Shown here: piece by piece, positions 1-64,000 of the stretch
Numbering within the stretch: position 1 is the first letter of the stretch
Layout: every line of letters begins with the position of its first letter
Assembly (NCBI GenBank): GCA_017548545.1
Contig: JAFYZW010000100.1
Span: 29,008 to 93,007 of the forward strand
DNA: 64,000 nucleotides
DNA from: Bacteroidales bacterium
GTDB taxonomy: Bacteria > Bacteroidota > Bacteroidia > Bacteroidales > UBA3663
Direction of reading: 5' to 3'
Program-made: the position numbers and the translations under genes
The notes under the pieces: model-generated
Told to the model about the DNA's origin: nothing
Databases searched by the model: none
The model's input: the letters and a program-made list of their open reading frames with translations, nothing else

Positions 1-7231: not shown

Positions 7232-8443
7232 TTATGCTGTCTCTTTCTTCATCTTTGGGAGATATACGGCAATGATGCCAAGCAAAGGAAGCAATGCGCT
7301 AACCTTGAAAATATATAGGATACTGGTCTGATCGGCCAGCCATCCGAAGAAGCTGCTGCCAAGGCCACCCAGGCCGAATGACAAGCCATAGAAGATGCCT
7401 GCCACCGTGGCCGTATGATAGGGCATCAGGTCGGTGGCATAGACAAGGATGGCCGAGAAGGCTGATGCCATGACCATGCCAATCACGATGGACAGCCCAA
7501 CGGTAGCGACAAAGCCATCGAGATAAGGAAGGAGCAACGTGAAGGGTGCAGCTCCGAAAATCGAGAACCATATCACATACTTGCGTCCATACTTGTCGCC
7601 AATCCATCCTCCCACGATGGTGCCAACAACCTGCGATGCAAGGAAGACAAAGAGACAGACCTGTGCATTGGCCACTGAAATGTGGAACTTGTCGATAAGG
7701 AAGAAGGTGAAATAGTTGGTCATGCTCGATGTATAAAAGTTCTTCGAGAACATCAGCATGAAGAGAATGAAGATGAAGAAATAGATTCTTCGTCGGCTAT
7801 ATTGCTTCACCGTAGCCCAATGCTCCACGGCCTTCTTTCGTGCTTCCTTCAGTTCACACACAAGCCATCGACCAATGTAACCCAAGATGATGGCAAGAAA
7901 GATGGCTACAAAGGCGAGCAGACGCACACCAGCAAGCCCCCTCGGCAATACGATGAGTGCAGCGAGTAACGGACCTATGGAATAACCTCCGTTGCCGCCT
8001 ACCTGGAAGATGCTTTGCGCCAATCCCTTCCGTCCTCCCGATGCCACCTGTGCCACCTGCGAAGCCTGAGGATGGAAAATGGAAGAACCGCATCCCATCA
8101 AAACAACCGCCATTAGGATCATCTTGTAGCTCGTGGCATAAGACAACAGCAGGATGCCCGATAGCGTGAAGAGCATGCTCACCGACAACTGCCAGGAATG
8201 ATGATGCTTGTCGGCATAAAATCCCACGAACGGTTGCAGGATGGACGATGTGAGCTGAAGCACCAACGTGATGGCTCCAATCTGAGCAAAACTCAGACTA
8301 AAGTCCTCCTTGAGAACAGGAAAGAGGGCAGGGATCATCGACTGCATCGTGTCATTGAGCAAATGACAGAAGCTGACGATGAAGAGTATGCCAAAGGCCG
8401 TCTGGCCAACACGTCGCGTCTCAAGCGATTCCTTGTTGTTCAT
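7232..8443 (-). CDS. MFS transporter (Fsr / fosmidomycin-resistance-like subfamily)
   Basis: FCHLLNDTMQSMIPALFPVLKEDFSLSFAQIGAITLVLQLTSSILQPFVGFYADK plus 12 TM-like segments. Start trimmed to the ATG at 8443 (MNNKES), with a -7 box 32 nt upstream. The track extension to 8704 overlaps the neighbouring gene. Confidence 0.85.
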   Translation of the reverse strand: MNNKESLETRRVGQTAFGILFIVSFCHLLNDTMQSMIPALFPVLKEDFSLSFAQIGAITLVLQLTSSILQPFVGFYADKHHHSWQLSVSMLFTLSGILLLSYATSYKMILMAVVLMGCGSSIFHPQASQVAQVASGGRKGLAQSIFQVGGNGGYSIGPLLAALIVLPRGLAGVRLLAFVAIFLAIILGYIGRWLVCELKEARKKAVEHWATVKQYSRRRIYFFIFILFMLMFSKNFYTSSMTNYFTFFLIDKFHISVANAQVCLFVFLASQVVGTIVGGWIGDKYGRKYVIWFSIFGAAPFTLLLPYLDGFVATVGLSIVIGMVMASAFSAILVYATDLMPYHTATVAGIFYGLSFGLGGLGSSFFGWLADQTSILYIFKVSALLPLLGIIAVYLPKMKKETA

Positions 8444-8475
8444 TGATAAATAAATAAGGTGGTTAAAGTACGGCG

Positions 8476-8483
8476 CAAAGATA
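8476..8483 (-). promoter_or_regulatory. -7 box TATCTTTG (Fsr-like MFS gene)
   Basis: Exact match, 32 nt upstream of the ATG at 8443. Confidence 0.6.
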
Positions 8484-8554
8484 AGGATAAATTCCCTTAT
8501 TCCCAATTTTTGTCTCCAATTTTTCGCAATAGTGCATGAAAAAGACCTATATTC

Positions 8555-8591
8555 AACGAAACTGGCCAGCAGAAAAAGTTCTGCTAGCCAG
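8555..8591 (-). terminator. terminator-like hairpin downstream of the porin gene
   Basis: CTGGCCAGCAGA-aaaagt-TCTGCTAGCCAG (12-bp stem, one mismatch). The minus strand is followed by UUUCGUU. Confidence 0.5.
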
Positions 8592-8627
8592 AAAGAGGAT
8601 GTTAATATGTTTTGTTTTGTGGTACTT

Positions 8628-9929
8628 TTACCAACGTGAAATGAACTGGGGATTGATGTTGAGCGATATCCAAGCCCAGTCCTGCCACTTCGAATGATCG
8701 CCACCCTTCACGCAGTCCATCGTATCGGTGCCGAACATGGTGGAGTAGCCGATCATCATCGTGACACTCTTCATCAGGTTGATGTTGATCTGAAAATCGA
8801 TTTCCGAACCAAGGGTCTTGCCGTCGGTGACAAGAATGTCGCTTGCCGTCAGGAAGTAATGATAGGCAAGTTGCATCGCCGTGTTCTTCGTTGCCTTGTA
8901 ATCGACACTGAGTTGAATGTCCTGGAGTCCTGGAGCCAATCCGTTGAGGTAACTCGAAGCATAGAAATAATCCATGGCACCATAGAACTTGTGATGGGTA
9001 CCGAAAAGCGGATTGAAGGCACGTGTCTTTGTCGGATCTGCCTTATATACTTCGAAATCACCTGAACGCGAACTGGTCGCCCACTGATAATCCTCGCCGT
9101 CCATGAAGTCGAAACCAAAGGTGGCCTTCCATGCTGGATTAAAATTGTAACCTGCCTTCACACTGGCCATGAGTGACGAAATATCAAGATCGGATGCCGT
9201 CTTGCCTGTCTGATAGTAAAAAGAAGCGACAAGGTCCCAATTGTTTGGCTGAGCGGTGAAGTGGAAGCCCATCGTCTGCATGTAACGCGTCTTGGCATCA
9301 CCCCAGACACCACCTTCCTGACCAAGGTTCATGAAGAGGAGCGAGAGTGTCATCGGGCGATTGAACTGATGATTGTACCACAGGGTCTGCATACTCTTGT
9401 AGGGCTGTCCACCAGCTGCATAATAGGTTCCGCTGTTGATCTTCTCTTCATTCTGGTTGAAAGCGAGAATGAGATGCAACTTGTCGGCATTCTTTTCGTA
9501 AGCCAACTTGAAGGCATCGTGCGAGCGGCCTGCCACATTCCAATCGAGATCACCGAGGAGGCGCTCGTCGTCGTAAACCAACGGCTGTCGGCCAATCTGG
9601 GCATACACATTGCCGTGCTTCAACTTTGCCCAAGCCTCATTCAGATCGTAACGTCCGTCCCTGTTGACTTGAGGATCCTGTCCCCAGACACCAACCTGCT
9701 GCCCCGAAATTTTCAATTCGAGGTTATTTGCACGAACATAACTAATTGACAACCGTGTACGGTCATTGATGAAGGAAGTGAAAGCGTCACCCTCTCCACG
9801 AGGGTAGATGGAACCATTGCGATATTCGGCACGTGTGCGAAGCTGAGCCGACATGCTGAACTGATTCTCCTGAGCTTGCATGGACATTGTGGCCATAGCA
9901 AGACCTAAAACAAAAAGTAATTTCTTCAT
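8628..9929 (-). CDS. alginate-export-family outer membrane beta-barrel porin
   Basis: Signal peptide MKKLLFVLGLAMATMSMQAQ, then FSMSAQLRTRAEYRNG and alternating beta-strand sequence, ending in an aromatic residue (ISRW). Start trimmed to the ATG at 9929. Confidence 0.7.
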   Translation of the reverse strand: MKKLLFVLGLAMATMSMQAQENQFSMSAQLRTRAEYRNGSIYPRGEGDAFTSFINDRTRLSISYVRANNLELKISGQQVGVWGQDPQVNRDGRYDLNEAWAKLKHGNVYAQIGRQPLVYDDERLLGDLDWNVAGRSHDAFKLAYEKNADKLHLILAFNQNEEKINSGTYYAAGGQPYKSMQTLWYNHQFNRPMTLSLLFMNLGQEGGVWGDAKTRYMQTMGFHFTAQPNNWDLVASFYYQTGKTASDLDISSLMASVKAGYNFNPAWKATFGFDFMDGEDYQWATSSRSGDFEVYKADPTKTRAFNPLFGTHHKFYGAMDYFYASSYLNGLAPGLQDIQLSVDYKATKNTAMQLAYHYFLTASDILVTDGKTLGSEIDFQININLMKSVTMMIGYSTMFGTDTMDCVKGGDHSKWQDWAWISLNINPQFISRW

Positions 9930-10068
9930 AACAATAATAAAAAATAAGTGAATAAAAAAAATAAGTGAATGAAAAAGATCACAAATTGTGATTCTATATC
10001 TACATATCACCTTGGAGCCCCACACATCACGTGTAGGCTCCAAGGTTTATTAAATTGAAAAAGGATTC

Positions 10069-13000
10069 TTATCGAAGAACCTTCCGGCCATTCAGGATAT
10101 AGAGACCCGACTTCGGAGCCTTTACCCTGCGACCTTGCAGGTCATAGATGACATACTCCGATGCATCAACACTGATGGTGCTGATGCCACCGGGAATCTC
10201 ACCGAAATAGAGTGGCAATGATGGAGCGGCCACTCCTTCGAGAACGAGATATGCATCACCAGCCTCAATAACATCCGTGCTGTTGGCTACGAATGTGCCA
10301 TCCTGATAGATGAAGGCATTGCTGATGGTTGAAAGGTCGGTATCGGCAAGAGCAGCCACGAGCAGGTTGCCGGTGACATCGGCCGAAACGGGCTCGTTGG
10401 TGGCCTTGAATACCAAGGTCGATTCGCCTTCGATGAGCAAGCCATTGCCTGCCTCAACGACACCCTCGACAGCCGAAGCCAAGAGGCTGGCAAGCTCTTC
10501 GTCATAAGTGACCTTATAAGCCTGGGCCTTGACGGCCTCAACTGCCTCAAAGCTATCATCGACAACAACGATGTCATCGAGATCAATGTTCTTCGGCGAA
10601 GAGAACCCTTGTACGCTACGAGCGCCAAATGTCTTGAACGAATTGACCTGCGTGAATTTGCTCCAGCCATCGGCCTTCGAATAGGCAGCCTCGGTGCCAA
10701 CGGGGACGATGAGCTGAATCCTGTTGATGTTCAATCCCGCGAAGGAACCCGAACTGATGCCTGAGAAACAGGAAGGTTTTTTCCTGGCCTTCGACACGAT
10801 AGTCGTGAGTTCGTCACATCCACTGAGACAGGACATGCCCATAGTTACAACGCTGGCAGGAAGAATGAGGCGCGTGATAGCGGTCCCGGCAAGACTGCCA
10901 TCGCCGATTACCTTCAACGAGTCGGGAAGATTATTGACCACACCTTGTGCAGAAGGATATGTGTTCAAGGTCTTGCCTTCATTCGAGAACAACATACCAT
11001 CATGGGCCGAGTATTTGGCATTGTTCTCGTCCACTTGGATGTCGACTAGATTCTTGCACCCGGCAAAGGCTCCTTGTCCAATAGCCTTGACAAATGCAGG
11101 AAGATGAAGGGCTGAGAGACTCGTGCAATCGGCGAAGCTATACTCACCAATCGTGGTTAGGGTAGCCGGCAGTACAACGCTCAGAAGTTCAGTACAGCCG
11201 TTGAACACATTATTGTCGAGACTCGTAACAACATAGTTCCTGCCATTGGAAACAATAGTGTCAGGAATGACGATATGACCGGCATATTCTTCGCTGCCAC
11301 CTACAAGTTTGGCCTCCTGCGTTTCGGGATTGAGCTTGAAACGAAGACCATCGATGACCATATCTCCGGAATTGATGCCAACGGTGCAACTGCCAAAGAT
11401 ACATTTGCCACTCGGATCGGATCCGAAGCTGACCGTCCATTTGCCACTCGAAGAGGGACGGAAAGAGAACGACACACGAAGACTATCATGAGCCGGTACC
11501 GTGAAACCTTCAAAGGAAGAATATCTCATATTCGGAGTTTTCCCTTCCCCGCGATTGGAGAACAGATAGATAGGGCCATAGTACTCCTGATCGGTGTCGT
11601 TGAGGAAGGTGACCTTGAACGGTTGCGACTGGCCGATGAACAGACTGCCCTCAAATTCGTAATTGACAGTCTGCATCTTATTCCAAACGGTATTGAACTC
11701 CATAGAGCCATCTTCGCCCACCATCACTTCGGCATAAGGATAGAGGTCGTATCTCCAAAGGCTGTCGCCTTCCATACGAGAGATGGGCACAAGGCGATGA
11801 AGGCCGGCTTCAACGTCTGAAATGCAGAACTCCATACTTTCTTCGCCCCAGAACTGACGTATTTTTTCCTTGTGCAACGTTTTGTCAAGTGGAGACATTT
11901 CCCCATCAATGACTTCTCCCAATCCGAGTTCGTATTCCACAGAGCCAGAAACGAGGCTGTAATACTCGACGAGCACCCCCTGGTCGGTGACACCGACAAT
12001 ATTCATTTCAAGGGGTTTGATAACCAGAGGGATCTCCAGCCCGGGCTTAAGGAAAAGAACATCCTGGTCGTAACTGAAACCATCCTCCGAACTGCTCGAA
12101 CCGATGCTGGAATTGTTGTAGGGATTGAGCACGGAAAGAAGGAAATAGTTGTCATCCTGGCCTCCCCATCCCCAGTTGACATGGAAATAGTGGTCACTAT
12201 CGTATCCATCGACCACGAAGCTGTGTCCACCGCCCGTTGACATGCCATTGAAAATCACGGGATAGCCCATGGCAAGCTGCTGGTAGATGGAATCCTCGAA
12301 AGCCACCAGCGGATAGTTCTTGCGGTAGAGCTGGGTAACCTGATAGTCGAAATAATTGTTAAGGGCAGGCGCCATATCCGAACTGTAGGCACCCGAACCC
12401 ATGAAGTCATAGTCCATCTTGATAGCCCGCCCCACATAGCTCATCAGTTCGGCCACGGCTTGACACGACTCGGTGCTCGACGAACGATTGTAAGTGTCGG
12501 TCATATCTTCCCAATGGAACTCGGTGCCTGCGGGAACAGCGCTCAGGTAGAAATTCCTTGAAGCAGAGCGATAGGATGGAATCTCGGCAGTCGTCGCTGC
12601 CGGCCACTTGTGGTAATACATGATCTGGGCCGTGGATGTGGCAGCACAACCGGTAGGGCTACCACTCGGACAGAGAGAATTGTAGGGCGAACCCTGGTCC
12701 CAACGAGTGCTAATCAATGGCGCGATAGCCTGATAATCCTCTTCACCAGCACGACGTGGCGCGCGCTGAACCTCAATTATACCAGCATCTTCGAGATACT
12801 GGATTTCGTCAGCATAAGTCTGGAGGAATGCCTTGATATGCTGAGGCAACACAGCCTCGTTGAATGTACCTTTATAGGAATATCCAAGGACTTCAGCCGT
12901 GCGGTCATCACCCGACACGACAACGAAACCCTGATTATTGGGAGCGTTGAAAACATAAAAATAGGCGTTCTCATCGGAAACCTGTCCACGGCGGGGAGAC

Positions 13001-13155
13001 TTATAAACCATCTCGGCTATCTGCGATGACATGCCCCTATTATTCATAAATTGGCGAGCCACCTCCTGTGCCTTTGAGCGTGACACGGGTGCTGCACTTA
13101 CCATCAGTGGAAGAGCAAGCAGAAGCGCAGAAATAATAAGATTTCTTCTATACAT
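10069..13155 (-). CDS. C10 family (streptopain/interpain-like) cysteine peptidase with BspA-type leucine-rich repeats and a T9SS C-terminal sorting domain
   Basis: Signal peptide MYRRNLIISALLLALPLMVSA. Spi-like prodomain SKAQEVARQFM. Catalytic Cys context PTGCAATSTAQIMYYHKWP and His context GGGHSFVVDGYD...HVNWGWGG. LRR block FNGCTELLSVVLPATLTTIGEYSFADCTSL. C-terminal domain VIYDLQGRRVKAPKSGLYILNGRKVLR. Confidence 0.85.
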   Translation of the reverse strand: MYRRNLIISALLLALPLMVSAAPVSRSKAQEVARQFMNNRGMSSQIAEMVYKSPRRGQVSDENAYFYVFNAPNNQGFVVVSGDDRTAEVLGYSYKGTFNEAVLPQHIKAFLQTYADEIQYLEDAGIIEVQRAPRRAGEEDYQAIAPLISTRWDQGSPYNSLCPSGSPTGCAATSTAQIMYYHKWPAATTAEIPSYRSASRNFYLSAVPAGTEFHWEDMTDTYNRSSSTESCQAVAELMSYVGRAIKMDYDFMGSGAYSSDMAPALNNYFDYQVTQLYRKNYPLVAFEDSIYQQLAMGYPVIFNGMSTGGGHSFVVDGYDSDHYFHVNWGWGGQDDNYFLLSVLNPYNNSSIGSSSSEDGFSYDQDVLFLKPGLEIPLVIKPLEMNIVGVTDQGVLVEYYSLVSGSVEYELGLGEVIDGEMSPLDKTLHKEKIRQFWGEESMEFCISDVEAGLHRLVPISRMEGDSLWRYDLYPYAEVMVGEDGSMEFNTVWNKMQTVNYEFEGSLFIGQSQPFKVTFLNDTDQEYYGPIYLFSNRGEGKTPNMRYSSFEGFTVPAHDSLRVSFSFRPSSSGKWTVSFGSDPSGKCIFGSCTVGINSGDMVIDGLRFKLNPETQEAKLVGGSEEYAGHIVIPDTIVSNGRNYVVTSLDNNVFNGCTELLSVVLPATLTTIGEYSFADCTSLSALHLPAFVKAIGQGAFAGCKNLVDIQVDENNAKYSAHDGMLFSNEGKTLNTYPSAQGVVNNLPDSLKVIGDGSLAGTAITRLILPASVVTMGMSCLSGCDELTTIVSKARKKPSCFSGISSGSFAGLNINRIQLIVPVGTEAAYSKADGWSKFTQVNSFKTFGARSVQGFSSPKNIDLDDIVVVDDSFEAVEAVKAQAYKVTYDEELASLLASAVEGVVEAGNGLLIEGESTLVFKATNEPVSADVTGNLLVAALADTDLSTISNAFIYQDGTFVANSTDVIEAGDAYLVLEGVAAPSLPLYFGEIPGGISTISVDASEYVIYDLQGRRVKAPKSGLYILNGRKVLR

Positions 13156-13283
13156 TACAATATTATTTAAAAAACAGCGCAAATATGGGCGCAAAATTAC
13201 TGAAAAAATCGTCGATATGCAAGTTTTTAGTAGAAAATTGATAGAAATTAGCCAGATTTTGGCATTTTCTTTCATCGAAGATA

Positions 13284-14249
13284 TCATTTGCTGACATAAA
13301 TATCTTCCACGGGAACTTTCGTCCAGGAGAATTCAGGCACGAGTTCAAGAGCAGATACAGGTTCCGGACGGTCGATGATACCTGCATAGAAAGCCAGTTG
13401 GCCAAGCACCGATTCCGGTGAACGACCCGACCTGCGTATCTCTCCCATATCAAGACTCTTGTCGCGCTTGCAGAGACGTTGTCCGGTCTCGTTGCAAAGG
13501 AGCGGAAGATGGCAGAATGTGGGAACTTCGAAACCAAGCAGTCGATACAGGTAGATCTGCTGAGGAGCGGACAGCAGCAGGTCGCGTCCACGCACCACTT
13601 CGGTGATGCCCATCAAGGCATCATCGACTACGACAGCCAGCTGATAGGCCCATGCCCCGTCGGCACGCCGCAAAACGAAGTCTCCGCAATGACGGGCCAG
13701 GTTGACTGATAGCGGGCCATAATGTGCATCGACGAAACTGATCTCCTCATCAGGAACGATGATTCGCGTGGCAGGTTTTCGTCCCGACGGATGCGAGTCC
13801 ACGTTGCTCCAAGCCTGGTCAAGATTTTTCGGACGGCATGTGCCGGCATATACTACGCGACCATCGGCTTCGTGCGGGGCTTGCGTCGCCATGATGTCGG
13901 CACGAGTACAATAGCAGGGATAAGTCAATCCCTTTTCCTTTAATTTATTTAAATAATGTGTATAGATAGTGCCACGCTCACTTTGAATATACGATACGGA
14001 ACCCTGTTGGGAAGAAGGATTTGCAGGCATGTTTTCCAATCCTCCTTCGTCCCAATCCAGACCCAACCAGTGCAAGTCATCTTCTATCTGTTCGGCATAG
14101 ATTCTGTGTGAGCGCTGCGGGTCGAGATCTTCGATGCGCAGCACCCATGTCCCACCCTGGCTCCTGACCGAAAGCCAGGAGAGCAAGGCAGAATAAACAT
14201 TGCCAAGATGCATTCTACCCGTAGGAGAAGGTGCAAATCTTCCTTTCAT
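13284..14249 (-). CDS. gluQ: tRNA glutamyl-Q(34) synthetase GluQRS
   Basis: GRFAPSPTGRMHLGNVYSALLSWL...VLRIEDLDPQRS is a class I Glu-tRNA-synthetase-like catalytic core without an anticodon-binding domain. Start set at the ATG at 14249. The track start at 14297 would place the -7 box inside the gene. Confidence 0.85.
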   Translation of the reverse strand: MKGRFAPSPTGRMHLGNVYSALLSWLSVRSQGGTWVLRIEDLDPQRSHRIYAEQIEDDLHWLGLDWDEGGLENMPANPSSQQGSVSYIQSERGTIYTHYLNKLKEKGLTYPCYCTRADIMATQAPHEADGRVVYAGTCRPKNLDQAWSNVDSHPSGRKPATRIIVPDEEISFVDAHYGPLSVNLARHCGDFVLRRADGAWAYQLAVVVDDALMGITEVVRGRDLLLSAPQQIYLYRLLGFEVPTFCHLPLLCNETGQRLCKRDKSLDMGEIRRSGRSPESVLGQLAFYAGIIDRPEPVSALELVPEFSWTKVPVEDIYVSK

Positions 14250-14254
14250 GGGCA

Positions 14255-14262
14255 CAAAGATA
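14255..14262 (-). promoter_or_regulatory. -7 box TATCTTTG (gluQ), 5 nt from the ATG
   Basis: Exact match. Only 14250-14254 separate it from the ATG at 14249. Confidence 0.5.
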
Positions 14263-14356
14263 CTACTTTTTTTATTCCCTTGGACAATTTTATGCAATAA
14301 AATGCGGAAAACTACGTTTAATGGTTAGCGTTTATTTCGAAAAACGACAAAAGGAC

Positions 14357-15337
14357 ATGCAGAAAGCTTTGCAAAGGACATATATATGGCAGAAGACAGT
14401 GGGCGCGATTTGCGCCATCGTCATGCTTTTTTCTGCATCTTCTCTCTTTGCACAGCAGGACACCAACGAGAGTATGTACTGGGCCACGCCCACGCTCTAC
14501 AACCCAGCTACAGCAGGTTGCGACTCAGCGCTCCACATCACAGCCTTCGACCGTATGCAATGGGTGGGAGTCAAGGATGCTCCACAGACGTTCTTCGTCT
14601 CGGCAGACATTCCCATCATGTTGGGACGAAAACGGACGGGCCTTGGTGTCACCATCCTGAATGACCAGGCAGGACTTTTCACCACGACATTTGTCAACCT
14701 GCAGATGAACTACAGCTTCAAGATGTGGGGCGGACGACTGGCAGTGGGCCTTCAACCCGGCTTCGTGAATCAGACCTTTGCAGGCGGCGAAGTCTATATC
14801 CCCTCGGGTGAAGCCTGGGATGCAGCCGACGATGCCATTCCGACGGGTGACGTGTCGGGCATGACATTCGATCCCTCGGCAGGCGTTTATTACGAACGAG
14901 GTTGGTTTTATGGCGGATTCAGTGGGCTACACCTCCTTGGAAGTGAGATAGAATTGGCCGATTATGCCTTTTTTGAGCTCTCACCAACTTTTTATTTTCA
15001 TGCGGGAGGCAATATTCCTTTAAAACATACGTTATTCATATTGCAACCCTCGCTGTTGGTGAAGTCAACGTTCCAGTTCACCCAGTACGACTTCACAGTT
15101 CGCACCACCTACAACGAGAAATTCTGGGGAGGACTCTCCTACCGTCCGGGCGATGCCGTCGTTGTCATGGTGGGTGCCGATGTCAACCACGTGCGATTGG
15201 GATATGCCTACGACATCCCCATCTCGCAGATAGGCTTTGCAGGTGGCGGGTCGCATGAGATTCTGGCGACCTACACGATGCACATCGACCTCGACAAGAC
15301 CAAGTCGAGAGGTACCAAGTCTATTAGAATACTATAA
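14357..15337 (+). CDS. porP: type IX secretion system membrane protein PorP/SprF family
   Basis: Signal sequence followed by YWATPTLYNPATAG...FDRMQWVGVKDAPQT...GLGVTILNDQAG. Sits immediately upstream of porKLMN, as in Porphyromonas gingivalis. Confidence 0.85.
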   Translation: MQKALQRTYIWQKTVGAICAIVMLFSASSLFAQQDTNESMYWATPTLYNPATAGCDSALHITAFDRMQWVGVKDAPQTFFVSADIPIMLGRKRTGLGVTILNDQAGLFTTTFVNLQMNYSFKMWGGRLAVGLQPGFVNQTFAGGEVYIPSGEAWDAADDAIPTGDVSGMTFDPSAGVYYERGWFYGGFSGLHLLGSEIELADYAFFELSPTFYFHAGGNIPLKHTLFILQPSLLVKSTFQFTQYDFTVRTTYNEKFWGGLSYRPGDAVVVMVGADVNHVRLGYAYDIPISQIGFAGGGSHEILATYTMHIDLDKTKSRGTKSIRIL

Positions 15338-15391
15338 ATGCTTCAATCTGCGGATTGGACTACGAAACGCAAAAACAAAAAATACAACTAT

Positions 15392-16915
15392 ATGAAAAAA
15401 ATCTTTCTGGCAATCATCGTGGCCGTCATCGGCTGCACAATGCTGACCAGCTGCATGAAGTCGATGGGCGGACAAGGCGGCGAGGTCACTGGTGTGCGCG
15501 GACGTTCATGGAATGAACCACAGCCCTATGGCATGGTGCTCGTGAAGCGTGGCTCGATGGAAGTGGGCGCACAAAGTCAGGACTCGCTTTGGGGTGATCT
15601 TTTAGATGCCAAGGGCATATCGGTTGATGCCTTCTGGATGGACGAGAAGGAGGTCTCGAATGCCATGTATCGACAGTTCGTACACTATGTGCGCGACTCG
15701 ATCATCCGTGAACGTCTGGCCGATCCCGCCTACGGAGGCAATGAGGAATACAAGATCGAAGAAGACAAGTATGGCGAGCCCGTCACGCCACACCTCAAGT
15801 GGTCGAAACCCATTCCCTGGCGCAAACCCAACGAGGACGAGGAGCGTGCCATCGAGAGCGTCTATCGCATCGATCCCATCACGGGCAGGAAGATGCTCGA
15901 CGCTCATCAGATGAACTATCGCTATGAGGTGTTTGACTACAACTCGTACGCCCAACGTCGCTATCGTCTCAATCCTGAGCTGCGTGACCTCAACACCGAC
16001 CACGCAGTAGATTATGACGCCGAAGTACTCATTTCAAAAGACACCGCCTTCATCGATGATGACGGCAACATCGTGCGCTCTACTATCGTACGTCCACTCT
16101 CTTCCGAGTGGGACTTCCTCAACACCTACATCGTCAACATCTACCCCGACACCACTGTCTGGGTTAATGACTTTGCCAATGCTTTCACCGACCAGTATGC
16201 ACGCTATTACTTCTCATCGCCCATCTACGACGACTATCCCGTTGTGGGTGTGAGCTGGGAACAGGCCAATGCCTTCTGCCGTTGGCGCACTGAATATCTC
16301 GTGTCGAGCCATGGTATGCGCGGCATCCAGATCGAACCTTACCGTTTGCCCACCGAAGCCGAATGGGAATATGCAGCACGCGCCGGCAACAACGACCAGA
16401 CATTCTCCTGGAAGACCGATATTCCTCACACCGACAAGGGCTGCTACAATGGCAACTTCAAACCAGGCAATGGCGACTATAGTCGCGATGGATACATCAT
16501 CACATCACCCGTCGGTGCTTATCCGAGCAATGATTTCGGCCTTTACGACATGTCGGGCAACGTGGCCGAATGGACTTCAACAGCCTGGACCGAATCGGGT
16601 GTTCATAGTGCTAGCGACATCAACCCCGACTACCATTACAACGCTGCGAAGGAAGATCCCTACCGCATGAAGCGCAAGGTGATTCGTGGCGGTTCGTGGA
16701 AGGATGCCGAACACTACGTTCGTGGCGACGTCCGTTCTTGGGAATACCAGAACGAGCAACGCTCATTCATCGGATTCCGCTGCGTTCGCACCTACCTCGG
16801 CAACAACAAGGCAAACGTAAAGTCCAGCGGCAAGAGCAAAGCCAGCAAACAACCCAAACAAAAGAAAGAACGCGGTGGTGGCGGTGGCGGCAGCCGCTCC
16901 GTAAGAAGAAGATAA
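15392..16915 (+). CDS. porK: T9SS lipoprotein PorK/GldK (SUMF1/FGE-type domain)
   Basis: Lipobox MKKIFLAIIVAVIGCTMLTSC. FGE-sulfatase-like motifs VGVSWEQANAFCRWR, RLPTEAEWEYAAR, GNVAEWT, RGGSW. Tandem TAA TAA stop. Confidence 0.9.
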   Translation: MKKIFLAIIVAVIGCTMLTSCMKSMGGQGGEVTGVRGRSWNEPQPYGMVLVKRGSMEVGAQSQDSLWGDLLDAKGISVDAFWMDEKEVSNAMYRQFVHYVRDSIIRERLADPAYGGNEEYKIEEDKYGEPVTPHLKWSKPIPWRKPNEDEERAIESVYRIDPITGRKMLDAHQMNYRYEVFDYNSYAQRRYRLNPELRDLNTDHAVDYDAEVLISKDTAFIDDDGNIVRSTIVRPLSSEWDFLNTYIVNIYPDTTVWVNDFANAFTDQYARYYFSSPIYDDYPVVGVSWEQANAFCRWRTEYLVSSHGMRGIQIEPYRLPTEAEWEYAARAGNNDQTFSWKTDIPHTDKGCYNGNFKPGNGDYSRDGYIITSPVGAYPSNDFGLYDMSGNVAEWTSTAWTESGVHSASDINPDYHYNAAKEDPYRMKRKVIRGGSWKDAEHYVRGDVRSWEYQNEQRSFIGFRCVRTYLGNNKANVKSSGKSKASKQPKQKKERGGGGGGSRSVRRR

Positions 16916-16929
16916 TAATCAGCCATCTA

Positions 16930-16971
16930 TCTAGAACATCTAGAGAATCTAGAATATCTAGACAGTCTAGA
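16930..16971. repeat. five TCTAGA palindromes at an exact 9-bp period (porK-porL spacer)
   Basis: TCTAGA at 16930, 16939, 16948, 16957 and 16966. Units are tctagaaca/tctagagaa/tctagaata/tctagacag/tctagaaaa. Confidence 0.95.
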
Positions 16972-16995
16972 AAAAACAAATAACAACATAACAAT

Positions 16996-18009
16996 ATGAA
17001 CTTCCGTAATATTCTTCATATCCTTCAGGTCTTCAAGGGTGAGAAGGGACAGAAACGATTCAACTATCTCTACTCCATCGGTGCATCTATCGTTATCCTT
17101 GGTGCACTCTTCAAGTTGACCCACGTACCTGGAGCCGACCTTATGCTCATCATCGGTATGGGTACCGAGGCTGTTATCTTCTTCCTTTCTGCATTCGACA
17201 CTCCTGCACGCGACTATAAGTGGGAGAAGGTTTATCCTGAACTCGACATTCCCAACAAGGAGGAGGCTGCTCGCGAACGCCTCGACCGCATGAAAGATGG
17301 AACTACCGAATCTCGCCGACGCAGCAGCGAAACCAACACCGGCAGTGGAACTGGCGGCAACGTCACCATCATCGGTGGTGGCATGCCCGCAGGTGGAACC
17401 ATCGTCGTTGGTGGCGGTTCTCCGGTAGCTGGTGGCACAACTGTAATCGGCAGCAATCCCGCTGCTGTCGGCACAACGGCTCCCCTCGTTGCCTCAGGCA
17501 ATGTTGGCGTTACACCAGAACAGGCCGACCAGGTCACCGAAGCCACCGAGAAATACGTGAAGCAACTCAACGAAATCAGTGTGGCCCTCAGCAAACTGCA
17601 AGAGACAATGGCTGCCCTCGACACTACCACCAGCTATGCCGAGCAGATGGCTACGCTCAATCGCAACATCCAAGGTCTCAACACCATCTACGAGATACAG
17701 CTCAAGAGCGTCAGCTCGCAGCTCGGAACCATCGAAATGGTCAACCAGGGCCTCAACAACATCCGTGCGCTTTACGAAAACGGTCAGAACGATTCGTTCC
17801 GCATCCGTCAGGAGACCGATCAGATGACACGCAACTTGCAGCAGCTCAACGAAGTCTATGCCCGCATGTTGCAAGCCATGACCGTAGGCTATGGTTTGCA
17901 AGCACAACAACCCATGCAGCAGCCCACGATGCCCTATCAGCCACAGCAGCCACAGCAACCGCTCTATGGCCAGCAGCCCTCTCAGCCAAACTACAATCCA
18001 CAAAGATAA
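16996..18009 (+). CDS. porL: T9SS motor protein PorL/GldL
   Basis: N-terminus FNYLYSIGASIVILGALFKLTHVPGADLMLIIGMGTEAVIFFLSAFD (two TM helices typical of GldL). Position in the operon. Confidence 0.9.
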   Translation: MNFRNILHILQVFKGEKGQKRFNYLYSIGASIVILGALFKLTHVPGADLMLIIGMGTEAVIFFLSAFDTPARDYKWEKVYPELDIPNKEEAARERLDRMKDGTTESRRRSSETNTGSGTGGNVTIIGGGMPAGGTIVVGGGSPVAGGTTVIGSNPAAVGTTAPLVASGNVGVTPEQADQVTEATEKYVKQLNEISVALSKLQETMAALDTTTSYAEQMATLNRNIQGLNTIYEIQLKSVSSQLGTIEMVNQGLNNIRALYENGQNDSFRIRQETDQMTRNLQQLNEVYARMLQAMTVGYGLQAQQPMQQPTMPYQPQQPQQPLYGQQPSQPNYNPQR

Positions 18010-18020
18010 AGGTTAACCCC

Positions 18021-18069
18021 CTCAAACCTTTCAAACCCCTCAAACCCTTCAAACCCCTCAAACCCCTCA
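18021..18069. repeat. five and a half copies of the 9-mer (C/T)TCAAACC(C/T) (porL-porM spacer)
   Basis: ctcaaacct ttcaaaccc ctcaaaccc ttcaaaccc ctcaaaccc ctca. It ends at the TAA directly abutting the porM ATG. Confidence 0.95.
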
Positions 18070-18072
18070 TAA

Positions 18073-19626
18073 ATGAGTGCCAATAACAGCAAACTGTCGC
18101 CCCGTCAGAAGATGATCAACCTGATGTACATCGTCTTTCTGGCCATGGTGGCCATGAACGTATCAGGCGATGTCCTCGAAGGCTTCAAGCACGTCGAGGA
18201 CGCACTGGATGCAAGTAATGCCGGAGCGCAGTCTCGCAACCAAAAACTATACCAAGAGTTCGACCTCGCTCGCGAGAAGAACCCTGAGAAGGTGTCCCGA
18301 TGGTACGACCATGCCCAGGAGGTTCGCACAAGTGCCGAACAGCTTGTCACTTTCATCGACTCACTCAAGCTCGAGATTGTCCGCTATGCCGATGGCAAGG
18401 ATGGCGACCCCAACAATATCGAGAACCGCGAGAACCTGGAAGCAGTCAACCAAGTCATGCTTTCCCCCATTAAAGGCGAAGGCGCAATACTTCGCAAGCG
18501 ACTCGAATCCTACAAGGAGCAACTTGTGGCCTTCCTTCCCGAAGCTGACGCACGTGTGGTAGCCAACTACCTCAACACAGCCAAGACGGGCGCGACCTTT
18601 GCCAGTTGGGAAGACCAGATGTTCGAGAATATCCCCGTCGCCGCAGCTGTCACCATCCTTGCCAAGATACAAGGCGATGTGCGCAATGCCGAAGGACAAG
18701 CTGTCGAAAGCCTTATGCAAAGCGTCGATCGTGGCGATGTGCGTGTCAACCAAGTTAGTGCCTTCGTGATCCCCACTTCTCGTAATGTGATGCGTGGTTC
18801 GGTTTATGAGGCACAGATTGTCATGGCTGCCGTCGATACAACCCAGACACCGACAATCTATATTGGTGACAAGCTTTACAATCCCGCCAAGCAGGGCTAC
18901 TACAGTGTCACTGCCGGACGTGAAGGCATCCAAACGCTGCAGGGTTACCTCGAAGTCGATAAACCTGATGGAACGACCGAGAAATTGCCTTTCGAATCGA
19001 CCTACTTCGTCAGCGAACCTGTGGCCACCGTGTCGAACACGATGATGAACGTGATGTACGCAGGCATCGACAACCCGCTGTCGATCTCCGTTCCTGGCGT
19101 AGCTGCCGGACAGGTCAGCGCATCGATGACCAATGGCACACTCTCGCGCACTGCTTCCGGTTGGGTAGCAAAACCCAAGACCGTCGATCAGGATGCCGTC
19201 ATCACCGTGACAGCCAACCAGAACGGTCGCACCATGACCGTGAGCCAGACATCGTTCCGCGTACGTCGTCTGCCCGACCCCACCCCTTATCTTGTGTATA
19301 AGGATGCCGCAGGCAACTCGGTGCGATACAAAGGCGGCTTGCCCATCTCCAAGCAGGCGCTACTCAATGCGGGAGGCCTCCGTGCCGCCATCGACGACGG
19401 ATTGCTCAACGTCGAGTTCACCGTCAAGTCGTTCCGTATCGACATCTTCGACTCAATGGGCAACGACATTCCCGAGGATAGCCAGACCTCGGCTTACTCC
19501 GATCGTCAGCGAACGGCCATCAGTCGCCTGCAGCGTGGCAAGAAGTTCTTTATCACCCGCGTCAAGGCCGTTGGTCCCGACGGCATCGAACGCACTCTTT
19601 CGCCCATCGAAGTCGTCGTCAATTGA
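18073..19626 (+). CDS. porM: T9SS motor/periplasmic shaft protein PorM/GldM
   Basis: KLSPRQKMINLMYIVFLAMVAMNVS is the N-terminal GldM signature. 517 aa. Position in the operon. Confidence 0.9.
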   Translation: MSANNSKLSPRQKMINLMYIVFLAMVAMNVSGDVLEGFKHVEDALDASNAGAQSRNQKLYQEFDLAREKNPEKVSRWYDHAQEVRTSAEQLVTFIDSLKLEIVRYADGKDGDPNNIENRENLEAVNQVMLSPIKGEGAILRKRLESYKEQLVAFLPEADARVVANYLNTAKTGATFASWEDQMFENIPVAAAVTILAKIQGDVRNAEGQAVESLMQSVDRGDVRVNQVSAFVIPTSRNVMRGSVYEAQIVMAAVDTTQTPTIYIGDKLYNPAKQGYYSVTAGREGIQTLQGYLEVDKPDGTTEKLPFESTYFVSEPVATVSNTMMNVMYAGIDNPLSISVPGVAAGQVSASMTNGTLSRTASGWVAKPKTVDQDAVITVTANQNGRTMTVSQTSFRVRRLPDPTPYLVYKDAAGNSVRYKGGLPISKQALLNAGGLRAAIDDGLLNVEFTVKSFRIDIFDSMGNDIPEDSQTSAYSDRQRTAISRLQRGKKFFITRVKAVGPDGIERTLSPIEVVVN

Positions 19627-19648
19627 TTGATTATTTCATCGACTACAC

Positions 19649-19683
19649 TTAATTGTTAATTATTAATTGTTAATTGTTAATTA
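19649..19683. repeat. five copies of the 7-mer TTAATT(G/A) (porM-porN spacer)
   Basis: ttaattg ttaatta ttaattg ttaattg ttaatta, then ata and the porN ATG at 19687. Confidence 0.9.
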
Positions 19684-19686
19684 ATA

Positions 19687-21039
19687 ATGAGACATATCAT
19701 CCGTCTAATCATGCTCACACTCATGCTGGGCATCGTCATACCTGAGGCCACGGCACAGGTCAGTGTGCGTCGCTCCAGCAGTTCACGTAGTTCGTCCACC
19801 TCGACACCGAAGAAGAAGGACAAGGCTGCCGAAAAGAAACGTGACAAGGACGCGACAGCCAAACCCACCGAAGTGAAGGGGACTACTGTGCCTGTCACTC
19901 CCCCCCCTTCGAACAATGGTCAGGTATCCAGACCGGCACGCCCTACTGAAGGTGCCGTGCAGGAGGGCGCTCCAGCTGCACGCGTAACTCCCACCCGTAA
20001 GGTGCAGAAGAAGGAAGCAACCCCCAGCGTCGATGGCAACAGCCAGCGTCAGCAGTCGTTTGCCGAATATCAGCGCAAGGAGGACGGCTTCATGCCCTGG
20101 CAGCATGTCCTCTATCGCGAATTGGACATGGAGAACCCCATCAACGCCTCGCTCTATTATCCCGAGGAGCCGATGGACGGACTGACCAACCTTTTCCGCG
20201 TTATCCTCGACGGCATCTGCACCAATCGACTGAAGGCCTATGAATACCTGGATGGTCGTGAAATCTTCAACGAGAAATTCGAGGTGAAGACCAAGGACAT
20301 TCTCGACAAGTTCCAGATCCTTTATCAGGAGAAACCAGCCGTGGGACAAAACGGCAAGCCCACCTACATCGTTGAGGAGATGGATGTGCCCTGCAACGAA
20401 GTGTTGAGCTACTTCATCAAGGAACGCTGGGAATTCAATCAGAAGACCTCGAAATATGGCCCTCGCATCCTCGCCATCTGCCCTGTAATGCACCGCATAG
20501 GTGATTACGGCGTAGGACAAGTGGTTAAGTATCCCATGTTCTGGCTTAACTATGAAGACCTTCGTCCTCTGCTTCGCGACCATCTCATCATGAGCGACGG
20601 TATGAACAACACCCCGCGATTCACCATGGAGGAGTTCTTCACCCTCGAACAGTACAAGGGCGACATCTACAAGGTGCAGAACACTCGCGGACTTTCTTTG
20701 ATGCAGCAATATCCCGATGCCGATACCCTCAAGATGATGCGTGCCAAGATCGAAGCCGAGCTTCGTGGATTCGGTGGCAGCATCTGGGTCGATGAAGAGG
20801 ATGAAGCCGACCTTGCTGCCCAGGACAGCATCCGTGCCGCCCGCCGAGCCGAACGTCGTGCCAAGCGTGGTGAACCGGCAACCGCCTCGACAGGCGACGG
20901 CAAGAAGAATCGTCGAACCAAGGCCGAGGTCGATATGGCGGCCGTCGAGGAAGCCAAGGATGCCAAGGAGGATGCCATCGACAGCCGTATCGAATCGACA
21001 GGCAAGGCACATTCCGCCCGCCGTTCAGCACGTCGATAA
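19687..21039 (+). CDS. porN: T9SS ring protein PorN/GldN with long low-complexity N- and C-terminal extensions
   Basis: Signal peptide, then about 110 aa of S/K/P/T-rich sequence, then the GldN core (WQHVLYRELDMENPINASLYYPEEP...). Last gene of the por operon. Confidence 0.85.
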   Translation: MRHIIRLIMLTLMLGIVIPEATAQVSVRRSSSSRSSSTSTPKKKDKAAEKKRDKDATAKPTEVKGTTVPVTPPPSNNGQVSRPARPTEGAVQEGAPAARVTPTRKVQKKEATPSVDGNSQRQQSFAEYQRKEDGFMPWQHVLYRELDMENPINASLYYPEEPMDGLTNLFRVILDGICTNRLKAYEYLDGREIFNEKFEVKTKDILDKFQILYQEKPAVGQNGKPTYIVEEMDVPCNEVLSYFIKERWEFNQKTSKYGPRILAICPVMHRIGDYGVGQVVKYPMFWLNYEDLRPLLRDHLIMSDGMNNTPRFTMEEFFTLEQYKGDIYKVQNTRGLSLMQQYPDADTLKMMRAKIEAELRGFGGSIWVDEEDEADLAAQDSIRAARRAERRAKRGEPATASTGDGKKNRRTKAEVDMAAVEEAKDAKEDAIDSRIESTGKAHSARRSARR

Positions 21040-21118
21040 AGACTATTTTAGCCCCGCCGGCATCGGTGGGGTGATGTCGTATATATAGAGCAAATGAAAT
21101 AACCATAAATAATTCACT

Positions 21119-22738
21119 ATGTCAGAACAAATCAAGACACTTCGCGACTCAGCCGCCCTGCGATGGACGGCGCTCCTCCTGTTGGCACTGGCCATGTTCT
21201 GTGCCTACATCTTCATGGACATCCTTTCGCCCATCAAGGATCTCATGCTCTCCGAGCGTGGTTGGGACTCGACAGCTTTCGGCACCATGCAAGGCTCAGA
21301 AACCTTCCTCAACGTCTTTGTCTTCTTCCTCATCTTCGCAGGCATCATCCTCGACAAGATGGGCGTACGATTCACGGCTGTCCTCTCGGGTGCTGTCATG
21401 CTGACGGGAGCCCTCATCAAATACTACGCCGTCAGCCAAAGCTTCATGGGCAGCGGCCTTGAGACATGGTTCACCAACCATCTCAACCACATCCCCATCT
21501 TCGAGCAGCTAGGTGTGTCACCTTTCTACGAGGGTATGCCGGCATCGGCAAAAGTTGCTGCCTGCGGCTTCATGCTCTTCGGTTGCGGTGCCGAGATGGG
21601 CGGCATCACCGTGTCGCGTGGTATCGTCAAGTGGTTCAAGGGGCGTGAGATGGCCCTCGCCATGGGTTCCGAGATGGCCCTGGCCCGTCTGGGTGTAGCC
21701 ACCTGTATGATTTTCTCGCCCTTCTTCGCCAAACTGGGCGGTCACATCGACGTGTCGCGTTCGGTAGCCTTTGGCGTAGTGCTCCTCTGCATCGCCCTCA
21801 TCATGTTCGTCGTCTATTTCTTCATGGACAAGAAACTCGACTCACAGACTGGTGAAGCCGAAGAGAAGGATGATCCGTTCAAGGTGAGCGACATCGGCAA
21901 GATTCTCAGCAGTATGGGCTTCTGGCTCGTTTCTTTGCTCTGTGTGCTCTACTACTCCGCCATCTTCCCCTTCCAGAAGTATGCAGTCAACATGCTTCAG
22001 TGTAACCTGACTTTTACCGAAGTGCCTGCAGACTCGTTCTGGGCCTCCACCTCCGTCACCATCGTGCAGTACATCATCATGCTTGTCGTGGCTGTCACGG
22101 CCTTCATGTTCAACTTCCTGAAGAACAAGAACACGAAGTACGGTGTGCTCTGCATCTCCATCATCGCCCTCATCACCTATTGCTATATGGGCTATATGCG
22201 CCAGTCGGCCGAATCCATCTTTGCCGTGTTCCCGCTCCTTGCCGTGGGCATCACCCCCATCCTCGGCAAATACGTCGATTACAAGGGTAAGGCAGCCTCG
22301 ATGCTCGTACTTGGTTCACTGCTCCTCATCGCCTGCCACCTCACCTTCGCCTTCATCCTTCCACAGTTCAAGGGCAACCAGGTGGGCGGCGTCATCGTAG
22401 CCTACCTCACCATCCTCGTGCTTGGCTCGTCGTTCTCGCTGGTTCCTGCTTCCCTCTGGCCATCCGTGCCCAAGCTTGTTGAGCCCAAGATCATCGGTTC
22501 GGCCTACGCCCTCATCTTCTGGATTCAGAACATCGGCCTGTGGCTCTTCCCCCTCCTCATCGGCAAGATCCTCGACATGACCAATGAAGGAGTGACCGAC
22601 CCCACCAAGTACGACTATACCTGGCCTCTTATCATGCTCGCCTGCCTCGGCGTGGCTGCTCTTATCATCGGCCTTATCCTCAAGGCTGTTGATCGCAAGA
22701 AGGGCCTCGGCCTCGAGCTGCCTAATGTGAAGGCATAA
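21119..22738 (+). CDS. MFS transporter
   Basis: 539 aa with about 12-14 hydrophobic helices and an N-terminal MFS-like segment LLLLALAMFCAYIFMDILSPIKD. Substrate unknown. Confidence 0.7.
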   Translation: MSEQIKTLRDSAALRWTALLLLALAMFCAYIFMDILSPIKDLMLSERGWDSTAFGTMQGSETFLNVFVFFLIFAGIILDKMGVRFTAVLSGAVMLTGALIKYYAVSQSFMGSGLETWFTNHLNHIPIFEQLGVSPFYEGMPASAKVAACGFMLFGCGAEMGGITVSRGIVKWFKGREMALAMGSEMALARLGVATCMIFSPFFAKLGGHIDVSRSVAFGVVLLCIALIMFVVYFFMDKKLDSQTGEAEEKDDPFKVSDIGKILSSMGFWLVSLLCVLYYSAIFPFQKYAVNMLQCNLTFTEVPADSFWASTSVTIVQYIIMLVVAVTAFMFNFLKNKNTKYGVLCISIIALITYCYMGYMRQSAESIFAVFPLLAVGITPILGKYVDYKGKAASMLVLGSLLLIACHLTFAFILPQFKGNQVGGVIVAYLTILVLGSSFSLVPASLWPSVPKLVEPKIIGSAYALIFWIQNIGLWLFPLLIGKILDMTNEGVTDPTKYDYTWPLIMLACLGVAALIIGLILKAVDRKKGLGLELPNVKA

Positions 22739-22790
22739 CGGAACTGCTCAGTGAACGTGTCAAAACGTCCCTTTTAAGGCAGTTTATTCC

Positions 22791-22828
22791 AAAAAAGACT
22801 AACAAATTTTGTTTTGTTAGTCTTTTTT
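22791..22828 (+). terminator. intrinsic terminator after the MFS gene (end of the por-MFS transcription unit)
   Basis: AAAAAAGACTAACAAA-ttttgt-TTTGTTAGTCTTTTTT. The stem is extended by A/T tracts. Confidence 0.8.
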
Positions 22829-22862
22829 CATTGGTAGTCCGCCCTTTTTCCAAAAAATTCAT

Positions 22863-22887
22863 TATATTTGCGGCATCTTTATCTTTG
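22863..22887 (+). promoter_or_regulatory. two tandem -7 boxes, TATATTTG and TATCTTTG (PPC-repeat cargo gene)
   Basis: Boxes at 22863-22870 and 22880-22887, which are 45 and 28 nt upstream of the ATG at 22916. Confidence 0.55.
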
Positions 22888-22915
22888 ATTCCTTTTCACC
22901 AAAAAAAACACAATT

Positions 22916-25900
22916 ATGAAAACCAAAAACATTTACCTTTTATTGCTGGCGCTATTGACGCTCACATTGCCTGGCAGATCCAACGCACAGACGCTGGAGA
23001 ACGGGGATGTGAAGACTGCCCGCTTCACTGAAACACAGCGGGAAGTGTGGTACACCCTTACCCTCCAGACTGAGGGCGATGCCATCATCACAGTCACCCC
23101 CGTCAGCAACGTGCGCCTTGACGGTCTCGACCTTTATGCCGAGGTCGATGGTGAAACCCATTGGCGCACCGGTTCATCGTGGGTCGATAACGGCTACGTC
23201 CTCACCTGCACCGACATGGGTATCGGCACCTATAAAGTAAGGGTGAAAGGCAGTCCCACCAACAATGCCACAAGTGGCACGTTCCAAATCATCTGCGTAC
23301 TGGGCCAGCCTTCTCGCATGAGCGATCCCGAACCCAACAACACATGGAAACAGGCCGCCTCACTGACCGACGGCGTGACCATGCCAGGACGTATGGGCTA
23401 CCAATTCTACAACGATCGCGACAATGTCGATTGGTTCAAGCTCGAAGTGCCCGAAGACGGCAAACTGACCATCGAGACCAAGAGTGACCCAGCCCTGCGT
23501 CTGGGCAGCATCAACCTCTTCACACTCAAAGCCGACGGCTCTGACGTCTCATGGCGCACCTCCAAGGATATGGACGGATACGGCAGGGACACCACTATCG
23601 TCTTCGAGATCCCCAATGTGTCGGCAGGCACCTACTTCCTTCGTCAGGATCGTTACATCGGTGTGGGCGGCTACCAGCTGACCTATTACTTCACCTCGCA
23701 CAGCCTCACCGCCGATCCCGAGCCCAATGGCACATGGCAGGAGGCCATCGAACTGAATGCCGGACCCTCGGTAAGCGGACAACTGGGCTATGACTACCAG
23801 AACTCGACCGATGTTGTCGATTGGTACAAGATCGTAGTGCCCGACGAAGGAACGGTGATTCTCACCACTTCGTCCGAGACCACGCTGCGTCTGGGCAGCC
23901 TCAACCTCCATACCTACAAGAACGACCAGACCGACATTTCGTGGCGCACCTCCAAGGACATGGATGGCTACGGCAAGGACACCACTGTCACATTCACTAC
24001 CGTCAATTGCGCCGCCGGCACCTATTTCCTGCGTCTCGACCGCTACAATGGCTACGGCACCTACACGTTGAAATACACCTTCAATGCCAACAGTCATCAG
24101 AAGGACCCCGAGCCCAACAACGATTGGAAGGAGGCTTCCGAAATCAAGCTTGGCACCACCCAGCAAGGCCGTTTGGGATATACCTATTACAATGATCTTG
24201 ATGGTAGGGACTGGTTCAAAGTAGAAATCCCCGATGAGGGAACCCTGACATTCTCCACCACCACCGAGACCACGCTACGTCTGGGCAGCCTCAACCTCTA
24301 TACCTACAAGGGCGATGACCTGACCGATGTCTCGTGGCGCACTGCAAAAGATATGGACGGCTACAACAAGGATACCACTGTTGTCTTCTCAATTGCCAAT
24401 GTTGCACCTGGCACCTACTTCATTCGCCAAGATCGCTACAACGGACAGGGTGGCTATAAATTGAAGGTCGAATTCACACCTGATCCTTATGGCCCCGATT
24501 CGTTCGACAATAATGATTGGAGCAAAGCCACCGAGATTGTTTCTGGCGTCACACAGCCGGGCCGACTGGGGTACAATTACTACAACGACACCGACGGTGT
24601 CGATTGGTACCGTTTCGAAGTACCTGCCGATGGCGAGGCTGTATTTACCACTACCACTGAGACCACGCTACGTCTGGGTAGCCTCAACCTCTACACCTTT
24701 AAGAACGACCGCACCGATATATCGTGGCGCACTGCAAAGGATATGGACGGCTACAACAAAGACACCACTGTCGTCTTCTCACTTCCTGACCTTGCTCCTG
24801 GCACCTACTTCCTCCGTCAGGACCGCTACAACGGACAGGGTGGCTATGCCCTCACCTATCACTTCAAGAAGAACCCCTATTGGCATGAAAAATATGACAA
24901 CAACACTTTCGACGGCCGTCTGGAACTGAAGAAAGGCAAGACTATCTATACCACCTTGGGATTCCTCTATTATAACGACCGCAACACCGAAGACTGGTAC
25001 GATCTGGGCACATTCACACGCGACATCATCGATATCACCATCTGTCCCGACACTACCCATTCGCTCAACATGGGCAATGTCGATTGGTATCGTTGGGATG
25101 GCACCTATAACGACAACGGTTCACCGAAGCTCTCGTGGATCAAGAACGATCGCGTAGAGCGCAGCCGTATCACTACATCGTACTACAACAACACCGATGA
25201 ATCCACCCACCTTATCTTAAGGGTGAACCGTTATACCGGTCAGGGCGGCTACAGCATCGTGATGGGCGAAGACGAAGATGAAGTGGCAGCACGTGGCCCC
25301 GTCTATGCCAACTATCTTGGCCTGCACGTCATTGCCGGCGGACGCAACACCGTGCGCAAGGGCGTGGCTTGCTACAACCCGATCACCATCTGCAATACGA
25401 GCGATGTGCGCACCATGCCGGCAGCACTGGTCATCTCTGCATCCAACGACATCAACATCATCGGATTCGAGATGCCAGGCGATTTGGGCACCACCTATCT
25501 TCCCGCCGACAGTGTACTCGTCGAGGGCGAGGACTGTGAGGGTACAGCCGTCTTCATCGTGCCGGGTCTCGACCCCTGGCAGTTCTACACGTTCAACCTC
25601 ATCAGCGAAGGTGTGGGCGACATCAACTTCATTCCTGTTCGTCCTGGCGAAGATGTTGCCGAGAGGATTCGTGCCTTCGAACCTATCTCCACGGCCATCG
25701 TCATTGGCTTCGTCGTCGATTGCGCATGGGACATTGTCCAGGACCAGCTCGGCATCGACCACTTCATCTCACGCACCGCAGGCGAGGTGCTTGCCCTCAA
25801 CGATCAGGAGGAGCGGCAATATCGTCAGTTCATGAACCTCACCTACGAGCAGTATCATGGCGAACAGCCTGGCGTGGCAGCCTACACCGCCAAGTCGGTC

Positions 25901-26965
25901 ATCAAGACGGCATGCGTCAAGGGCATCGGCAAGATACCCGTCATCGGCACAGCAATCAAGGCTGTAGGTAGCGCAATCGAAATCATGCAGAACATCGTGC
26001 CCAACCTGCGACGCCGCCTGTGGTACTGGATCTACAAGGATCTGGGCTACATCAAGGACGACCTCGAAGTGAGAGACGGCAAGCAGCCTATCAACGGCAT
26101 TGTGGCCTCGTGGGATCCCAACGAGATACTGGGTCCCCAGGGCGTGGGCGACCAGCACTACATCGCAGGCGATCAGATCATCAGCTACACCATTATGTTC
26201 GAAAACAAGGCCGAAGCTGGCGATGCTGCCTATCGTGTGCGCATCAGCGATGTTCTCGATGAGGAAGTCTTCGACGTGAACTCAGTGAAGTTCGGCGGCA
26301 CCAGCCACGACGGTGTGGGCTACAACTGGAAGATGGTTCGCGAAGGCAACAAGTTGTCGTGGGACATCGAGGGCATCGAGTTGCCACCCAACGTCAATGC
26401 ACCCGAGGGTGAAGGCTTCGTCACGTTCACGGTCAACATGAAACCTGGTCTGCGCGATGGCACCGTCATCCGCAACAAGGCCGAGATCATCTTCGACAAG
26501 AACACTCCAATCGAGACCAACGAGTACATCAACACACTCGACCTCACGGCACCAGTCACCACCATGTCACAGGCACACTACGACATGGCCAACGAGCTGA
26601 TCGCCATCGAATGTAACTCCTACGATGCAGCTTCAGGTGTCGATAGCTACCAGCTCTTCGTCTCGAAGGACGGCGGCGACTACACCTGCGCCGGACAGTT
26701 CCCCGATCAGGTATTCTACAACGTGCCTCGCGGTGACGGTGCTACCTACAGCTTCTACGTACTCGCCATCGACCGTGTGGGCAATGCTGAAGTGGTCATC
26801 CCCGATGCTATCCCGTTCACCAACGGCATCCATATCATTCGTGCCGACGACCCGTCACTCAGCCAGAAGGTTTATACCATCGACGGCAAGTATGTTGGCG
26901 ACGACATCAGCACATTGCCCGCTGGTATCTACATCAAGGGTGGCAAGAAACTGATTGTGAAATAA
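22916..26965 (+). CDS. T9SS-sorted surface/secreted protein with six pre-peptidase C-terminal (PPC)-type repeats
   Basis: Signal peptide MKTKNIYLLLLALLTLTLPGRSNAQ. One degenerate copy plus five clear copies of a ~130-aa module (DPEPNNxW...DxVDWFK/YxxEVPxDG...TLRLGSLNL...GTYFLRQDRY...GGY). Later a DPNEILGPQG...YTIMFENK segment. C-terminal sorting domain KVYTIDGKYVGDDISTLPAGIYIKGGKKLIVK. Confidence 0.85.
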   Translation: MKTKNIYLLLLALLTLTLPGRSNAQTLENGDVKTARFTETQREVWYTLTLQTEGDAIITVTPVSNVRLDGLDLYAEVDGETHWRTGSSWVDNGYVLTCTDMGIGTYKVRVKGSPTNNATSGTFQIICVLGQPSRMSDPEPNNTWKQAASLTDGVTMPGRMGYQFYNDRDNVDWFKLEVPEDGKLTIETKSDPALRLGSINLFTLKADGSDVSWRTSKDMDGYGRDTTIVFEIPNVSAGTYFLRQDRYIGVGGYQLTYYFTSHSLTADPEPNGTWQEAIELNAGPSVSGQLGYDYQNSTDVVDWYKIVVPDEGTVILTTSSETTLRLGSLNLHTYKNDQTDISWRTSKDMDGYGKDTTVTFTTVNCAAGTYFLRLDRYNGYGTYTLKYTFNANSHQKDPEPNNDWKEASEIKLGTTQQGRLGYTYYNDLDGRDWFKVEIPDEGTLTFSTTTETTLRLGSLNLYTYKGDDLTDVSWRTAKDMDGYNKDTTVVFSIANVAPGTYFIRQDRYNGQGGYKLKVEFTPDPYGPDSFDNNDWSKATEIVSGVTQPGRLGYNYYNDTDGVDWYRFEVPADGEAVFTTTTETTLRLGSLNLYTFKNDRTDISWRTAKDMDGYNKDTTVVFSLPDLAPGTYFLRQDRYNGQGGYALTYHFKKNPYWHEKYDNNTFDGRLELKKGKTIYTTLGFLYYNDRNTEDWYDLGTFTRDIIDITICPDTTHSLNMGNVDWYRWDGTYNDNGSPKLSWIKNDRVERSRITTSYYNNTDESTHLILRVNRYTGQGGYSIVMGEDEDEVAARGPVYANYLGLHVIAGGRNTVRKGVACYNPITICNTSDVRTMPAALVISASNDINIIGFEMPGDLGTTYLPADSVLVEGEDCEGTAVFIVPGLDPWQFYTFNLISEGVGDINFIPVRPGEDVAERIRAFEPISTAIVIGFVVDCAWDIVQDQLGIDHFISRTAGEVLALNDQEERQYRQFMNLTYEQYHGEQPGVAAYTAKSVIKTACVKGIGKIPVIGTAIKAVGSAIEIMQNIVPNLRRRLWYWIYKDLGYIKDDLEVRDGKQPINGIVASWDPNEILGPQGVGDQHYIAGDQIISYTIMFENKAEAGDAAYRVRISDVLDEEVFDVNSVKFGGTSHDGVGYNWKMVREGNKLSWDIEGIELPPNVNAPEGEGFVTFTVNMKPGLRDGTVIRNKAEIIFDKNTPIETNEYINTLDLTAPVTTMSQAHYDMANELIAIECNSYDAASGVDSYQLFVSKDGGDYTCAGQFPDQVFYNVPRGDGATYSFYVLAIDRVGNAEVVIPDAIPFTNGIHIIRADDPSLSQKVYTIDGKYVGDDISTLPAGIYIKGGKKLIVK
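23324..25270 (+). repeat. five intragenic tandem repeats of ~390-399 bp (PPC-type modules) with long near-identical DNA stretches
   Basis: Module starts (codon for the conserved D) at 23324, 23714, 24104, 24497 and 24896. For example, gagaccacgctacgtctgggcagcctcaacctc recurs at about 23875, 24258 and 24660. Confidence 0.9.
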
Positions 26966-26991
26966 ACCTATCATCATACCATAAAAACATG

Positions 26992-27024
26992 GGGGATGTG
27001 CCTCGCTTGGCACATCCCCTTTTT
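26992..27024 (+). terminator. canonical intrinsic terminator after the PPC-repeat cargo gene
   Basis: GGGGATGTGCC-tcgctt-GGCACATCCCC followed by TTTTT. Confidence 0.9.
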
Positions 27025-27110
27025 GTCGGCTCCAACTGTCATATAATGTGTTTTCACCAAAGTTTGCAAGGAAACGTTGTCAAAATATTCTTTTATTCAC
27101 AGAATTTGCG

Positions 27111-27118
27111 TATATTTG
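27111..27118 (+). promoter_or_regulatory. -7 box TATATTTG (djlA)
   Basis: Exact match, 80 nt upstream of the ATG. The leader consists of the 9-mer array. Confidence 0.55.
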
Positions 27119-27136
27119 CAGCAAATAAATGAATGG

Positions 27137-27190
27137 TTCAAACCCTTCAAACTCCTCAAACCCTTCAAACTCCTCAAACCCCTTAATCCC
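27137..27190. repeat. six copies of the same 9-mer family (C/T)TCAAAC(C/T)C in the djlA 5' leader
   Basis: ttcaaaccc ttcaaactc ctcaaaccc ttcaaactc ctcaaaccc cttaatccc. Lies between the -7 box (27111-27118) and the ATG at 27199. Confidence 0.95.
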
Positions 27191-27198
27191 ATCACCCT

Positions 27199-28014
27199 AT
27201 GGCTTTCGCAAAATGGATTGGCGCATTCCTCGGCCTACTCTCTGGAGGTCCCTTTGGAGCCATCGCCGGATACGCACTTGGCTACGTCTTCGACGACTTG
27301 ATCAGCAATCGTACTGACCTCACAACACGGGACTTCGAACCAGGGCGAACAAGTAGTGACAACACCCGTCGCACCACCTACACGCAGCGCGGCACGCAGC
27401 AGGAAGGCGAACGCAACAGCTACCTCTTCTCGCTGCTCCTTCTGTCGTCTCACATCATCATGGCCGACCAGAAGATCATGCATTCCGAGATGGAATACGT
27501 GCGTCGCACCCTGCGCAACAACTTCGGAACTGCCGCTGAAACACAGGGCAACGAGATCCTGCTCCGACTTTTTGAAAAACACAAGTCGATGGGCACAGCA
27601 ATGTGGAACCAGCAGATACTCCAGTGCTGTTACCAGATGACAGGGGCTATGTCGGTCGAGGAACGTCTGCAACTGATAGCCTTCCTCTGCGAGATCGCCA
27701 AGGCCGACGGCACGGTAGCTCAGGTCGAGGTCGATCGAATCCGCGACATTGCCACATGGCTCGGCATCAGCACCAATGAGGTTGACAAACTTCTCCACCT
27801 CGGTTCCAACAAGCTCGAAGATGCATACAAGGTTTTGGGCGTAGCGCCCACAGCTACCGACGACGAAGTGAAGAAGGCCTATCGTCAGATGGCTCTACAG
27901 TATCACCCCGACAAGGTAGCCACCCTCGGCGACGACGTCAAGGCTGCCGCCGAAAAGAAGTTCAAGGAAATCAACGCCGCCAAAGAGCTCATCTGGGCAG
28001 CCCGCGGCTTATAG
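27199..28014 (+). CDS. djlA: DjlA-like co-chaperone (TM segment plus TerB-like domain plus C-terminal J domain)
   Basis: N-terminal [27 protein letters not shown]-terminal J domain [32 protein letters not shown]. Confidence 0.85.
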
Positions 28015-28020
28015 GCGGCC

Positions 28021-29655
28021 CTACATCCCCTCGTTCTTGATGCCTATCCCAGCATCGCTATCATCGGTGCCCACCAGCACCCCATCATGGAACCAATATT
28101 CGCCTACCTGCTGGCCCTGTTCGTCATAATGACGGGCGGGGCCTTCTGCAATACGTCCGCACAGGGGACGATGTCCATCGCGTGGCGTAGCCCAAATGTT
28201 CCAAGTACTTTCCACACGCTTCTGTCCATTCGGCCAATACTGTGTCCACACGGCCGTATGTATAGCAGGATCCACCGTCCACCCTTCTCCCAGATCATAA
28301 GGCGCAAAAGTGTCAGCAGTAAGATCGCCCGCTGCACTCCAGAACCATGCCTCGTTGAACTCAATCTCGAGTCCTGGATAGTTGGTAGTGGTGAGCACAT
28401 GTATCATCCCATTGTCCGATTGGCGCACGGTGACATATCCCAACGAGGGATGGTCAAGACGATGATGCTGTGGCAGGGTGCCCGGCAGCTGCTTGAACGT
28501 CCATGTCTGACCATTGTCCTTCGAAATACCTACCACACATTCATTGCCATACTTCCATCCGGCAGGCGGGGCAATCTTCTTCTTGTGCATGTACGAGTCG
28601 GTGACTACCAGTAGGTCACCGCTCTGCAGACGGATCATGTTAGGACGTTGAGCCGTACCAAGTGGGGGAATGACACCAGGGGTAGCCTTCTCCCATGTGG
28701 CTCCCCAGTCGCGCGAGATGTTCTGTGGATTCCAACCCTCACAATCATTGTTTTTGCCGCCAATGCTGAGCAAAGTACCCTGGTCGTCGAGGGGAACGAT
28801 GCTCGAATGACGCGAATCGGTCCTTCCCCCCATGTCATGCCAGGTCTTTCCGTTGTCGCTGCTGCGCCATAGGAAGCTCTGCGACCCCTTGGCATCCATT
28901 ACGATATATAGGTTGCCTTCCGGATCACGAAATGCATTGCTAACGGGTTGCGCTGTATAGTCTGATGCCGATTTGTCCAACCGAGGCACGTCATACGTCC
29001 ACGTCACTCCATTGTCATCACTGAAGCACACACGGAACGGAACCATGTCGGTCATCCCGCGTCCCCCGCCGAAGAACCAGATGCGTTGTCCATCGCGAAA
29101 GAGCAGGGCCGACTGGTCATTGCCGCCCTTCGTGTCGAAGAAGAGCTCGGGTATATCCCAGTAGTCGTTGCCCGCACGACGACGGCATTGCACGAAGGTT
29201 GTCGCTGTGTCGTTCTCGGCCAGTCCCACAGGCGTGCTGAAGTAGATGGCCAGCATATCGCCATTAGGTAAGGTCTCTAGGGCTGCCGAATGCAAGTGAT
29301 GATAGATGCCCTCGTCCAGCCCTACTAATGCACCCTGTTCGGTAGGCGTATAGGCCGAAGGAATTGGCAAGGCCATACGTATCTGATAATAAGGTTTGTC
29401 GAGGCTCGGGCCCATTTTAGCCAGAGCATTGTCCTGCCGCACGCGCTGCTGCGTTTGTGGTATGAATGCACGCTCTTTTATTACGTAGGTAATCTTGTTC
29501 CCAGCGGAATCGCAGACACTCATGTTGTCACCCGCTGTAAACTGCGAAGCCACCACGGTAAGTGTGTCATCCCGTCGTGCTACATCGTCCGTCATAGCTT
29601 CGCATGCCATTATCGATGCCACGACACCAATAATCAAAAAAAGTCTCGTGTTCAT
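28021..29655 (-). CDS. BNR/Asp-box repeat glycosyl hydrolase (exo-alpha-sialidase-like) with a MORN/YwqK-like C-terminal tail
   Basis: Four Asp boxes (SDDNGVTW, SSDNGKTW, SRDWGATW, SKDNGQTW). Signal/lipoprotein-like N-terminus MNTRLFLIIGVVASIMAC. Start trimmed to the ATG at 29655, with a -7 box 37 nt upstream. Confidence 0.7.
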   Translation of the reverse strand: MNTRLFLIIGVVASIMACEAMTDDVARRDDTLTVVASQFTAGDNMSVCDSAGNKITYVIKERAFIPQTQQRVRQDNALAKMGPSLDKPYYQIRMALPIPSAYTPTEQGALVGLDEGIYHHLHSAALETLPNGDMLAIYFSTPVGLAENDTATTFVQCRRRAGNDYWDIPELFFDTKGGNDQSALLFRDGQRIWFFGGGRGMTDMVPFRVCFSDDNGVTWTYDVPRLDKSASDYTAQPVSNAFRDPEGNLYIVMDAKGSQSFLWRSSDNGKTWHDMGGRTDSRHSSIVPLDDQGTLLSIGGKNNDCEGWNPQNISRDWGATWEKATPGVIPPLGTAQRPNMIRLQSGDLLVVTDSYMHKKKIAPPAGWKYGNECVVGISKDNGQTWTFKQLPGTLPQHHRLDHPSLGYVTVRQSDNGMIHVLTTTNYPGLEIEFNEAWFWSAAGDLTADTFAPYDLGEGWTVDPAIHTAVWTQYWPNGQKRVESTWNIWATPRDGHRPLCGRIAEGPARHYDEQGQQVGEYWFHDGVLVGTDDSDAGIGIKNEGM

Positions 29656-29692
29656 AAACTGTTTCTCTGTATAAGTGGTTTGAAGTGTGCTG

Positions 29693-29700
29693 CAAATATA
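29693..29700 (-). promoter_or_regulatory. -7 box TATATTTG (BNR/sialidase-like gene)
   Basis: Exact match, 37 nt upstream of the ATG at 29655. Confidence 0.55.
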
Positions 29701-29774
29701 AGCAATATCCCCGACATATCCAAATGTTCTGGCAAAAAACAAAGCGAAAATTTGGAGTTACCCCAAAAAACGCG

Positions 29775-29782
29775 TATCTTTG
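29775..29782 (+). promoter_or_regulatory. -7 box TATCTTTG (cutC), 4 nt from the ATG
   Basis: Exact match. The ATG is at 29787. Confidence 0.55.
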
Positions 29783-29786
29783 CCGC

Positions 29787-30473
29787 ATGAGAATAGTTGA
29801 AATATGTGCGGGCGACTTCCAAAGCGCCCAAGCTGCTGTGCTGGGCGGTGCCCAACGCATCGAACTCTGCTCGGCCCTACCCCTCGACGGGTTAACTCCC
29901 TCCGCTGGACTCATCAAGGCGGCACGTAGTCTGGAGGGCATCAAGCTCCACGTCCTCATCCGTCCACGTGAAGGGGATTTTGTCTATGATGCCACGGAAA
30001 CCGATGTCATGCTTCACGACATTCGTCTCGCCCACAAGCTAGGTGCCGATGGTGTAGTCATTGGCGCATTGACTCCCGATGGAGACATCGACATCCCGAC
30101 CTGTCGTCACCTTATCGAAGCCGCCGAGGGTATGCAAGTGACCTTCCACCGCGCCTTCGATTGCACTCGCAATCCACAATGCGCCCTCGAAGAAATAATC
30201 GCCCTGGGTTGCACACGCCTTCTCACCTCCGGTCAAGCTCCCACAGCCGAAGCGGGCATCCCCTTACTTCGCGAACTTGTCCACCAGGCCAACGGCCGCA
30301 TCATCATCATGCCAGGTGCCGGCGTCACTCCCTCCAATGCCCGATGCATCCTCGACGAAACTGGAGCCACAGAGATTCACGGCTCATTCCGCTCACTCCA
30401 CAACGGCATCATGACCACCGATCCCAACTTGGTCCGCCAAACGATCCTCGCTATAAACCAAGACCCCCTCTAA
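29787..30473 (+). CDS. cutC: copper homeostasis protein CutC
   Basis: MRIVEICAGDFQSAQAAVLGGAQRIELCSALPLDGLTPSAGLI... is the CutC TIM-barrel family signature. Start at the ATG at 29787, 4 nt after the -7 box. Confidence 0.85.
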   Translation: MRIVEICAGDFQSAQAAVLGGAQRIELCSALPLDGLTPSAGLIKAARSLEGIKLHVLIRPREGDFVYDATETDVMLHDIRLAHKLGADGVVIGALTPDGDIDIPTCRHLIEAAEGMQVTFHRAFDCTRNPQCALEEIIALGCTRLLTSGQAPTAEAGIPLLRELVHQANGRIIIMPGAGVTPSNARCILDETGATEIHGSFRSLHNGIMTTDPNLVRQTILAINQDPL

Positions 30474-30561
30474 TCCCCCTGCATAGGGGGAAGAACCAAA
30501 CCCCGACAAGCAAGTCCTCCCCCTAAGCAGGGGGACCGAGGGGGTCTCCTCTTCCCACCTT

Positions 30562-33060
30562 ATGAAACCCCTCCTCATAGCCACCGCCCTGCTCGCCCTC
30601 TCCGCCTGCACCACCGTTCCCCATCAAACCACCCGTGACGAAGCGCTCGACTTCCTCTACGCCTCCATGCCCTTGCCCGATAGTGTCGATTACAGCCGCG
30701 ATTTCTGGCTTGCCAACATCGACTGTTCCCTTCGCGCCCGCGAAGAGATGCCATGGGGCAAGACCATCCCCGAGCGCGAGTGGCGCCACTTCGTCCTCCC
30801 TGTGCGCGTCAACAACGAGAACCTCGACACCTGCCGCATGGTCTTCTACCGCCAGCTCAAGGATCGCGTCAAAGACCTCTCGATGACGGATGCCATCCTC
30901 GAAGTGAACCATTGGTGCCACGAGCGCGTCACCTACCAGCCCACCGATGAACGAACCTCCTCGCCCTTGGCCACCATCCGCACGGCTTACGGTCGCTGTG
31001 GTGAGGAATCGACCTTCCTCGTAGCAGCCTTGCGCAGTGTCGGTATTCCCGCCCGACAGGTCTATACGCCACGCTGGGCGCATACCGACGACAACCACGC
31101 TTGGGTCGAAGCATGGGCCGATGGACGTTGGCACTTCCTCGGAGCCTGCGAACCGGAACCCGTCCTCGACCTTGGCTGGTTCAATCAGCCCGCTTCGCGT
31201 GCCATGCTCATGCACACCAAGGTCTTCGGCCAATACGACGGTCCCGAGCCCGTCATGCAGCGCAACGCCTGTTTCACCGAGATCGATGTCACCAACGGAT
31301 ATGCTCCCGTAGCACGTAGTTACATACAGGTGCTCGACGTCGAAGGCAACCCCGTAGCCGATGCCACAGTGGAGTTCAAGATCTACAACTATGCCGAGTT
31401 CTACACCGTTGCCCGTCATCAGACCGACCGCAATGGCCTAACCTCTATGCAGGCAGGTCTTGGCGACCTCATCTGCTGGGCCAGCAAGGATGGAGCCTAT
31501 GGTTTCGATAAAATACACATCGGCGACACCGACACACTTCGACTGACACTCAGTCATCATACTGGCGAACGATACAACCTCGATCTCGAGATTGTGCCTC
31601 CTATCGAACGAAATACGTTACCCGAAGTCACGGCCGAGCAACGAGAATTCAACGCGCTTCGCCTCGCTTACGAAGATTCTCTGCGCAATGCATACGTCTC
31701 TACTTTCCCCGTCACAGAGGACCCGTTCATCCTCGCCTCACGTGGCAATCATAAAGTAATACGTCAATTCCTCGAAGCACCCGACATTGCAGGACAAGAC
31801 ATCCCTGTCACGCTCCGCCGCCAACTGCTCCTAGCACTTTCCGAAAAGGACCTACGCGACGTCACCCCCGATGTGCTCGTAGATGCCTTCTTCGGTCTAG
31901 ACGCAGTTATGCCGGAAGCCATCGATGGCTTCCACATTCAGTATGTCCTGAATCCACGAGTAGCCAACGAAGGGCTCCGTCCCTACAAGGCATTCTTCGC
32001 CCATGAGATACCCGATAATCAGCAAGCTACTTGGAGGGACAATCCGTCGGAACTCGTTTCCTGGATGAATCAAAACATCCGACTCGACACCCTACGAAAT
32101 CCACAAAACCTGCGGATGAGTCCTGTAGGTGCCTGGAAGAGCAAATGCTGCGATGCAGTATCGCGCGATATCCTCTTCGTGGCTCTGGCTCGCAGTTGCA
32201 GGATTCCTGCACGCATCGACCCAGTGACACGCAAGGTGCAGATGGCCTCGGCTGCCGATCTTGTCTGGAAAGATGTGACGTTCCACCAAACCCAATCCGA
32301 AACGTCATCCAAAGGCAGTCTGGCACTCCAATGGCAGCCTACAAAATACCAGCTCGATCCCAAGTACTACATCCATTTCACACTTTCCCAAATCAAGGAC
32401 GGCACAGCCTCCCTGCTCAACTATGGGGAAGAGGAAACCTTCCATACGCTCTTTGGTGGCCGCAAGGTGCAGCAGCTCGACTGCGGAGACTACCTTCTCA
32501 TCTCTGGTACACGCATGGCCAATGGTTCCGTGCTAGCCCACGTCGAAGTGGCTCCTGTCGAACAGGGACAGACCACTCGTCTGCCCCTCGTACTCCGTCA
32601 GGCCGAAACGGGGCTGCAAGTCATCGGCAGCTTCAACAGCGAGAACCTGTATAACGACCATGTGCAAGGCCCGAAAACCTTGCTCTCCACCACAGGACGA
32701 GGCTATTACATCCTCGGCATCATCGCGCCTAGCAACGAGCCTACCAATCACGCGCTGCGCGATATTGCCCAATACAAGGACGCCATCGACCAATGGGGTG
32801 GCACCCTCGTCCTCCTCTTCCGCAACGAACAGGAAGCCAATAGATTCAATCTTGCTGATTATCCCCTCCTCCCCAACAAAACGGCAATAGGTACCGACAT
32901 CGACAATAAGATCTTCACCGAGATTTACACCGAGATGCACCTAAAAGGCACTCCGCCCATCTTCATCATCGCCGACACCTTCAACCGCGTCGTCTTTCTC
33001 TCCGAAGGCTACACCATTGGGCTGGGCGAACAACTCAGCCGCGCAATCTCATCGCTATAG
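30562..33060 (+). CDS. transglutaminase-domain lipoprotein
   Basis: Lipobox MKPLLIATALLALSAC. Transglutaminase core YGRCGEESTFLVAALRSVGIPARQVYTPRWAHTDDNHAWVEAWADGRWHFL (Cys-His-Asp). Confidence 0.8.
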   Translation: MKPLLIATALLALSACTTVPHQTTRDEALDFLYASMPLPDSVDYSRDFWLANIDCSLRAREEMPWGKTIPEREWRHFVLPVRVNNENLDTCRMVFYRQLKDRVKDLSMTDAILEVNHWCHERVTYQPTDERTSSPLATIRTAYGRCGEESTFLVAALRSVGIPARQVYTPRWAHTDDNHAWVEAWADGRWHFLGACEPEPVLDLGWFNQPASRAMLMHTKVFGQYDGPEPVMQRNACFTEIDVTNGYAPVARSYIQVLDVEGNPVADATVEFKIYNYAEFYTVARHQTDRNGLTSMQAGLGDLICWASKDGAYGFDKIHIGDTDTLRLTLSHHTGERYNLDLEIVPPIERNTLPEVTAEQREFNALRLAYEDSLRNAYVSTFPVTEDPFILASRGNHKVIRQFLEAPDIAGQDIPVTLRRQLLLALSEKDLRDVTPDVLVDAFFGLDAVMPEAIDGFHIQYVLNPRVANEGLRPYKAFFAHEIPDNQQATWRDNPSELVSWMNQNIRLDTLRNPQNLRMSPVGAWKSKCCDAVSRDILFVALARSCRIPARIDPVTRKVQMASAADLVWKDVTFHQTQSETSSKGSLALQWQPTKYQLDPKYYIHFTLSQIKDGTASLLNYGEEETFHTLFGGRKVQQLDCGDYLLISGTRMANGSVLAHVEVAPVEQGQTTRLPLVLRQAETGLQVIGSFNSENLYNDHVQGPKTLLSTTGRGYYILGIIAPSNEPTNHALRDIAQYKDAIDQWGGTLVLLFRNEQEANRFNLADYPLLPNKTAIGTDIDNKIFTEIYTEMHLKGTPPIFIIADTFNRVVFLSEGYTIGLGEQLSRAISSL

Positions 33061-33109
33061 AACTGATATATCCTGCTATAATCATTTATTAGTCTATAAA
33101 AAATGTATG

Positions 33110-33510
33110 AAGCATTATGTCGGCCGTCAGAGTACTCTATCAAATTGCGCAAGCACTATGTCGCGCGTCAGAGTGCTCTATCAAATCGCGCAAGCACTAT
33201 GTCGCGCGTCAGAGTGCTCTATCAAATCGCGGAAGCATTATGTCGGCCGTCAGAGTGCTCTATCAAATCGCGCAAGCACTATGTCGGCCGTCAGAGTGCT
33301 ATATCAAATCGCAGCAAGCACTATGTCGCGCGTCAGAGTGCTATATCAAATCGCGCAAGCACTATGTCGCGCGTCAGAGTGCTCTATCAAATCGCGCAAG
33401 CACTATGTCGGCCGTCAGAGTGCTATATCAAATCGCGCAAGCATTATGTCGGCCGTCAGAGTGCTATATCAAATCGCGCAAGCATTATGTCGGCCGTCAG
33501 AGTGCTATAT
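33110..33510. repeat. tandem array of about 9.75 copies of a 41-bp unit (one copy is 42 bp), each containing a 26-bp imperfect dyad
   Basis: Units start at 33110, 33151, 33192, 33233, 33274, 33316, 33357, 33398, 33439 and 33480 (partial). Consensus AAGCACTATGTCG(CG/GC)CGTCAGAGTGCT(C/A)TATCAAATCGCGC. Confidence 0.95.
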
Positions 33511-33566
33511 TTCCTCCAATATTACTATTTTTTCTAAAAAGATTTGGTGAATAATTGAAAACTCTA

Positions 33567-33574
33567 TATCTTTG
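33567..33574 (+). promoter_or_regulatory. -7 box TATCTTTG (hypothetical lipoprotein)
   Basis: Exact match, 61 nt upstream of the ATG at 33636 and 57 nt downstream of the 41-bp array. Confidence 0.55.
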
Positions 33575-33635
33575 CACATTGGATAGATTAATAGAGCAAA
33601 ACAAATAATGTATGATCCATAACAATAACAGAATA

Positions 33636-34550
33636 ATGAAAGCAAAATCAATTCTGATTCTCTGTCTCTTGTGCATTTTGCTGAGTAGTTGCTTTGACGT
33701 GAAAGATGGAGGGAAACGACCCTCTACGCCTTGGGTACCGCTATCGCAAGACGCAGAGGAAAGTATCGTGGACGACTACGCAGCAGCGCTTGACGAGTTT
33801 GCCTCGATTATGCCGATATTCGGACAAGATACCGAAGCACTTTGGGTTGCAGACACCGTTCATGCGATGGCAAAGACCGTAAAAATGAGCCATTCCCTAT
33901 TCACGAAAAAATATGCCACCATCAGCCAGATGCAGAACTACCTCGGCTATGGAATGGCATATCGTACCGCAATCACAGCAAAAGCCAAGGATGCTGAACT
34001 ATCCGATTATGCACTTCGCATCATCCCGCACTGCGATTCAATCTACACAAGGTTGAGGGAAACGAAGTTTCAGAACGTGACACTGCTTTCCCTCTTCAAT
34101 ATCCTGTCCATACAGAACATGCAGCTATTCACAACACTCACCCGCATCAACAATAATCTGGAGATGGACAAGGAAATCAACTACACGATGTATGCGCTCA
34201 GTGTTGTCGATAGCCTCTCTCGGATAGAGGACTATTCCGACAAGGACATCTACAAGATTTCGGCCATCATGGAATCCACCTCATATTTCCAGATGATTTG
34301 TCCATTGCTGAAGCTCTTTGCAGGGTCAAAGGAGAAATACAATTCGAATATGGTCCTTGTAGACAATGCGGCCCTGCACTTCGATTTTCGTTCCAAGCCG
34401 ATGATTGAAGACTTAGGTTCAGGGAAAAAAGTCTATGTGATGGAGGATGCCAAATTCGAAGAATGGATGCTTGATGCCACCGCTCACAAGGTCAAGCTGC
34501 TGAAACTCCTGACGCAGTATGTGAGAGAATATAATCCGAAGGGTGAATAA
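33636..34550 (+). CDS. hypothetical lipoprotein
   Basis: Lipobox MKAKSILILCLLCILLSSC. An exact -7 box lies 61 nt upstream. Composition is visibly more A+T-rich than the neighbours (by eye). No family recognised. Confidence 0.6.
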   Translation: MKAKSILILCLLCILLSSCFDVKDGGKRPSTPWVPLSQDAEESIVDDYAAALDEFASIMPIFGQDTEALWVADTVHAMAKTVKMSHSLFTKKYATISQMQNYLGYGMAYRTAITAKAKDAELSDYALRIIPHCDSIYTRLRETKFQNVTLLSLFNILSIQNMQLFTTLTRINNNLEMDKEINYTMYALSVVDSLSRIEDYSDKDIYKISAIMESTSYFQMICPLLKLFAGSKEKYNSNMVLVDNAALHFDFRSKPMIEDLGSGKKVYVMEDAKFEEWMLDATAHKVKLLKLLTQYVREYNPKGE

Positions 34551-34602
34551 AAAGTATCGCAAGTGATGACGACCATTTCAGGTGCTTCACTTGCGATACT
34601 TT
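34551..34602. terminator. bidirectional hairpin between convergent genes (lipoprotein / SIMPL)
   Basis: AAAGTATCGCAAGTGA-(20 nt)-TCACTTGCGATACTTT, a 16-bp perfect stem flanked by A and T runs. Confidence 0.7.
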
Positions 34603-34625
34603 TGTTTCTAAGGAATTGGAAGGGA

Positions 34626-35312
34626 TTACTTCAAATAGTAATCGATTGTGGTGACGACGCGAACTTTGCGTTTGTGAGGCATCACGTCGTCGCTTTCAAT
34701 CTCGAACTGGCCCTGACGGGCGGTGCAAATGCTACCGAGCTTTGCTCCGGCATCTTCGGCGAACTTCTGTGCCACGATGCGGGCGTTCTTGGTGGCCTCC
34801 TCCACCATCTCGGGCTTCAGGCCATTCAGTCCCGTGTATTCGTAGCTGCAATAGCTGTTGTCGAGGATGACACCCTGCTTCAGCAGGTCGAGCTGCTTCA
34901 TGCGGAGATTCATGATCTTCTCGACGTCGGAGGAAACGATGGTCAGTCGGCCTGTAACGACAAAACGGTCAATGAGACCCTTCTTCTCGTTCCAGTTGTA
35001 CCACGACGAACGGTCTTCGGCCGATGGGACATCACGGAAGATCTCTTCATCCTTCACACCATTGGCCTTGAGGAAGCGGATGAGCTTCTCCTGCTTTGGC
35101 TCAAGACTCTCGTAGAGGAACTCAAGCGCATTGCCGGTGACGTTGAACGACAGCGACCAGGTCACTTTGTCGGCAATCACTTCGCGCTCGGAAAGGCCCT
35201 TGACGGTAACATGACGATCCTTGTTGGCAAAATGTTCGATGCCAAGATAGATGAAGTAGCCCGACAGTGCCACTCCGATACCGAGGATCAATGCCCAAAC
35301 ATAGTTTTTCAT
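34626..35312 (-). CDS. SIMPL (DUF541) domain protein
   Basis: N-terminal TM segment, then RHVTVKGLSEREVIADKVTWSLSFNVTGN...RLTIVSSDVEKI...EEATKNARIVAQKFAEDAG. Start trimmed to the ATG at 35312, with a -7 box 30 nt upstream. Confidence 0.7.
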   Translation of the reverse strand: MKNYVWALILGIGVALSGYFIYLGIEHFANKDRHVTVKGLSEREVIADKVTWSLSFNVTGNALEFLYESLEPKQEKLIRFLKANGVKDEEIFRDVPSAEDRSSWYNWNEKKGLIDRFVVTGRLTIVSSDVEKIMNLRMKQLDLLKQGVILDNSYCSYEYTGLNGLKPEMVEEATKNARIVAQKFAEDAGAKLGSICTARQGQFEIESDDVMPHKRKVRVVTTIDYYLK

Positions 35313-35342
35313 ATTCTCAATTATTAGTGGTTTATTGTGCTG

Positions 35343-35350
35343 CAAAGATA
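35343..35350 (-). promoter_or_regulatory. -7 box TATCTTTG (SIMPL gene)
   Basis: Exact match, 30 nt upstream of the ATG at 35312. Confidence 0.6.
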
Positions 35351-35465
35351 GGATATTTCATCCAATTATGCAAGAAAAGAATGGAAAATTGTGCGAATAC
35401 CATTCACCTTTGTTCGAAAAATGCATTTGCAAGGCCTTAGATTTGGCAATAATAGAAATAATAAC

Positions 35466-35473
35466 TATCTTTG
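35466..35473 (+). promoter_or_regulatory. -7 box TATCTTTG (GH2 gene)
   Basis: Exact match, 23 nt upstream of the ATG at 35497. Confidence 0.6.
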
Positions 35474-35496
35474 CGGCACACAATAAACAACACACT

Positions 35497-38400
35497 ATGC
35501 TCAAGAAAACGTTTTTTACTTTCTTCATTATTTCTTTCATCGTAACAGCGGCAACTGCGCAGCGTATGCGCTACAACTTCAACGCCGACTGGCAAATCAC
35601 TTTTGCCGACCCCGACCAGCAGACGGATGTCGAGAGCCAACACGTCACCCTGCCTCATGCCTGGAACGAAGACTTTTCGTTCATGGTCGAGATACGCCAA
35701 CATCCCGATAAGGTAGTATGGTACCAAAAGACTTTCACCTTGCCCGCTTCGGATGCCGGCAAACACGTCATGGTGGAATTCGAGGGAGCACGCCAAGCGG
35801 CAGAGGTTTGGATCAACGGTCATCGCCTCGGTCTGCACGAGAATGGTGTGATGGCTTTCGGCTTCGACCTTACCCATTATATTAATTTCGAGGGTGAGAA
35901 TGTCATCAAGGTACGCACTGACAACGATTGGACCTATCGCGAACGTGCAACTGACACCCGTTTCCAATGGAACAATTCGAACTTCAATGCCAACTTCGGA
36001 GGTTTGCCGAAGAACGTTTGGCTCCACGTGACGGGCGATGTCTATCAGACACTGCCCCTCTATTCGGGCCTCGGCACGACGGGAACGTATATCTACGGCA
36101 CGGACTATGACATCAAGGGCCGCAAGGTGACGGTGAATGCCGAGTCGCAGGTCATCAATGCTTCGGACAAGCCGCAGCGCGTAGCCCTTCAGGTGGAGGT
36201 GCTGGATGCCGAAGGAAATCTCGTCGGAAAGTACAAGGGTCCTGCCCAGCTGGTAGCAGCTGGTGATACCGCTATCGTACGCGCTTCGCGCCGCCTCAGC
36301 GGTATTCACTTCTGGTCGTGGGGCTACGGCTACCTCTACAACGTCAGGACCAGCCTCGTGGTGGGCGGCAAGGTCGGAGATACGGTGACCACACGCACAG
36401 GCTTCCGCAAGACACGCTTTGCAGAAGGAAAGATCTGGCTGAACGACCGTGTGCTGATGATGCATGGCTACGCCCAGCGCACCTCGAACGAATGGCCTGC
36501 CGTGGGCATGAGCGTCCCCGCATGGCTCAGCGACTACTCGAACGACCTGATGGTGCGCTCGGGCGGCAATCTGGTGCGTTGGATGCACGTGACACCGTGG
36601 AAGCAGGATGTGGAGTCGTGCGACCGTGTGGGACTTATCCAGGCCATGCCGGCAGGCGATGCCGAGAAGGATTGCCAAGGACGACAGTGGGAACAACGCT
36701 GCGAACTGATGCGCGATGCCATCATCTACAACCGCAACAACCCTTCCATCCTCTTCTACGAGGGCGGCAACGAGAGCATCAGCCGCGAGCACATGGTGGA
36801 GCTCAAACAGATACGTGACCTATATGACCCGCAGGGCGGACGTGCCATCGGAAGCCGCGAGATGCTCGACATCAACGAGGCGGAATATGGTGGCGAGATG
36901 CTCTACATCAACAAGAGCGGCAAGCATCCGATGTGGGCCATGGAGTACTGCCGCGACGAGGGTTATCGCCAATATTGGGACAACTACTCGTACCCCTTCC
37001 ATCAGGAGGGTGCAGGCCCCTGGTACCGCAAGGCTCCGGCCGACATCTACAACCACAACTCCGACGAACTGGCCATCGAGCATATCCGCCGCTGGTACGA
37101 CTACTACGTACAGCGTCCAGGACAAGGCCGTCGCGTGAGCTCGGGCGGCGTGAAGATCGTCTTTTCGGACACCAACACCCACGGTCGTTCGGAGTTCAGC
37201 TACCGTGTGTCGGGCGTGGTCGATCCCATGCGCATCGAAAAGGAGGGATTCTATGCCGCGCAGGTGATGTGGAACAGCTGGGTGGATATCGACTACAGCC
37301 GCACGCACATCATGGGCCATTGGAACTATCCCGAGGGCGTGAAGAAGAACATCTATGTGGTATCGACCGACCCCGTGGTGGAACTGCTGATCAACGACAG
37401 CCTGGTGGCCCGCAGCACACAGGCCGAATACCGTTTCCTCCACACCTTCAAGGATGTGACATACGTGCCCGGCAAGATACGTGCAGTGGGGCATGCCGAT
37501 GAGAACGACACCACGGTCACCAGCGAACACTGCATCGAGACAGCCGGTCCTGCCGACCACCTGCGGCTCTCCCTCATACAGAGTCCCGAAGGCATGATGG
37601 CCGATGGTGCTGACATGGCACTCGTACAAGTTGAAGTGGTTGACAAGGAAGGACGACGCTGTCCCACCGACAACCACCTCATCCACTGGAAGGTGGAAGG
37701 ACCCGCGGAATACCGTGGCGGCATTGCAAAAAGTCCCGATTTCGACAACTTCATCCTCTCCGAAGTACTGCCCGTGGAATGTGGCGTGAACCGCGTGCTG
37801 GTGCGTTCGACCACGAAAGCCGGCACTATCCGCGTCACCGCCTCGGCCCGTGGCCTTGGACAGGCAAGCGCCAGCAACGGTGAAATCGCGGCTTCGTCGA
37901 TTGTCGGTCCCAACCCGTCGGGATGGAGCGGCAACGGAGCTTCGACCAACCGCGACTGGACCAGCGAGAGCATCAGCTGGCAGACACGTCCCGCACCCAA
38001 TGTGGTCAATGCAGGATTGAGCACCTACATCCCGGGAGCTACCCTGCCCTGCATCCTCGACCGTGGCGAGACGCCCGACGGCCCCTCGTACGCGGATCGT
38101 TTCGAGACCATCAGCATCGCTTCTGTCCAAGCGGGTGCGAATGTCGAAGAGGCTAACAAGAGCTTTGACGACAACGAACTGAGCGAATGGAAAAACGATG
38201 GACGACTGAGCACAGCCTGGATAACATACACCCTCGACCGTCCCGCTGCCATTGACCAGATAAGCCTGAAGCTGACAGGATGGCGCCAACGCAGCTATCC
38301 GCTTGAGATCTATGCGGGAGAAACGCTTGTCTGGAAAGGGGACACACCCAAGTCGCTGGGCTACGTGGAACTTGAAATAGAAAATCCTGTGCAGGCAACG

Positions 38401-38571
38401 ACCTATACCCTCCGACAGATTGGATCATCCACCGACAAGGAGGCTTTCGGACAGATTGTCGAACTGGCTGCACCCAATGCAGGAGAGCTCGACCTTTACA
38501 AGAGTGCCAATGGCGACAAGGTAAAGGGCGAGCTTAGAATCGTAGAGATTGATTTTCTAAAAAAGCGATGA
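35497..38571 (+). CDS. glycoside hydrolase family 2 protein with a C-terminal F5/8 type C (discoidin) domain
   Basis: Signal peptide MLKKTFFTFFIISFIVTAATAQ. GH2 features NFNADWQITF, HVTLPHAWNED and the acid/base region NRNNPSILFYEGGNE. C-terminal FDDNELSEWKNDGRLSTAWITYTL. Confidence 0.8.
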   Translation: MLKKTFFTFFIISFIVTAATAQRMRYNFNADWQITFADPDQQTDVESQHVTLPHAWNEDFSFMVEIRQHPDKVVWYQKTFTLPASDAGKHVMVEFEGARQAAEVWINGHRLGLHENGVMAFGFDLTHYINFEGENVIKVRTDNDWTYRERATDTRFQWNNSNFNANFGGLPKNVWLHVTGDVYQTLPLYSGLGTTGTYIYGTDYDIKGRKVTVNAESQVINASDKPQRVALQVEVLDAEGNLVGKYKGPAQLVAAGDTAIVRASRRLSGIHFWSWGYGYLYNVRTSLVVGGKVGDTVTTRTGFRKTRFAEGKIWLNDRVLMMHGYAQRTSNEWPAVGMSVPAWLSDYSNDLMVRSGGNLVRWMHVTPWKQDVESCDRVGLIQAMPAGDAEKDCQGRQWEQRCELMRDAIIYNRNNPSILFYEGGNESISREHMVELKQIRDLYDPQGGRAIGSREMLDINEAEYGGEMLYINKSGKHPMWAMEYCRDEGYRQYWDNYSYPFHQEGAGPWYRKAPADIYNHNSDELAIEHIRRWYDYYVQRPGQGRRVSSGGVKIVFSDTNTHGRSEFSYRVSGVVDPMRIEKEGFYAAQVMWNSWVDIDYSRTHIMGHWNYPEGVKKNIYVVSTDPVVELLINDSLVARSTQAEYRFLHTFKDVTYVPGKIRAVGHADENDTTVTSEHCIETAGPADHLRLSLIQSPEGMMADGADMALVQVEVVDKEGRRCPTDNHLIHWKVEGPAEYRGGIAKSPDFDNFILSEVLPVECGVNRVLVRSTTKAGTIRVTASARGLGQASASNGEIAASSIVGPNPSGWSGNGASTNRDWTSESISWQTRPAPNVVNAGLSTYIPGATLPCILDRGETPDGPSYADRFETISIASVQAGANVEEANKSFDDNELSEWKNDGRLSTAWITYTLDRPAAIDQISLKLTGWRQRSYPLEIYAGETLVWKGDTPKSLGYVELEIENPVQATTYTLRQIGSSTDKEAFGQIVELAAPNAGELDLYKSANGDKVKGELRIVEIDFLKKR

Positions 38572-38596
38572 GGCAACAGATTGCTGCAAGCAATAC

Positions 38597-39310
38597 CTAA
38601 AAGATGGACTTGATCTTCGTGTTGTCGAGCACACGATTGAAGAAATCGTTGACGGGCTTGCCGATACGGAAACCTTCGACAACTCGCTCCACAAGGTCGG
38701 GAGCCAACACTTCGGCCTCGGACAAATCTCGGTAGAGGTCCCAGTCCTTCATGCGTATCAGGTCTTCATAGGGGCTGTTCCTCCACTCCTTCGGCAAAAC
38801 CTTGAGCTTTTCCTCCGACCAGAAGACATAGCCGAAACGGCGCACCTCCTCAGCCTCCACGGCATCGCGCAACTCCTGTCCTTCGTCGAAGATGGCCTGG
38901 CGAATAATCTTCGCAGCCGCTGTAGGAGGACAATGCACACCAACATCGATCATCGAGTTTTCAGAATATTCGCCTTCCTCGTTCCTGGGCTGCAAATGGA
39001 AGTAATAGCCTCCTCCCACACACTTCTTGCCTCCAGGGACGAGGTATAGGCCGAAATGCGTCTTGTACGGGCTCTTGTCCCACGAAAAACGCGTATCGCG
39101 CGCAAAGCGGAAGATGCACTGCTTGGGGTCAAGCCCGCGCAGCAAGGGGTCGATCTGCGCCATCCGGCCCATGATATCTACGCTGAGCGCGTAGAACGTG
39201 TCGCGCGCCTTCTCATACTTCTGTCGGTTAGCGTGCATCCACTCCACGGTGTTGTTATATTTGATTTCACGAAGGAAATCGAAAACCTGTTGAATGTCGT
39301 ATTGTGCCAT
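38597..39310 (-). CDS. DUF2461 (TIGR02453) family protein
   Basis: FLREIKYNNTVEWMHANRQKYEKARDTF...FRFARDTRFSWDKSPYKTHFGLYL is typical of this family. Confidence 0.75.
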   Translation of the reverse strand: MAQYDIQQVFDFLREIKYNNTVEWMHANRQKYEKARDTFYALSVDIMGRMAQIDPLLRGLDPKQCIFRFARDTRFSWDKSPYKTHFGLYLVPGGKKCVGGGYYFHLQPRNEEGEYSENSMIDVGVHCPPTAAAKIIRQAIFDEGQELRDAVEAEEVRRFGYVFWSEEKLKVLPKEWRNSPYEDLIRMKDWDLYRDLSEAEVLAPDLVERVVEGFRIGKPVNDFFNRVLDNTKIKSIF

Positions 39311-39313
39311 AGT

Positions 39314-40036
39314 TTATAATATTTTCATTATCTCGCGCAACGAATGCACCTCGAAGTTGACGGACTCGGTGGGATGGAATGTGCGGGGATTACGGTTAAA
39401 AAACATCACATCGAGGCCGTATGCCTTGGCTCCGAGAATGTCGGTGTCGAAAGTGTCACCTATCATCAAAGTGGTTTCGACCTTGGCCCCCGTCTTTTCC
39501 ATCGCATAGTCGAAGTAGGCGCGAAGTGGCTTGTTGGCTCCCGCATCTTCGCTCAAGATGATGTTGTCGAAGAAGTCTTCCATTTTCGATGCCCGCAGTT
39601 TGCGATACTGCACCTCATGGAAACCATTGCTGCAGAGATGCAGTCCATAGCCCTGAGCTCGGAGATACTTCATCAGATCGTGTGCACCTGCGACGACACC
39701 AGGCTTGTCGGCACAAAGGTCGAGGAAGTGGTCGCTCACCTCCAAACAGTATTCCTTCGTGGGTTCGAAATGCACGCCAGGACTAACGAAACCACAGGAC
39801 AAAGGCCGGCGGAATCGCTCCACGATGAGATAGGGACGATCGATCTTGCCTCTAGCATACTGGCCCCAAAGATCGACATTGGTCTGCCAATAGGGAACAG
39901 TGAAGTCCTCAAGACGCTCGAAATATCGGCCCAGATTGAAATCCTCGTACAGCTCAGCCAAGGCAAGCTTGGCATTGCCGTGCGTATCGTAGAGCGTGTC
40001 GTCGAAGTCGATGAAAAGATCCTTGTATTTCTTCAT
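39314..40036 (-). CDS. HAD-superfamily hydrolase, YjjG-like nucleotidase
   Basis: HAD motif [12 protein letters not shown], motif II LCSNG, motif [15 protein letters not shown]. Start at the ATG at 40036. Confidence 0.75.
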
Positions 40037-40043
40037 AGCGGGG

Positions 40044-40051
40044 CAAAGATA
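40044..40051 (-). promoter_or_regulatory. -7 box TATCTTTG (YjjG-like HAD gene)
   Basis: Exact match, 7 nt upstream of the ATG at 40036. Confidence 0.5.
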
Positions 40052-40137
40052 CAAACAATCTGCAACTTCTCCAAATTATTCGTGATATTATTGTAACAAA
40101 ATTCTACCTAATATGTTCATTTGTTCTAAATAATTTG

Positions 40138-40165
40138 TATCTTTGAAAAAAAATAAGTACCTTTG
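40138..40165 (+). promoter_or_regulatory. two tandem -7 boxes, TATCTTTG and TACCTTTG (GH9-like gene)
   Basis: Boxes at 40138-40145 and 40158-40165, which are 74 and 54 nt upstream of the ATG at 40220. Confidence 0.5.
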
Positions 40166-40219
40166 TCGGCGACATATAGTCCATCGAAAGACAGTTCAAT
40201 TTATAAATATTTATAAGCT

Positions 40220-42721
40220 ATGAAAAAATCCCTTCTACTATTCTCCTCGCTCCTCCTGCTTGCGGCATGCAACAGCAAACAGGAAGTGCGACAGGATCTG
40301 GCACTCAACGACCTCGAATATTTCGAGCGACAGGGTGTCAACGTACTGGTCTTCAGCAACCATTTCAATGGTGGCTTCAATGACGAGAAGAACTCCGGCA
40401 TCGAAATCATCCATCATGGCGTGCGCACCGTGCAAGGTGGAGCCGTACGTCTGAACAAGGCACCCGAACAATGGGACCTTGTGCCTAAGACCACTAGCCG
40501 CACCGTGAATCGCGAAGCCGGTCAGATTGAAGTGGGTCTGCGTTTTGACGATTACGACTTCGACAGCCGCATCGTCGTAACGGGTCAGGGTGATGCCGTC
40601 GAGATTGCCGTATGGCTCGACAAGCCCGTTCCCGATGCTTTGGCAGGCAAGGCGGGACTGAACATCGAGTTTCTGCCTTCGCAGTATTGGCTCAAGACCT
40701 ATCTGATGGATGGCCGATTGAATCGCTTCCCGCGCTATGCTGCCAGCGAGACAGAGACACGCCCCAATGCCGAAAAGCCACGTCAGTTCAAGGGATTCAA
40801 GACTTACGATGACCGTGGTACCGATCGCTTCGTCGATCCAAAGCCTCTCGAAAGCGGACACGAAATCATCCTGGCGCCAGATGCTCCCGAAAGAATGATC
40901 AAGGTGACGAGCGACGATGCCGAACTCAGTCTGTATGACGGACGCGTGCTGGCACAGAATGGCTGGTACGTGCTCCGCAGCGTGCTGCCTGCCGGGAAGA
41001 CAGGCAAGGTGGTGAGCTGGCGCGTCGAGCCACATGCCATCCCCGGATGGATACGCGAGCCAAACATCGGCTTTAGTCAGGTGGGATACCTGCCCGAACA
41101 GCCCAAGGTAGCCGTGATTGAACTCGATAAACTCGACAAGGTGCAAAAAGAGGCTTCGATCATCCGCATCAAGCCCGATGGCACCACCGAAAACGCTTAT
41201 CGCGATTCAGTATCAACTTGGGGCGACTATTATAAATATAAATATGTGAAGTTCGACTTCTCGAGCATCACCGAACCTGGTATCTACTACATCCAGTACG
41301 GCGACACCAAGACGGGCAACTTCATCATCGACAAGAGCGTCTATGACAAAATCACCGATGCCACTACCGACGTATGGATTCCTATCCACATGAACCACAT
41401 GACGGTGAACGAAGGCTATCGCATCTGGCATGGCGAACCATTCAAGGAAGGCTATCTGCAGGCTCCTCCGAGCGACCATTTCGACCTCCATTCGCAAGGT
41501 CCTACCACCGACACCAAGTACAAACCCCTACAGCTCATTCCCGGACTGAACATTGGCGGTTTCTTCGATGCTGGCGACTTCGACATCGAGACGGGTTCGA
41601 ACATCAACGTGGTGCAGAACCTCGTTCGCATCTGGGAGCTCTTCCGCAGTAATCGCGATGAGACATTCGTTAGCCAGGAGCAACGGTATGTCGATCTGCA
41701 TCGTCCCGACGGAGTGCCCGACCTTCTGCAATACATCGAGCATGGCACCCTGAATCTCGTGGCCCAAGCCGAACGCATCGGTCACATGTCGCAAACCCTT
41801 TCGAACTCCGTGCTCGACAACTATCATCACCTCGGAGATGCCGCATCGATTACCGATGGTCTGCACTATGACCCGAAGCTGAAGCCTTATCAAGTTTCTT
41901 CGGACGGCAAGCGAAGTGGCACACCTGATGATATGTGGGCCTTTACGACACGCAATCCAGCTCTCGACTTCCGCGCTGCCACCATGTTTGCTGCTGCCAG
42001 CCGTGCCCTCGAAGGATATAACGACGGATTGGCACGCCGCGCACTTGTCCAATCGAAACGACTGATGGCCGAAGCCACCAAACTACTGCATGAGGCCGAC
42101 CTCGGAGCAAACCTGCAGCTTTATGGAGCTACAGGGGAAGAACAATATCTCGAAAAGTTCAAGGCAGGTATCTGGAAGTCGCTCGACAAGCAACTCAACT
42201 TCACACTGCAGACCGCCCTCGATGCCATTCCCTATATGGATGATGCCTATCATGAGCAGTTGCGCCCATACGTCGAGAAGTATCGTGCATTCGTCGATAG
42301 CCTCGACATCGACAACCCCTATGGTGTACCCATCGGACTAGGCAACTGGGCAGCTGGCGGCGGTATCGTGCAATTTGGTGCCACCCTCTGTTTCGCTAAC
42401 AAATACTATCCCGACATCATCGACAAGGCACAGCTCTATCGCGCTGCAAATTGGATCTTCGGTTGTCATCCCTACCACAATTACTCGCTCGTGGCTGCCG
42501 TGGGTGCAGCACGTCCCAAGGCCGTGTTCTATGGCAATAACCGTGCCGACTTTTCGTTCATACCAGGCAACATGGCGCCAGGCGTGCTCTTCCGCAATCC
42601 CGACCATTTCGAAAACTACGACGATTGGCCGTTCCTGTGGGGACAGAACGAAGGCACCATTGCTGGAAATACTCAATACGTAATCTTCGGTCTGGCCTTC
42701 AAGGATAGAGTCAAACAGTAA
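40220..42721 (+). CDS. glycoside hydrolase family 9-like protein with an N-terminal Ig-like (CelD_N) domain
   Basis: Lipobox LLLLAAC. IGFSQVGYLPEQPKVAVIELD...YYIQYGDTKTGNFIIDKSVY (CelD_N-like). GGFFDAGDFD resembles the GH9 DAGD motif. Confidence 0.6.
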   Translation: MKKSLLLFSSLLLLAACNSKQEVRQDLALNDLEYFERQGVNVLVFSNHFNGGFNDEKNSGIEIIHHGVRTVQGGAVRLNKAPEQWDLVPKTTSRTVNREAGQIEVGLRFDDYDFDSRIVVTGQGDAVEIAVWLDKPVPDALAGKAGLNIEFLPSQYWLKTYLMDGRLNRFPRYAASETETRPNAEKPRQFKGFKTYDDRGTDRFVDPKPLESGHEIILAPDAPERMIKVTSDDAELSLYDGRVLAQNGWYVLRSVLPAGKTGKVVSWRVEPHAIPGWIREPNIGFSQVGYLPEQPKVAVIELDKLDKVQKEASIIRIKPDGTTENAYRDSVSTWGDYYKYKYVKFDFSSITEPGIYYIQYGDTKTGNFIIDKSVYDKITDATTDVWIPIHMNHMTVNEGYRIWHGEPFKEGYLQAPPSDHFDLHSQGPTTDTKYKPLQLIPGLNIGGFFDAGDFDIETGSNINVVQNLVRIWELFRSNRDETFVSQEQRYVDLHRPDGVPDLLQYIEHGTLNLVAQAERIGHMSQTLSNSVLDNYHHLGDAASITDGLHYDPKLKPYQVSSDGKRSGTPDDMWAFTTRNPALDFRAATMFAAASRALEGYNDGLARRALVQSKRLMAEATKLLHEADLGANLQLYGATGEEQYLEKFKAGIWKSLDKQLNFTLQTALDAIPYMDDAYHEQLRPYVEKYRAFVDSLDIDNPYGVPIGLGNWAAGGGIVQFGATLCFANKYYPDIIDKAQLYRAANWIFGCHPYHNYSLVAAVGAARPKAVFYGNNRADFSFIPGNMAPGVLFRNPDHFENYDDWPFLWGQNEGTIAGNTQYVIFGLAFKDRVKQ

Positions 42722-43478
42722 AAAACTTGTTCCCCGCAAAATCCTGGTGTTCACCGTGATGTATGTAGCCCAACTGGTCGCAAACCAGTTGGGTTTTTCC
42801 TATCTCCATGCCAATGTTGTAATGTGAGTGTCCAAAGATCCAATATTTGATGGGACTTTGTGCAATATAGGGTGCCAATTCGACGGCGAAGGCCCCGCTA
42901 TACGACTTGCTGGCAAACTCCGGATAAAGGAGCTTGAACGTAGGCACGTGATGCGAAGCCACGACGATATGCTTTGCCGTACTCTCGCTGACGGCACGTT
43001 GCAGGAATGCCAGACAACGCTCATGCTCCTCATTGAAACGTGGCCACGTCAGACTCTCCTCCCCCGAGCGAATGCGATGGAAATCGGTCACACCAAACTG
43101 CGTATAGCGTCCATTTTCGGGGGCAACCCTTGACCAAAGCGTTGTCGCTATCAGATCGATGTCTTCGCCCAAACGTATCACGCAATTGTAATAACAATGC
43201 ACATTGCGTCGGATGGGCAACACCCACCCTTCGTGCAGCGTGTTGATGTCGAAAAACTGATAGAACTCATGGTTACCGGGCACGACAATTACCTGCTGAT
43301 AGTGTTCGGAAGCCCAATCCCAGAATGGATGTGAAGTGTAGGTCGCGTCAACGCCCAAATAGCCAATATCGCCAGCAAGTACGAGCACCTCGCCCATCAC
43401 TTGGATGGGATGTTGGATCAAGTATTCACCGTTTCTCTTGTATTCGAGATGCAGGTCGGAGGCGTATTGAATTCTCAT
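42711..43478 (-). CDS. metallophosphoesterase
   Basis: YASDLHLE, LVLAGDIGY, VPGNHEF, GHSH are the calcineurin-like phosphoesterase motifs. Confidence 0.85.
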   Translation of the reverse strand: MRIQYASDLHLEYKRNGEYLIQHPIQVMGEVLVLAGDIGYLGVDATYTSHPFWDWASEHYQQVIVVPGNHEFYQFFDINTLHEGWVLPIRRNVHCYYNCVIRLGEDIDLIATTLWSRVAPENGRYTQFGVTDFHRIRSGEESLTWPRFNEEHERCLAFLQRAVSESTAKHIVVASHHVPTFKLLYPEFASKSYSGAFAVELAPYIAQSPIKYWIFGHSHYNIGMEIGKTQLVCDQLGYIHHGEHQDFAGNKFFTV

Positions 43479-43504
43479 GGGATAACTGTCTTCAATTTGT
43501 GGTG

Positions 43505-43512
43505 CAAAGATA
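43505..43512 (-). promoter_or_regulatory. -7 box TATCTTTG (metallophosphoesterase gene)
   Basis: Exact match, 26 nt upstream of the ATG at 43478. Confidence 0.6.
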
Positions 43513-43586
43513 GGGGTTTTTCATGAAAAAAGCAAATATTGCAAAGATATTTGTGAATTGATAATTGTTAATTGAGAAATAATCAG

Positions 43587-43594
43587 TATCTTTG
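43587..43594 (+). promoter_or_regulatory. -7 box TATCTTTG (SDR / AMP-binding operon), 4 nt from the ATG at 43599
   Basis: Exact match. It lies inside the longer track ORF that starts at 43572. Confidence 0.55.
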
Positions 43595-43598
43595 CAGC

Positions 43599-44417
43599 AT
43601 GATAGCAAAGAATTTGGTCAAAAGGCTGATCTGCCCGACAGCAAATCTTAGCGAGACAAAGTTACGTGCAATGTTTGCCGACCGTTGGGTGGTGATTACC
43701 GGTGCTTCGCGCGGCATCGGCGAGGCTTTGACGTGCCGCCTTATAGATGCCCGTGCCAACCTTTTCCTCATCGCCCGAAGCGAGGAACGCCTAGAGGCTC
43801 TTTGCAACAAGGCACGCGAAGCGGGATGCAAGGCATCGTATTGTGCGATGGATCTGCGCGACCAGGATAAGCTGTACGAACTTTGCGAAACCCTGAAGCG
43901 CAGTTTGCCGCGTGTGGATTATCTCTTCTGCAATGCAGGAAAATCCATTCACCGCGACATTATCGATGCCACGAACCGGATGCATGATTACGACCGAACA
44001 ATCGACTTGAATTACCGTGCTCACATCGCACTTTCCTTGGCCTTAATTCCCAAGCTCAGCGAAAGCAAAGGGCACATCATCTATACATCCTCGGTCAGCA
44101 CCCTCTATCCTCCGGCACCTGGTTGGTCGGCTTACCATGCCTCGAAATGTGCAGCCAACACTTGGTTCGAAACGGCACGCGTGGAGTTGAAGAAGCAGAA
44201 TATCACCATTCAGATTGCCTACATGCCGCTTGTCCACACCGATATGTCGGAGGCAACCCCTGCCTATCGCGATCTCCCGGCCTTTACAGCTGACGAAGCT
44301 GCTGGCCAACTGCTCAAGCTGAGCATGACGAAGCGTTTCACCTACAAGCCCTGGTGGGCCCGCATCACTGCACCCTTGGCCACCCTTTTCTCACCCTTCG
44401 TCCGGCTGTTCTATTGA
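43599..44417 (+). CDS. SDR family oxidoreductase
   Basis: VVITGASRGIGEAL (TGxxxGxG), NAG, and YHASK (catalytic YxxxK). Start ambiguous: the ATG at 43599 lies 4 nt after the -7 box (possibly leaderless), and the alternative ATG at 43671 gives MFADRWVVITG. Confidence 0.8.
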   Translation: MIAKNLVKRLICPTANLSETKLRAMFADRWVVITGASRGIGEALTCRLIDARANLFLIARSEERLEALCNKAREAGCKASYCAMDLRDQDKLYELCETLKRSLPRVDYLFCNAGKSIHRDIIDATNRMHDYDRTIDLNYRAHIALSLALIPKLSESKGHIIYTSSVSTLYPPAPGWSAYHASKCAANTWFETARVELKKQNITIQIAYMPLVHTDMSEATPAYRDLPAFTADEAAGQLLKLSMTKRFTYKPWWARITAPLATLFSPFVRLFY

Positions 44418-44418
44418 C

Positions 44419-45936
44419 ATGCGAAGATCTCTACTGCATACACTCAAAGCATTACACATCATCACACCCCGTGGTATCGCCCGCTGGGTGCGATGCTTTG
44501 CCAATGAGGGGATTACTCTGATGGCGATGTTGAAGTTTTCGGCCACCTATTATCCCGAGCGTTGCGCATTGGTCTCCGACACGTTACGCCTCAATTACTG
44601 CCAGCTCTATCAATATGCAAGGCAGTTGGCTCATTTATTATCTAATGACTACGGTTTGCGCAAAGGGGATGTTGTGGGCGTGTTGTGCAGGAATCATGCA
44701 ATATCGCTGCTCCTCCTGCCAGCCTTGTCACGACTGGATGTGCATGTGCGCTTGCTTAACACCGACCTGGGCGAACAGCAGATCGAAGGACTTGTCCAAG
44801 ATGGCCAATACAAATTGCTCGTCTTTGACGAAGAGATACAGGAGAAATGCGTGCCCGCATGTCATCCTTGCCAGACCATCAGCTCCGAGACTTTGTTCAA
44901 CCAGATATTTGTAGAGCATAAGGATACCGACAATGACCTTCCCCGAATCATCCAAGGACCCGAAATCACGGTAATGACTGGTGGCACAAGCGGGAAATAT
45001 ACCGGAGCATCCCGACGTCCCTCAGTAACACAGTTTCTATGTCCCTTCTTCGCCCTGTTGAAGGATATCGGCATCGGGGAATATTCGAGTGTCTGTCTCG
45101 CCTTGCCTTTCTATCACGGCTTTGGCCTGACCTCACTGATTGTGTCGCTGCTGATGGGAAAGAAAATATGCCTGATGCGGCATTTTGAGGCCAAACAGGC
45201 ATTGAATATCATTCATGACGAAAAGGTGGAAGTCTTCCCCATCGTTCCTGTGTTATTGGCCAGAATCTGGCAACAAGACAATGCACGGGAGAACCTGAAG
45301 AGCCTGCGATGCATCATCAGCGGGGGAGACCGTCTCGATCGGAAACTGATCGAGGAAACGCAACGACAGTTGGGCAACGTGCTCTATAACCTGTATGGCA
45401 CTTCGGAAGCCGGCTTCGTGATGCTGGCCACACCCGAAGATCTGTCAAGACATGAAGAGACGACCTTGGGCAAACCAATTCGTGGTGTGAGATGTGCCGT
45501 CAGGGACAAAGATAAGGACGGAATTGGCACCCTATGGATTCGTTCCCGTTGGGCAATGACAGGCCTCTGCAACCGATGGCAAGATACTGGCGATCGCGTA
45601 TGGTGCGATGTCGAAGATTATTACTTCCATCGCGGACGGGCAGATCAGTTGGTAGTCTGTGGTGGAGAAAATGCCTATCCCGACAACGTAATGCGGGCAC
45701 TCAGCCTACATCCCGCCGTGGTGGCTTCGCACGTTTATGCAGTGCCTGACCACGAATTCGGGAATGTGCTGAATGCCCGGATTGAACTTCGCAAGGATGC
45801 TTCTCTGACGTCCTATGACATCGTCGAATGGCTCAGACCTCGAATCACGAGGGCCGAAATGCCACATGAGATCACCTTTGGCCCGATAGAAACGCTCTCG
45901 ACAGGAAAACAATCTATTTTTCTATCACGAACCTAA
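44419..45936 (+). CDS. AMP-binding (acyl-CoA synthetase / adenylate-forming) enzyme
   Basis: MTGGTSGKYTGASR (degenerate A3 motif), YGTSEAG (A5), DTGD, GRADQLVVCGGENAYP. Starts 1 nt after the SDR stop. Confidence 0.8.
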   Translation: MRRSLLHTLKALHIITPRGIARWVRCFANEGITLMAMLKFSATYYPERCALVSDTLRLNYCQLYQYARQLAHLLSNDYGLRKGDVVGVLCRNHAISLLLLPALSRLDVHVRLLNTDLGEQQIEGLVQDGQYKLLVFDEEIQEKCVPACHPCQTISSETLFNQIFVEHKDTDNDLPRIIQGPEITVMTGGTSGKYTGASRRPSVTQFLCPFFALLKDIGIGEYSSVCLALPFYHGFGLTSLIVSLLMGKKICLMRHFEAKQALNIIHDEKVEVFPIVPVLLARIWQQDNARENLKSLRCIISGGDRLDRKLIEETQRQLGNVLYNLYGTSEAGFVMLATPEDLSRHEETTLGKPIRGVRCAVRDKDKDGIGTLWIRSRWAMTGLCNRWQDTGDRVWCDVEDYYFHRGRADQLVVCGGENAYPDNVMRALSLHPAVVASHVYAVPDHEFGNVLNARIELRKDASLTSYDIVEWLRPRITRAEMPHEITFGPIETLSTGKQSIFLSRT

Positions 45937-46697
45937 ATCACGATGGGGATTTCGGGATCGAAACGATCCATATACTTCACCTTGAACAGATTGATACGGT
46001 GCAGACGATCGATCTTCGCCTTGGTGGCAGGATCTGGCTCAATGCCCTCACGAATATACTTGTCGAGGGTGGCATAGGTGAAGCCCAATTTCACTTCATC
46101 GGGCGAACTGTGCGGCAGTCCATCATCGGGAACCTTATCGACCCACTCCAATGGAAGACCCAGCACACGGCCTATCTGCAGAATCTCAGTCACTGTAAGG
46201 AACGACAGCGGGCTGAAGTCTCCTGCATTGTCACCATAACGCGTAGCGTAACCAATCCAATCCTCCGACAGATTACAAGTATTGACCACACGTCCGTTGT
46301 TGGTCTGCGCGATGGCGTAGAGCGTCACCATGCGGACACGTGGCGGAACATTCTGTGTAGTCTGTACGGTCCACGTATCGGCCACCGACTCATTCTCTTC
46401 CAGCTTGAGGCTGTTGACAGCGCTGGTGATAGCACCAATGGGAGCCACGCAATAACGTATGCCGATGTGACGTGAGATGCGATCGGCATCATTGATGGCC
46501 TGGCCGTTGTCAGGCATGGCTACGCCGATGACGCGATCCTTGCCGAGAGCCTCGGCACAAAGAGCAGCAGCTACCGTCGAATCTTTGCCACCCGACATGC
46601 CCAGCACAGCATTACAGCCTGGGCCATTCTGCTCAAACCAATCTCTAATCCACTGGATGACCTCTGCGGTCACTCTTTTTGCATCAAATTCTTTCAT
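45933..46697 (-). CDS. nadE: ammonia-dependent NAD(+) synthetase
   Basis: VLGMSGGKDSTVAAALC is the PP-loop SGGxDS motif. The length and the rest of the sequence fit NadE. Confidence 0.9.
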   Translation of the reverse strand: MKEFDAKRVTAEVIQWIRDWFEQNGPGCNAVLGMSGGKDSTVAAALCAEALGKDRVIGVAMPDNGQAINDADRISRHIGIRYCVAPIGAITSAVNSLKLEENESVADTWTVQTTQNVPPRVRMVTLYAIAQTNNGRVVNTCNLSEDWIGYATRYGDNAGDFSPLSFLTVTEILQIGRVLGLPLEWVDKVPDDGLPHSSPDEVKLGFTYATLDKYIREGIEPDPATKAKIDRLHRINLFKVKYMDRFDPEIPIVI

Positions 46698-46717
46698 AGT
46701 ATTTATCTATTTAAGAT

Positions 46718-46753
46718 TATAGTAACTATAGTGACTATAGGAACTATAAAAAT
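46718..46753. repeat. four copies of the 9-mer TATAGNNAC (spacer between the OMP gene and nadE)
   Basis: tatagtaac tatagtgac tataggaac tataaaaat. Lies 21-56 nt upstream of the nadE ATG on the minus strand. Confidence 0.85.
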
Positions 46754-46762
46754 CCATATCCC

Positions 46763-48484
46763 TTAGAACGTATAAGAGCAGCCGACAATCAAGCAACGGG
46801 AATTGGGTTTGGTCACCGTTGTCATATTGTAATCGGTATTGGTTAGGATCTGTTTCCTGTCGGGTTGCAGAATGTCCTGCACGAAAGCATACATAGCCCA
46901 CTGGCCGATCTGCTTCACGGCACGGAACGACCAATAGAAGTTCGACTGGTTATAGTAGTAACGATGCGTCTCGCGCCCCGTATAGAGCAGCACGGTGGCC
47001 AATGTCCAATCTTTGGGCAGCTGGAATTGGGGACGAGCCTTGAAACTGTATGACCAGGCATTGTCCGACGAAACGCTTTCGCCCTCATAGTCGAGATACT
47101 GGCAATGGAAGCCCATTGTCATCGAGAAAAGTCCATAACGCACTTCTCCCTCGGTGGCATAGCGCAGGTAGCTGTAGCGCGGATCGTTGATCCACGTCTT
47201 GACCGAGCGTTGTGTAGCCTCATCGTAGGACGAGATCTGTGAAATGTCGTCGGTGATGCGCTTATAGGCAAGGCTGTGGGTGAGTGTCCAATGCTCGCCC
47301 GAATAAGTGTAGCTACCCTTCACTTGGCTGTTCTTCGATGGGCCGAGGTTTGAGTTACCGACTACCATCACGCCGATGCTGCTGCCGATGTGTACGAAAG
47401 GATAGAGCTGCGTATAGGTGGGACGTGAGATGTTGCGGTCGAAACTCAGCACGAACTTGTTCTTCGCATTCATCTTCATGGTCGCCTTGGCTGAGAGCAT
47501 CCAGTCATTATAGGTCTTGTCATGACTGGCTGTCTGGTGGTCATCGATGTCGTTGATGAAGTTCTCGTATCGAAGCGTCGCATCGAGGGTGAGCCAGCCA
47601 TGGGAATAGTTGGCCGAGAAAGATGTCAACGAGGAGTAGGTGTTGAAGTCAAACTCGGTTGCCGTATCGGTGATGCGCATGTCCTCGATAGTGTATTTCT
47701 CCTCCACGCCAAACTTAAATCCATTCCACGACTTGGACTGGAAACGAATCATGGCGTAGGGATCGAAGTTGCGGAGCGTCTGGTTTTGCTCTCGCAACGA
47801 CGACTCGGAATGTGCAGCCCAGGTGTCCGACTCCACATCGGTAGGCTTGTAGTTGTATTTCAAGTTCAAGCGTGTCGTCAGTCGGCCCACATCGTCGAAG
47901 TCGCGGATATACTGCAGGAGGCCGCCCAACTTGAGGTCACGATTGGAACGACGCTGCTCTTCGTAGAACGACTCCTGCTCCGTTCCGTTGGCCTCGTGTC
48001 CGTTCTTGATGGTACTCTCTGACACGCGGTTGTGGTCGAAACTTTCAAGGAAGCCAATGGTGAAGATCTGTCCCTTGGTGGGCGCATAATCCAAACGGGT
48101 CGAAAAGTCCTGCTTCTCATATTTGGTCAGGATGTTCGAACTTGTGAGACGGTCGGCACCATTCACGAAGTCGGTGCTGACGTCCTTCTCGGTGTTCAGT
48201 TCACTGAAATCGACCGACAGCTGGCTCGTCAGGAGCAAGTTTTCCTTCAAATAGGTAACGTAGCCCGAAGGCATGGCACGACCATTGCTGCTGGCACCAA
48301 GGTAGGCACCGCCATAGACATGTGCCGAATCGGGCTTATGCTCCAGTTCCTCACCCACGTCGTAGGCATCCATGATGCGTTTGGCAATGCGTTGGAATTC
48401 GTCGGTATCCTGAGCACGCAAGGAGGCAACACCGACAAGGCTCACAACCCAAGCATAAAAGACAATTTTTCTTACTCTATTCAT
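46763..48484 (-). CDS. outer membrane beta-barrel family protein (plug-less TonB-receptor-like)
   Basis: Signal peptide MNRVRKIVFYAWVVSLVGVASLRAQD, alternating beta-strand pattern, and C-terminal ...VGCSYTF. Start trimmed to the ATG at 48484, with a -7 box 36 nt upstream. Confidence 0.7.
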   Translation of the reverse strand: MNRVRKIVFYAWVVSLVGVASLRAQDTDEFQRIAKRIMDAYDVGEELEHKPDSAHVYGGAYLGASSNGRAMPSGYVTYLKENLLLTSQLSVDFSELNTEKDVSTDFVNGADRLTSSNILTKYEKQDFSTRLDYAPTKGQIFTIGFLESFDHNRVSESTIKNGHEANGTEQESFYEEQRRSNRDLKLGGLLQYIRDFDDVGRLTTRLNLKYNYKPTDVESDTWAAHSESSLREQNQTLRNFDPYAMIRFQSKSWNGFKFGVEEKYTIEDMRITDTATEFDFNTYSSLTSFSANYSHGWLTLDATLRYENFINDIDDHQTASHDKTYNDWMLSAKATMKMNAKNKFVLSFDRNISRPTYTQLYPFVHIGSSIGVMVVGNSNLGPSKNSQVKGSYTYSGEHWTLTHSLAYKRITDDISQISSYDEATQRSVKTWINDPRYSYLRYATEGEVRYGLFSMTMGFHCQYLDYEGESVSSDNAWSYSFKARPQFQLPKDWTLATVLLYTGRETHRYYYNQSNFYWSFRAVKQIGQWAMYAFVQDILQPDRKQILTNTDYNMTTVTKPNSRCLIVGCSYTF

Positions 48485-48520
48485 AATTGTTATAGGCATA
48501 ATGATAAGTGTTCGATGCGG

Positions 48521-48528
48521 CAAAGATA
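48521..48528 (-). promoter_or_regulatory. -7 box TATCTTTG (OM beta-barrel / nadE unit)
   Basis: Exact match, 36 nt upstream of the ATG at 48484. Confidence 0.6.
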
Positions 48529-48633
48529 AGGTTTTTTGTCGGTATCTCCAAATTTTGGACGAACAGTTTGGACTTTTGTATCCAAATTATGACAAAATGG
48601 TCGAATAATTTTCCGACATATCGATTTTTCAAT

Positions 48634-48641
48634 TATCTTTG
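48634..48641 (+). promoter_or_regulatory. -7 box TATCTTTG (GH42 gene)
   Basis: Exact match, 56 nt upstream of the ATG at 48698. Confidence 0.6.
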
Positions 48642-48697
48642 CAGTGCAAAAAAACGAATTCTAACCCTTTAATCACCGGTATAGTCCGGTTTTATTT

Positions 48698-50764
48698 ATG
48701 AGAACCAAAACCATCGCCCTATCATTTCTGCTGGCAGTCACTGCATCTGCAATTGCCCAAAAGAAAACGTTCGACAAACCTCTCTATGGCGCTGCCTATT
48801 ACAGCGAGTACACCCCGACCGACCGCCTTGACGAGGACATCCGCCTGATGAAGGAGGCTGGCCTCACCGTGGTGCGTGTCGGCGAATCGACGTGGTCGCT
48901 CTTCGAGCCACAGGACGGACAGTTCGAATTCGCGTGGATGGATCGCATCCTCGACAAAATGCACGAAGCCGGCATCAAAGTCATCCTCGGCACACCGACC
49001 TACTCCATCCCGTCATGGCTGGCAGCAGAGCATCCCGAAGTGTTGTCGCACACCATCGATGACAGGCAGAGCTACTACGGCATACGTCAGAACATGGATC
49101 TCCTGAACCCCACCTACCGGCGCTATTGCGAACGCATCATCCGTGAGATGATGGAACACTTCGCGCAACATCCCGCCATCATCGGCTATCAAGTGGATAA
49201 TGAGGTGGAGGCACGTAATATCGACAATCTCGACTATTTCGAAGGCTTCCGTGACTACATCAAACAAGAGTTCAAGGGCGACCTTAAGGAGCTGAATCGC
49301 CGCTGGGGCCTCAACTACTGGGGCATGAACATCAACAAGTGGGAGGACTTCTACGACCGCAAGGGCGTGACCAACCCCTCGTACAAGGTATGGTGGGAGC
49401 GTTGGAACCGAAAAGTTACCGCCGACTTCCTCAACTGGCAGATTGATATCGTAAACGAATTCCGGCGACCCGACCAGTTCGTCACCCATTGTTTCATGCC
49501 CAGCTTCGCCAACATCGACCAGGTGGAAGCCTTCCGCCAGATGGAATACCCTGCCATCAACGTCTATTACAACATGCAGGACCAGCAGGATGGCGCTTGG
49601 ATTGGCTATGCATGCGACTATATGCGACCCATTTCGCGTCATCATAATTTCCTTATCACCGAGACCAATGCGCAAGGCACAGGATGGTCGAGCCGCGACC
49701 AATGGCCTCCCTACGATGGTCAATTGCGTCAAAACATGTATGCCTTCCTTTCGGGAGGCGCCAATATGGTGGAATACTGGCATTGGGCAACGCTCCACTA
49801 TGGACAGGAAACCTACTGGCGCGGAATCCTCGGACATGAAGGCACACCCAATCGCGTATATGCCGAATTCCGGCGGGGAGCTGCAGAGCTCGACAAGGTG
49901 GGCGACCATCTGGTGAACGCACAAAAGCAGAATCGTGTGGCCCTACTGTTCAGCCACGACTCGAAACATGCCCTCGACTTCATGCCATACACCAACCGCG
50001 ACCAGTACAAGGACTTCCTCCTCTACGATGCCCTCTATCGCCAAAACATCGAATGCGACATCCTGCCCGTGGACAAGCCCTCGATGCAGGACTTCTCGCA
50101 ATACGATATGCTGGTTATCCCCTCGCTCTATGTGGCCACTGACGAACTGCTGCAGAAGATCAGCGACTTCGTACATGAAGGCGGCGAGGTGGTAATGCTC
50201 TACAAGAGCGGATACACCGACTTCGACAACGCCGTGCGAACCAGTGTTGCTCCAGGGCCATTGGCCGAAGCCTGTGGATTCACCTATCAGGAATACTCCT
50301 CCATCAACCGGCTGCCACTTCGCCCCAATGACCTTGGTGCTGACGATAACACGGTCAGCACCTGGATGGAATTCCTGCAACTCACCACAGCTCAGCCTCT
50401 CGCAACCGTCGAACATCCCTTCTTCGGCAAGTGGCCATGCATCACCGAGAACAGCTACGGTAAAGGGCACCTCATCTACATCGGTACCCTCCCCAGCACC
50501 GAACTGCTGCAGAAGCTCCTCGCTCGCGCTGCCGATCGCAAGCAGATACTGACGAAAGAACGACAATACCAGTTCCCCGTCATCCTTCGTTCCGCCACCA
50601 ATCGTTTCGGCAAGAGAATTCACTACCTTTTCAACTATTCATACGAAACAAAGACCATCGCATATCCCTACCCCAACAGCCATTCCCTGCTCGACAACCA
50701 ATCACTCAAAACCAATGCACCAGTCACCATCGAGCCGTGGGGAGTAGTCATCGGGGAAGAGTGA
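48698..50764 (+). CDS. beta-galactosidase, glycoside hydrolase family 42
   Basis: YGAAYYSEYTPTDRLDEDIRLMKEAGLTVVRVGESTWSLFEPQDGQFEFAWMDRILDKMHEAGIKVILGTPT and GYQVDNE are the GH42 signature. Confidence 0.9.
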   Translation: MRTKTIALSFLLAVTASAIAQKKTFDKPLYGAAYYSEYTPTDRLDEDIRLMKEAGLTVVRVGESTWSLFEPQDGQFEFAWMDRILDKMHEAGIKVILGTPTYSIPSWLAAEHPEVLSHTIDDRQSYYGIRQNMDLLNPTYRRYCERIIREMMEHFAQHPAIIGYQVDNEVEARNIDNLDYFEGFRDYIKQEFKGDLKELNRRWGLNYWGMNINKWEDFYDRKGVTNPSYKVWWERWNRKVTADFLNWQIDIVNEFRRPDQFVTHCFMPSFANIDQVEAFRQMEYPAINVYYNMQDQQDGAWIGYACDYMRPISRHHNFLITETNAQGTGWSSRDQWPPYDGQLRQNMYAFLSGGANMVEYWHWATLHYGQETYWRGILGHEGTPNRVYAEFRRGAAELDKVGDHLVNAQKQNRVALLFSHDSKHALDFMPYTNRDQYKDFLLYDALYRQNIECDILPVDKPSMQDFSQYDMLVIPSLYVATDELLQKISDFVHEGGEVVMLYKSGYTDFDNAVRTSVAPGPLAEACGFTYQEYSSINRLPLRPNDLGADDNTVSTWMEFLQLTTAQPLATVEHPFFGKWPCITENSYGKGHLIYIGTLPSTELLQKLLARAADRKQILTKERQYQFPVILRSATNRFGKRIHYLFNYSYETKTIAYPYPNSHSLLDNQSLKTNAPVTIEPWGVVIGEE

Positions 50765-50831
50765 TTTGTTAAAAAAACTCAAATATTTGACATAATTTGG
50801 AAAATAATTTGGTTTATAAAATAAACTTCTT

Positions 50832-50839
50832 TATCTTTG
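50832..50839 (+). promoter_or_regulatory. -7 box TATCTTTG (membrane protein / wHTH pair)
   Basis: Exact match, 106 nt upstream of the ATG at 50946. Confidence 0.5.
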
Positions 50840-50945
50840 CAGCGTGATTCGAATCCAAATGGTCAAGATCAGGCTTTCTGCAGGAGTTTGGTGGAGACTA
50901 GAGAACAATAACAGATGTTCAACATTTAAATAAAAAAGGATTACA

Positions 50946-51635
50946 ATGGAAGAAAAGAACAATATGACTGCCGAGCGCAGTCTGGAAATCATCACGAAAC
51001 AGATCGAGCAAAGCCGCCAAGCTGTGGCCAAGGACACTGGAATATCGCTTTATGTAGCAGGTCTTTGCCTGATGGCTATGTCCCTCCTCATTGGATTATG
51101 TATCTTTTTCACAAACAATATGGCTTTCTACCTTTTATATATAGCTTCGCCAATACCAATCTACTTTGCCGACCGCTATGCCAAAAGGAACAAGCCAAAA
51201 GTACCAGCCAGTTTTGTTGGGACGATGGTAGATAAGACATGGCAGACATTCGGCATCTTCGCAGTCCTGTTCTTTGTGTTTGTCACTCTTTACAACCTAT
51301 TAATGGGACATACGGAAAGCCCTGATGTTTATATGCGTCTGATGATCCACCCTTTCCGTATCATACTTCTGCTCTTCGGCATGGCCATCACCATCAATGG
51401 CTATACACTCAAGAATCGCTGGATGGTGTGGTGCGGCATTATCGGTGGTCTCGGTGGCTTCATTTGGGAGTCGTTCTATGTGACGCAGACCATCGTGGGC
51501 AGGTTCTTCAGTTCTTACATCAGCGAAAACTACTGTGGAATTGTTAATGGTTTAATACCTGGCATCATCATCGCACTCCTCGCCTTCATTGGGATAATGC
51601 TCCCGGGAATGATGCTTAAAAAACAGAGCTTATGA
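50946..51635 (+). CDS. hypothetical integral membrane protein
   Basis: 229 aa with about 5-6 hydrophobic helices. Its stop overlaps the next start (ATGA). Confidence 0.6.
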   Translation: MEEKNNMTAERSLEIITKQIEQSRQAVAKDTGISLYVAGLCLMAMSLLIGLCIFFTNNMAFYLLYIASPIPIYFADRYAKRNKPKVPASFVGTMVDKTWQTFGIFAVLFFVFVTLYNLLMGHTESPDVYMRLMIHPFRIILLLFGMAITINGYTLKNRWMVWCGIIGGLGGFIWESFYVTQTIVGRFFSSYISENYCGIVNGLIPGIIIALLAFIGIMLPGMMLKKQSL

Positions 51636-51922
51636 TGTTCCCGACGTTAGACCCATTGCTGCACTCCGAGCTGCGACTGGCCATCATGTCGCTGCTCATC
51701 AGTGACGTAGAAGCCGAGTTCCCCTACATCAAGGAACAGACGGGCGCTACGGCAGGCAACCTGAGTGTGCAGATAGATAAGCTGTCGGCGGCAGATTATA
51801 TCAAAGTGGAGAAATCGTTCAAGGGAAAGAAACCATGTACCATCTGCCGCATCACCCCCACCGGCCTCAAGGCCTTCGAGGACTACGTAAAAGCCTTGAA
51901 GAGCTATCTTGATGTGAAATAG
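51632..51922 (+). CDS. winged-helix transcriptional regulator (HTH_34/PadR-like small wHTH)
   Basis: LDPLLHSELRLAIMSLLISDVEAEFPYIKEQTGATAGNLSVQIDKLSAADYIKVEK. Translationally coupled to the upstream membrane protein. Confidence 0.7.
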   Translation: MMFPTLDPLLHSELRLAIMSLLISDVEAEFPYIKEQTGATAGNLSVQIDKLSAADYIKVEKSFKGKKPCTICRITPTGLKAFEDYVKALKSYLDVK

Positions 51923-51944
51923 GATCAACCCTTATCATGTATTA

Positions 51945-51984
51945 CAACCACAGCTGCATGGAATCGTCCATGCAGCTGTGGTTG
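51945..51984. terminator. bidirectional hairpin between convergent genes (wHTH regulator / GH43)
   Basis: CAACCACAGCTGCATGGA-atcg-TCCATGCAGCTGTGGTTG, an 18-bp perfect stem. Confidence 0.8.
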
Positions 51985-52011
51985 ATATAGCAGAAAAAGC
52001 ATAGATATCAA

Positions 52012-53646
52012 TCAAAAGGTTTTATACTCAAACCAATCGATATCCACCACACCTTCATTATCCGTTTGCTGGCACTGTGCAAAAGCGCCCAACATCACTC
52101 CTGTAAATCCGCCAATCACTTCGGTTGACAGATAGCGGAAATCCATCTTGGCCAATGTCATGAAGTCATGCCCGTCAGTCGAAACCTGAAGGTAATAATA
52201 TTCTTTATCCGAAGAGATTCGCAGATAGGTTCTGTTGCCCGCCAATGCTATCTCTTTCTCGCTATAAGACAGTTCTCCCAAACGTATATTTGACTTGACA
52301 TAGAGCTTTCCTTCCCTTCTTTCAATTACTACATCATAATGATTCAAGGGAGCGGCATAAGCTGTGATACCTGCCTGCATTCCTTCTGTCATGTGCTTTA
52401 CATCAAGCAGGGCCGTAGCCTCGAACCTCAATTCCGTCTGTCGTCTTGCCACAAAAGTAGGAGACGACGCCGCATCGAGCGTCAGTGTAGAGGGCTTGAG
52501 TCGCAGCCACCCCTTGCGCTCGGTCAATGAATAATTGCTAAGCTGCACATTGCCAATACTGTGCCAGCCCAAAGGCATGCCTAAAGACTGATAGCTGTCG
52601 GCAGGCACATCGCGACGCACGTAGTTGAATTCCTCTCGCTCAGGGTCGTTCGGCATCGGCACTTGCGGCAACGTCTTGCACTTCATATCGATGCTCAACG
52701 TGCCATTGCCATTCACTACAGGCCAGGCGTTCTCGTCCCAGCGGACTGGAGCCAGCATCGTCTCACGTCCCATCACATGCAGCAGGTAGCCACTGGTGCG
52801 GTAACCCAGACAGATCATCCACCACGAAGAATCGGTAGCCTGTACCAGATCGGCATGCCCCAGCCCCTGAATAGGATTATCCTGCATCTCCATGCTGAAA
52901 TGAGAGAGTATCGGGTTGGCTCGGTTAGACTCATAAGGTCCAAACAATGAACGGCTACGTAGTATGTTTACTTGATGTCCGTGTTCCGTACCTCCCTCAG
53001 CCAGCAGCATGTAGTACCAGCCATCCTTCTTATAGATATGCGGTCCCTCGGGATATCGGCCACCCAAGCCTGTTCCCAAATGGTGAATCTCACCTATCTG
53101 CTTACCTGTCTCAACGTCGATTTCACATATCTTGATATCACCCTGTTTCCAAAGAAAATAACACTTGTCACCTTCGAAATACAAGGTAGGATCACAACTG
53201 CCTATCGCAAAGTCAATGACAATTGGGTCTGACCACTCTCCCGCAGGATCATCAGTCCAGACATAGAAATGCCGACGTGACGGGAAAACGGTAGTAACCA
53301 TATAGAAGCGGCCTTCATGATAACGTATGGTTGTGGCATAAACGCCACCATTGGTCCACCCCAGCTGTGGATTTGCCTGACTGTCCAGCCCCGACAGGTC
53401 CAACTGCGAAGGACGTGTCAGACAATTGCCTATCTGTTCCCAGTTCACAAGATCCTTGCTATGAAAAACCGGCACCCCGGGAAAGTACTGGAACGTCGAG
53501 TTTACCAGATAGAAATCATCTCCAGCACGGCACACGCTTGGATCGGAGTGGAAACCCGGAAGTACAGGATTCTTAAAACCCTGTGCCGTTACCATTTCGC
53601 ACAAAAAAAGCAAACACAGAAAGAGGTAATGATGCAGATATTTCAT
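52012..53646 (-). CDS. glycoside hydrolase family 43 (beta-xylosidase/alpha-L-arabinofuranosidase type) with a C-terminal lectin-like domain
   Basis: FKNPVLPGFHSDPSVCRAGDDFYLVNSTFQYFPGVPVFHSKDLVNWEQIGN is the classic GH43 N-terminus. A -7 box lies 21 nt upstream. Confidence 0.9.
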   Translation of the reverse strand: MKYLHHYLFLCLLFLCEMVTAQGFKNPVLPGFHSDPSVCRAGDDFYLVNSTFQYFPGVPVFHSKDLVNWEQIGNCLTRPSQLDLSGLDSQANPQLGWTNGGVYATTIRYHEGRFYMVTTVFPSRRHFYVWTDDPAGEWSDPIVIDFAIGSCDPTLYFEGDKCYFLWKQGDIKICEIDVETGKQIGEIHHLGTGLGGRYPEGPHIYKKDGWYYMLLAEGGTEHGHQVNILRSRSLFGPYESNRANPILSHFSMEMQDNPIQGLGHADLVQATDSSWWMICLGYRTSGYLLHVMGRETMLAPVRWDENAWPVVNGNGTLSIDMKCKTLPQVPMPNDPEREEFNYVRRDVPADSYQSLGMPLGWHSIGNVQLSNYSLTERKGWLRLKPSTLTLDAASSPTFVARRQTELRFEATALLDVKHMTEGMQAGITAYAAPLNHYDVVIERREGKLYVKSNIRLGELSYSEKEIALAGNRTYLRISSDKEYYYLQVSTDGHDFMTLAKMDFRYLSTEVIGGFTGVMLGAFAQCQQTDNEGVVDIDWFEYKTF

Positions 53647-53667
53647 AGTCTATTGTATTTTCGAATG

Positions 53668-53675
53668 CAAAGATA
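53668..53675 (-). promoter_or_regulatory. -7 box TATCTTTG (GH43 gene)
   Basis: Exact match, 21 nt upstream of the ATG at 53646. Confidence 0.6.
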
Positions 53676-53783
53676 TAGATAAAAAACCAAACTACAAAAT
53701 AATTGGATATAATTCTATAACTTTTTCAAAAAGAACGCCCCCTTCATCCCGAAGGAAGATGTTCATCAAATAGTTACGGATAC

Positions 53784-53830
53784 AAAAAAAGCACTTGGGA
53801 AAGTGTTCATACTCCCCAAGTGCTTTTTTA
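53784..53830 (-). terminator. intrinsic terminator after the DUF2795 gene (flanked by A7 and T5, so potentially bidirectional)
   Basis: AAAAAAAGCACTTGGG-(14 nt)-CCCAAGTGCTTTTT. Confidence 0.8.
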
Positions 53831-53856
53831 TACATTAATAGTATAATACGAATCTC

Positions 53857-54078
53857 TTAATACTCCTCTTCGTTGAAGAAGAAGTCGTCCTTCTGTGGAT
53901 AATCAGGCCAAAGATCCTCGATGGATTCATAAATGTCGCCTTCATCCTCCATCTCCTGAAGGTTCTCGATTACTTCAAGAGGAGCGCCAGAACGATTGGC
54001 ATAGTCAAGCAATTCCTCGCGGGTAGCAGGCCATGGTGCATCTTCAAGTTTAGAGGCCAGTTCAAGTGTCCAATACAT
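53857..54078 (-). CDS. DUF2795 domain protein
   Basis: LEDAPWPATREELLDYANRSGAPLEVIENLQEMEDEG is typical of DUF2795. Followed by a strong terminator. Confidence 0.7.
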   Translation of the reverse strand: MYWTLELASKLEDAPWPATREELLDYANRSGAPLEVIENLQEMEDEGDIYESIEDLWPDYPQKDDFFFNEEEY

Positions 54079-54219
54079 ACGTTTCTTAATTATTTAAATT
54101 GTTAGTTTTTAGTCTTTTTTCTCAGGCGAAAATACATATATTCCGCTGAATTTGCGCGCGAAGATAGTGGTTTTATCAATATGTTGTTCAAAATGGGGCA
54201 AAGATTTAGGGAAATTTAA

Positions 54220-54945
54220 CTAAAATGCCACTATGTAATGCTGCTTGAAGAAACGTGGTTTGAGGATTGCCAGTCCATAGTCGAAAAGATCCATGGTGAT
54301 TGATACGTCATCGCGGTCACAAATCTGGTCCCAGAATAGTTCGTTGATGTGCCCGGATTGAATGCCACGAACAAAAATCACCGTATCCTCCTTCGAATGG
54401 GCCATCACCCATTCCACCAACTGCTGCGCATAGACTCCCGAAGGCTTGAAACCCTTTCGCCCGACCTCATCCTGGTCCTCGTATGGATTGACATTGACGA
54501 CAATGAAGTCATAGGGTGCACTTTCGTCCAGCTGCTCAAATTGCTCGGCAAACGTAATCTGCGGCAGGCGCTTTGACAGCCACGACAGGTTGACTTGGGC
54601 TCGCGTCTTTGTCTCGGATGTGGCCAACGTAGTAACCCGTAGGCGACTGTCGGTCATAATCAACGGGAGCAATGTATATCCGCCATCGCAAGTGATTTCG
54701 GCAGCATTGCGGCAATGGAAACGATTGGCCAGACGCAGCAAGAGGCAGGCCACCTTGTGTGAGATAGGAGCCTGCTTGTTGTATGTGCTCTGCATACGCC
54801 GATAGGCATAATATGGAAGCTTCTCTTCAATCACTTCCGTAATGATGGCGTATGCGAAAGGAGAATGCACACCGAAACCCTTGCGGTGCTTCAGCTTGCG
54901 CACACCCTTTGACAAATATTCCTTTATTTTTTTCTTGGCACCCAT
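54220..54945 (-). CDS. conserved hypothetical protein (possibly methyltransferase-like fold)
   Basis: The track start at 54954 is a TTG. I use the ATG at 54945 (MGAKKKIKEYL). Function not recognised; the fold guess is weak. Confidence 0.5.
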   Translation of the reverse strand: MGAKKKIKEYLSKGVRKLKHRKGFGVHSPFAYAIITEVIEEKLPYYAYRRMQSTYNKQAPISHKVACLLLRLANRFHCRNAAEITCDGGYTLLPLIMTDSRLRVTTLATSETKTRAQVNLSWLSKRLPQITFAEQFEQLDESAPYDFIVVNVNPYEDQDEVGRKGFKPSGVYAQQLVEWVMAHSKEDTVIFVRGIQSGHINELFWDQICDRDDVSITMDLFDYGLAILKPRFFKQHYIVAF

Positions 54946-54951
54946 GGGGTT

Positions 54952-54979
54952 CAATTAACGATTAACAATTAATAAATAA
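54952..54979. repeat. four copies of a 7-mer related to CAATTAA, spanning the M20 stop and the start region of the next gene
   Basis: caattaa cgattaa caattaa taaataa. It overlaps the last codons (FINC*) of the M20 gene. Confidence 0.7.
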
Positions 54980-56113
54980 AAATTGGGTGAGGATCTTGTA
55001 ATATAACTGGAGGGCTTCGCGAATCTCGTCCGGTCGGATATATTCATCAGCCGTATGGCTGCGCGAAGACTGTCCAGGTCCCATCTTCAGGCTGGGGAAT
55101 CGCATCAAAGCCTGGTCGCTGAGGGTTGGTGAGCCGAAAGGCTGGCGGCCCATGGCCATGATACACTTCAAAAGGGGATGATCGGCCGAAATGCCCGAAG
55201 GCTGGAGACGTGTACTGCGGGGAATTAGTTCCACTGCTGGCCCTTCAGTGGCAAGTGGAGACTTCACCTTGCCGACCTCCTGACGAAGAATCTCTACCAC
55301 TTCGTCGTTGCTGTAGGCGTCGGTAGTGCGACAATCGACCACGAAGCTGCAGATGTCGGGAACGACATTGTGCGCTGTGCCAGCCTGAATACCCGTCACC
55401 GTCACCTTGACAGGCCCCAGCAACGCCGATTCCCGCTCGAAGTGGAAGTTGCGCAAACGTTCGATGGCTTCCAATGCCAGATAAAGCGCATTCACGCCTT
55501 CATTGCGTGCAGCATGGCCCGACTTGCCATGAGCGATACCATCGATCACGACAAGGCCCTTCTCGGCTACAGCCGGCTGCATTCCTGTAGGTTCACCGAC
55601 AAGGCCCACATCGATCTTCGGCAACTGCGACAGCACACTCTCGATACCGTTCTTTCCGCCCACCTCCTCTTCAGCCGAAGCCAGAAAGACGAGATTGTGG
55701 TTGCGACGCTCGCTCTGCTCCTCCTCTGTCAGCATAAGGAAGATATGGAGCAACGTAACCAGCGATGCCCCATCGTCGTTGGATCCTAATCCGTAGATGC
55801 GCTCCTCAAGGCTGCCATCGGGCAAAGCAACCTCCTCACGACTGGCACAGAATGGATCGTGCTGCCAAGTTGATACGGGCTTTACCGTATCGACATGTGC
55901 ATTGAGAAGCAGCGTTGGGCGACCCGCATCAAAACAGGGATCAAGAAGCCAAAGGTTATTCCCCGAGCGATGCACCTCCCGTCCTGTACTTTCCATATAA
56001 TCCTGAAGCATATCCGACACAGCCTTCTCTTCCCGACTCACAGAAGGAATCGCGATCATCTTTTCGAGTAAGTTGATGGACCGAAGAAACGCTGTTTGAA
56101 GATCCGAGGACAT
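54962..56113 (-). CDS. M20 family metallohydrolase (ArgE/DapE-like deacylase)
   Basis: LLLNAHVDTV, GLGSNDDGASLV, EEEVGGKNG, HGKSGHAARNEGVNA are the M20 metal-binding and catalytic motifs. Confidence 0.8.
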   Translation of the reverse strand: MSSDLQTAFLRSINLLEKMIAIPSVSREEKAVSDMLQDYMESTGREVHRSGNNLWLLDPCFDAGRPTLLLNAHVDTVKPVSTWQHDPFCASREEVALPDGSLEERIYGLGSNDDGASLVTLLHIFLMLTEEEQSERRNHNLVFLASAEEEVGGKNGIESVLSQLPKIDVGLVGEPTGMQPAVAEKGLVVIDGIAHGKSGHAARNEGVNALYLALEAIERLRNFHFERESALLGPVKVTVTGIQAGTAHNVVPDICSFVVDCRTTDAYSNDEVVEILRQEVGKVKSPLATEGPAVELIPRSTRLQPSGISADHPLLKCIMAMGRQPFGSPTLSDQALMRFPSLKMGPGQSSRSHTADEYIRPDEIREALQLYYKILTQFLFINC

Positions 56114-56180
56114 ATAGTAATTAGCAATGATCAGTTAATAATTCACAATTAATTGACGAGTACAGGTTAGAAATGCGGCG

Positions 56181-56188
56181 CAAAGATA
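56181..56188 (-). promoter_or_regulatory. -7 box TATCTTTG (M20 operon)
   Basis: Exact match, 67 nt upstream of the ATG at 56113. Confidence 0.55.
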
Positions 56189-56251
56189 ATGATTTTTATG
56201 AAACGAAGATAATCTTTCATCCAAAAATTTTGAAAAATTCGCAAAAATATC

Positions 56252-56259
56252 TATCTTTG
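56252..56259 (+). promoter_or_regulatory. -7 box TATCTTTG (prfB)
   Basis: Exact match, 45 nt upstream of the ATG at 56305. Confidence 0.6.
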
Positions 56260-56304
56260 CGCCACATTTTTTGAATTATTATACCAGCAGATGCTGATTT
56301 TGCT

Positions 56305-57414
56305 ATGATTACGATAGAACAACTGAAGGCCGCACAGGACCGTTTGACCGACCTGCACCGCTATCTCAACATCGAAGACAAGAAGATCCAACTCGAAGAG
56401 GAGGAGCTTCGCACCCAGGTGCCTGGATTCTGGGACAACCAGAAGGAAGCCGAGAAACAGATGAAGGTGGTCAAGGGTATCCGTTCGTGGATCGAGGCCT
56501 ATAACAATGTCAAGGCGAATGTCGATGAACTTGCCACAGCCTTCGACTTCTACAAGGAGGATCTGGTGAGCGAAGAGGAGGTTGACGAGCAGTATAAGAA
56601 GACGATGGACCTCTTTGAGGACGTCGAGCTGAAAAATATGCTTCAGGGTGAAGAAGACCACATGAACTGCATTCTCAAGATCAATGCAGGTGCAGGTGGC
56701 ACCGAGGCACAGGATTGGGCCGAGCAACTGCAGCGCCTCTATATGCGCTATGCCGAGGACCATGGCTACAAAGCCACTGTCCAGGACCTTGTGGAGGGTG
56801 ACGATGCCGGCATCAAGTCGGTGACCATCGAAATCGATGGCGACTATGCTTTCGGTTACCTGAAGTCCGAGAATGGCGTGCATCGCCTGGTGCGTGTGAG
56901 CCCCTATAACGCTCAGGGCAAGCGAATGACATCGTTTGCTTCGGTCTTCGCATTCCCGATGATCGACGACACCATCGACATCAAGATCGATCCCGGCAAG
57001 CTGACGTGGGACACCTTCCGTTCGGGTGGCGCTGGTGGTCAGAATGTCAACAAGGTGGAGTCGGGTGTACGTGCCCGCTATATGTACACCGACCCCTATA
57101 CCGGCGAAGAGAAGGAACTCCTGCAGGCCTGCACCGTGACGCGTGACCAACCCAAGAACCGTGAGATGGCGCTCGAACTCCTCAAGTCGCAGATCTACAA
57201 CATCGAACTGGAGCACAAGCGCGAGAAGCAGGCTTCAATCGAAGCAGGCAAGAAAAAGATCGAATGGGGATCGCAGATCCGTTCGTACGTCTTCGACGAC
57301 CGTCGCGTCAAGGACCATCGCACCGGCTATCAGACCTCAGATGTCAATGCCGTGATGGATGGCAAGATCGACGGCTTCATCAAGGCCTATCTGATGGAAT
57401 TCGGTGGTCAATAG
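56305..57414 (+). CDS. prfB: peptide chain release factor 2 (single uninterrupted ORF)
   Basis: GGQ motif FRSGGAGGQNVNKVESGVR. Tripeptide region RVSPYNAQGKRMTSFASV. C-terminal WGSQIRSYVFDDRRVKDHRTG. Confidence 0.9.
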   Translation: MITIEQLKAAQDRLTDLHRYLNIEDKKIQLEEEELRTQVPGFWDNQKEAEKQMKVVKGIRSWIEAYNNVKANVDELATAFDFYKEDLVSEEEVDEQYKKTMDLFEDVELKNMLQGEEDHMNCILKINAGAGGTEAQDWAEQLQRLYMRYAEDHGYKATVQDLVEGDDAGIKSVTIEIDGDYAFGYLKSENGVHRLVRVSPYNAQGKRMTSFASVFAFPMIDDTIDIKIDPGKLTWDTFRSGGAGGQNVNKVESGVRARYMYTDPYTGEEKELLQACTVTRDQPKNREMALELLKSQIYNIELEHKREKQASIEAGKKKIEWGSQIRSYVFDDRRVKDHRTGYQTSDVNAVMDGKIDGFIKAYLMEFGGQ

Positions 57415-57420
57415 TTATCT

Positions 57421-57448
57421 ATAACCCATAACCGATAACCATTAACCA
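57421..57448. repeat. four copies of the 7-mer (A/T)TAACCN just after the prfB stop
   Basis: ataaccc ataaccg ataacca ttaacca. Immediately followed by a 17-bp-stem hairpin. Confidence 0.85.
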
Positions 57449-57450
57449 AT

Positions 57451-57492
57451 GAAAGCGTGCCAAAGTCATCATTCAGACTTTGGCACGCTTTC
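57451..57492 (+). terminator. long hairpin after prfB whose distal arm lies inside the last codons of the convergent Sel1-repeat gene
   Basis: GAAAGCGTGCCAAAGTC-atcattca-GACTTTGGCACGCTTTC, a 17-bp perfect stem. The Sel1 stop codon is at 57469-57471. Confidence 0.7.
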
Positions 57493-58734
57493 ATTGGCTT
57501 CGTCGAACCTTTTCCTCCAATATCGGGACTTTTCCAGATCGACCTTCACGCCTTTTCCTTCTTCATAGATCTCCGTCAGGAAAGCCATCGAACGCCTATC
57601 TCCAAGTTCCGCAGCCTTGCGGAAATACTCTATGGCCTTCTCAAAGTCCTGCTTTACCCCAAAACCCTTGTAATAGCATAATCCAAGCTGGGCTATCGCT
57701 TCGACTTCGCCTTTCTCAGCCGTCTTGACATACCATTCCACGGCTTTCTTGTAATCCTTGTCAACGCCTTCGCCATTGAAGTATAAATGTCCTAGATTAA
57801 GCTGCGAACGCACATATCCCTGCGCTGCGGCCTTGGTGTACCACTCGAAGGCCTTCTCAGGGTCATAAGGAACTCCGTCGCCATAATAATAACAGTTACC
57901 GTAGTTGTTTTGTGCTGCGGCATTGCCCTGCTCGGCAGCCAGCCCATACCATTCAGCAGCCTTACTATAACTTTGGATGAGGCCCTTGCCCGTGTAATAG
58001 CAGTCGCCCAGATTATTCTGTGCTGTGGCATGTCCTTGTATGGCTGCCCTGGCAAACCACGACACGGCCTCCACATAGTTAATATCAACCCCTTCGCCGA
58101 AGTAATAACAGTTGCCCAGATAAGCTTGTGCGACGGCATTGCCCTGCTCAGCCGCCTTGGTGAACCACTCCACCGCCTTCTTGTAATCCTGTTCCACACC
58201 TTCGCCGCGATAGTAGCATTCGGCGAGATTCTTCTGCGCCTGGACATGGCCCTGTTCTGCAGCCTTGGTATAATATTCCACAGCTTTCTTGAGGTTCCGA
58301 GGTACGCCATCTCCATTGTAACAGCAGTTGCCCAGACTGTTGATCGCATTCACCTGTCCTTGACAGGCTGCCTTGGTGAACCATTCCACCGCCTTCTCGC
58401 AATCACGAGCTACACCCCTGCCTTCAAGATAACAAAGGCCCAGGTTGTTCTGGGCAATGGGATGTTCCTGAACAGCCGCCTTGGTATACCATTCCACGGC
58501 AAGTTTATAATCCTGATCCACACCCAAGCCATCATCATAGCAAAAGCCCAAGTAATGCTGGGCATCGGCATGTCCTTGCTCCGCAGCCTTGCGGAACCAC
58601 TTTACGGCCTCTGTGTTATCCTCGGGCACACCGTCCCCATCGAAGTATTGAATACCACGTTCAAACTGCTGCTGTGCCGTAGCAGGAACAGCATCACAAG
58701 TATCCTCGGGAAGAGGGTTCGAAGAAGAAGACAT
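57469..58734 (-). CDS. Sel1-like repeat (SLR) protein, ten 36-aa repeats, no signal peptide
   Basis: Ten consecutive units of the form AVEWFTKAAEQGxxxAQxxLGxCYYxGxGVxxDxxK (108-bp DNA period). Confidence 0.85.
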   Translation of the reverse strand: MSSSSNPLPEDTCDAVPATAQQQFERGIQYFDGDGVPEDNTEAVKWFRKAAEQGHADAQHYLGFCYDDGLGVDQDYKLAVEWYTKAAVQEHPIAQNNLGLCYLEGRGVARDCEKAVEWFTKAACQGQVNAINSLGNCCYNGDGVPRNLKKAVEYYTKAAEQGHVQAQKNLAECYYRGEGVEQDYKKAVEWFTKAAEQGNAVAQAYLGNCYYFGEGVDINYVEAVSWFARAAIQGHATAQNNLGDCYYTGKGLIQSYSKAAEWYGLAAEQGNAAAQNNYGNCYYYGDGVPYDPEKAFEWYTKAAAQGYVRSQLNLGHLYFNGEGVDKDYKKAVEWYVKTAEKGEVEAIAQLGLCYYKGFGVKQDFEKAIEYFRKAAELGDRRSMAFLTEIYEEGKGVKVDLEKSRYWRKRFDEANESVPKSE

Positions 58735-58759
58735 GGAAAACTACAGAAAAACGATGACG

Positions 58760-59917
58760 TTAGCCAAGGAATGCGAGAAGCACACCTGCTGCCACTGCGG
58801 AACCGATGACACCGGCCACATTGGGACCCATGGCGTGCATAAGCAGGTAGTTGGTAGGATCGTACTTGAGGCCCACCTCCTGGCTGATGCGTGCCGAATC
58901 GGGCACAGCTGATACGCCGGCATTGCCGATGAGTGGGTTGATCTTCTTGCCTTCGGGCAGGAACAGATTGAAGAACTTGACGAAGAGCACGCCCGAAGCT
59001 GTGGCAACGATGAAAGAGAGCGCACCGAGACCAAAGATTTCGAGCGACTCGGCTTTGAGGAAGGTCGATGCCTGGGTCGAACAACCCACGGTGAAGCCCA
59101 GCAGAATGGTGACAATATCAATGAGCGGTCCCTTGGCTGTATCAGCCAGACGACGGGTGACACCCGACTCCTTCAGCAGATTGCCGAAGAAGAGCATACC
59201 GAGCAATGGGAGGCCCGAAGGGATGATCCACGTGGTGAGGAGCAGACCCAATATCGGGAAGATGATCTTCTGACGCTGGCTCACCGAACCAGGTGCCTTC
59301 ATACGGATGCGACGTTCCTTGTCGGTGGTGAGCAGTTTCATTACAGGCGGCTGGAACACGGGTATCAGCGCCATGTAGGAATAGGCGGCCACCGCAATGG
59401 CACCCATCAGGTCGGGAGCAAGTTTGCTCGAAAGGAAGATGGCCGTAGGTCCGTCAGCTCCACCGATAATGCCGATGGCACCCGCCTCTTGAGGCGAGAA
59501 TCCAAGGGCAAGCGATAGCATGTAAGCACCAAAGATGCCAAACTGTGCCGCAGCACCCACCAGCACCATCTTCGGATTGGCGATTAGTGCCGAGAAGTCG
59601 GTCATCGCCCCAATGCCCAAAAAGATGAGCGGAGGATACCAGCCCTGCTTCACGCCACTATAGAGGATATTGAGCACCGACCCCTCCTCGTAAATGCCGA
59701 TACGCAAACCCGCATCAAGAGGGAAAGGAATGTTACCTACCAGAATGCCGAAGCCAATGGGAACAAGGAGCATCGGCTCGAAATGTCGGGCAATGGCAAG
59801 ATAGATGAAAAGGCAGCCGACAATGGTCATCACCACATTGCCGACCTCCACATTGCCAAAACCTGTATATTCCCAAAGGACCTGCAGATTCTCTATAAAG
59901 AAGTCCAACTTATTCAT
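58760..59917 (-). CDS. sodium ion-translocating decarboxylase beta subunit (OadB/MmdB family)
   Basis: GNVVMTIVGCLFIYLAIARHFEPMLLVPIGFGILVGNIP...GAMTDF...GGADGPTAIF are conserved OadB membrane motifs. Confidence 0.85.
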   Translation of the reverse strand: MNKLDFFIENLQVLWEYTGFGNVEVGNVVMTIVGCLFIYLAIARHFEPMLLVPIGFGILVGNIPFPLDAGLRIGIYEEGSVLNILYSGVKQGWYPPLIFLGIGAMTDFSALIANPKMVLVGAAAQFGIFGAYMLSLALGFSPQEAGAIGIIGGADGPTAIFLSSKLAPDLMGAIAVAAYSYMALIPVFQPPVMKLLTTDKERRIRMKAPGSVSQRQKIIFPILGLLLTTWIIPSGLPLLGMLFFGNLLKESGVTRRLADTAKGPLIDIVTILLGFTVGCSTQASTFLKAESLEIFGLGALSFIVATASGVLFVKFFNLFLPEGKKINPLIGNAGVSAVPDSARISQEVGLKYDPTNYLLMHAMGPNVAGVIGSAVAAGVLLAFLG

Positions 59918-59926
59918 TCGACACGT

Positions 59927-62455
59927 TTACTTTTTCTTGCTTATCAAGTCACGCAGACGACCGAACAGACCAGTCTTTTTCTGCTCTTCCTCGTTATAGC
60001 CGTAGCCATAACCATACCGATAGCCATAACCGTAGCCATATCCATAGCTGTAGCCATAGCTATAACCATACTTCGCCTTGCGACTCGACATCTGGACATC
60101 GTTCAGGATGATCGAAACATTTTTCAGCTTCTCGGCCTTCACGGCTGCCTCAATCTCATTGATGAAGCGCAGGTCCGATTTGCCCGAACGCACCACGTAG
60201 ATGTTGCGATCGACGTGCTTGTTGAGCGTCATCGGATCGGCAATCACCAGATAAGGAGGTGAATCAAGTATGATATAATCGTAAACCTCACGCAGATTGG
60301 TGATAAGGACACCGAATCGCTCGCTCGACAACAACTCGTTTGGATTGGGTGGTACGCCACCCTTGAGCAACAGATCCAGCCCAGGGAATTCCTTGATCGG
60401 CACAATCGTCTGATGCCAGTCGTCCAGTTCGCCGCTCAGGTAATTCGACAATCCGACCGTTTGGTTACGCGGTAGGTCGAACAGTCGGCGCTGACGTCCC
60501 TTGCGAAGGTCGGTCTCCACCAGTATCACCTTCTTGCCTATCGAGCAGAGACTGATAGCCACATTGGCCGAAACGAACGACTTGCCTTCACCGGGAATGC
60601 TGGAAGTGAACTGCAGCACCTTACCCGTCATGAAGCCGATATTGGTGCGAATCGTTCGCATGGCTTCCGACAATACCGACGACGAACCCGATGAGCCTTC
60701 CTCGGCCATATCCGATGCCTTGAAGACGCGACCTTCTCGACGCGGCACGACGCCCAGCAACGGCACACGTGTACGCGACACGATGTCATCAGGATTCTGC
60801 ACCTTGGTCTTCATCAGCATCAGGAGATAGACGATAAGCAGAGGCAGGAGGAAACCGATGACGAAGGCCACAAGAATCACCTGACGTTTATTGGGACCCA
60901 CCAGCACGGTATTGTTCTCAGGATATTCCACTACACGGGCGATATCCGGCTCAGCCACGATGGTGAGCATCGTCTCTTCACGTTTCTTCTGCAACAGCAC
61001 ATAGAGCGGCTCGATCACCGAGCGTTCGCGTTCGATCTGTGCCAGGTTGATCTTCTGACCGGGCACACTCGACAGGTATCCCTTCGAACGCCCTTGCTGA
61101 CGTGCCAGTTCCGAACGCTGCAGCGTCAGGCTGGTCTTCTGGTTGGCTATCGACTTCTCAATCACAGCTCTCAAGTCTGTGATCTGCTTGCTCAAACGCT
61201 GCACCACTGGGCTGTTCTCCGACGAACCTGCCAGCAGTCGTGCTCGTTCGATACATGCCGTATTGTAGTTGGTGATGAAGCCGACAATCGAGGGGTCGCT
61301 CAGTCCCACGTTGCTGGGCAGCACCGTATAAGGCTGATTCGACTTGAGCTCGTTGGCAATCATCTCAAGGAGGGTCAGCTGCACATCCACCTCCTGCAAC
61401 TGCTGCTGGGCAGTCGCATCGGTATTGAGCGACAACTTGGCCTGTGAATCCAGATCGACCATGCGGTTCTTCGAACTGAACTGCTGGATGTTGCCCTCCA
61501 CTGCCGACAACTGGCCACTGAGGTCCTCCAGACGACCGTCGATAAACTCCATCGTCTTGGCGTTCGACGTCATGTAGTAGGTCTTGGTCAGCTCGTTGTA
61601 TTTCTCGATGGCCTTGGCCAGAACCTTCTCAGCACGCTCAGGGTGAATATCCCGCATCACGAGCTGCAGGATCGAACTAGTACTCATGCGCGAACTTTGG
61701 TCCTCCATCACCTCCACGCCAATCTGACGGGCAAGCTCGCGAGCACGGGCCTGTGGCGAATAAAGCATGATGTAGTGCGAACCCGACATGAAATAGTCGT
61801 AGGAATTGCCCTTGAATCGCGACTTGGCTTCATCCCAAAAGCCGAATCTCACGGCTCCCCAATTCCGGAGGGGCAGTTCTTCGCCGAAACGCACCACCTG
61901 GTCGGCATAGAGGCTCTCGCCATCACTTCCAAACAGACGGCGCACCGAGACTTTGAGCGAAGTGGTATCCACCACATCGTAGTCGATGCGGAACGTCGGG
62001 AGATTATTCAGGTTGAGGCTGTCGTTGGGAATATACGTCATACGCACCTCCTGGGGCAAAGTCTCGCGATTCACCCAGTGGTTGCGAACGAAGTACCGCA
62101 CATTCAGGCCCAGCTCATCGACCACAGCCTGCAACACCGGAGTCGATTTGATGATGATCTTCTCGTTGGTCAGACTGTTGTACGACTGCATGCCCGTCAT
62201 GTCGGCAATGAACGACATCTGTGCACTGGAGCTCATGCCGGCATTCTTGTCAGTGGTAACCATGACAAGGGCAGCGCTGTGATAAGTCTTCGGCTTGACA
62301 TAAAGATACACAGCCGCACAGCAGAGACAAATGAAGATGGAGAGGATGATCCAATAGCGAAGCGCCCAAGTCAATTCAAGGATGGCACGCAGACTCAGAC
62401 CACTGCCCGATTGCAGCTCGTCCTCCTCCTGCTCATTGATGATGTACTCACTCAT
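59927..62455 (-). CDS. polysaccharide biosynthesis tyrosine autokinase (Wzc/GumC-like chain-length regulator)
   Basis: Wzz-like N-terminus with two TM segments and a coiled periplasmic region. Walker A SSIPGEGKSFVSANVA, A' ILVETDLRKG, B IILDSPP. C-terminal Tyr cluster YGYSYGYSYGYGYGYGYRYGYGYGY. Confidence 0.85.
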   Translation of the reverse strand: MSEYIINEQEEDELQSGSGLSLRAILELTWALRYWIILSIFICLCCAAVYLYVKPKTYHSAALVMVTTDKNAGMSSSAQMSFIADMTGMQSYNSLTNEKIIIKSTPVLQAVVDELGLNVRYFVRNHWVNRETLPQEVRMTYIPNDSLNLNNLPTFRIDYDVVDTTSLKVSVRRLFGSDGESLYADQVVRFGEELPLRNWGAVRFGFWDEAKSRFKGNSYDYFMSGSHYIMLYSPQARARELARQIGVEVMEDQSSRMSTSSILQLVMRDIHPERAEKVLAKAIEKYNELTKTYYMTSNAKTMEFIDGRLEDLSGQLSAVEGNIQQFSSKNRMVDLDSQAKLSLNTDATAQQQLQEVDVQLTLLEMIANELKSNQPYTVLPSNVGLSDPSIVGFITNYNTACIERARLLAGSSENSPVVQRLSKQITDLRAVIEKSIANQKTSLTLQRSELARQQGRSKGYLSSVPGQKINLAQIERERSVIEPLYVLLQKKREETMLTIVAEPDIARVVEYPENNTVLVGPNKRQVILVAFVIGFLLPLLIVYLLMLMKTKVQNPDDIVSRTRVPLLGVVPRREGRVFKASDMAEEGSSGSSSVLSEAMRTIRTNIGFMTGKVLQFTSSIPGEGKSFVSANVAISLCSIGKKVILVETDLRKGRQRRLFDLPRNQTVGLSNYLSGELDDWHQTIVPIKEFPGLDLLLKGGVPPNPNELLSSERFGVLITNLREVYDYIILDSPPYLVIADPMTLNKHVDRNIYVVRSGKSDLRFINEIEAAVKAEKLKNVSIILNDVQMSSRKAKYGYSYGYSYGYGYGYGYRYGYGYGYNEEEQKKTGLFGRLRDLISKKK
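59996..60070 (-). repeat. 25-codon (Tyr-Gly/Ser/Arg) dipeptide repeat encoding the Wzc tyrosine cluster
   Basis: On the minus strand: TAT GGT TAT AGC TAT GGC TAC AGC TAT GGA TAT GGC TAC GGT TAT GGC TAT CGG TAT GGT TAT GGC TAC GGC TAT. This gives 13 Tyr in 25 residues. Confidence 0.9.
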
Positions 62456-62483
62456 GTAACGTGCTATTGATCGATAAAAAATG

Positions 62484-62555
62484 TACCCAGACTGGGAATC
62501 GAACCCAGATCAAAGGTTTAGGAAACCTCCGTTCTATCCGTTGAACTATCCAGGC
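62484..62555 (-). tRNA. tRNA-Arg (anticodon CCT), 72 nt, CCA not encoded
   Basis: Manual fold of the reverse strand: acceptor GCCTGGA/TCTGGGT (7 bp, three of them G-U), D arm GTTC-AACGGATA-GAAC, anticodon arm GAGGT-TTCCTAA-ACCTT, variable loop TGAT, T arm CTGGG-TTCGATT-CCCAG, discriminator A. Confidence 0.8.
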
Positions 62556-62608
62556 AATACCATGGGTTTACTATGCGTTTCGTGCATATATTACCCAATT
62601 TTGCGCGG

Positions 62609-62616
62609 CAAAGTTA
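62609..62616 (-). promoter_or_regulatory. -7 box TAACTTTG (tRNA-Arg, possibly also wzc-oadB-sel1)
   Basis: Exact TAnnTTTG, 53 nt upstream of the tRNA 5' end. Confidence 0.5.
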
Positions 62617-62689
62617 CAAAATAAATCGAAAAAACAAAAATATTTCGTAATATTTCTGCCCAATATTTGCATATACCGACAATAATTCC

Positions 62690-62697
62690 TATTTTTG
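62690..62697 (+). promoter_or_regulatory. -7 box TATTTTTG (ruvB)
   Basis: Exact TAnnTTTG, 38 nt upstream of the ATG at 62736. Confidence 0.55.
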
Positions 62698-62735
62698 CAA
62701 CCTAAATTTTCCCTTTGGCACCTACACATTAGAAT

Positions 62736-63773
62736 ATGACAGACGATTTCGACATAAGAGAAGCCTCCGAACCCTCAAAGTCAGCCCGTGAGAAGGAGTT
62801 CGAGAAAGCTCTCCGTCCCCTCACCTTCGACGACTTCCAGGGACAAGATAAGGTCAAGGAGAATCTGCGCATCTTCGTAAAAGCCGCCAAGATGCGTGGC
62901 GAATCCCTCGATCACACGCTCTTCCATGGCCCTCCCGGCCTCGGCAAGACCACCCTTTCGAACATCATCGCCAACGAGCTGGGCGTGGGCTTCAAGGTCA
63001 CGTCGGGCCCCGTATTGGACAAACCCGGCGATCTGGCCGGTCTGCTCACATCGCTCGACAAGAACGACGTGCTCTTCATCGACGAGATACATCGTCTCTC
63101 GCCCATCGTCGAGGAGTATCTCTATTCGGCCATGGAGGACTATCGCATCGACATCATGATTGACAAGGGTCCTGCTGCCCGCAGCATCCAGATCGACCTC
63201 AACCCGTTCACCTTGATTGGTGCCACTACACGCTCTGGCTTGCTCACTGCACCCCTCCGTGCTCGTTTCGGCATCAACATGCACCTCGAATACTACGACA
63301 CCGAAGTCCTTGCCGGCATCGTAGCCCGTTCGGCACGCATCTTGGGCATGGCCTGCAAGGAAGAGGCCGCCATCGAGATCGCCTTCCGCAGCCGTGGCAC
63401 ACCGCGTGTCGCCAACTCCCTGTTGCGCCGTGTGCGTGACTTTGCAATGGTGATGGGCCAGAACATCATCGACATCAAGATTGCAAAATATGCCCTTGAG
63501 GCACTCGGCGTCGATAAGTACGGTCTAGACCAGATCGACAACAAACTGCTCACCACCATCATCGAGAAGTTTAATGGTGGACCCGTGGGCCTCACCAATA
63601 TCGCCACTGCCTTAGGCGAAGATGCAGGAACCATCGAGGATGTCTATGAGCCTTACCTCATCAAGGAAGGCTTCATCAAGCGCACTCCCCGTGGCCGCGA
63701 AGCCACCCCTCTTGCCTACAAGCACCTCGGCAAAACTCGCGGCAGCGACAGCCTGCAAGGTACCCTGTTTTAA
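62736..63773 (+). CDS. ruvB: Holliday junction branch migration DNA helicase RuvB
   Basis: [19 protein letters not shown], Walker [14 protein letters not shown], Walker [11 protein letters not shown], sensor and [16 protein letters not shown]. Confidence 0.95.
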
Positions 63774-63784
63774 CCCTCCCCCCC

Positions 63785-64000
63785 ATGTCCTTCCTGAAAT
63801 CCCTCCTCAAAGATACTGCGCTCTACGGTCTCACCTCCATCGTCGGACGCTTCCTGAACTATCTGCTGGTTCCGGTCTATACCAAGGTAATGCCCGCAGT
63901 GTCGGGCGAATATGGCATTGTGACCAACATGTACGCCTACACGGCGCTCATTCTCGTCCTGCTGACCTTCGGTATGGAGACCACCTTCTTCCGCTTTGCC
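63785..64000 (+). CDS. oligosaccharide flippase / polysaccharide biosynthesis family membrane protein, N-terminal 72 aa only (runs off the window)
   Basis: My translation from the ATG at 63785: MSFLKSLLKDTALYGLTSIVGRFLNYLLVPVYTKVM...LTFGMETTFFRFA, stop-free to the window edge. Wzx/MurJ-like N-terminus. Confidence 0.65.
   Translation, partial: MSFLKSLLKDTALYGLTSIVGRFLNYLLVPVYTKVMPAVSGEYGIVTNMYAYTALILVLLTFGMETTFFRFA

Follow-up and report, generated by a model that had tools for sequence, protein, structure and literature searches.

A tandem array of imperfect 26-bp dyads as one probable locus of a dispersed REP/BIME-like minisatellite family in uncultured rumen Bacteroidales

INTRODUCTION

Intergenic repeats of bacteria are known in several architectures. 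MIRU-VNTR loci are direct tandem repeats of 40–100 bp that occupy dozens of intergenic positions and vary in copy number between strains. MIRUs are oriented with the genes of the flanking operon and contain short in-phase ORFs. RAYTs, the enzymes associated with REP sequences, are single-copy genes. RAYTs of the Bacteroidetes subclass 2.6 are reported to be flanked by atypical repeats that lack the GT[AG]G tag and have a weaker structure (PMC6006769). Within the Bacteroidales, the BrickBuilt element of Porphyromonas gingivalis is present in ∼19 intergenic copies per genome at distances of 49–591 nt from the nearest genes; it is built from 23-nt units with conserved leader and tail subunits and terminal inverted repeats (PMC4596501).

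Here, we analyse an array of palindromic repeats in a 64-kb stretch of DNA from a Bacteroidales bacterium, referred to as the window. An original prediction, made from the sequence alone, had described this array as a non-coding series of dyads with a compensatory switch at the palindrome centre and had proposed a protein-loading array, a multi-hairpin RNA or a hypervariable VNTR. We compare the array with its relatives in other genomes and metagenomes and discuss which of the known systems it resembles.

RESULTS

Ten dyads between a transglutaminase-like gene and a putative promoter

TRF detects a single array in the window, at positions 33110–33510, with a period of 41, 9.8 copies, 94% matches and a score of 653, and additionally assigns to it a higher-order period of 206 bp. 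Anchored on the dyad, the array (33111–33506, plus strand) consists of ten imperfect 26-bp dyads in tandem, here called type A, with nine linkers of 15–16 nt between them, typically CTATCAAATCGCGCA. Each unit is counted from the first base of its dyad. Dyad 1 (33111–33136, AGCATTATGTCGGCCGTCAGAGTACT) has the centre CGGCCG and is, as an edge unit, the most divergent of the ten. The centre CGCGCG is found in dyads 2 (33152–33177), 3 (33193–33218), 6 (33317–33342) and 7 (33358–33383), and CGGCCG again in dyads 4 (33234–33259), 5 (33275–33300), 8 (33399–33424), 9 (33440–33465) and 10 (33481–33506). The last dyad is followed by 4 nt of linker and then by unique sequence. The spacing is 41 bp everywhere but in unit 5, whose linker ATATCAAATCGCAGCA carries an additional A and brings the unit to 42 bp; with this one exception, the prediction of about ten 41-bp units joined head-to-tail holds.

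The left arm reads AGCATT in units 1, 4, 9 and 10, and the right arm of unit 1 reads AGTACT, which creates a C·A mismatch and breaks the pair instead of compensating it. In the best units, 11 of the 13 positions are complementary, with fixed mismatches A·G at pair 7–20 and T·T at pair 10–17. A search with up to three mismatches returns ten matches in the 64-kb window, every one inside the array, compared to 0.00 in shuffled sequence. The array also has a four-unit higher-order structure, with units 2–5 resembling units 6–9, and it can be read as 1-[2345]-[6789]-10, or G-CCGG-CCGG-G. Restriction–modification sites at the dyad centre were considered as well and rejected: outside the array, the window shows no depletion of CGGCCG, CGCGCG, GGCC, CGCG or GCGC.

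Upstream of the array lies a gene for a transglutaminase-like protein of 832 aa (30562–33060, plus strand; PF01841, 3e-24), whose stop codon is 51 nt ahead of the first dyad. Promoters of Bacteroidetes follow the pattern TTTG/TAnnTTTG. A putative promoter of this type is found on the plus strand at 33543–33574, with TTTG at 33543–33546 and TATCTTTG at 33567–33574, the latter fitting the −7 motif TAnnTTTG. It points away from the array towards a putative lipoprotein gene of 312 aa (33612–34550, plus strand; N-terminus MKAKSILILCLLCILLSSC), for which a Pfam search gave no match. The location of the array between the transglutaminase stop at 33060 and the −7 box at 33567 is as originally described.

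A family of arrays at unrelated intergenic loci

One genome per GTDB species was scanned with GCAYTATGTCGNNCGTCAGAGTRCT as query. The dyad was recovered in 22 stretches, which belong to five MAGs of rumen Bacteroidales and are located on either strand, in several cases at the end of a contig. The host animals of these MAGs are water buffalo, sheep, reindeer and cattle. RGIG8089 alone holds 13 of the 22 stretches, corresponding to 12 arrays (L003 continues L005) with ∼90 units; this MAG is fragmented and the arrays break its contigs. A metagenome scan added type A dyad arrays on 30 further contigs, and an ORF across the array, used as protein query, retrieved 46 spurious ‘proteins’ that derive from similar arrays in ENA, JGI and NCBI MAGs. 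Arrays with the same junctions recur in independent NCBI, ENA and JGI assemblies, all of them short-read metagenome assemblies in which unit counts may have been reduced by collapse. The competing outcome named beforehand was a genome-wide REP/MITE-type family, and a dispersed family of this kind is essentially what we observe, save that no prior description of it was found.

Every array is intergenic, and none is spanned by a long ORF. The neighbours are unrelated housekeeping or glycan-degradation genes, among them those for the transglutaminase-like protein, ClpA, a dynamin-like GTPase, aminopeptidase P, GH3 and GH63 enzymes, an ECF sigma factor and alanine dehydrogenase. Certain arrays are flanked by divergent genes, for example by the sigma factor and dehydrogenase genes just named. 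With orthologous loci collapsed, the array is oriented like its upstream gene in six cases and opposite to it in seven, showing no bias; this count rests on our own grouping of the locus rows into orthologous sets. A relation of array orientation to local GC skew was rejected. The skew is negative at 30 of 39 loci, but with orthologues collapsed the ratio of ∼13 versus 7 lacks significance, and the coding strand is the main determinant of local skew.

The array neighbours include no genes of mobile elements. Neither a six-frame search for the HUH...Y..NP motif nor a Pfam search for Y1_Tnp gave evidence for a RAYT or transposase in the window and at 66 loci (∼8–20 kb around each array). We found no empty site with a target duplication, and the distant homologues of the 312-aa downstream gene, tried as a source of such sites, are non-syntenic. 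Non-orthologous arrays are not surrounded by a conserved leader or tail; the sole shared flank is 32 nt long and common to L007 and L011. The dyad has no match in the viral collection, and BLAST against phage and plasmid collections was likewise negative. The Rfam scan returned no family: no covariance model reaches its gathering score, and up to an E-value of 10 only chance-level matches appear.

A constant period with exchangeable palindromes

The 22 loci found first comprise 149 units, among which the 26-bp dyad is conserved and the linker of 15–16 nt is genome-specific. Typical linkers are CTATCAAATCGCGCA for the window and RGIG7607, TCTTCCATCGTAGCA for RGIG8089 and ATTTCCCGTAGAAGA for RUG465 and RGIG6006. 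Consecutive units within blocks are spaced by 41 or 42 bp in 553 of 554 cases, and both lengths are mixed within arrays. The number of complementary pairs per dyad ranges from 9 to 13 of 13, with the mismatches fixed at pairs 7–20 and 10–17. A conserved GT[AG]G or CGTC tag at the foot of the hairpin could not be detected: the window linker contains neither, and the GTAG that occurs in linkers of some genomes stands at variable distance to the dyad.

Besides type A, at least four further palindromes occupy the 42-bp unit frame, often in the same intergenic region; they are labelled types B to F. Type B is represented by TGACCAWTCTTGGCCAAGAWTGGTCA, type C by TGYACTACTTGYGTACACTTGRTACA and type D, whose centres are non-palindromic, by TGTCCCCYAACGWWCGTWAGRGGACA; types E and F are found downstream of clpA. 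A loose linker motif, TYTCCNATCGNMGCA, is common to types A, B and D. Unit polarity is constant within arrays and also throughout composite blocks such as B-A(8–10)-C(7–8) downstream of clpA and A10-D11-C8 at L044, which extends over 1.34 kb. Other composites alternate as A-B or follow the pattern A-B-B. The largest arrays comprise ∼30 units and 1.3 kb.

Two apparent signs of transcription in these arrays were discarded. Sigma-70-like promoters in each unit on the minus strand resulted from scanning the repeat with the wrong consensus, and the TTGATA-bearing linker differs in other genomes. Terminator-like hairpins past composite arrays are bordered on either side by A and T tracts and can be assigned to the downstream genes, which are convergent.

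Conserved positions and concerted evolution of the arrays

The window locus is common to three genomes, represented by the window itself, L004 of RGIG8089 and L059, and the transglutaminase-like neighbour gene is present at each. At L004, the flanks are ∼87% identical to the window, the array starts at the identical point and contains eight units with the RGIG8089 linker type; the putative lipoprotein-gene promoter is conserved there as well. L059 is 99.90–99.96% identical to the window over 20 kb and has six units in place of ten, as read from short-read assemblies, with the centres split 2:4. The difference in length is exactly 165 nt, the size of one four-unit block, and is explained by one unequal crossover of units 5 and 9; dyad 5 would thus be the crossover partner of unit 9 in the six-unit allele. 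Copy number shifts by in-register unequal exchange of unit blocks. The prediction of a hypervariable VNTR is tentatively borne out by these two strains of 99.9% identity, given that their counts of six and ten come from short-read assemblies.

Arrays persist at orthologous sites across species, and their units are homogenised within each genome. Window units differ from those of the orthologous array L004 by a mean of 10.8 per 41 nt, compared to a mean of 6.2 per 41 nt for the non-orthologous arrays of RGIG7607, with a nearest-neighbour median of 1. Likewise, the units of L004 differ from those at other RGIG8089 loci by a mean of 7.4 per 41 nt, with a nearest-neighbour median of 2. Unit sequence follows the genome and not the locus, which is concerted evolution. 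Edge units escape homogenisation. Of 89 terminal units, 28 carry A17, the base that closes the T·T mismatch, compared to 12 of 309 internal ones, as expected if unequal exchange homogenises the interior of the array.

Turnover of whole arrays is revealed at the site downstream of clpA, for which graded relatives are available. At 99% ClpA identity the site carries B-A-C; at 91%, C alone is present with half of B left. Type E is found at 86% and type F at 79% identity, and there is no array at 83% and 75%.

Palindromy defines the family, and type A stems do not covary

For types A and B together (83 distinct dyads), 82% of the cells pair, compared to 73% in shuffles. Changes on both sides are found in 93 cells, affecting 10 of the 13 pairs, with 41.7 ± 5.3 cells expected from shuffles, and the covariation score is 0.304 versus 0.144 in shuffles. 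This signal comes almost wholly from differences between the types. Type A by itself, with 426 dyads of which 161 are distinct, shows covariation at none of the stem pairs: the odds ratio for pair 3–24 is 1.3 (p = 0.74), and pair 5–22, where T·G is the majority state, gives p = 0.34. Transitions without compensation are frequent, such as C·A at pair 6–21 in 30% of units. As the stem variation of type A is uncompensated, current selection for pairing is not demonstrated. The dyad symmetry noted originally therefore stands as the feature that defines the family, with at least five palindromes in one architecture and both-side changes at 10 of 13 pairs, and does not extend to covariation within type A.

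The central hexamer requires separate consideration, since its two self-complementary states had been taken as a compensatory switch and hence as a sign of selection. The count of four CGCGCG and six CGGCCG centres is correct. Given the four-unit block structure and the six-unit allele with its 2:4 split, however, it does not amount to ten independent observations. Pair 13–14 is the sole associated pair within type A and consists of adjacent bases that would form the hairpin loop. Both centre states are found in most genomes sampled, with the intermediate CGCCCG in 24 of 426 dyads, and they are old alleles spread by unit duplication. Together with the non-palindromic centres of type D and the lack of covarying stem pairs in type A, this speaks against the switch as evidence for selection. 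Palindromy is thus a defining constraint of the superfamily, for which the switch in the window provides weak evidence. We also considered pairing between neighbouring units as the cause of the palindromic centre. It fits the doublets in the window and fails at L016, where the centres alternate, and in the mixed A–B arrays.

Hairpins of the common internal units are weak. As DNA, their energies are −2.6 to −6 kcal/mol compared to −10.5 kcal/mol for the perfect edge form, and as RNA they reach ∼−10 kcal/mol with z near 0 versus shuffles. The strong fold of the whole array as RNA (z = −7.7 versus shuffles) arises from pairing between neighbouring units, as in any array of palindromes.

DISCUSSION

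We conclude, with a probability of roughly 0.7, that the array in the window is one locus of a REP/BIME-like, dispersed minisatellite family of uncultured rumen Bacteroidales that acts or persists at the level of DNA. The dispersal over many loci and species and the architecture common to them are observed directly. We infer that the element acts, or simply persists, as DNA and not as an RNA gene. The palindrome would be kept because the machinery that propagates or binds the element would recognise it. One candidate is a RAYT-like Y1 HUH enzyme of the Bacteroidetes subclass 2.6, which would read a single-stranded DNA hairpin; the other is a dimeric protein that would read the dyad in duplex DNA. 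At its own locus, the window array probably has little role beyond that of a spacer between the 3′ end of the transglutaminase gene and the lipoprotein promoter, although it may aid termination or stabilisation of the upstream transcript in the manner of REP sequences.

Two functional alternatives were considered. The arrays could be transcribed into a multi-hairpin RNA, serving either as 3′ terminator or stabiliser or as precursor of 41–42-nt hairpin RNAs comparable to type III antitoxins or CRISPR RNAs. At the clpA locus, as in the window and at L004, array and upstream gene share one orientation and the array begins 51–116 nt downstream of the gene, so that read-through would transcribe it, and the transglutaminase gene has no other terminator at its 3′ side. 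The strong whole-array fold, the T·G majority at pair 5–22 and the linker motif common to types A, B and D point in the same direction. At about half of the independent loci, however, the array is antisense to its upstream gene or the two flanking genes diverge from it. Among the 35 arrays with both flanks available, the TAnnTTTG motif is directed inward in none from the 5′ side and in one from the 3′ side, compared to 17 outward. The single-unit hairpin is no better than shuffles and the array fold reflects the pairing of neighbouring repeats. Left-arm G–U pairs had been read as a sign of a plus-strand RNA; C·A mismatches, which become G–U on the minus strand only, are frequent too. With no Rfam match and no conserved toxin or cas neighbour, we consider an RNA function improbable, and the unbiased orientation and the promoter counts speak against the plus-strand RNA in particular. 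Phased sites for a dimeric double-strand-binding protein, nucleoid-associated or gyrase-like as for E. coli BIME-2, would account for several features: a period of 41–42 bp, about four helical turns, that aligns the sites along a single face of the helix and is strict across all palindrome types; conservation of sequence and not of pairing in type A, with half-sites that are consistently unlike; a self-complementary centre with two states and few intermediates (24 CC in 426); weak hairpins; and a location in apparently non-transcribed spacers. Yet either several proteins or one that reads shape and not sequence would be required for five or more unrelated palindromes, the arrays have no linked candidate protein, type D centres are non-palindromic, and the period may simply descend from an ancestral unit. 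We regard such sites as an unlikely explanation for the family.

The remaining explanations concern the single locus or the reality of the array. An iteron, parS-like or operator array serving the neighbouring genes, as had been proposed, would fit tandem dyads upstream of a promoter at a position conserved in two other genomes. It is very improbable given that the type A unit occurs at many unrelated loci in five species beside unrelated genes, that replication and partition genes are absent from the neighbourhood of the window array, that unit sequence follows the genome and that copy number is unequal in near-identical strains. That the array encodes a protein repeat is hardly credible. All three plus-strand frames are open across it (ORFs 33017–33550, 33103–33537 and 33117–33554), and public annotations place ORFs across such arrays. 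Against this, single arrays combine 41-bp with 42-bp units, the ORFs stop at the array edges and the open frames are not conserved elsewhere, as with TAG in the linkers of RGIG8089; the array is non-coding and the overlapping ORFs are artefacts, as originally stated. An assembly artefact, counted together with the coding explanation, is contradicted by the same junctions in independent NCBI, ENA and JGI assemblies.

Beyond the dispersed DNA-level family, a more far-reaching interpretation is possible but doubtful, namely that the arrays represent an undescribed class of bacterial satellite DNA in rumen Bacteroidales that implies dedicated machinery. The arrays would then be laid out on an invariant ruler of 41–42 bp, about four helical turns, and lineages would have swapped the palindrome wholesale (types A to F), keeping the period together with some of the linker. 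Blocks of types in fixed order would build non-coding tracts of up to 1.3 kb, and all arrays of a genome would evolve in concert. If this were true, the machinery would measure the unit and copy it between loci, as opposed to passive slippage; candidates are the Bacteroidetes-specific RAYT subclass 2.6 and a novel protein for DNA binding or recombination.

The family appears to be undescribed, with no Rfam match and no description of a 41-bp dyad family in the literature searched, and it belongs to an abundant uncultured rumen group. The ‘atypical REPs’ reported from Bacteroidetes gain a concrete candidate in it. With its strict period of 41–42 bp over unrelated palindromes and its homogenisation throughout the genome at loci that stay fixed, the family makes the copying of dispersed bacterial repeats between loci testable in a new phylum. 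For practical work, the arrays matter in that they break short-read assemblies, with several found at contig ends, and seed spurious ‘hypothetical proteins’ in public MAG annotation, of which we found 46. They also offer ready-made VNTR markers for strain typing.

Membership in REP/REPIN, BIME, MIRU, BrickBuilt, CRISPR or iteron/parS systems fails in each case on defining features. CRISPR and ToxI-like arrays of type III toxin–antitoxin systems are similar in having regular, partly palindromic repeats of comparable size. In the present family, linkers that are themselves repeated stand where unique spacers would be expected; neither cas nor toxin genes are near, and the arrays occur at many loci per genome with no promoter or leader. 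Iterons and parS sites differ from it in that the family occupies many loci with housekeeping neighbours and has no plasmid or phage match. MIRU-VNTRs share the direct tandem repeats of tens of bp, the many intergenic loci and the copy number that differs between strains (10, 6 and 8 units at the window locus, counted in short-read assemblies). Unlike MIRUs, the family mixes units of 41 and 42 bp, has no orientation bias and is composed of units that are each a palindrome. BrickBuilt (PMC4596501) is likewise a tandem minisatellite without spacers from the Bacteroidales, whereas the units described here are palindromic and 41–42 nt long, and non-orthologous arrays have no common leader or tail.

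With REP/BIME elements and their RAYTs (PMC6006769, PMC3733652), the family shares imperfect palindromes of 20–40 bp in dispersed, apparently numerous and strictly extragenic copies, several types combined in mosaics, species-specific sequences and persistence at orthologous sites. It differs from them in its head-to-tail direct repeats, where REPINs are inverted pairs and BIMEs alternate in orientation, in the fixed 41–42-bp period with arrays of ∼30 units and 1.3 kb, and in the lack of a conserved tetranucleotide tag; no RAYT is seen in the window or at the array loci. The repeats reported around RAYT subclass 2.6 are described as free of GT[AG]G and weaker in structure, and the present units likewise lack a conserved tag of this kind and form weak hairpins. 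Overall, the closest counterparts of the family are REP/BIME elements together with dispersed minisatellites of the MIRU or BrickBuilt kind.

Array organization and annotation

Public gene calls have translated the palindromic arrays into 46 'hypothetical proteins' (P0032, P0050, P0053 and 43 others), examples at NCBI being J5543_07585 and IKH58_10930. These proteins called across arrays are annotation artefacts. Several unit types can share one non-coding tract, as at locus L044, where 1.34 kb (2533-3873) consist of three arrays in succession, with ten units of type A, eleven of type D and eight of type C, all of one polarity and parted by unique spacers of 83 nt and 61 nt. Locus L043 carries the same locus in reversed orientation.

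In more distant relatives, two further unit types with a 42-bp period, E and F, lie 3' of clpA (7400-7767 in locus L063, whose array reaches the contig end, and 7557-7850 in locus L065). The type E unit has a 10-bp stem (GCATRTCCCC) and a 12-nt loop, and two subtypes of it alternate; in type F the linker, TCAGCGGCC, is conserved. Among non-orthologous loci, only one pair has similar flanks, the arrays L007 and L011, both from the rumen Bacteroidales MAG RGIG8089. They have in common a 32-nt stretch, 91% identical and located 14-45 nt before the first unit begins, which reads AGAAAACCCGGTTTC.ATTC..AATTTGCTTC.

Other repeats and palindrome usage in the window

Two sites carry 9-bp tandem repeats that are related to each other: CCCCTCAAA in 5.8 copies at 18018-18069, where a stop-free stretch (17241-18083) has its 3' end, and TTCAAACCC in 5 copies at 27137-27194. 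A degenerate hexamer repeat, ATAGCC in 12.5 copies (59996-60070), is located inside long ORFs that overlap on both strands (59588-60259, plus; 59930-62509, minus), and its minus-strand reading would encode a Gly-Tyr-rich repeat.

The palindrome TCTAGA is found five times at a 9-bp period at 16929-16972 (beginning ATCTAGAAC), occupying most of the 80-nt spacer between the ORFs 15338-16915 and 16996-18009. Elsewhere in the window CTAG is strongly depleted, with 26 occurrences observed versus 94 expected. Across the whole 64 kb, CCGG (0.58) and GATC (0.63) are likewise low, and GTCGAC outside the array is observed once versus about 34 times expected under a Markov model. This scarcity of GTCGAC suggests that the organism may possess a SalI-type restriction-modification system.
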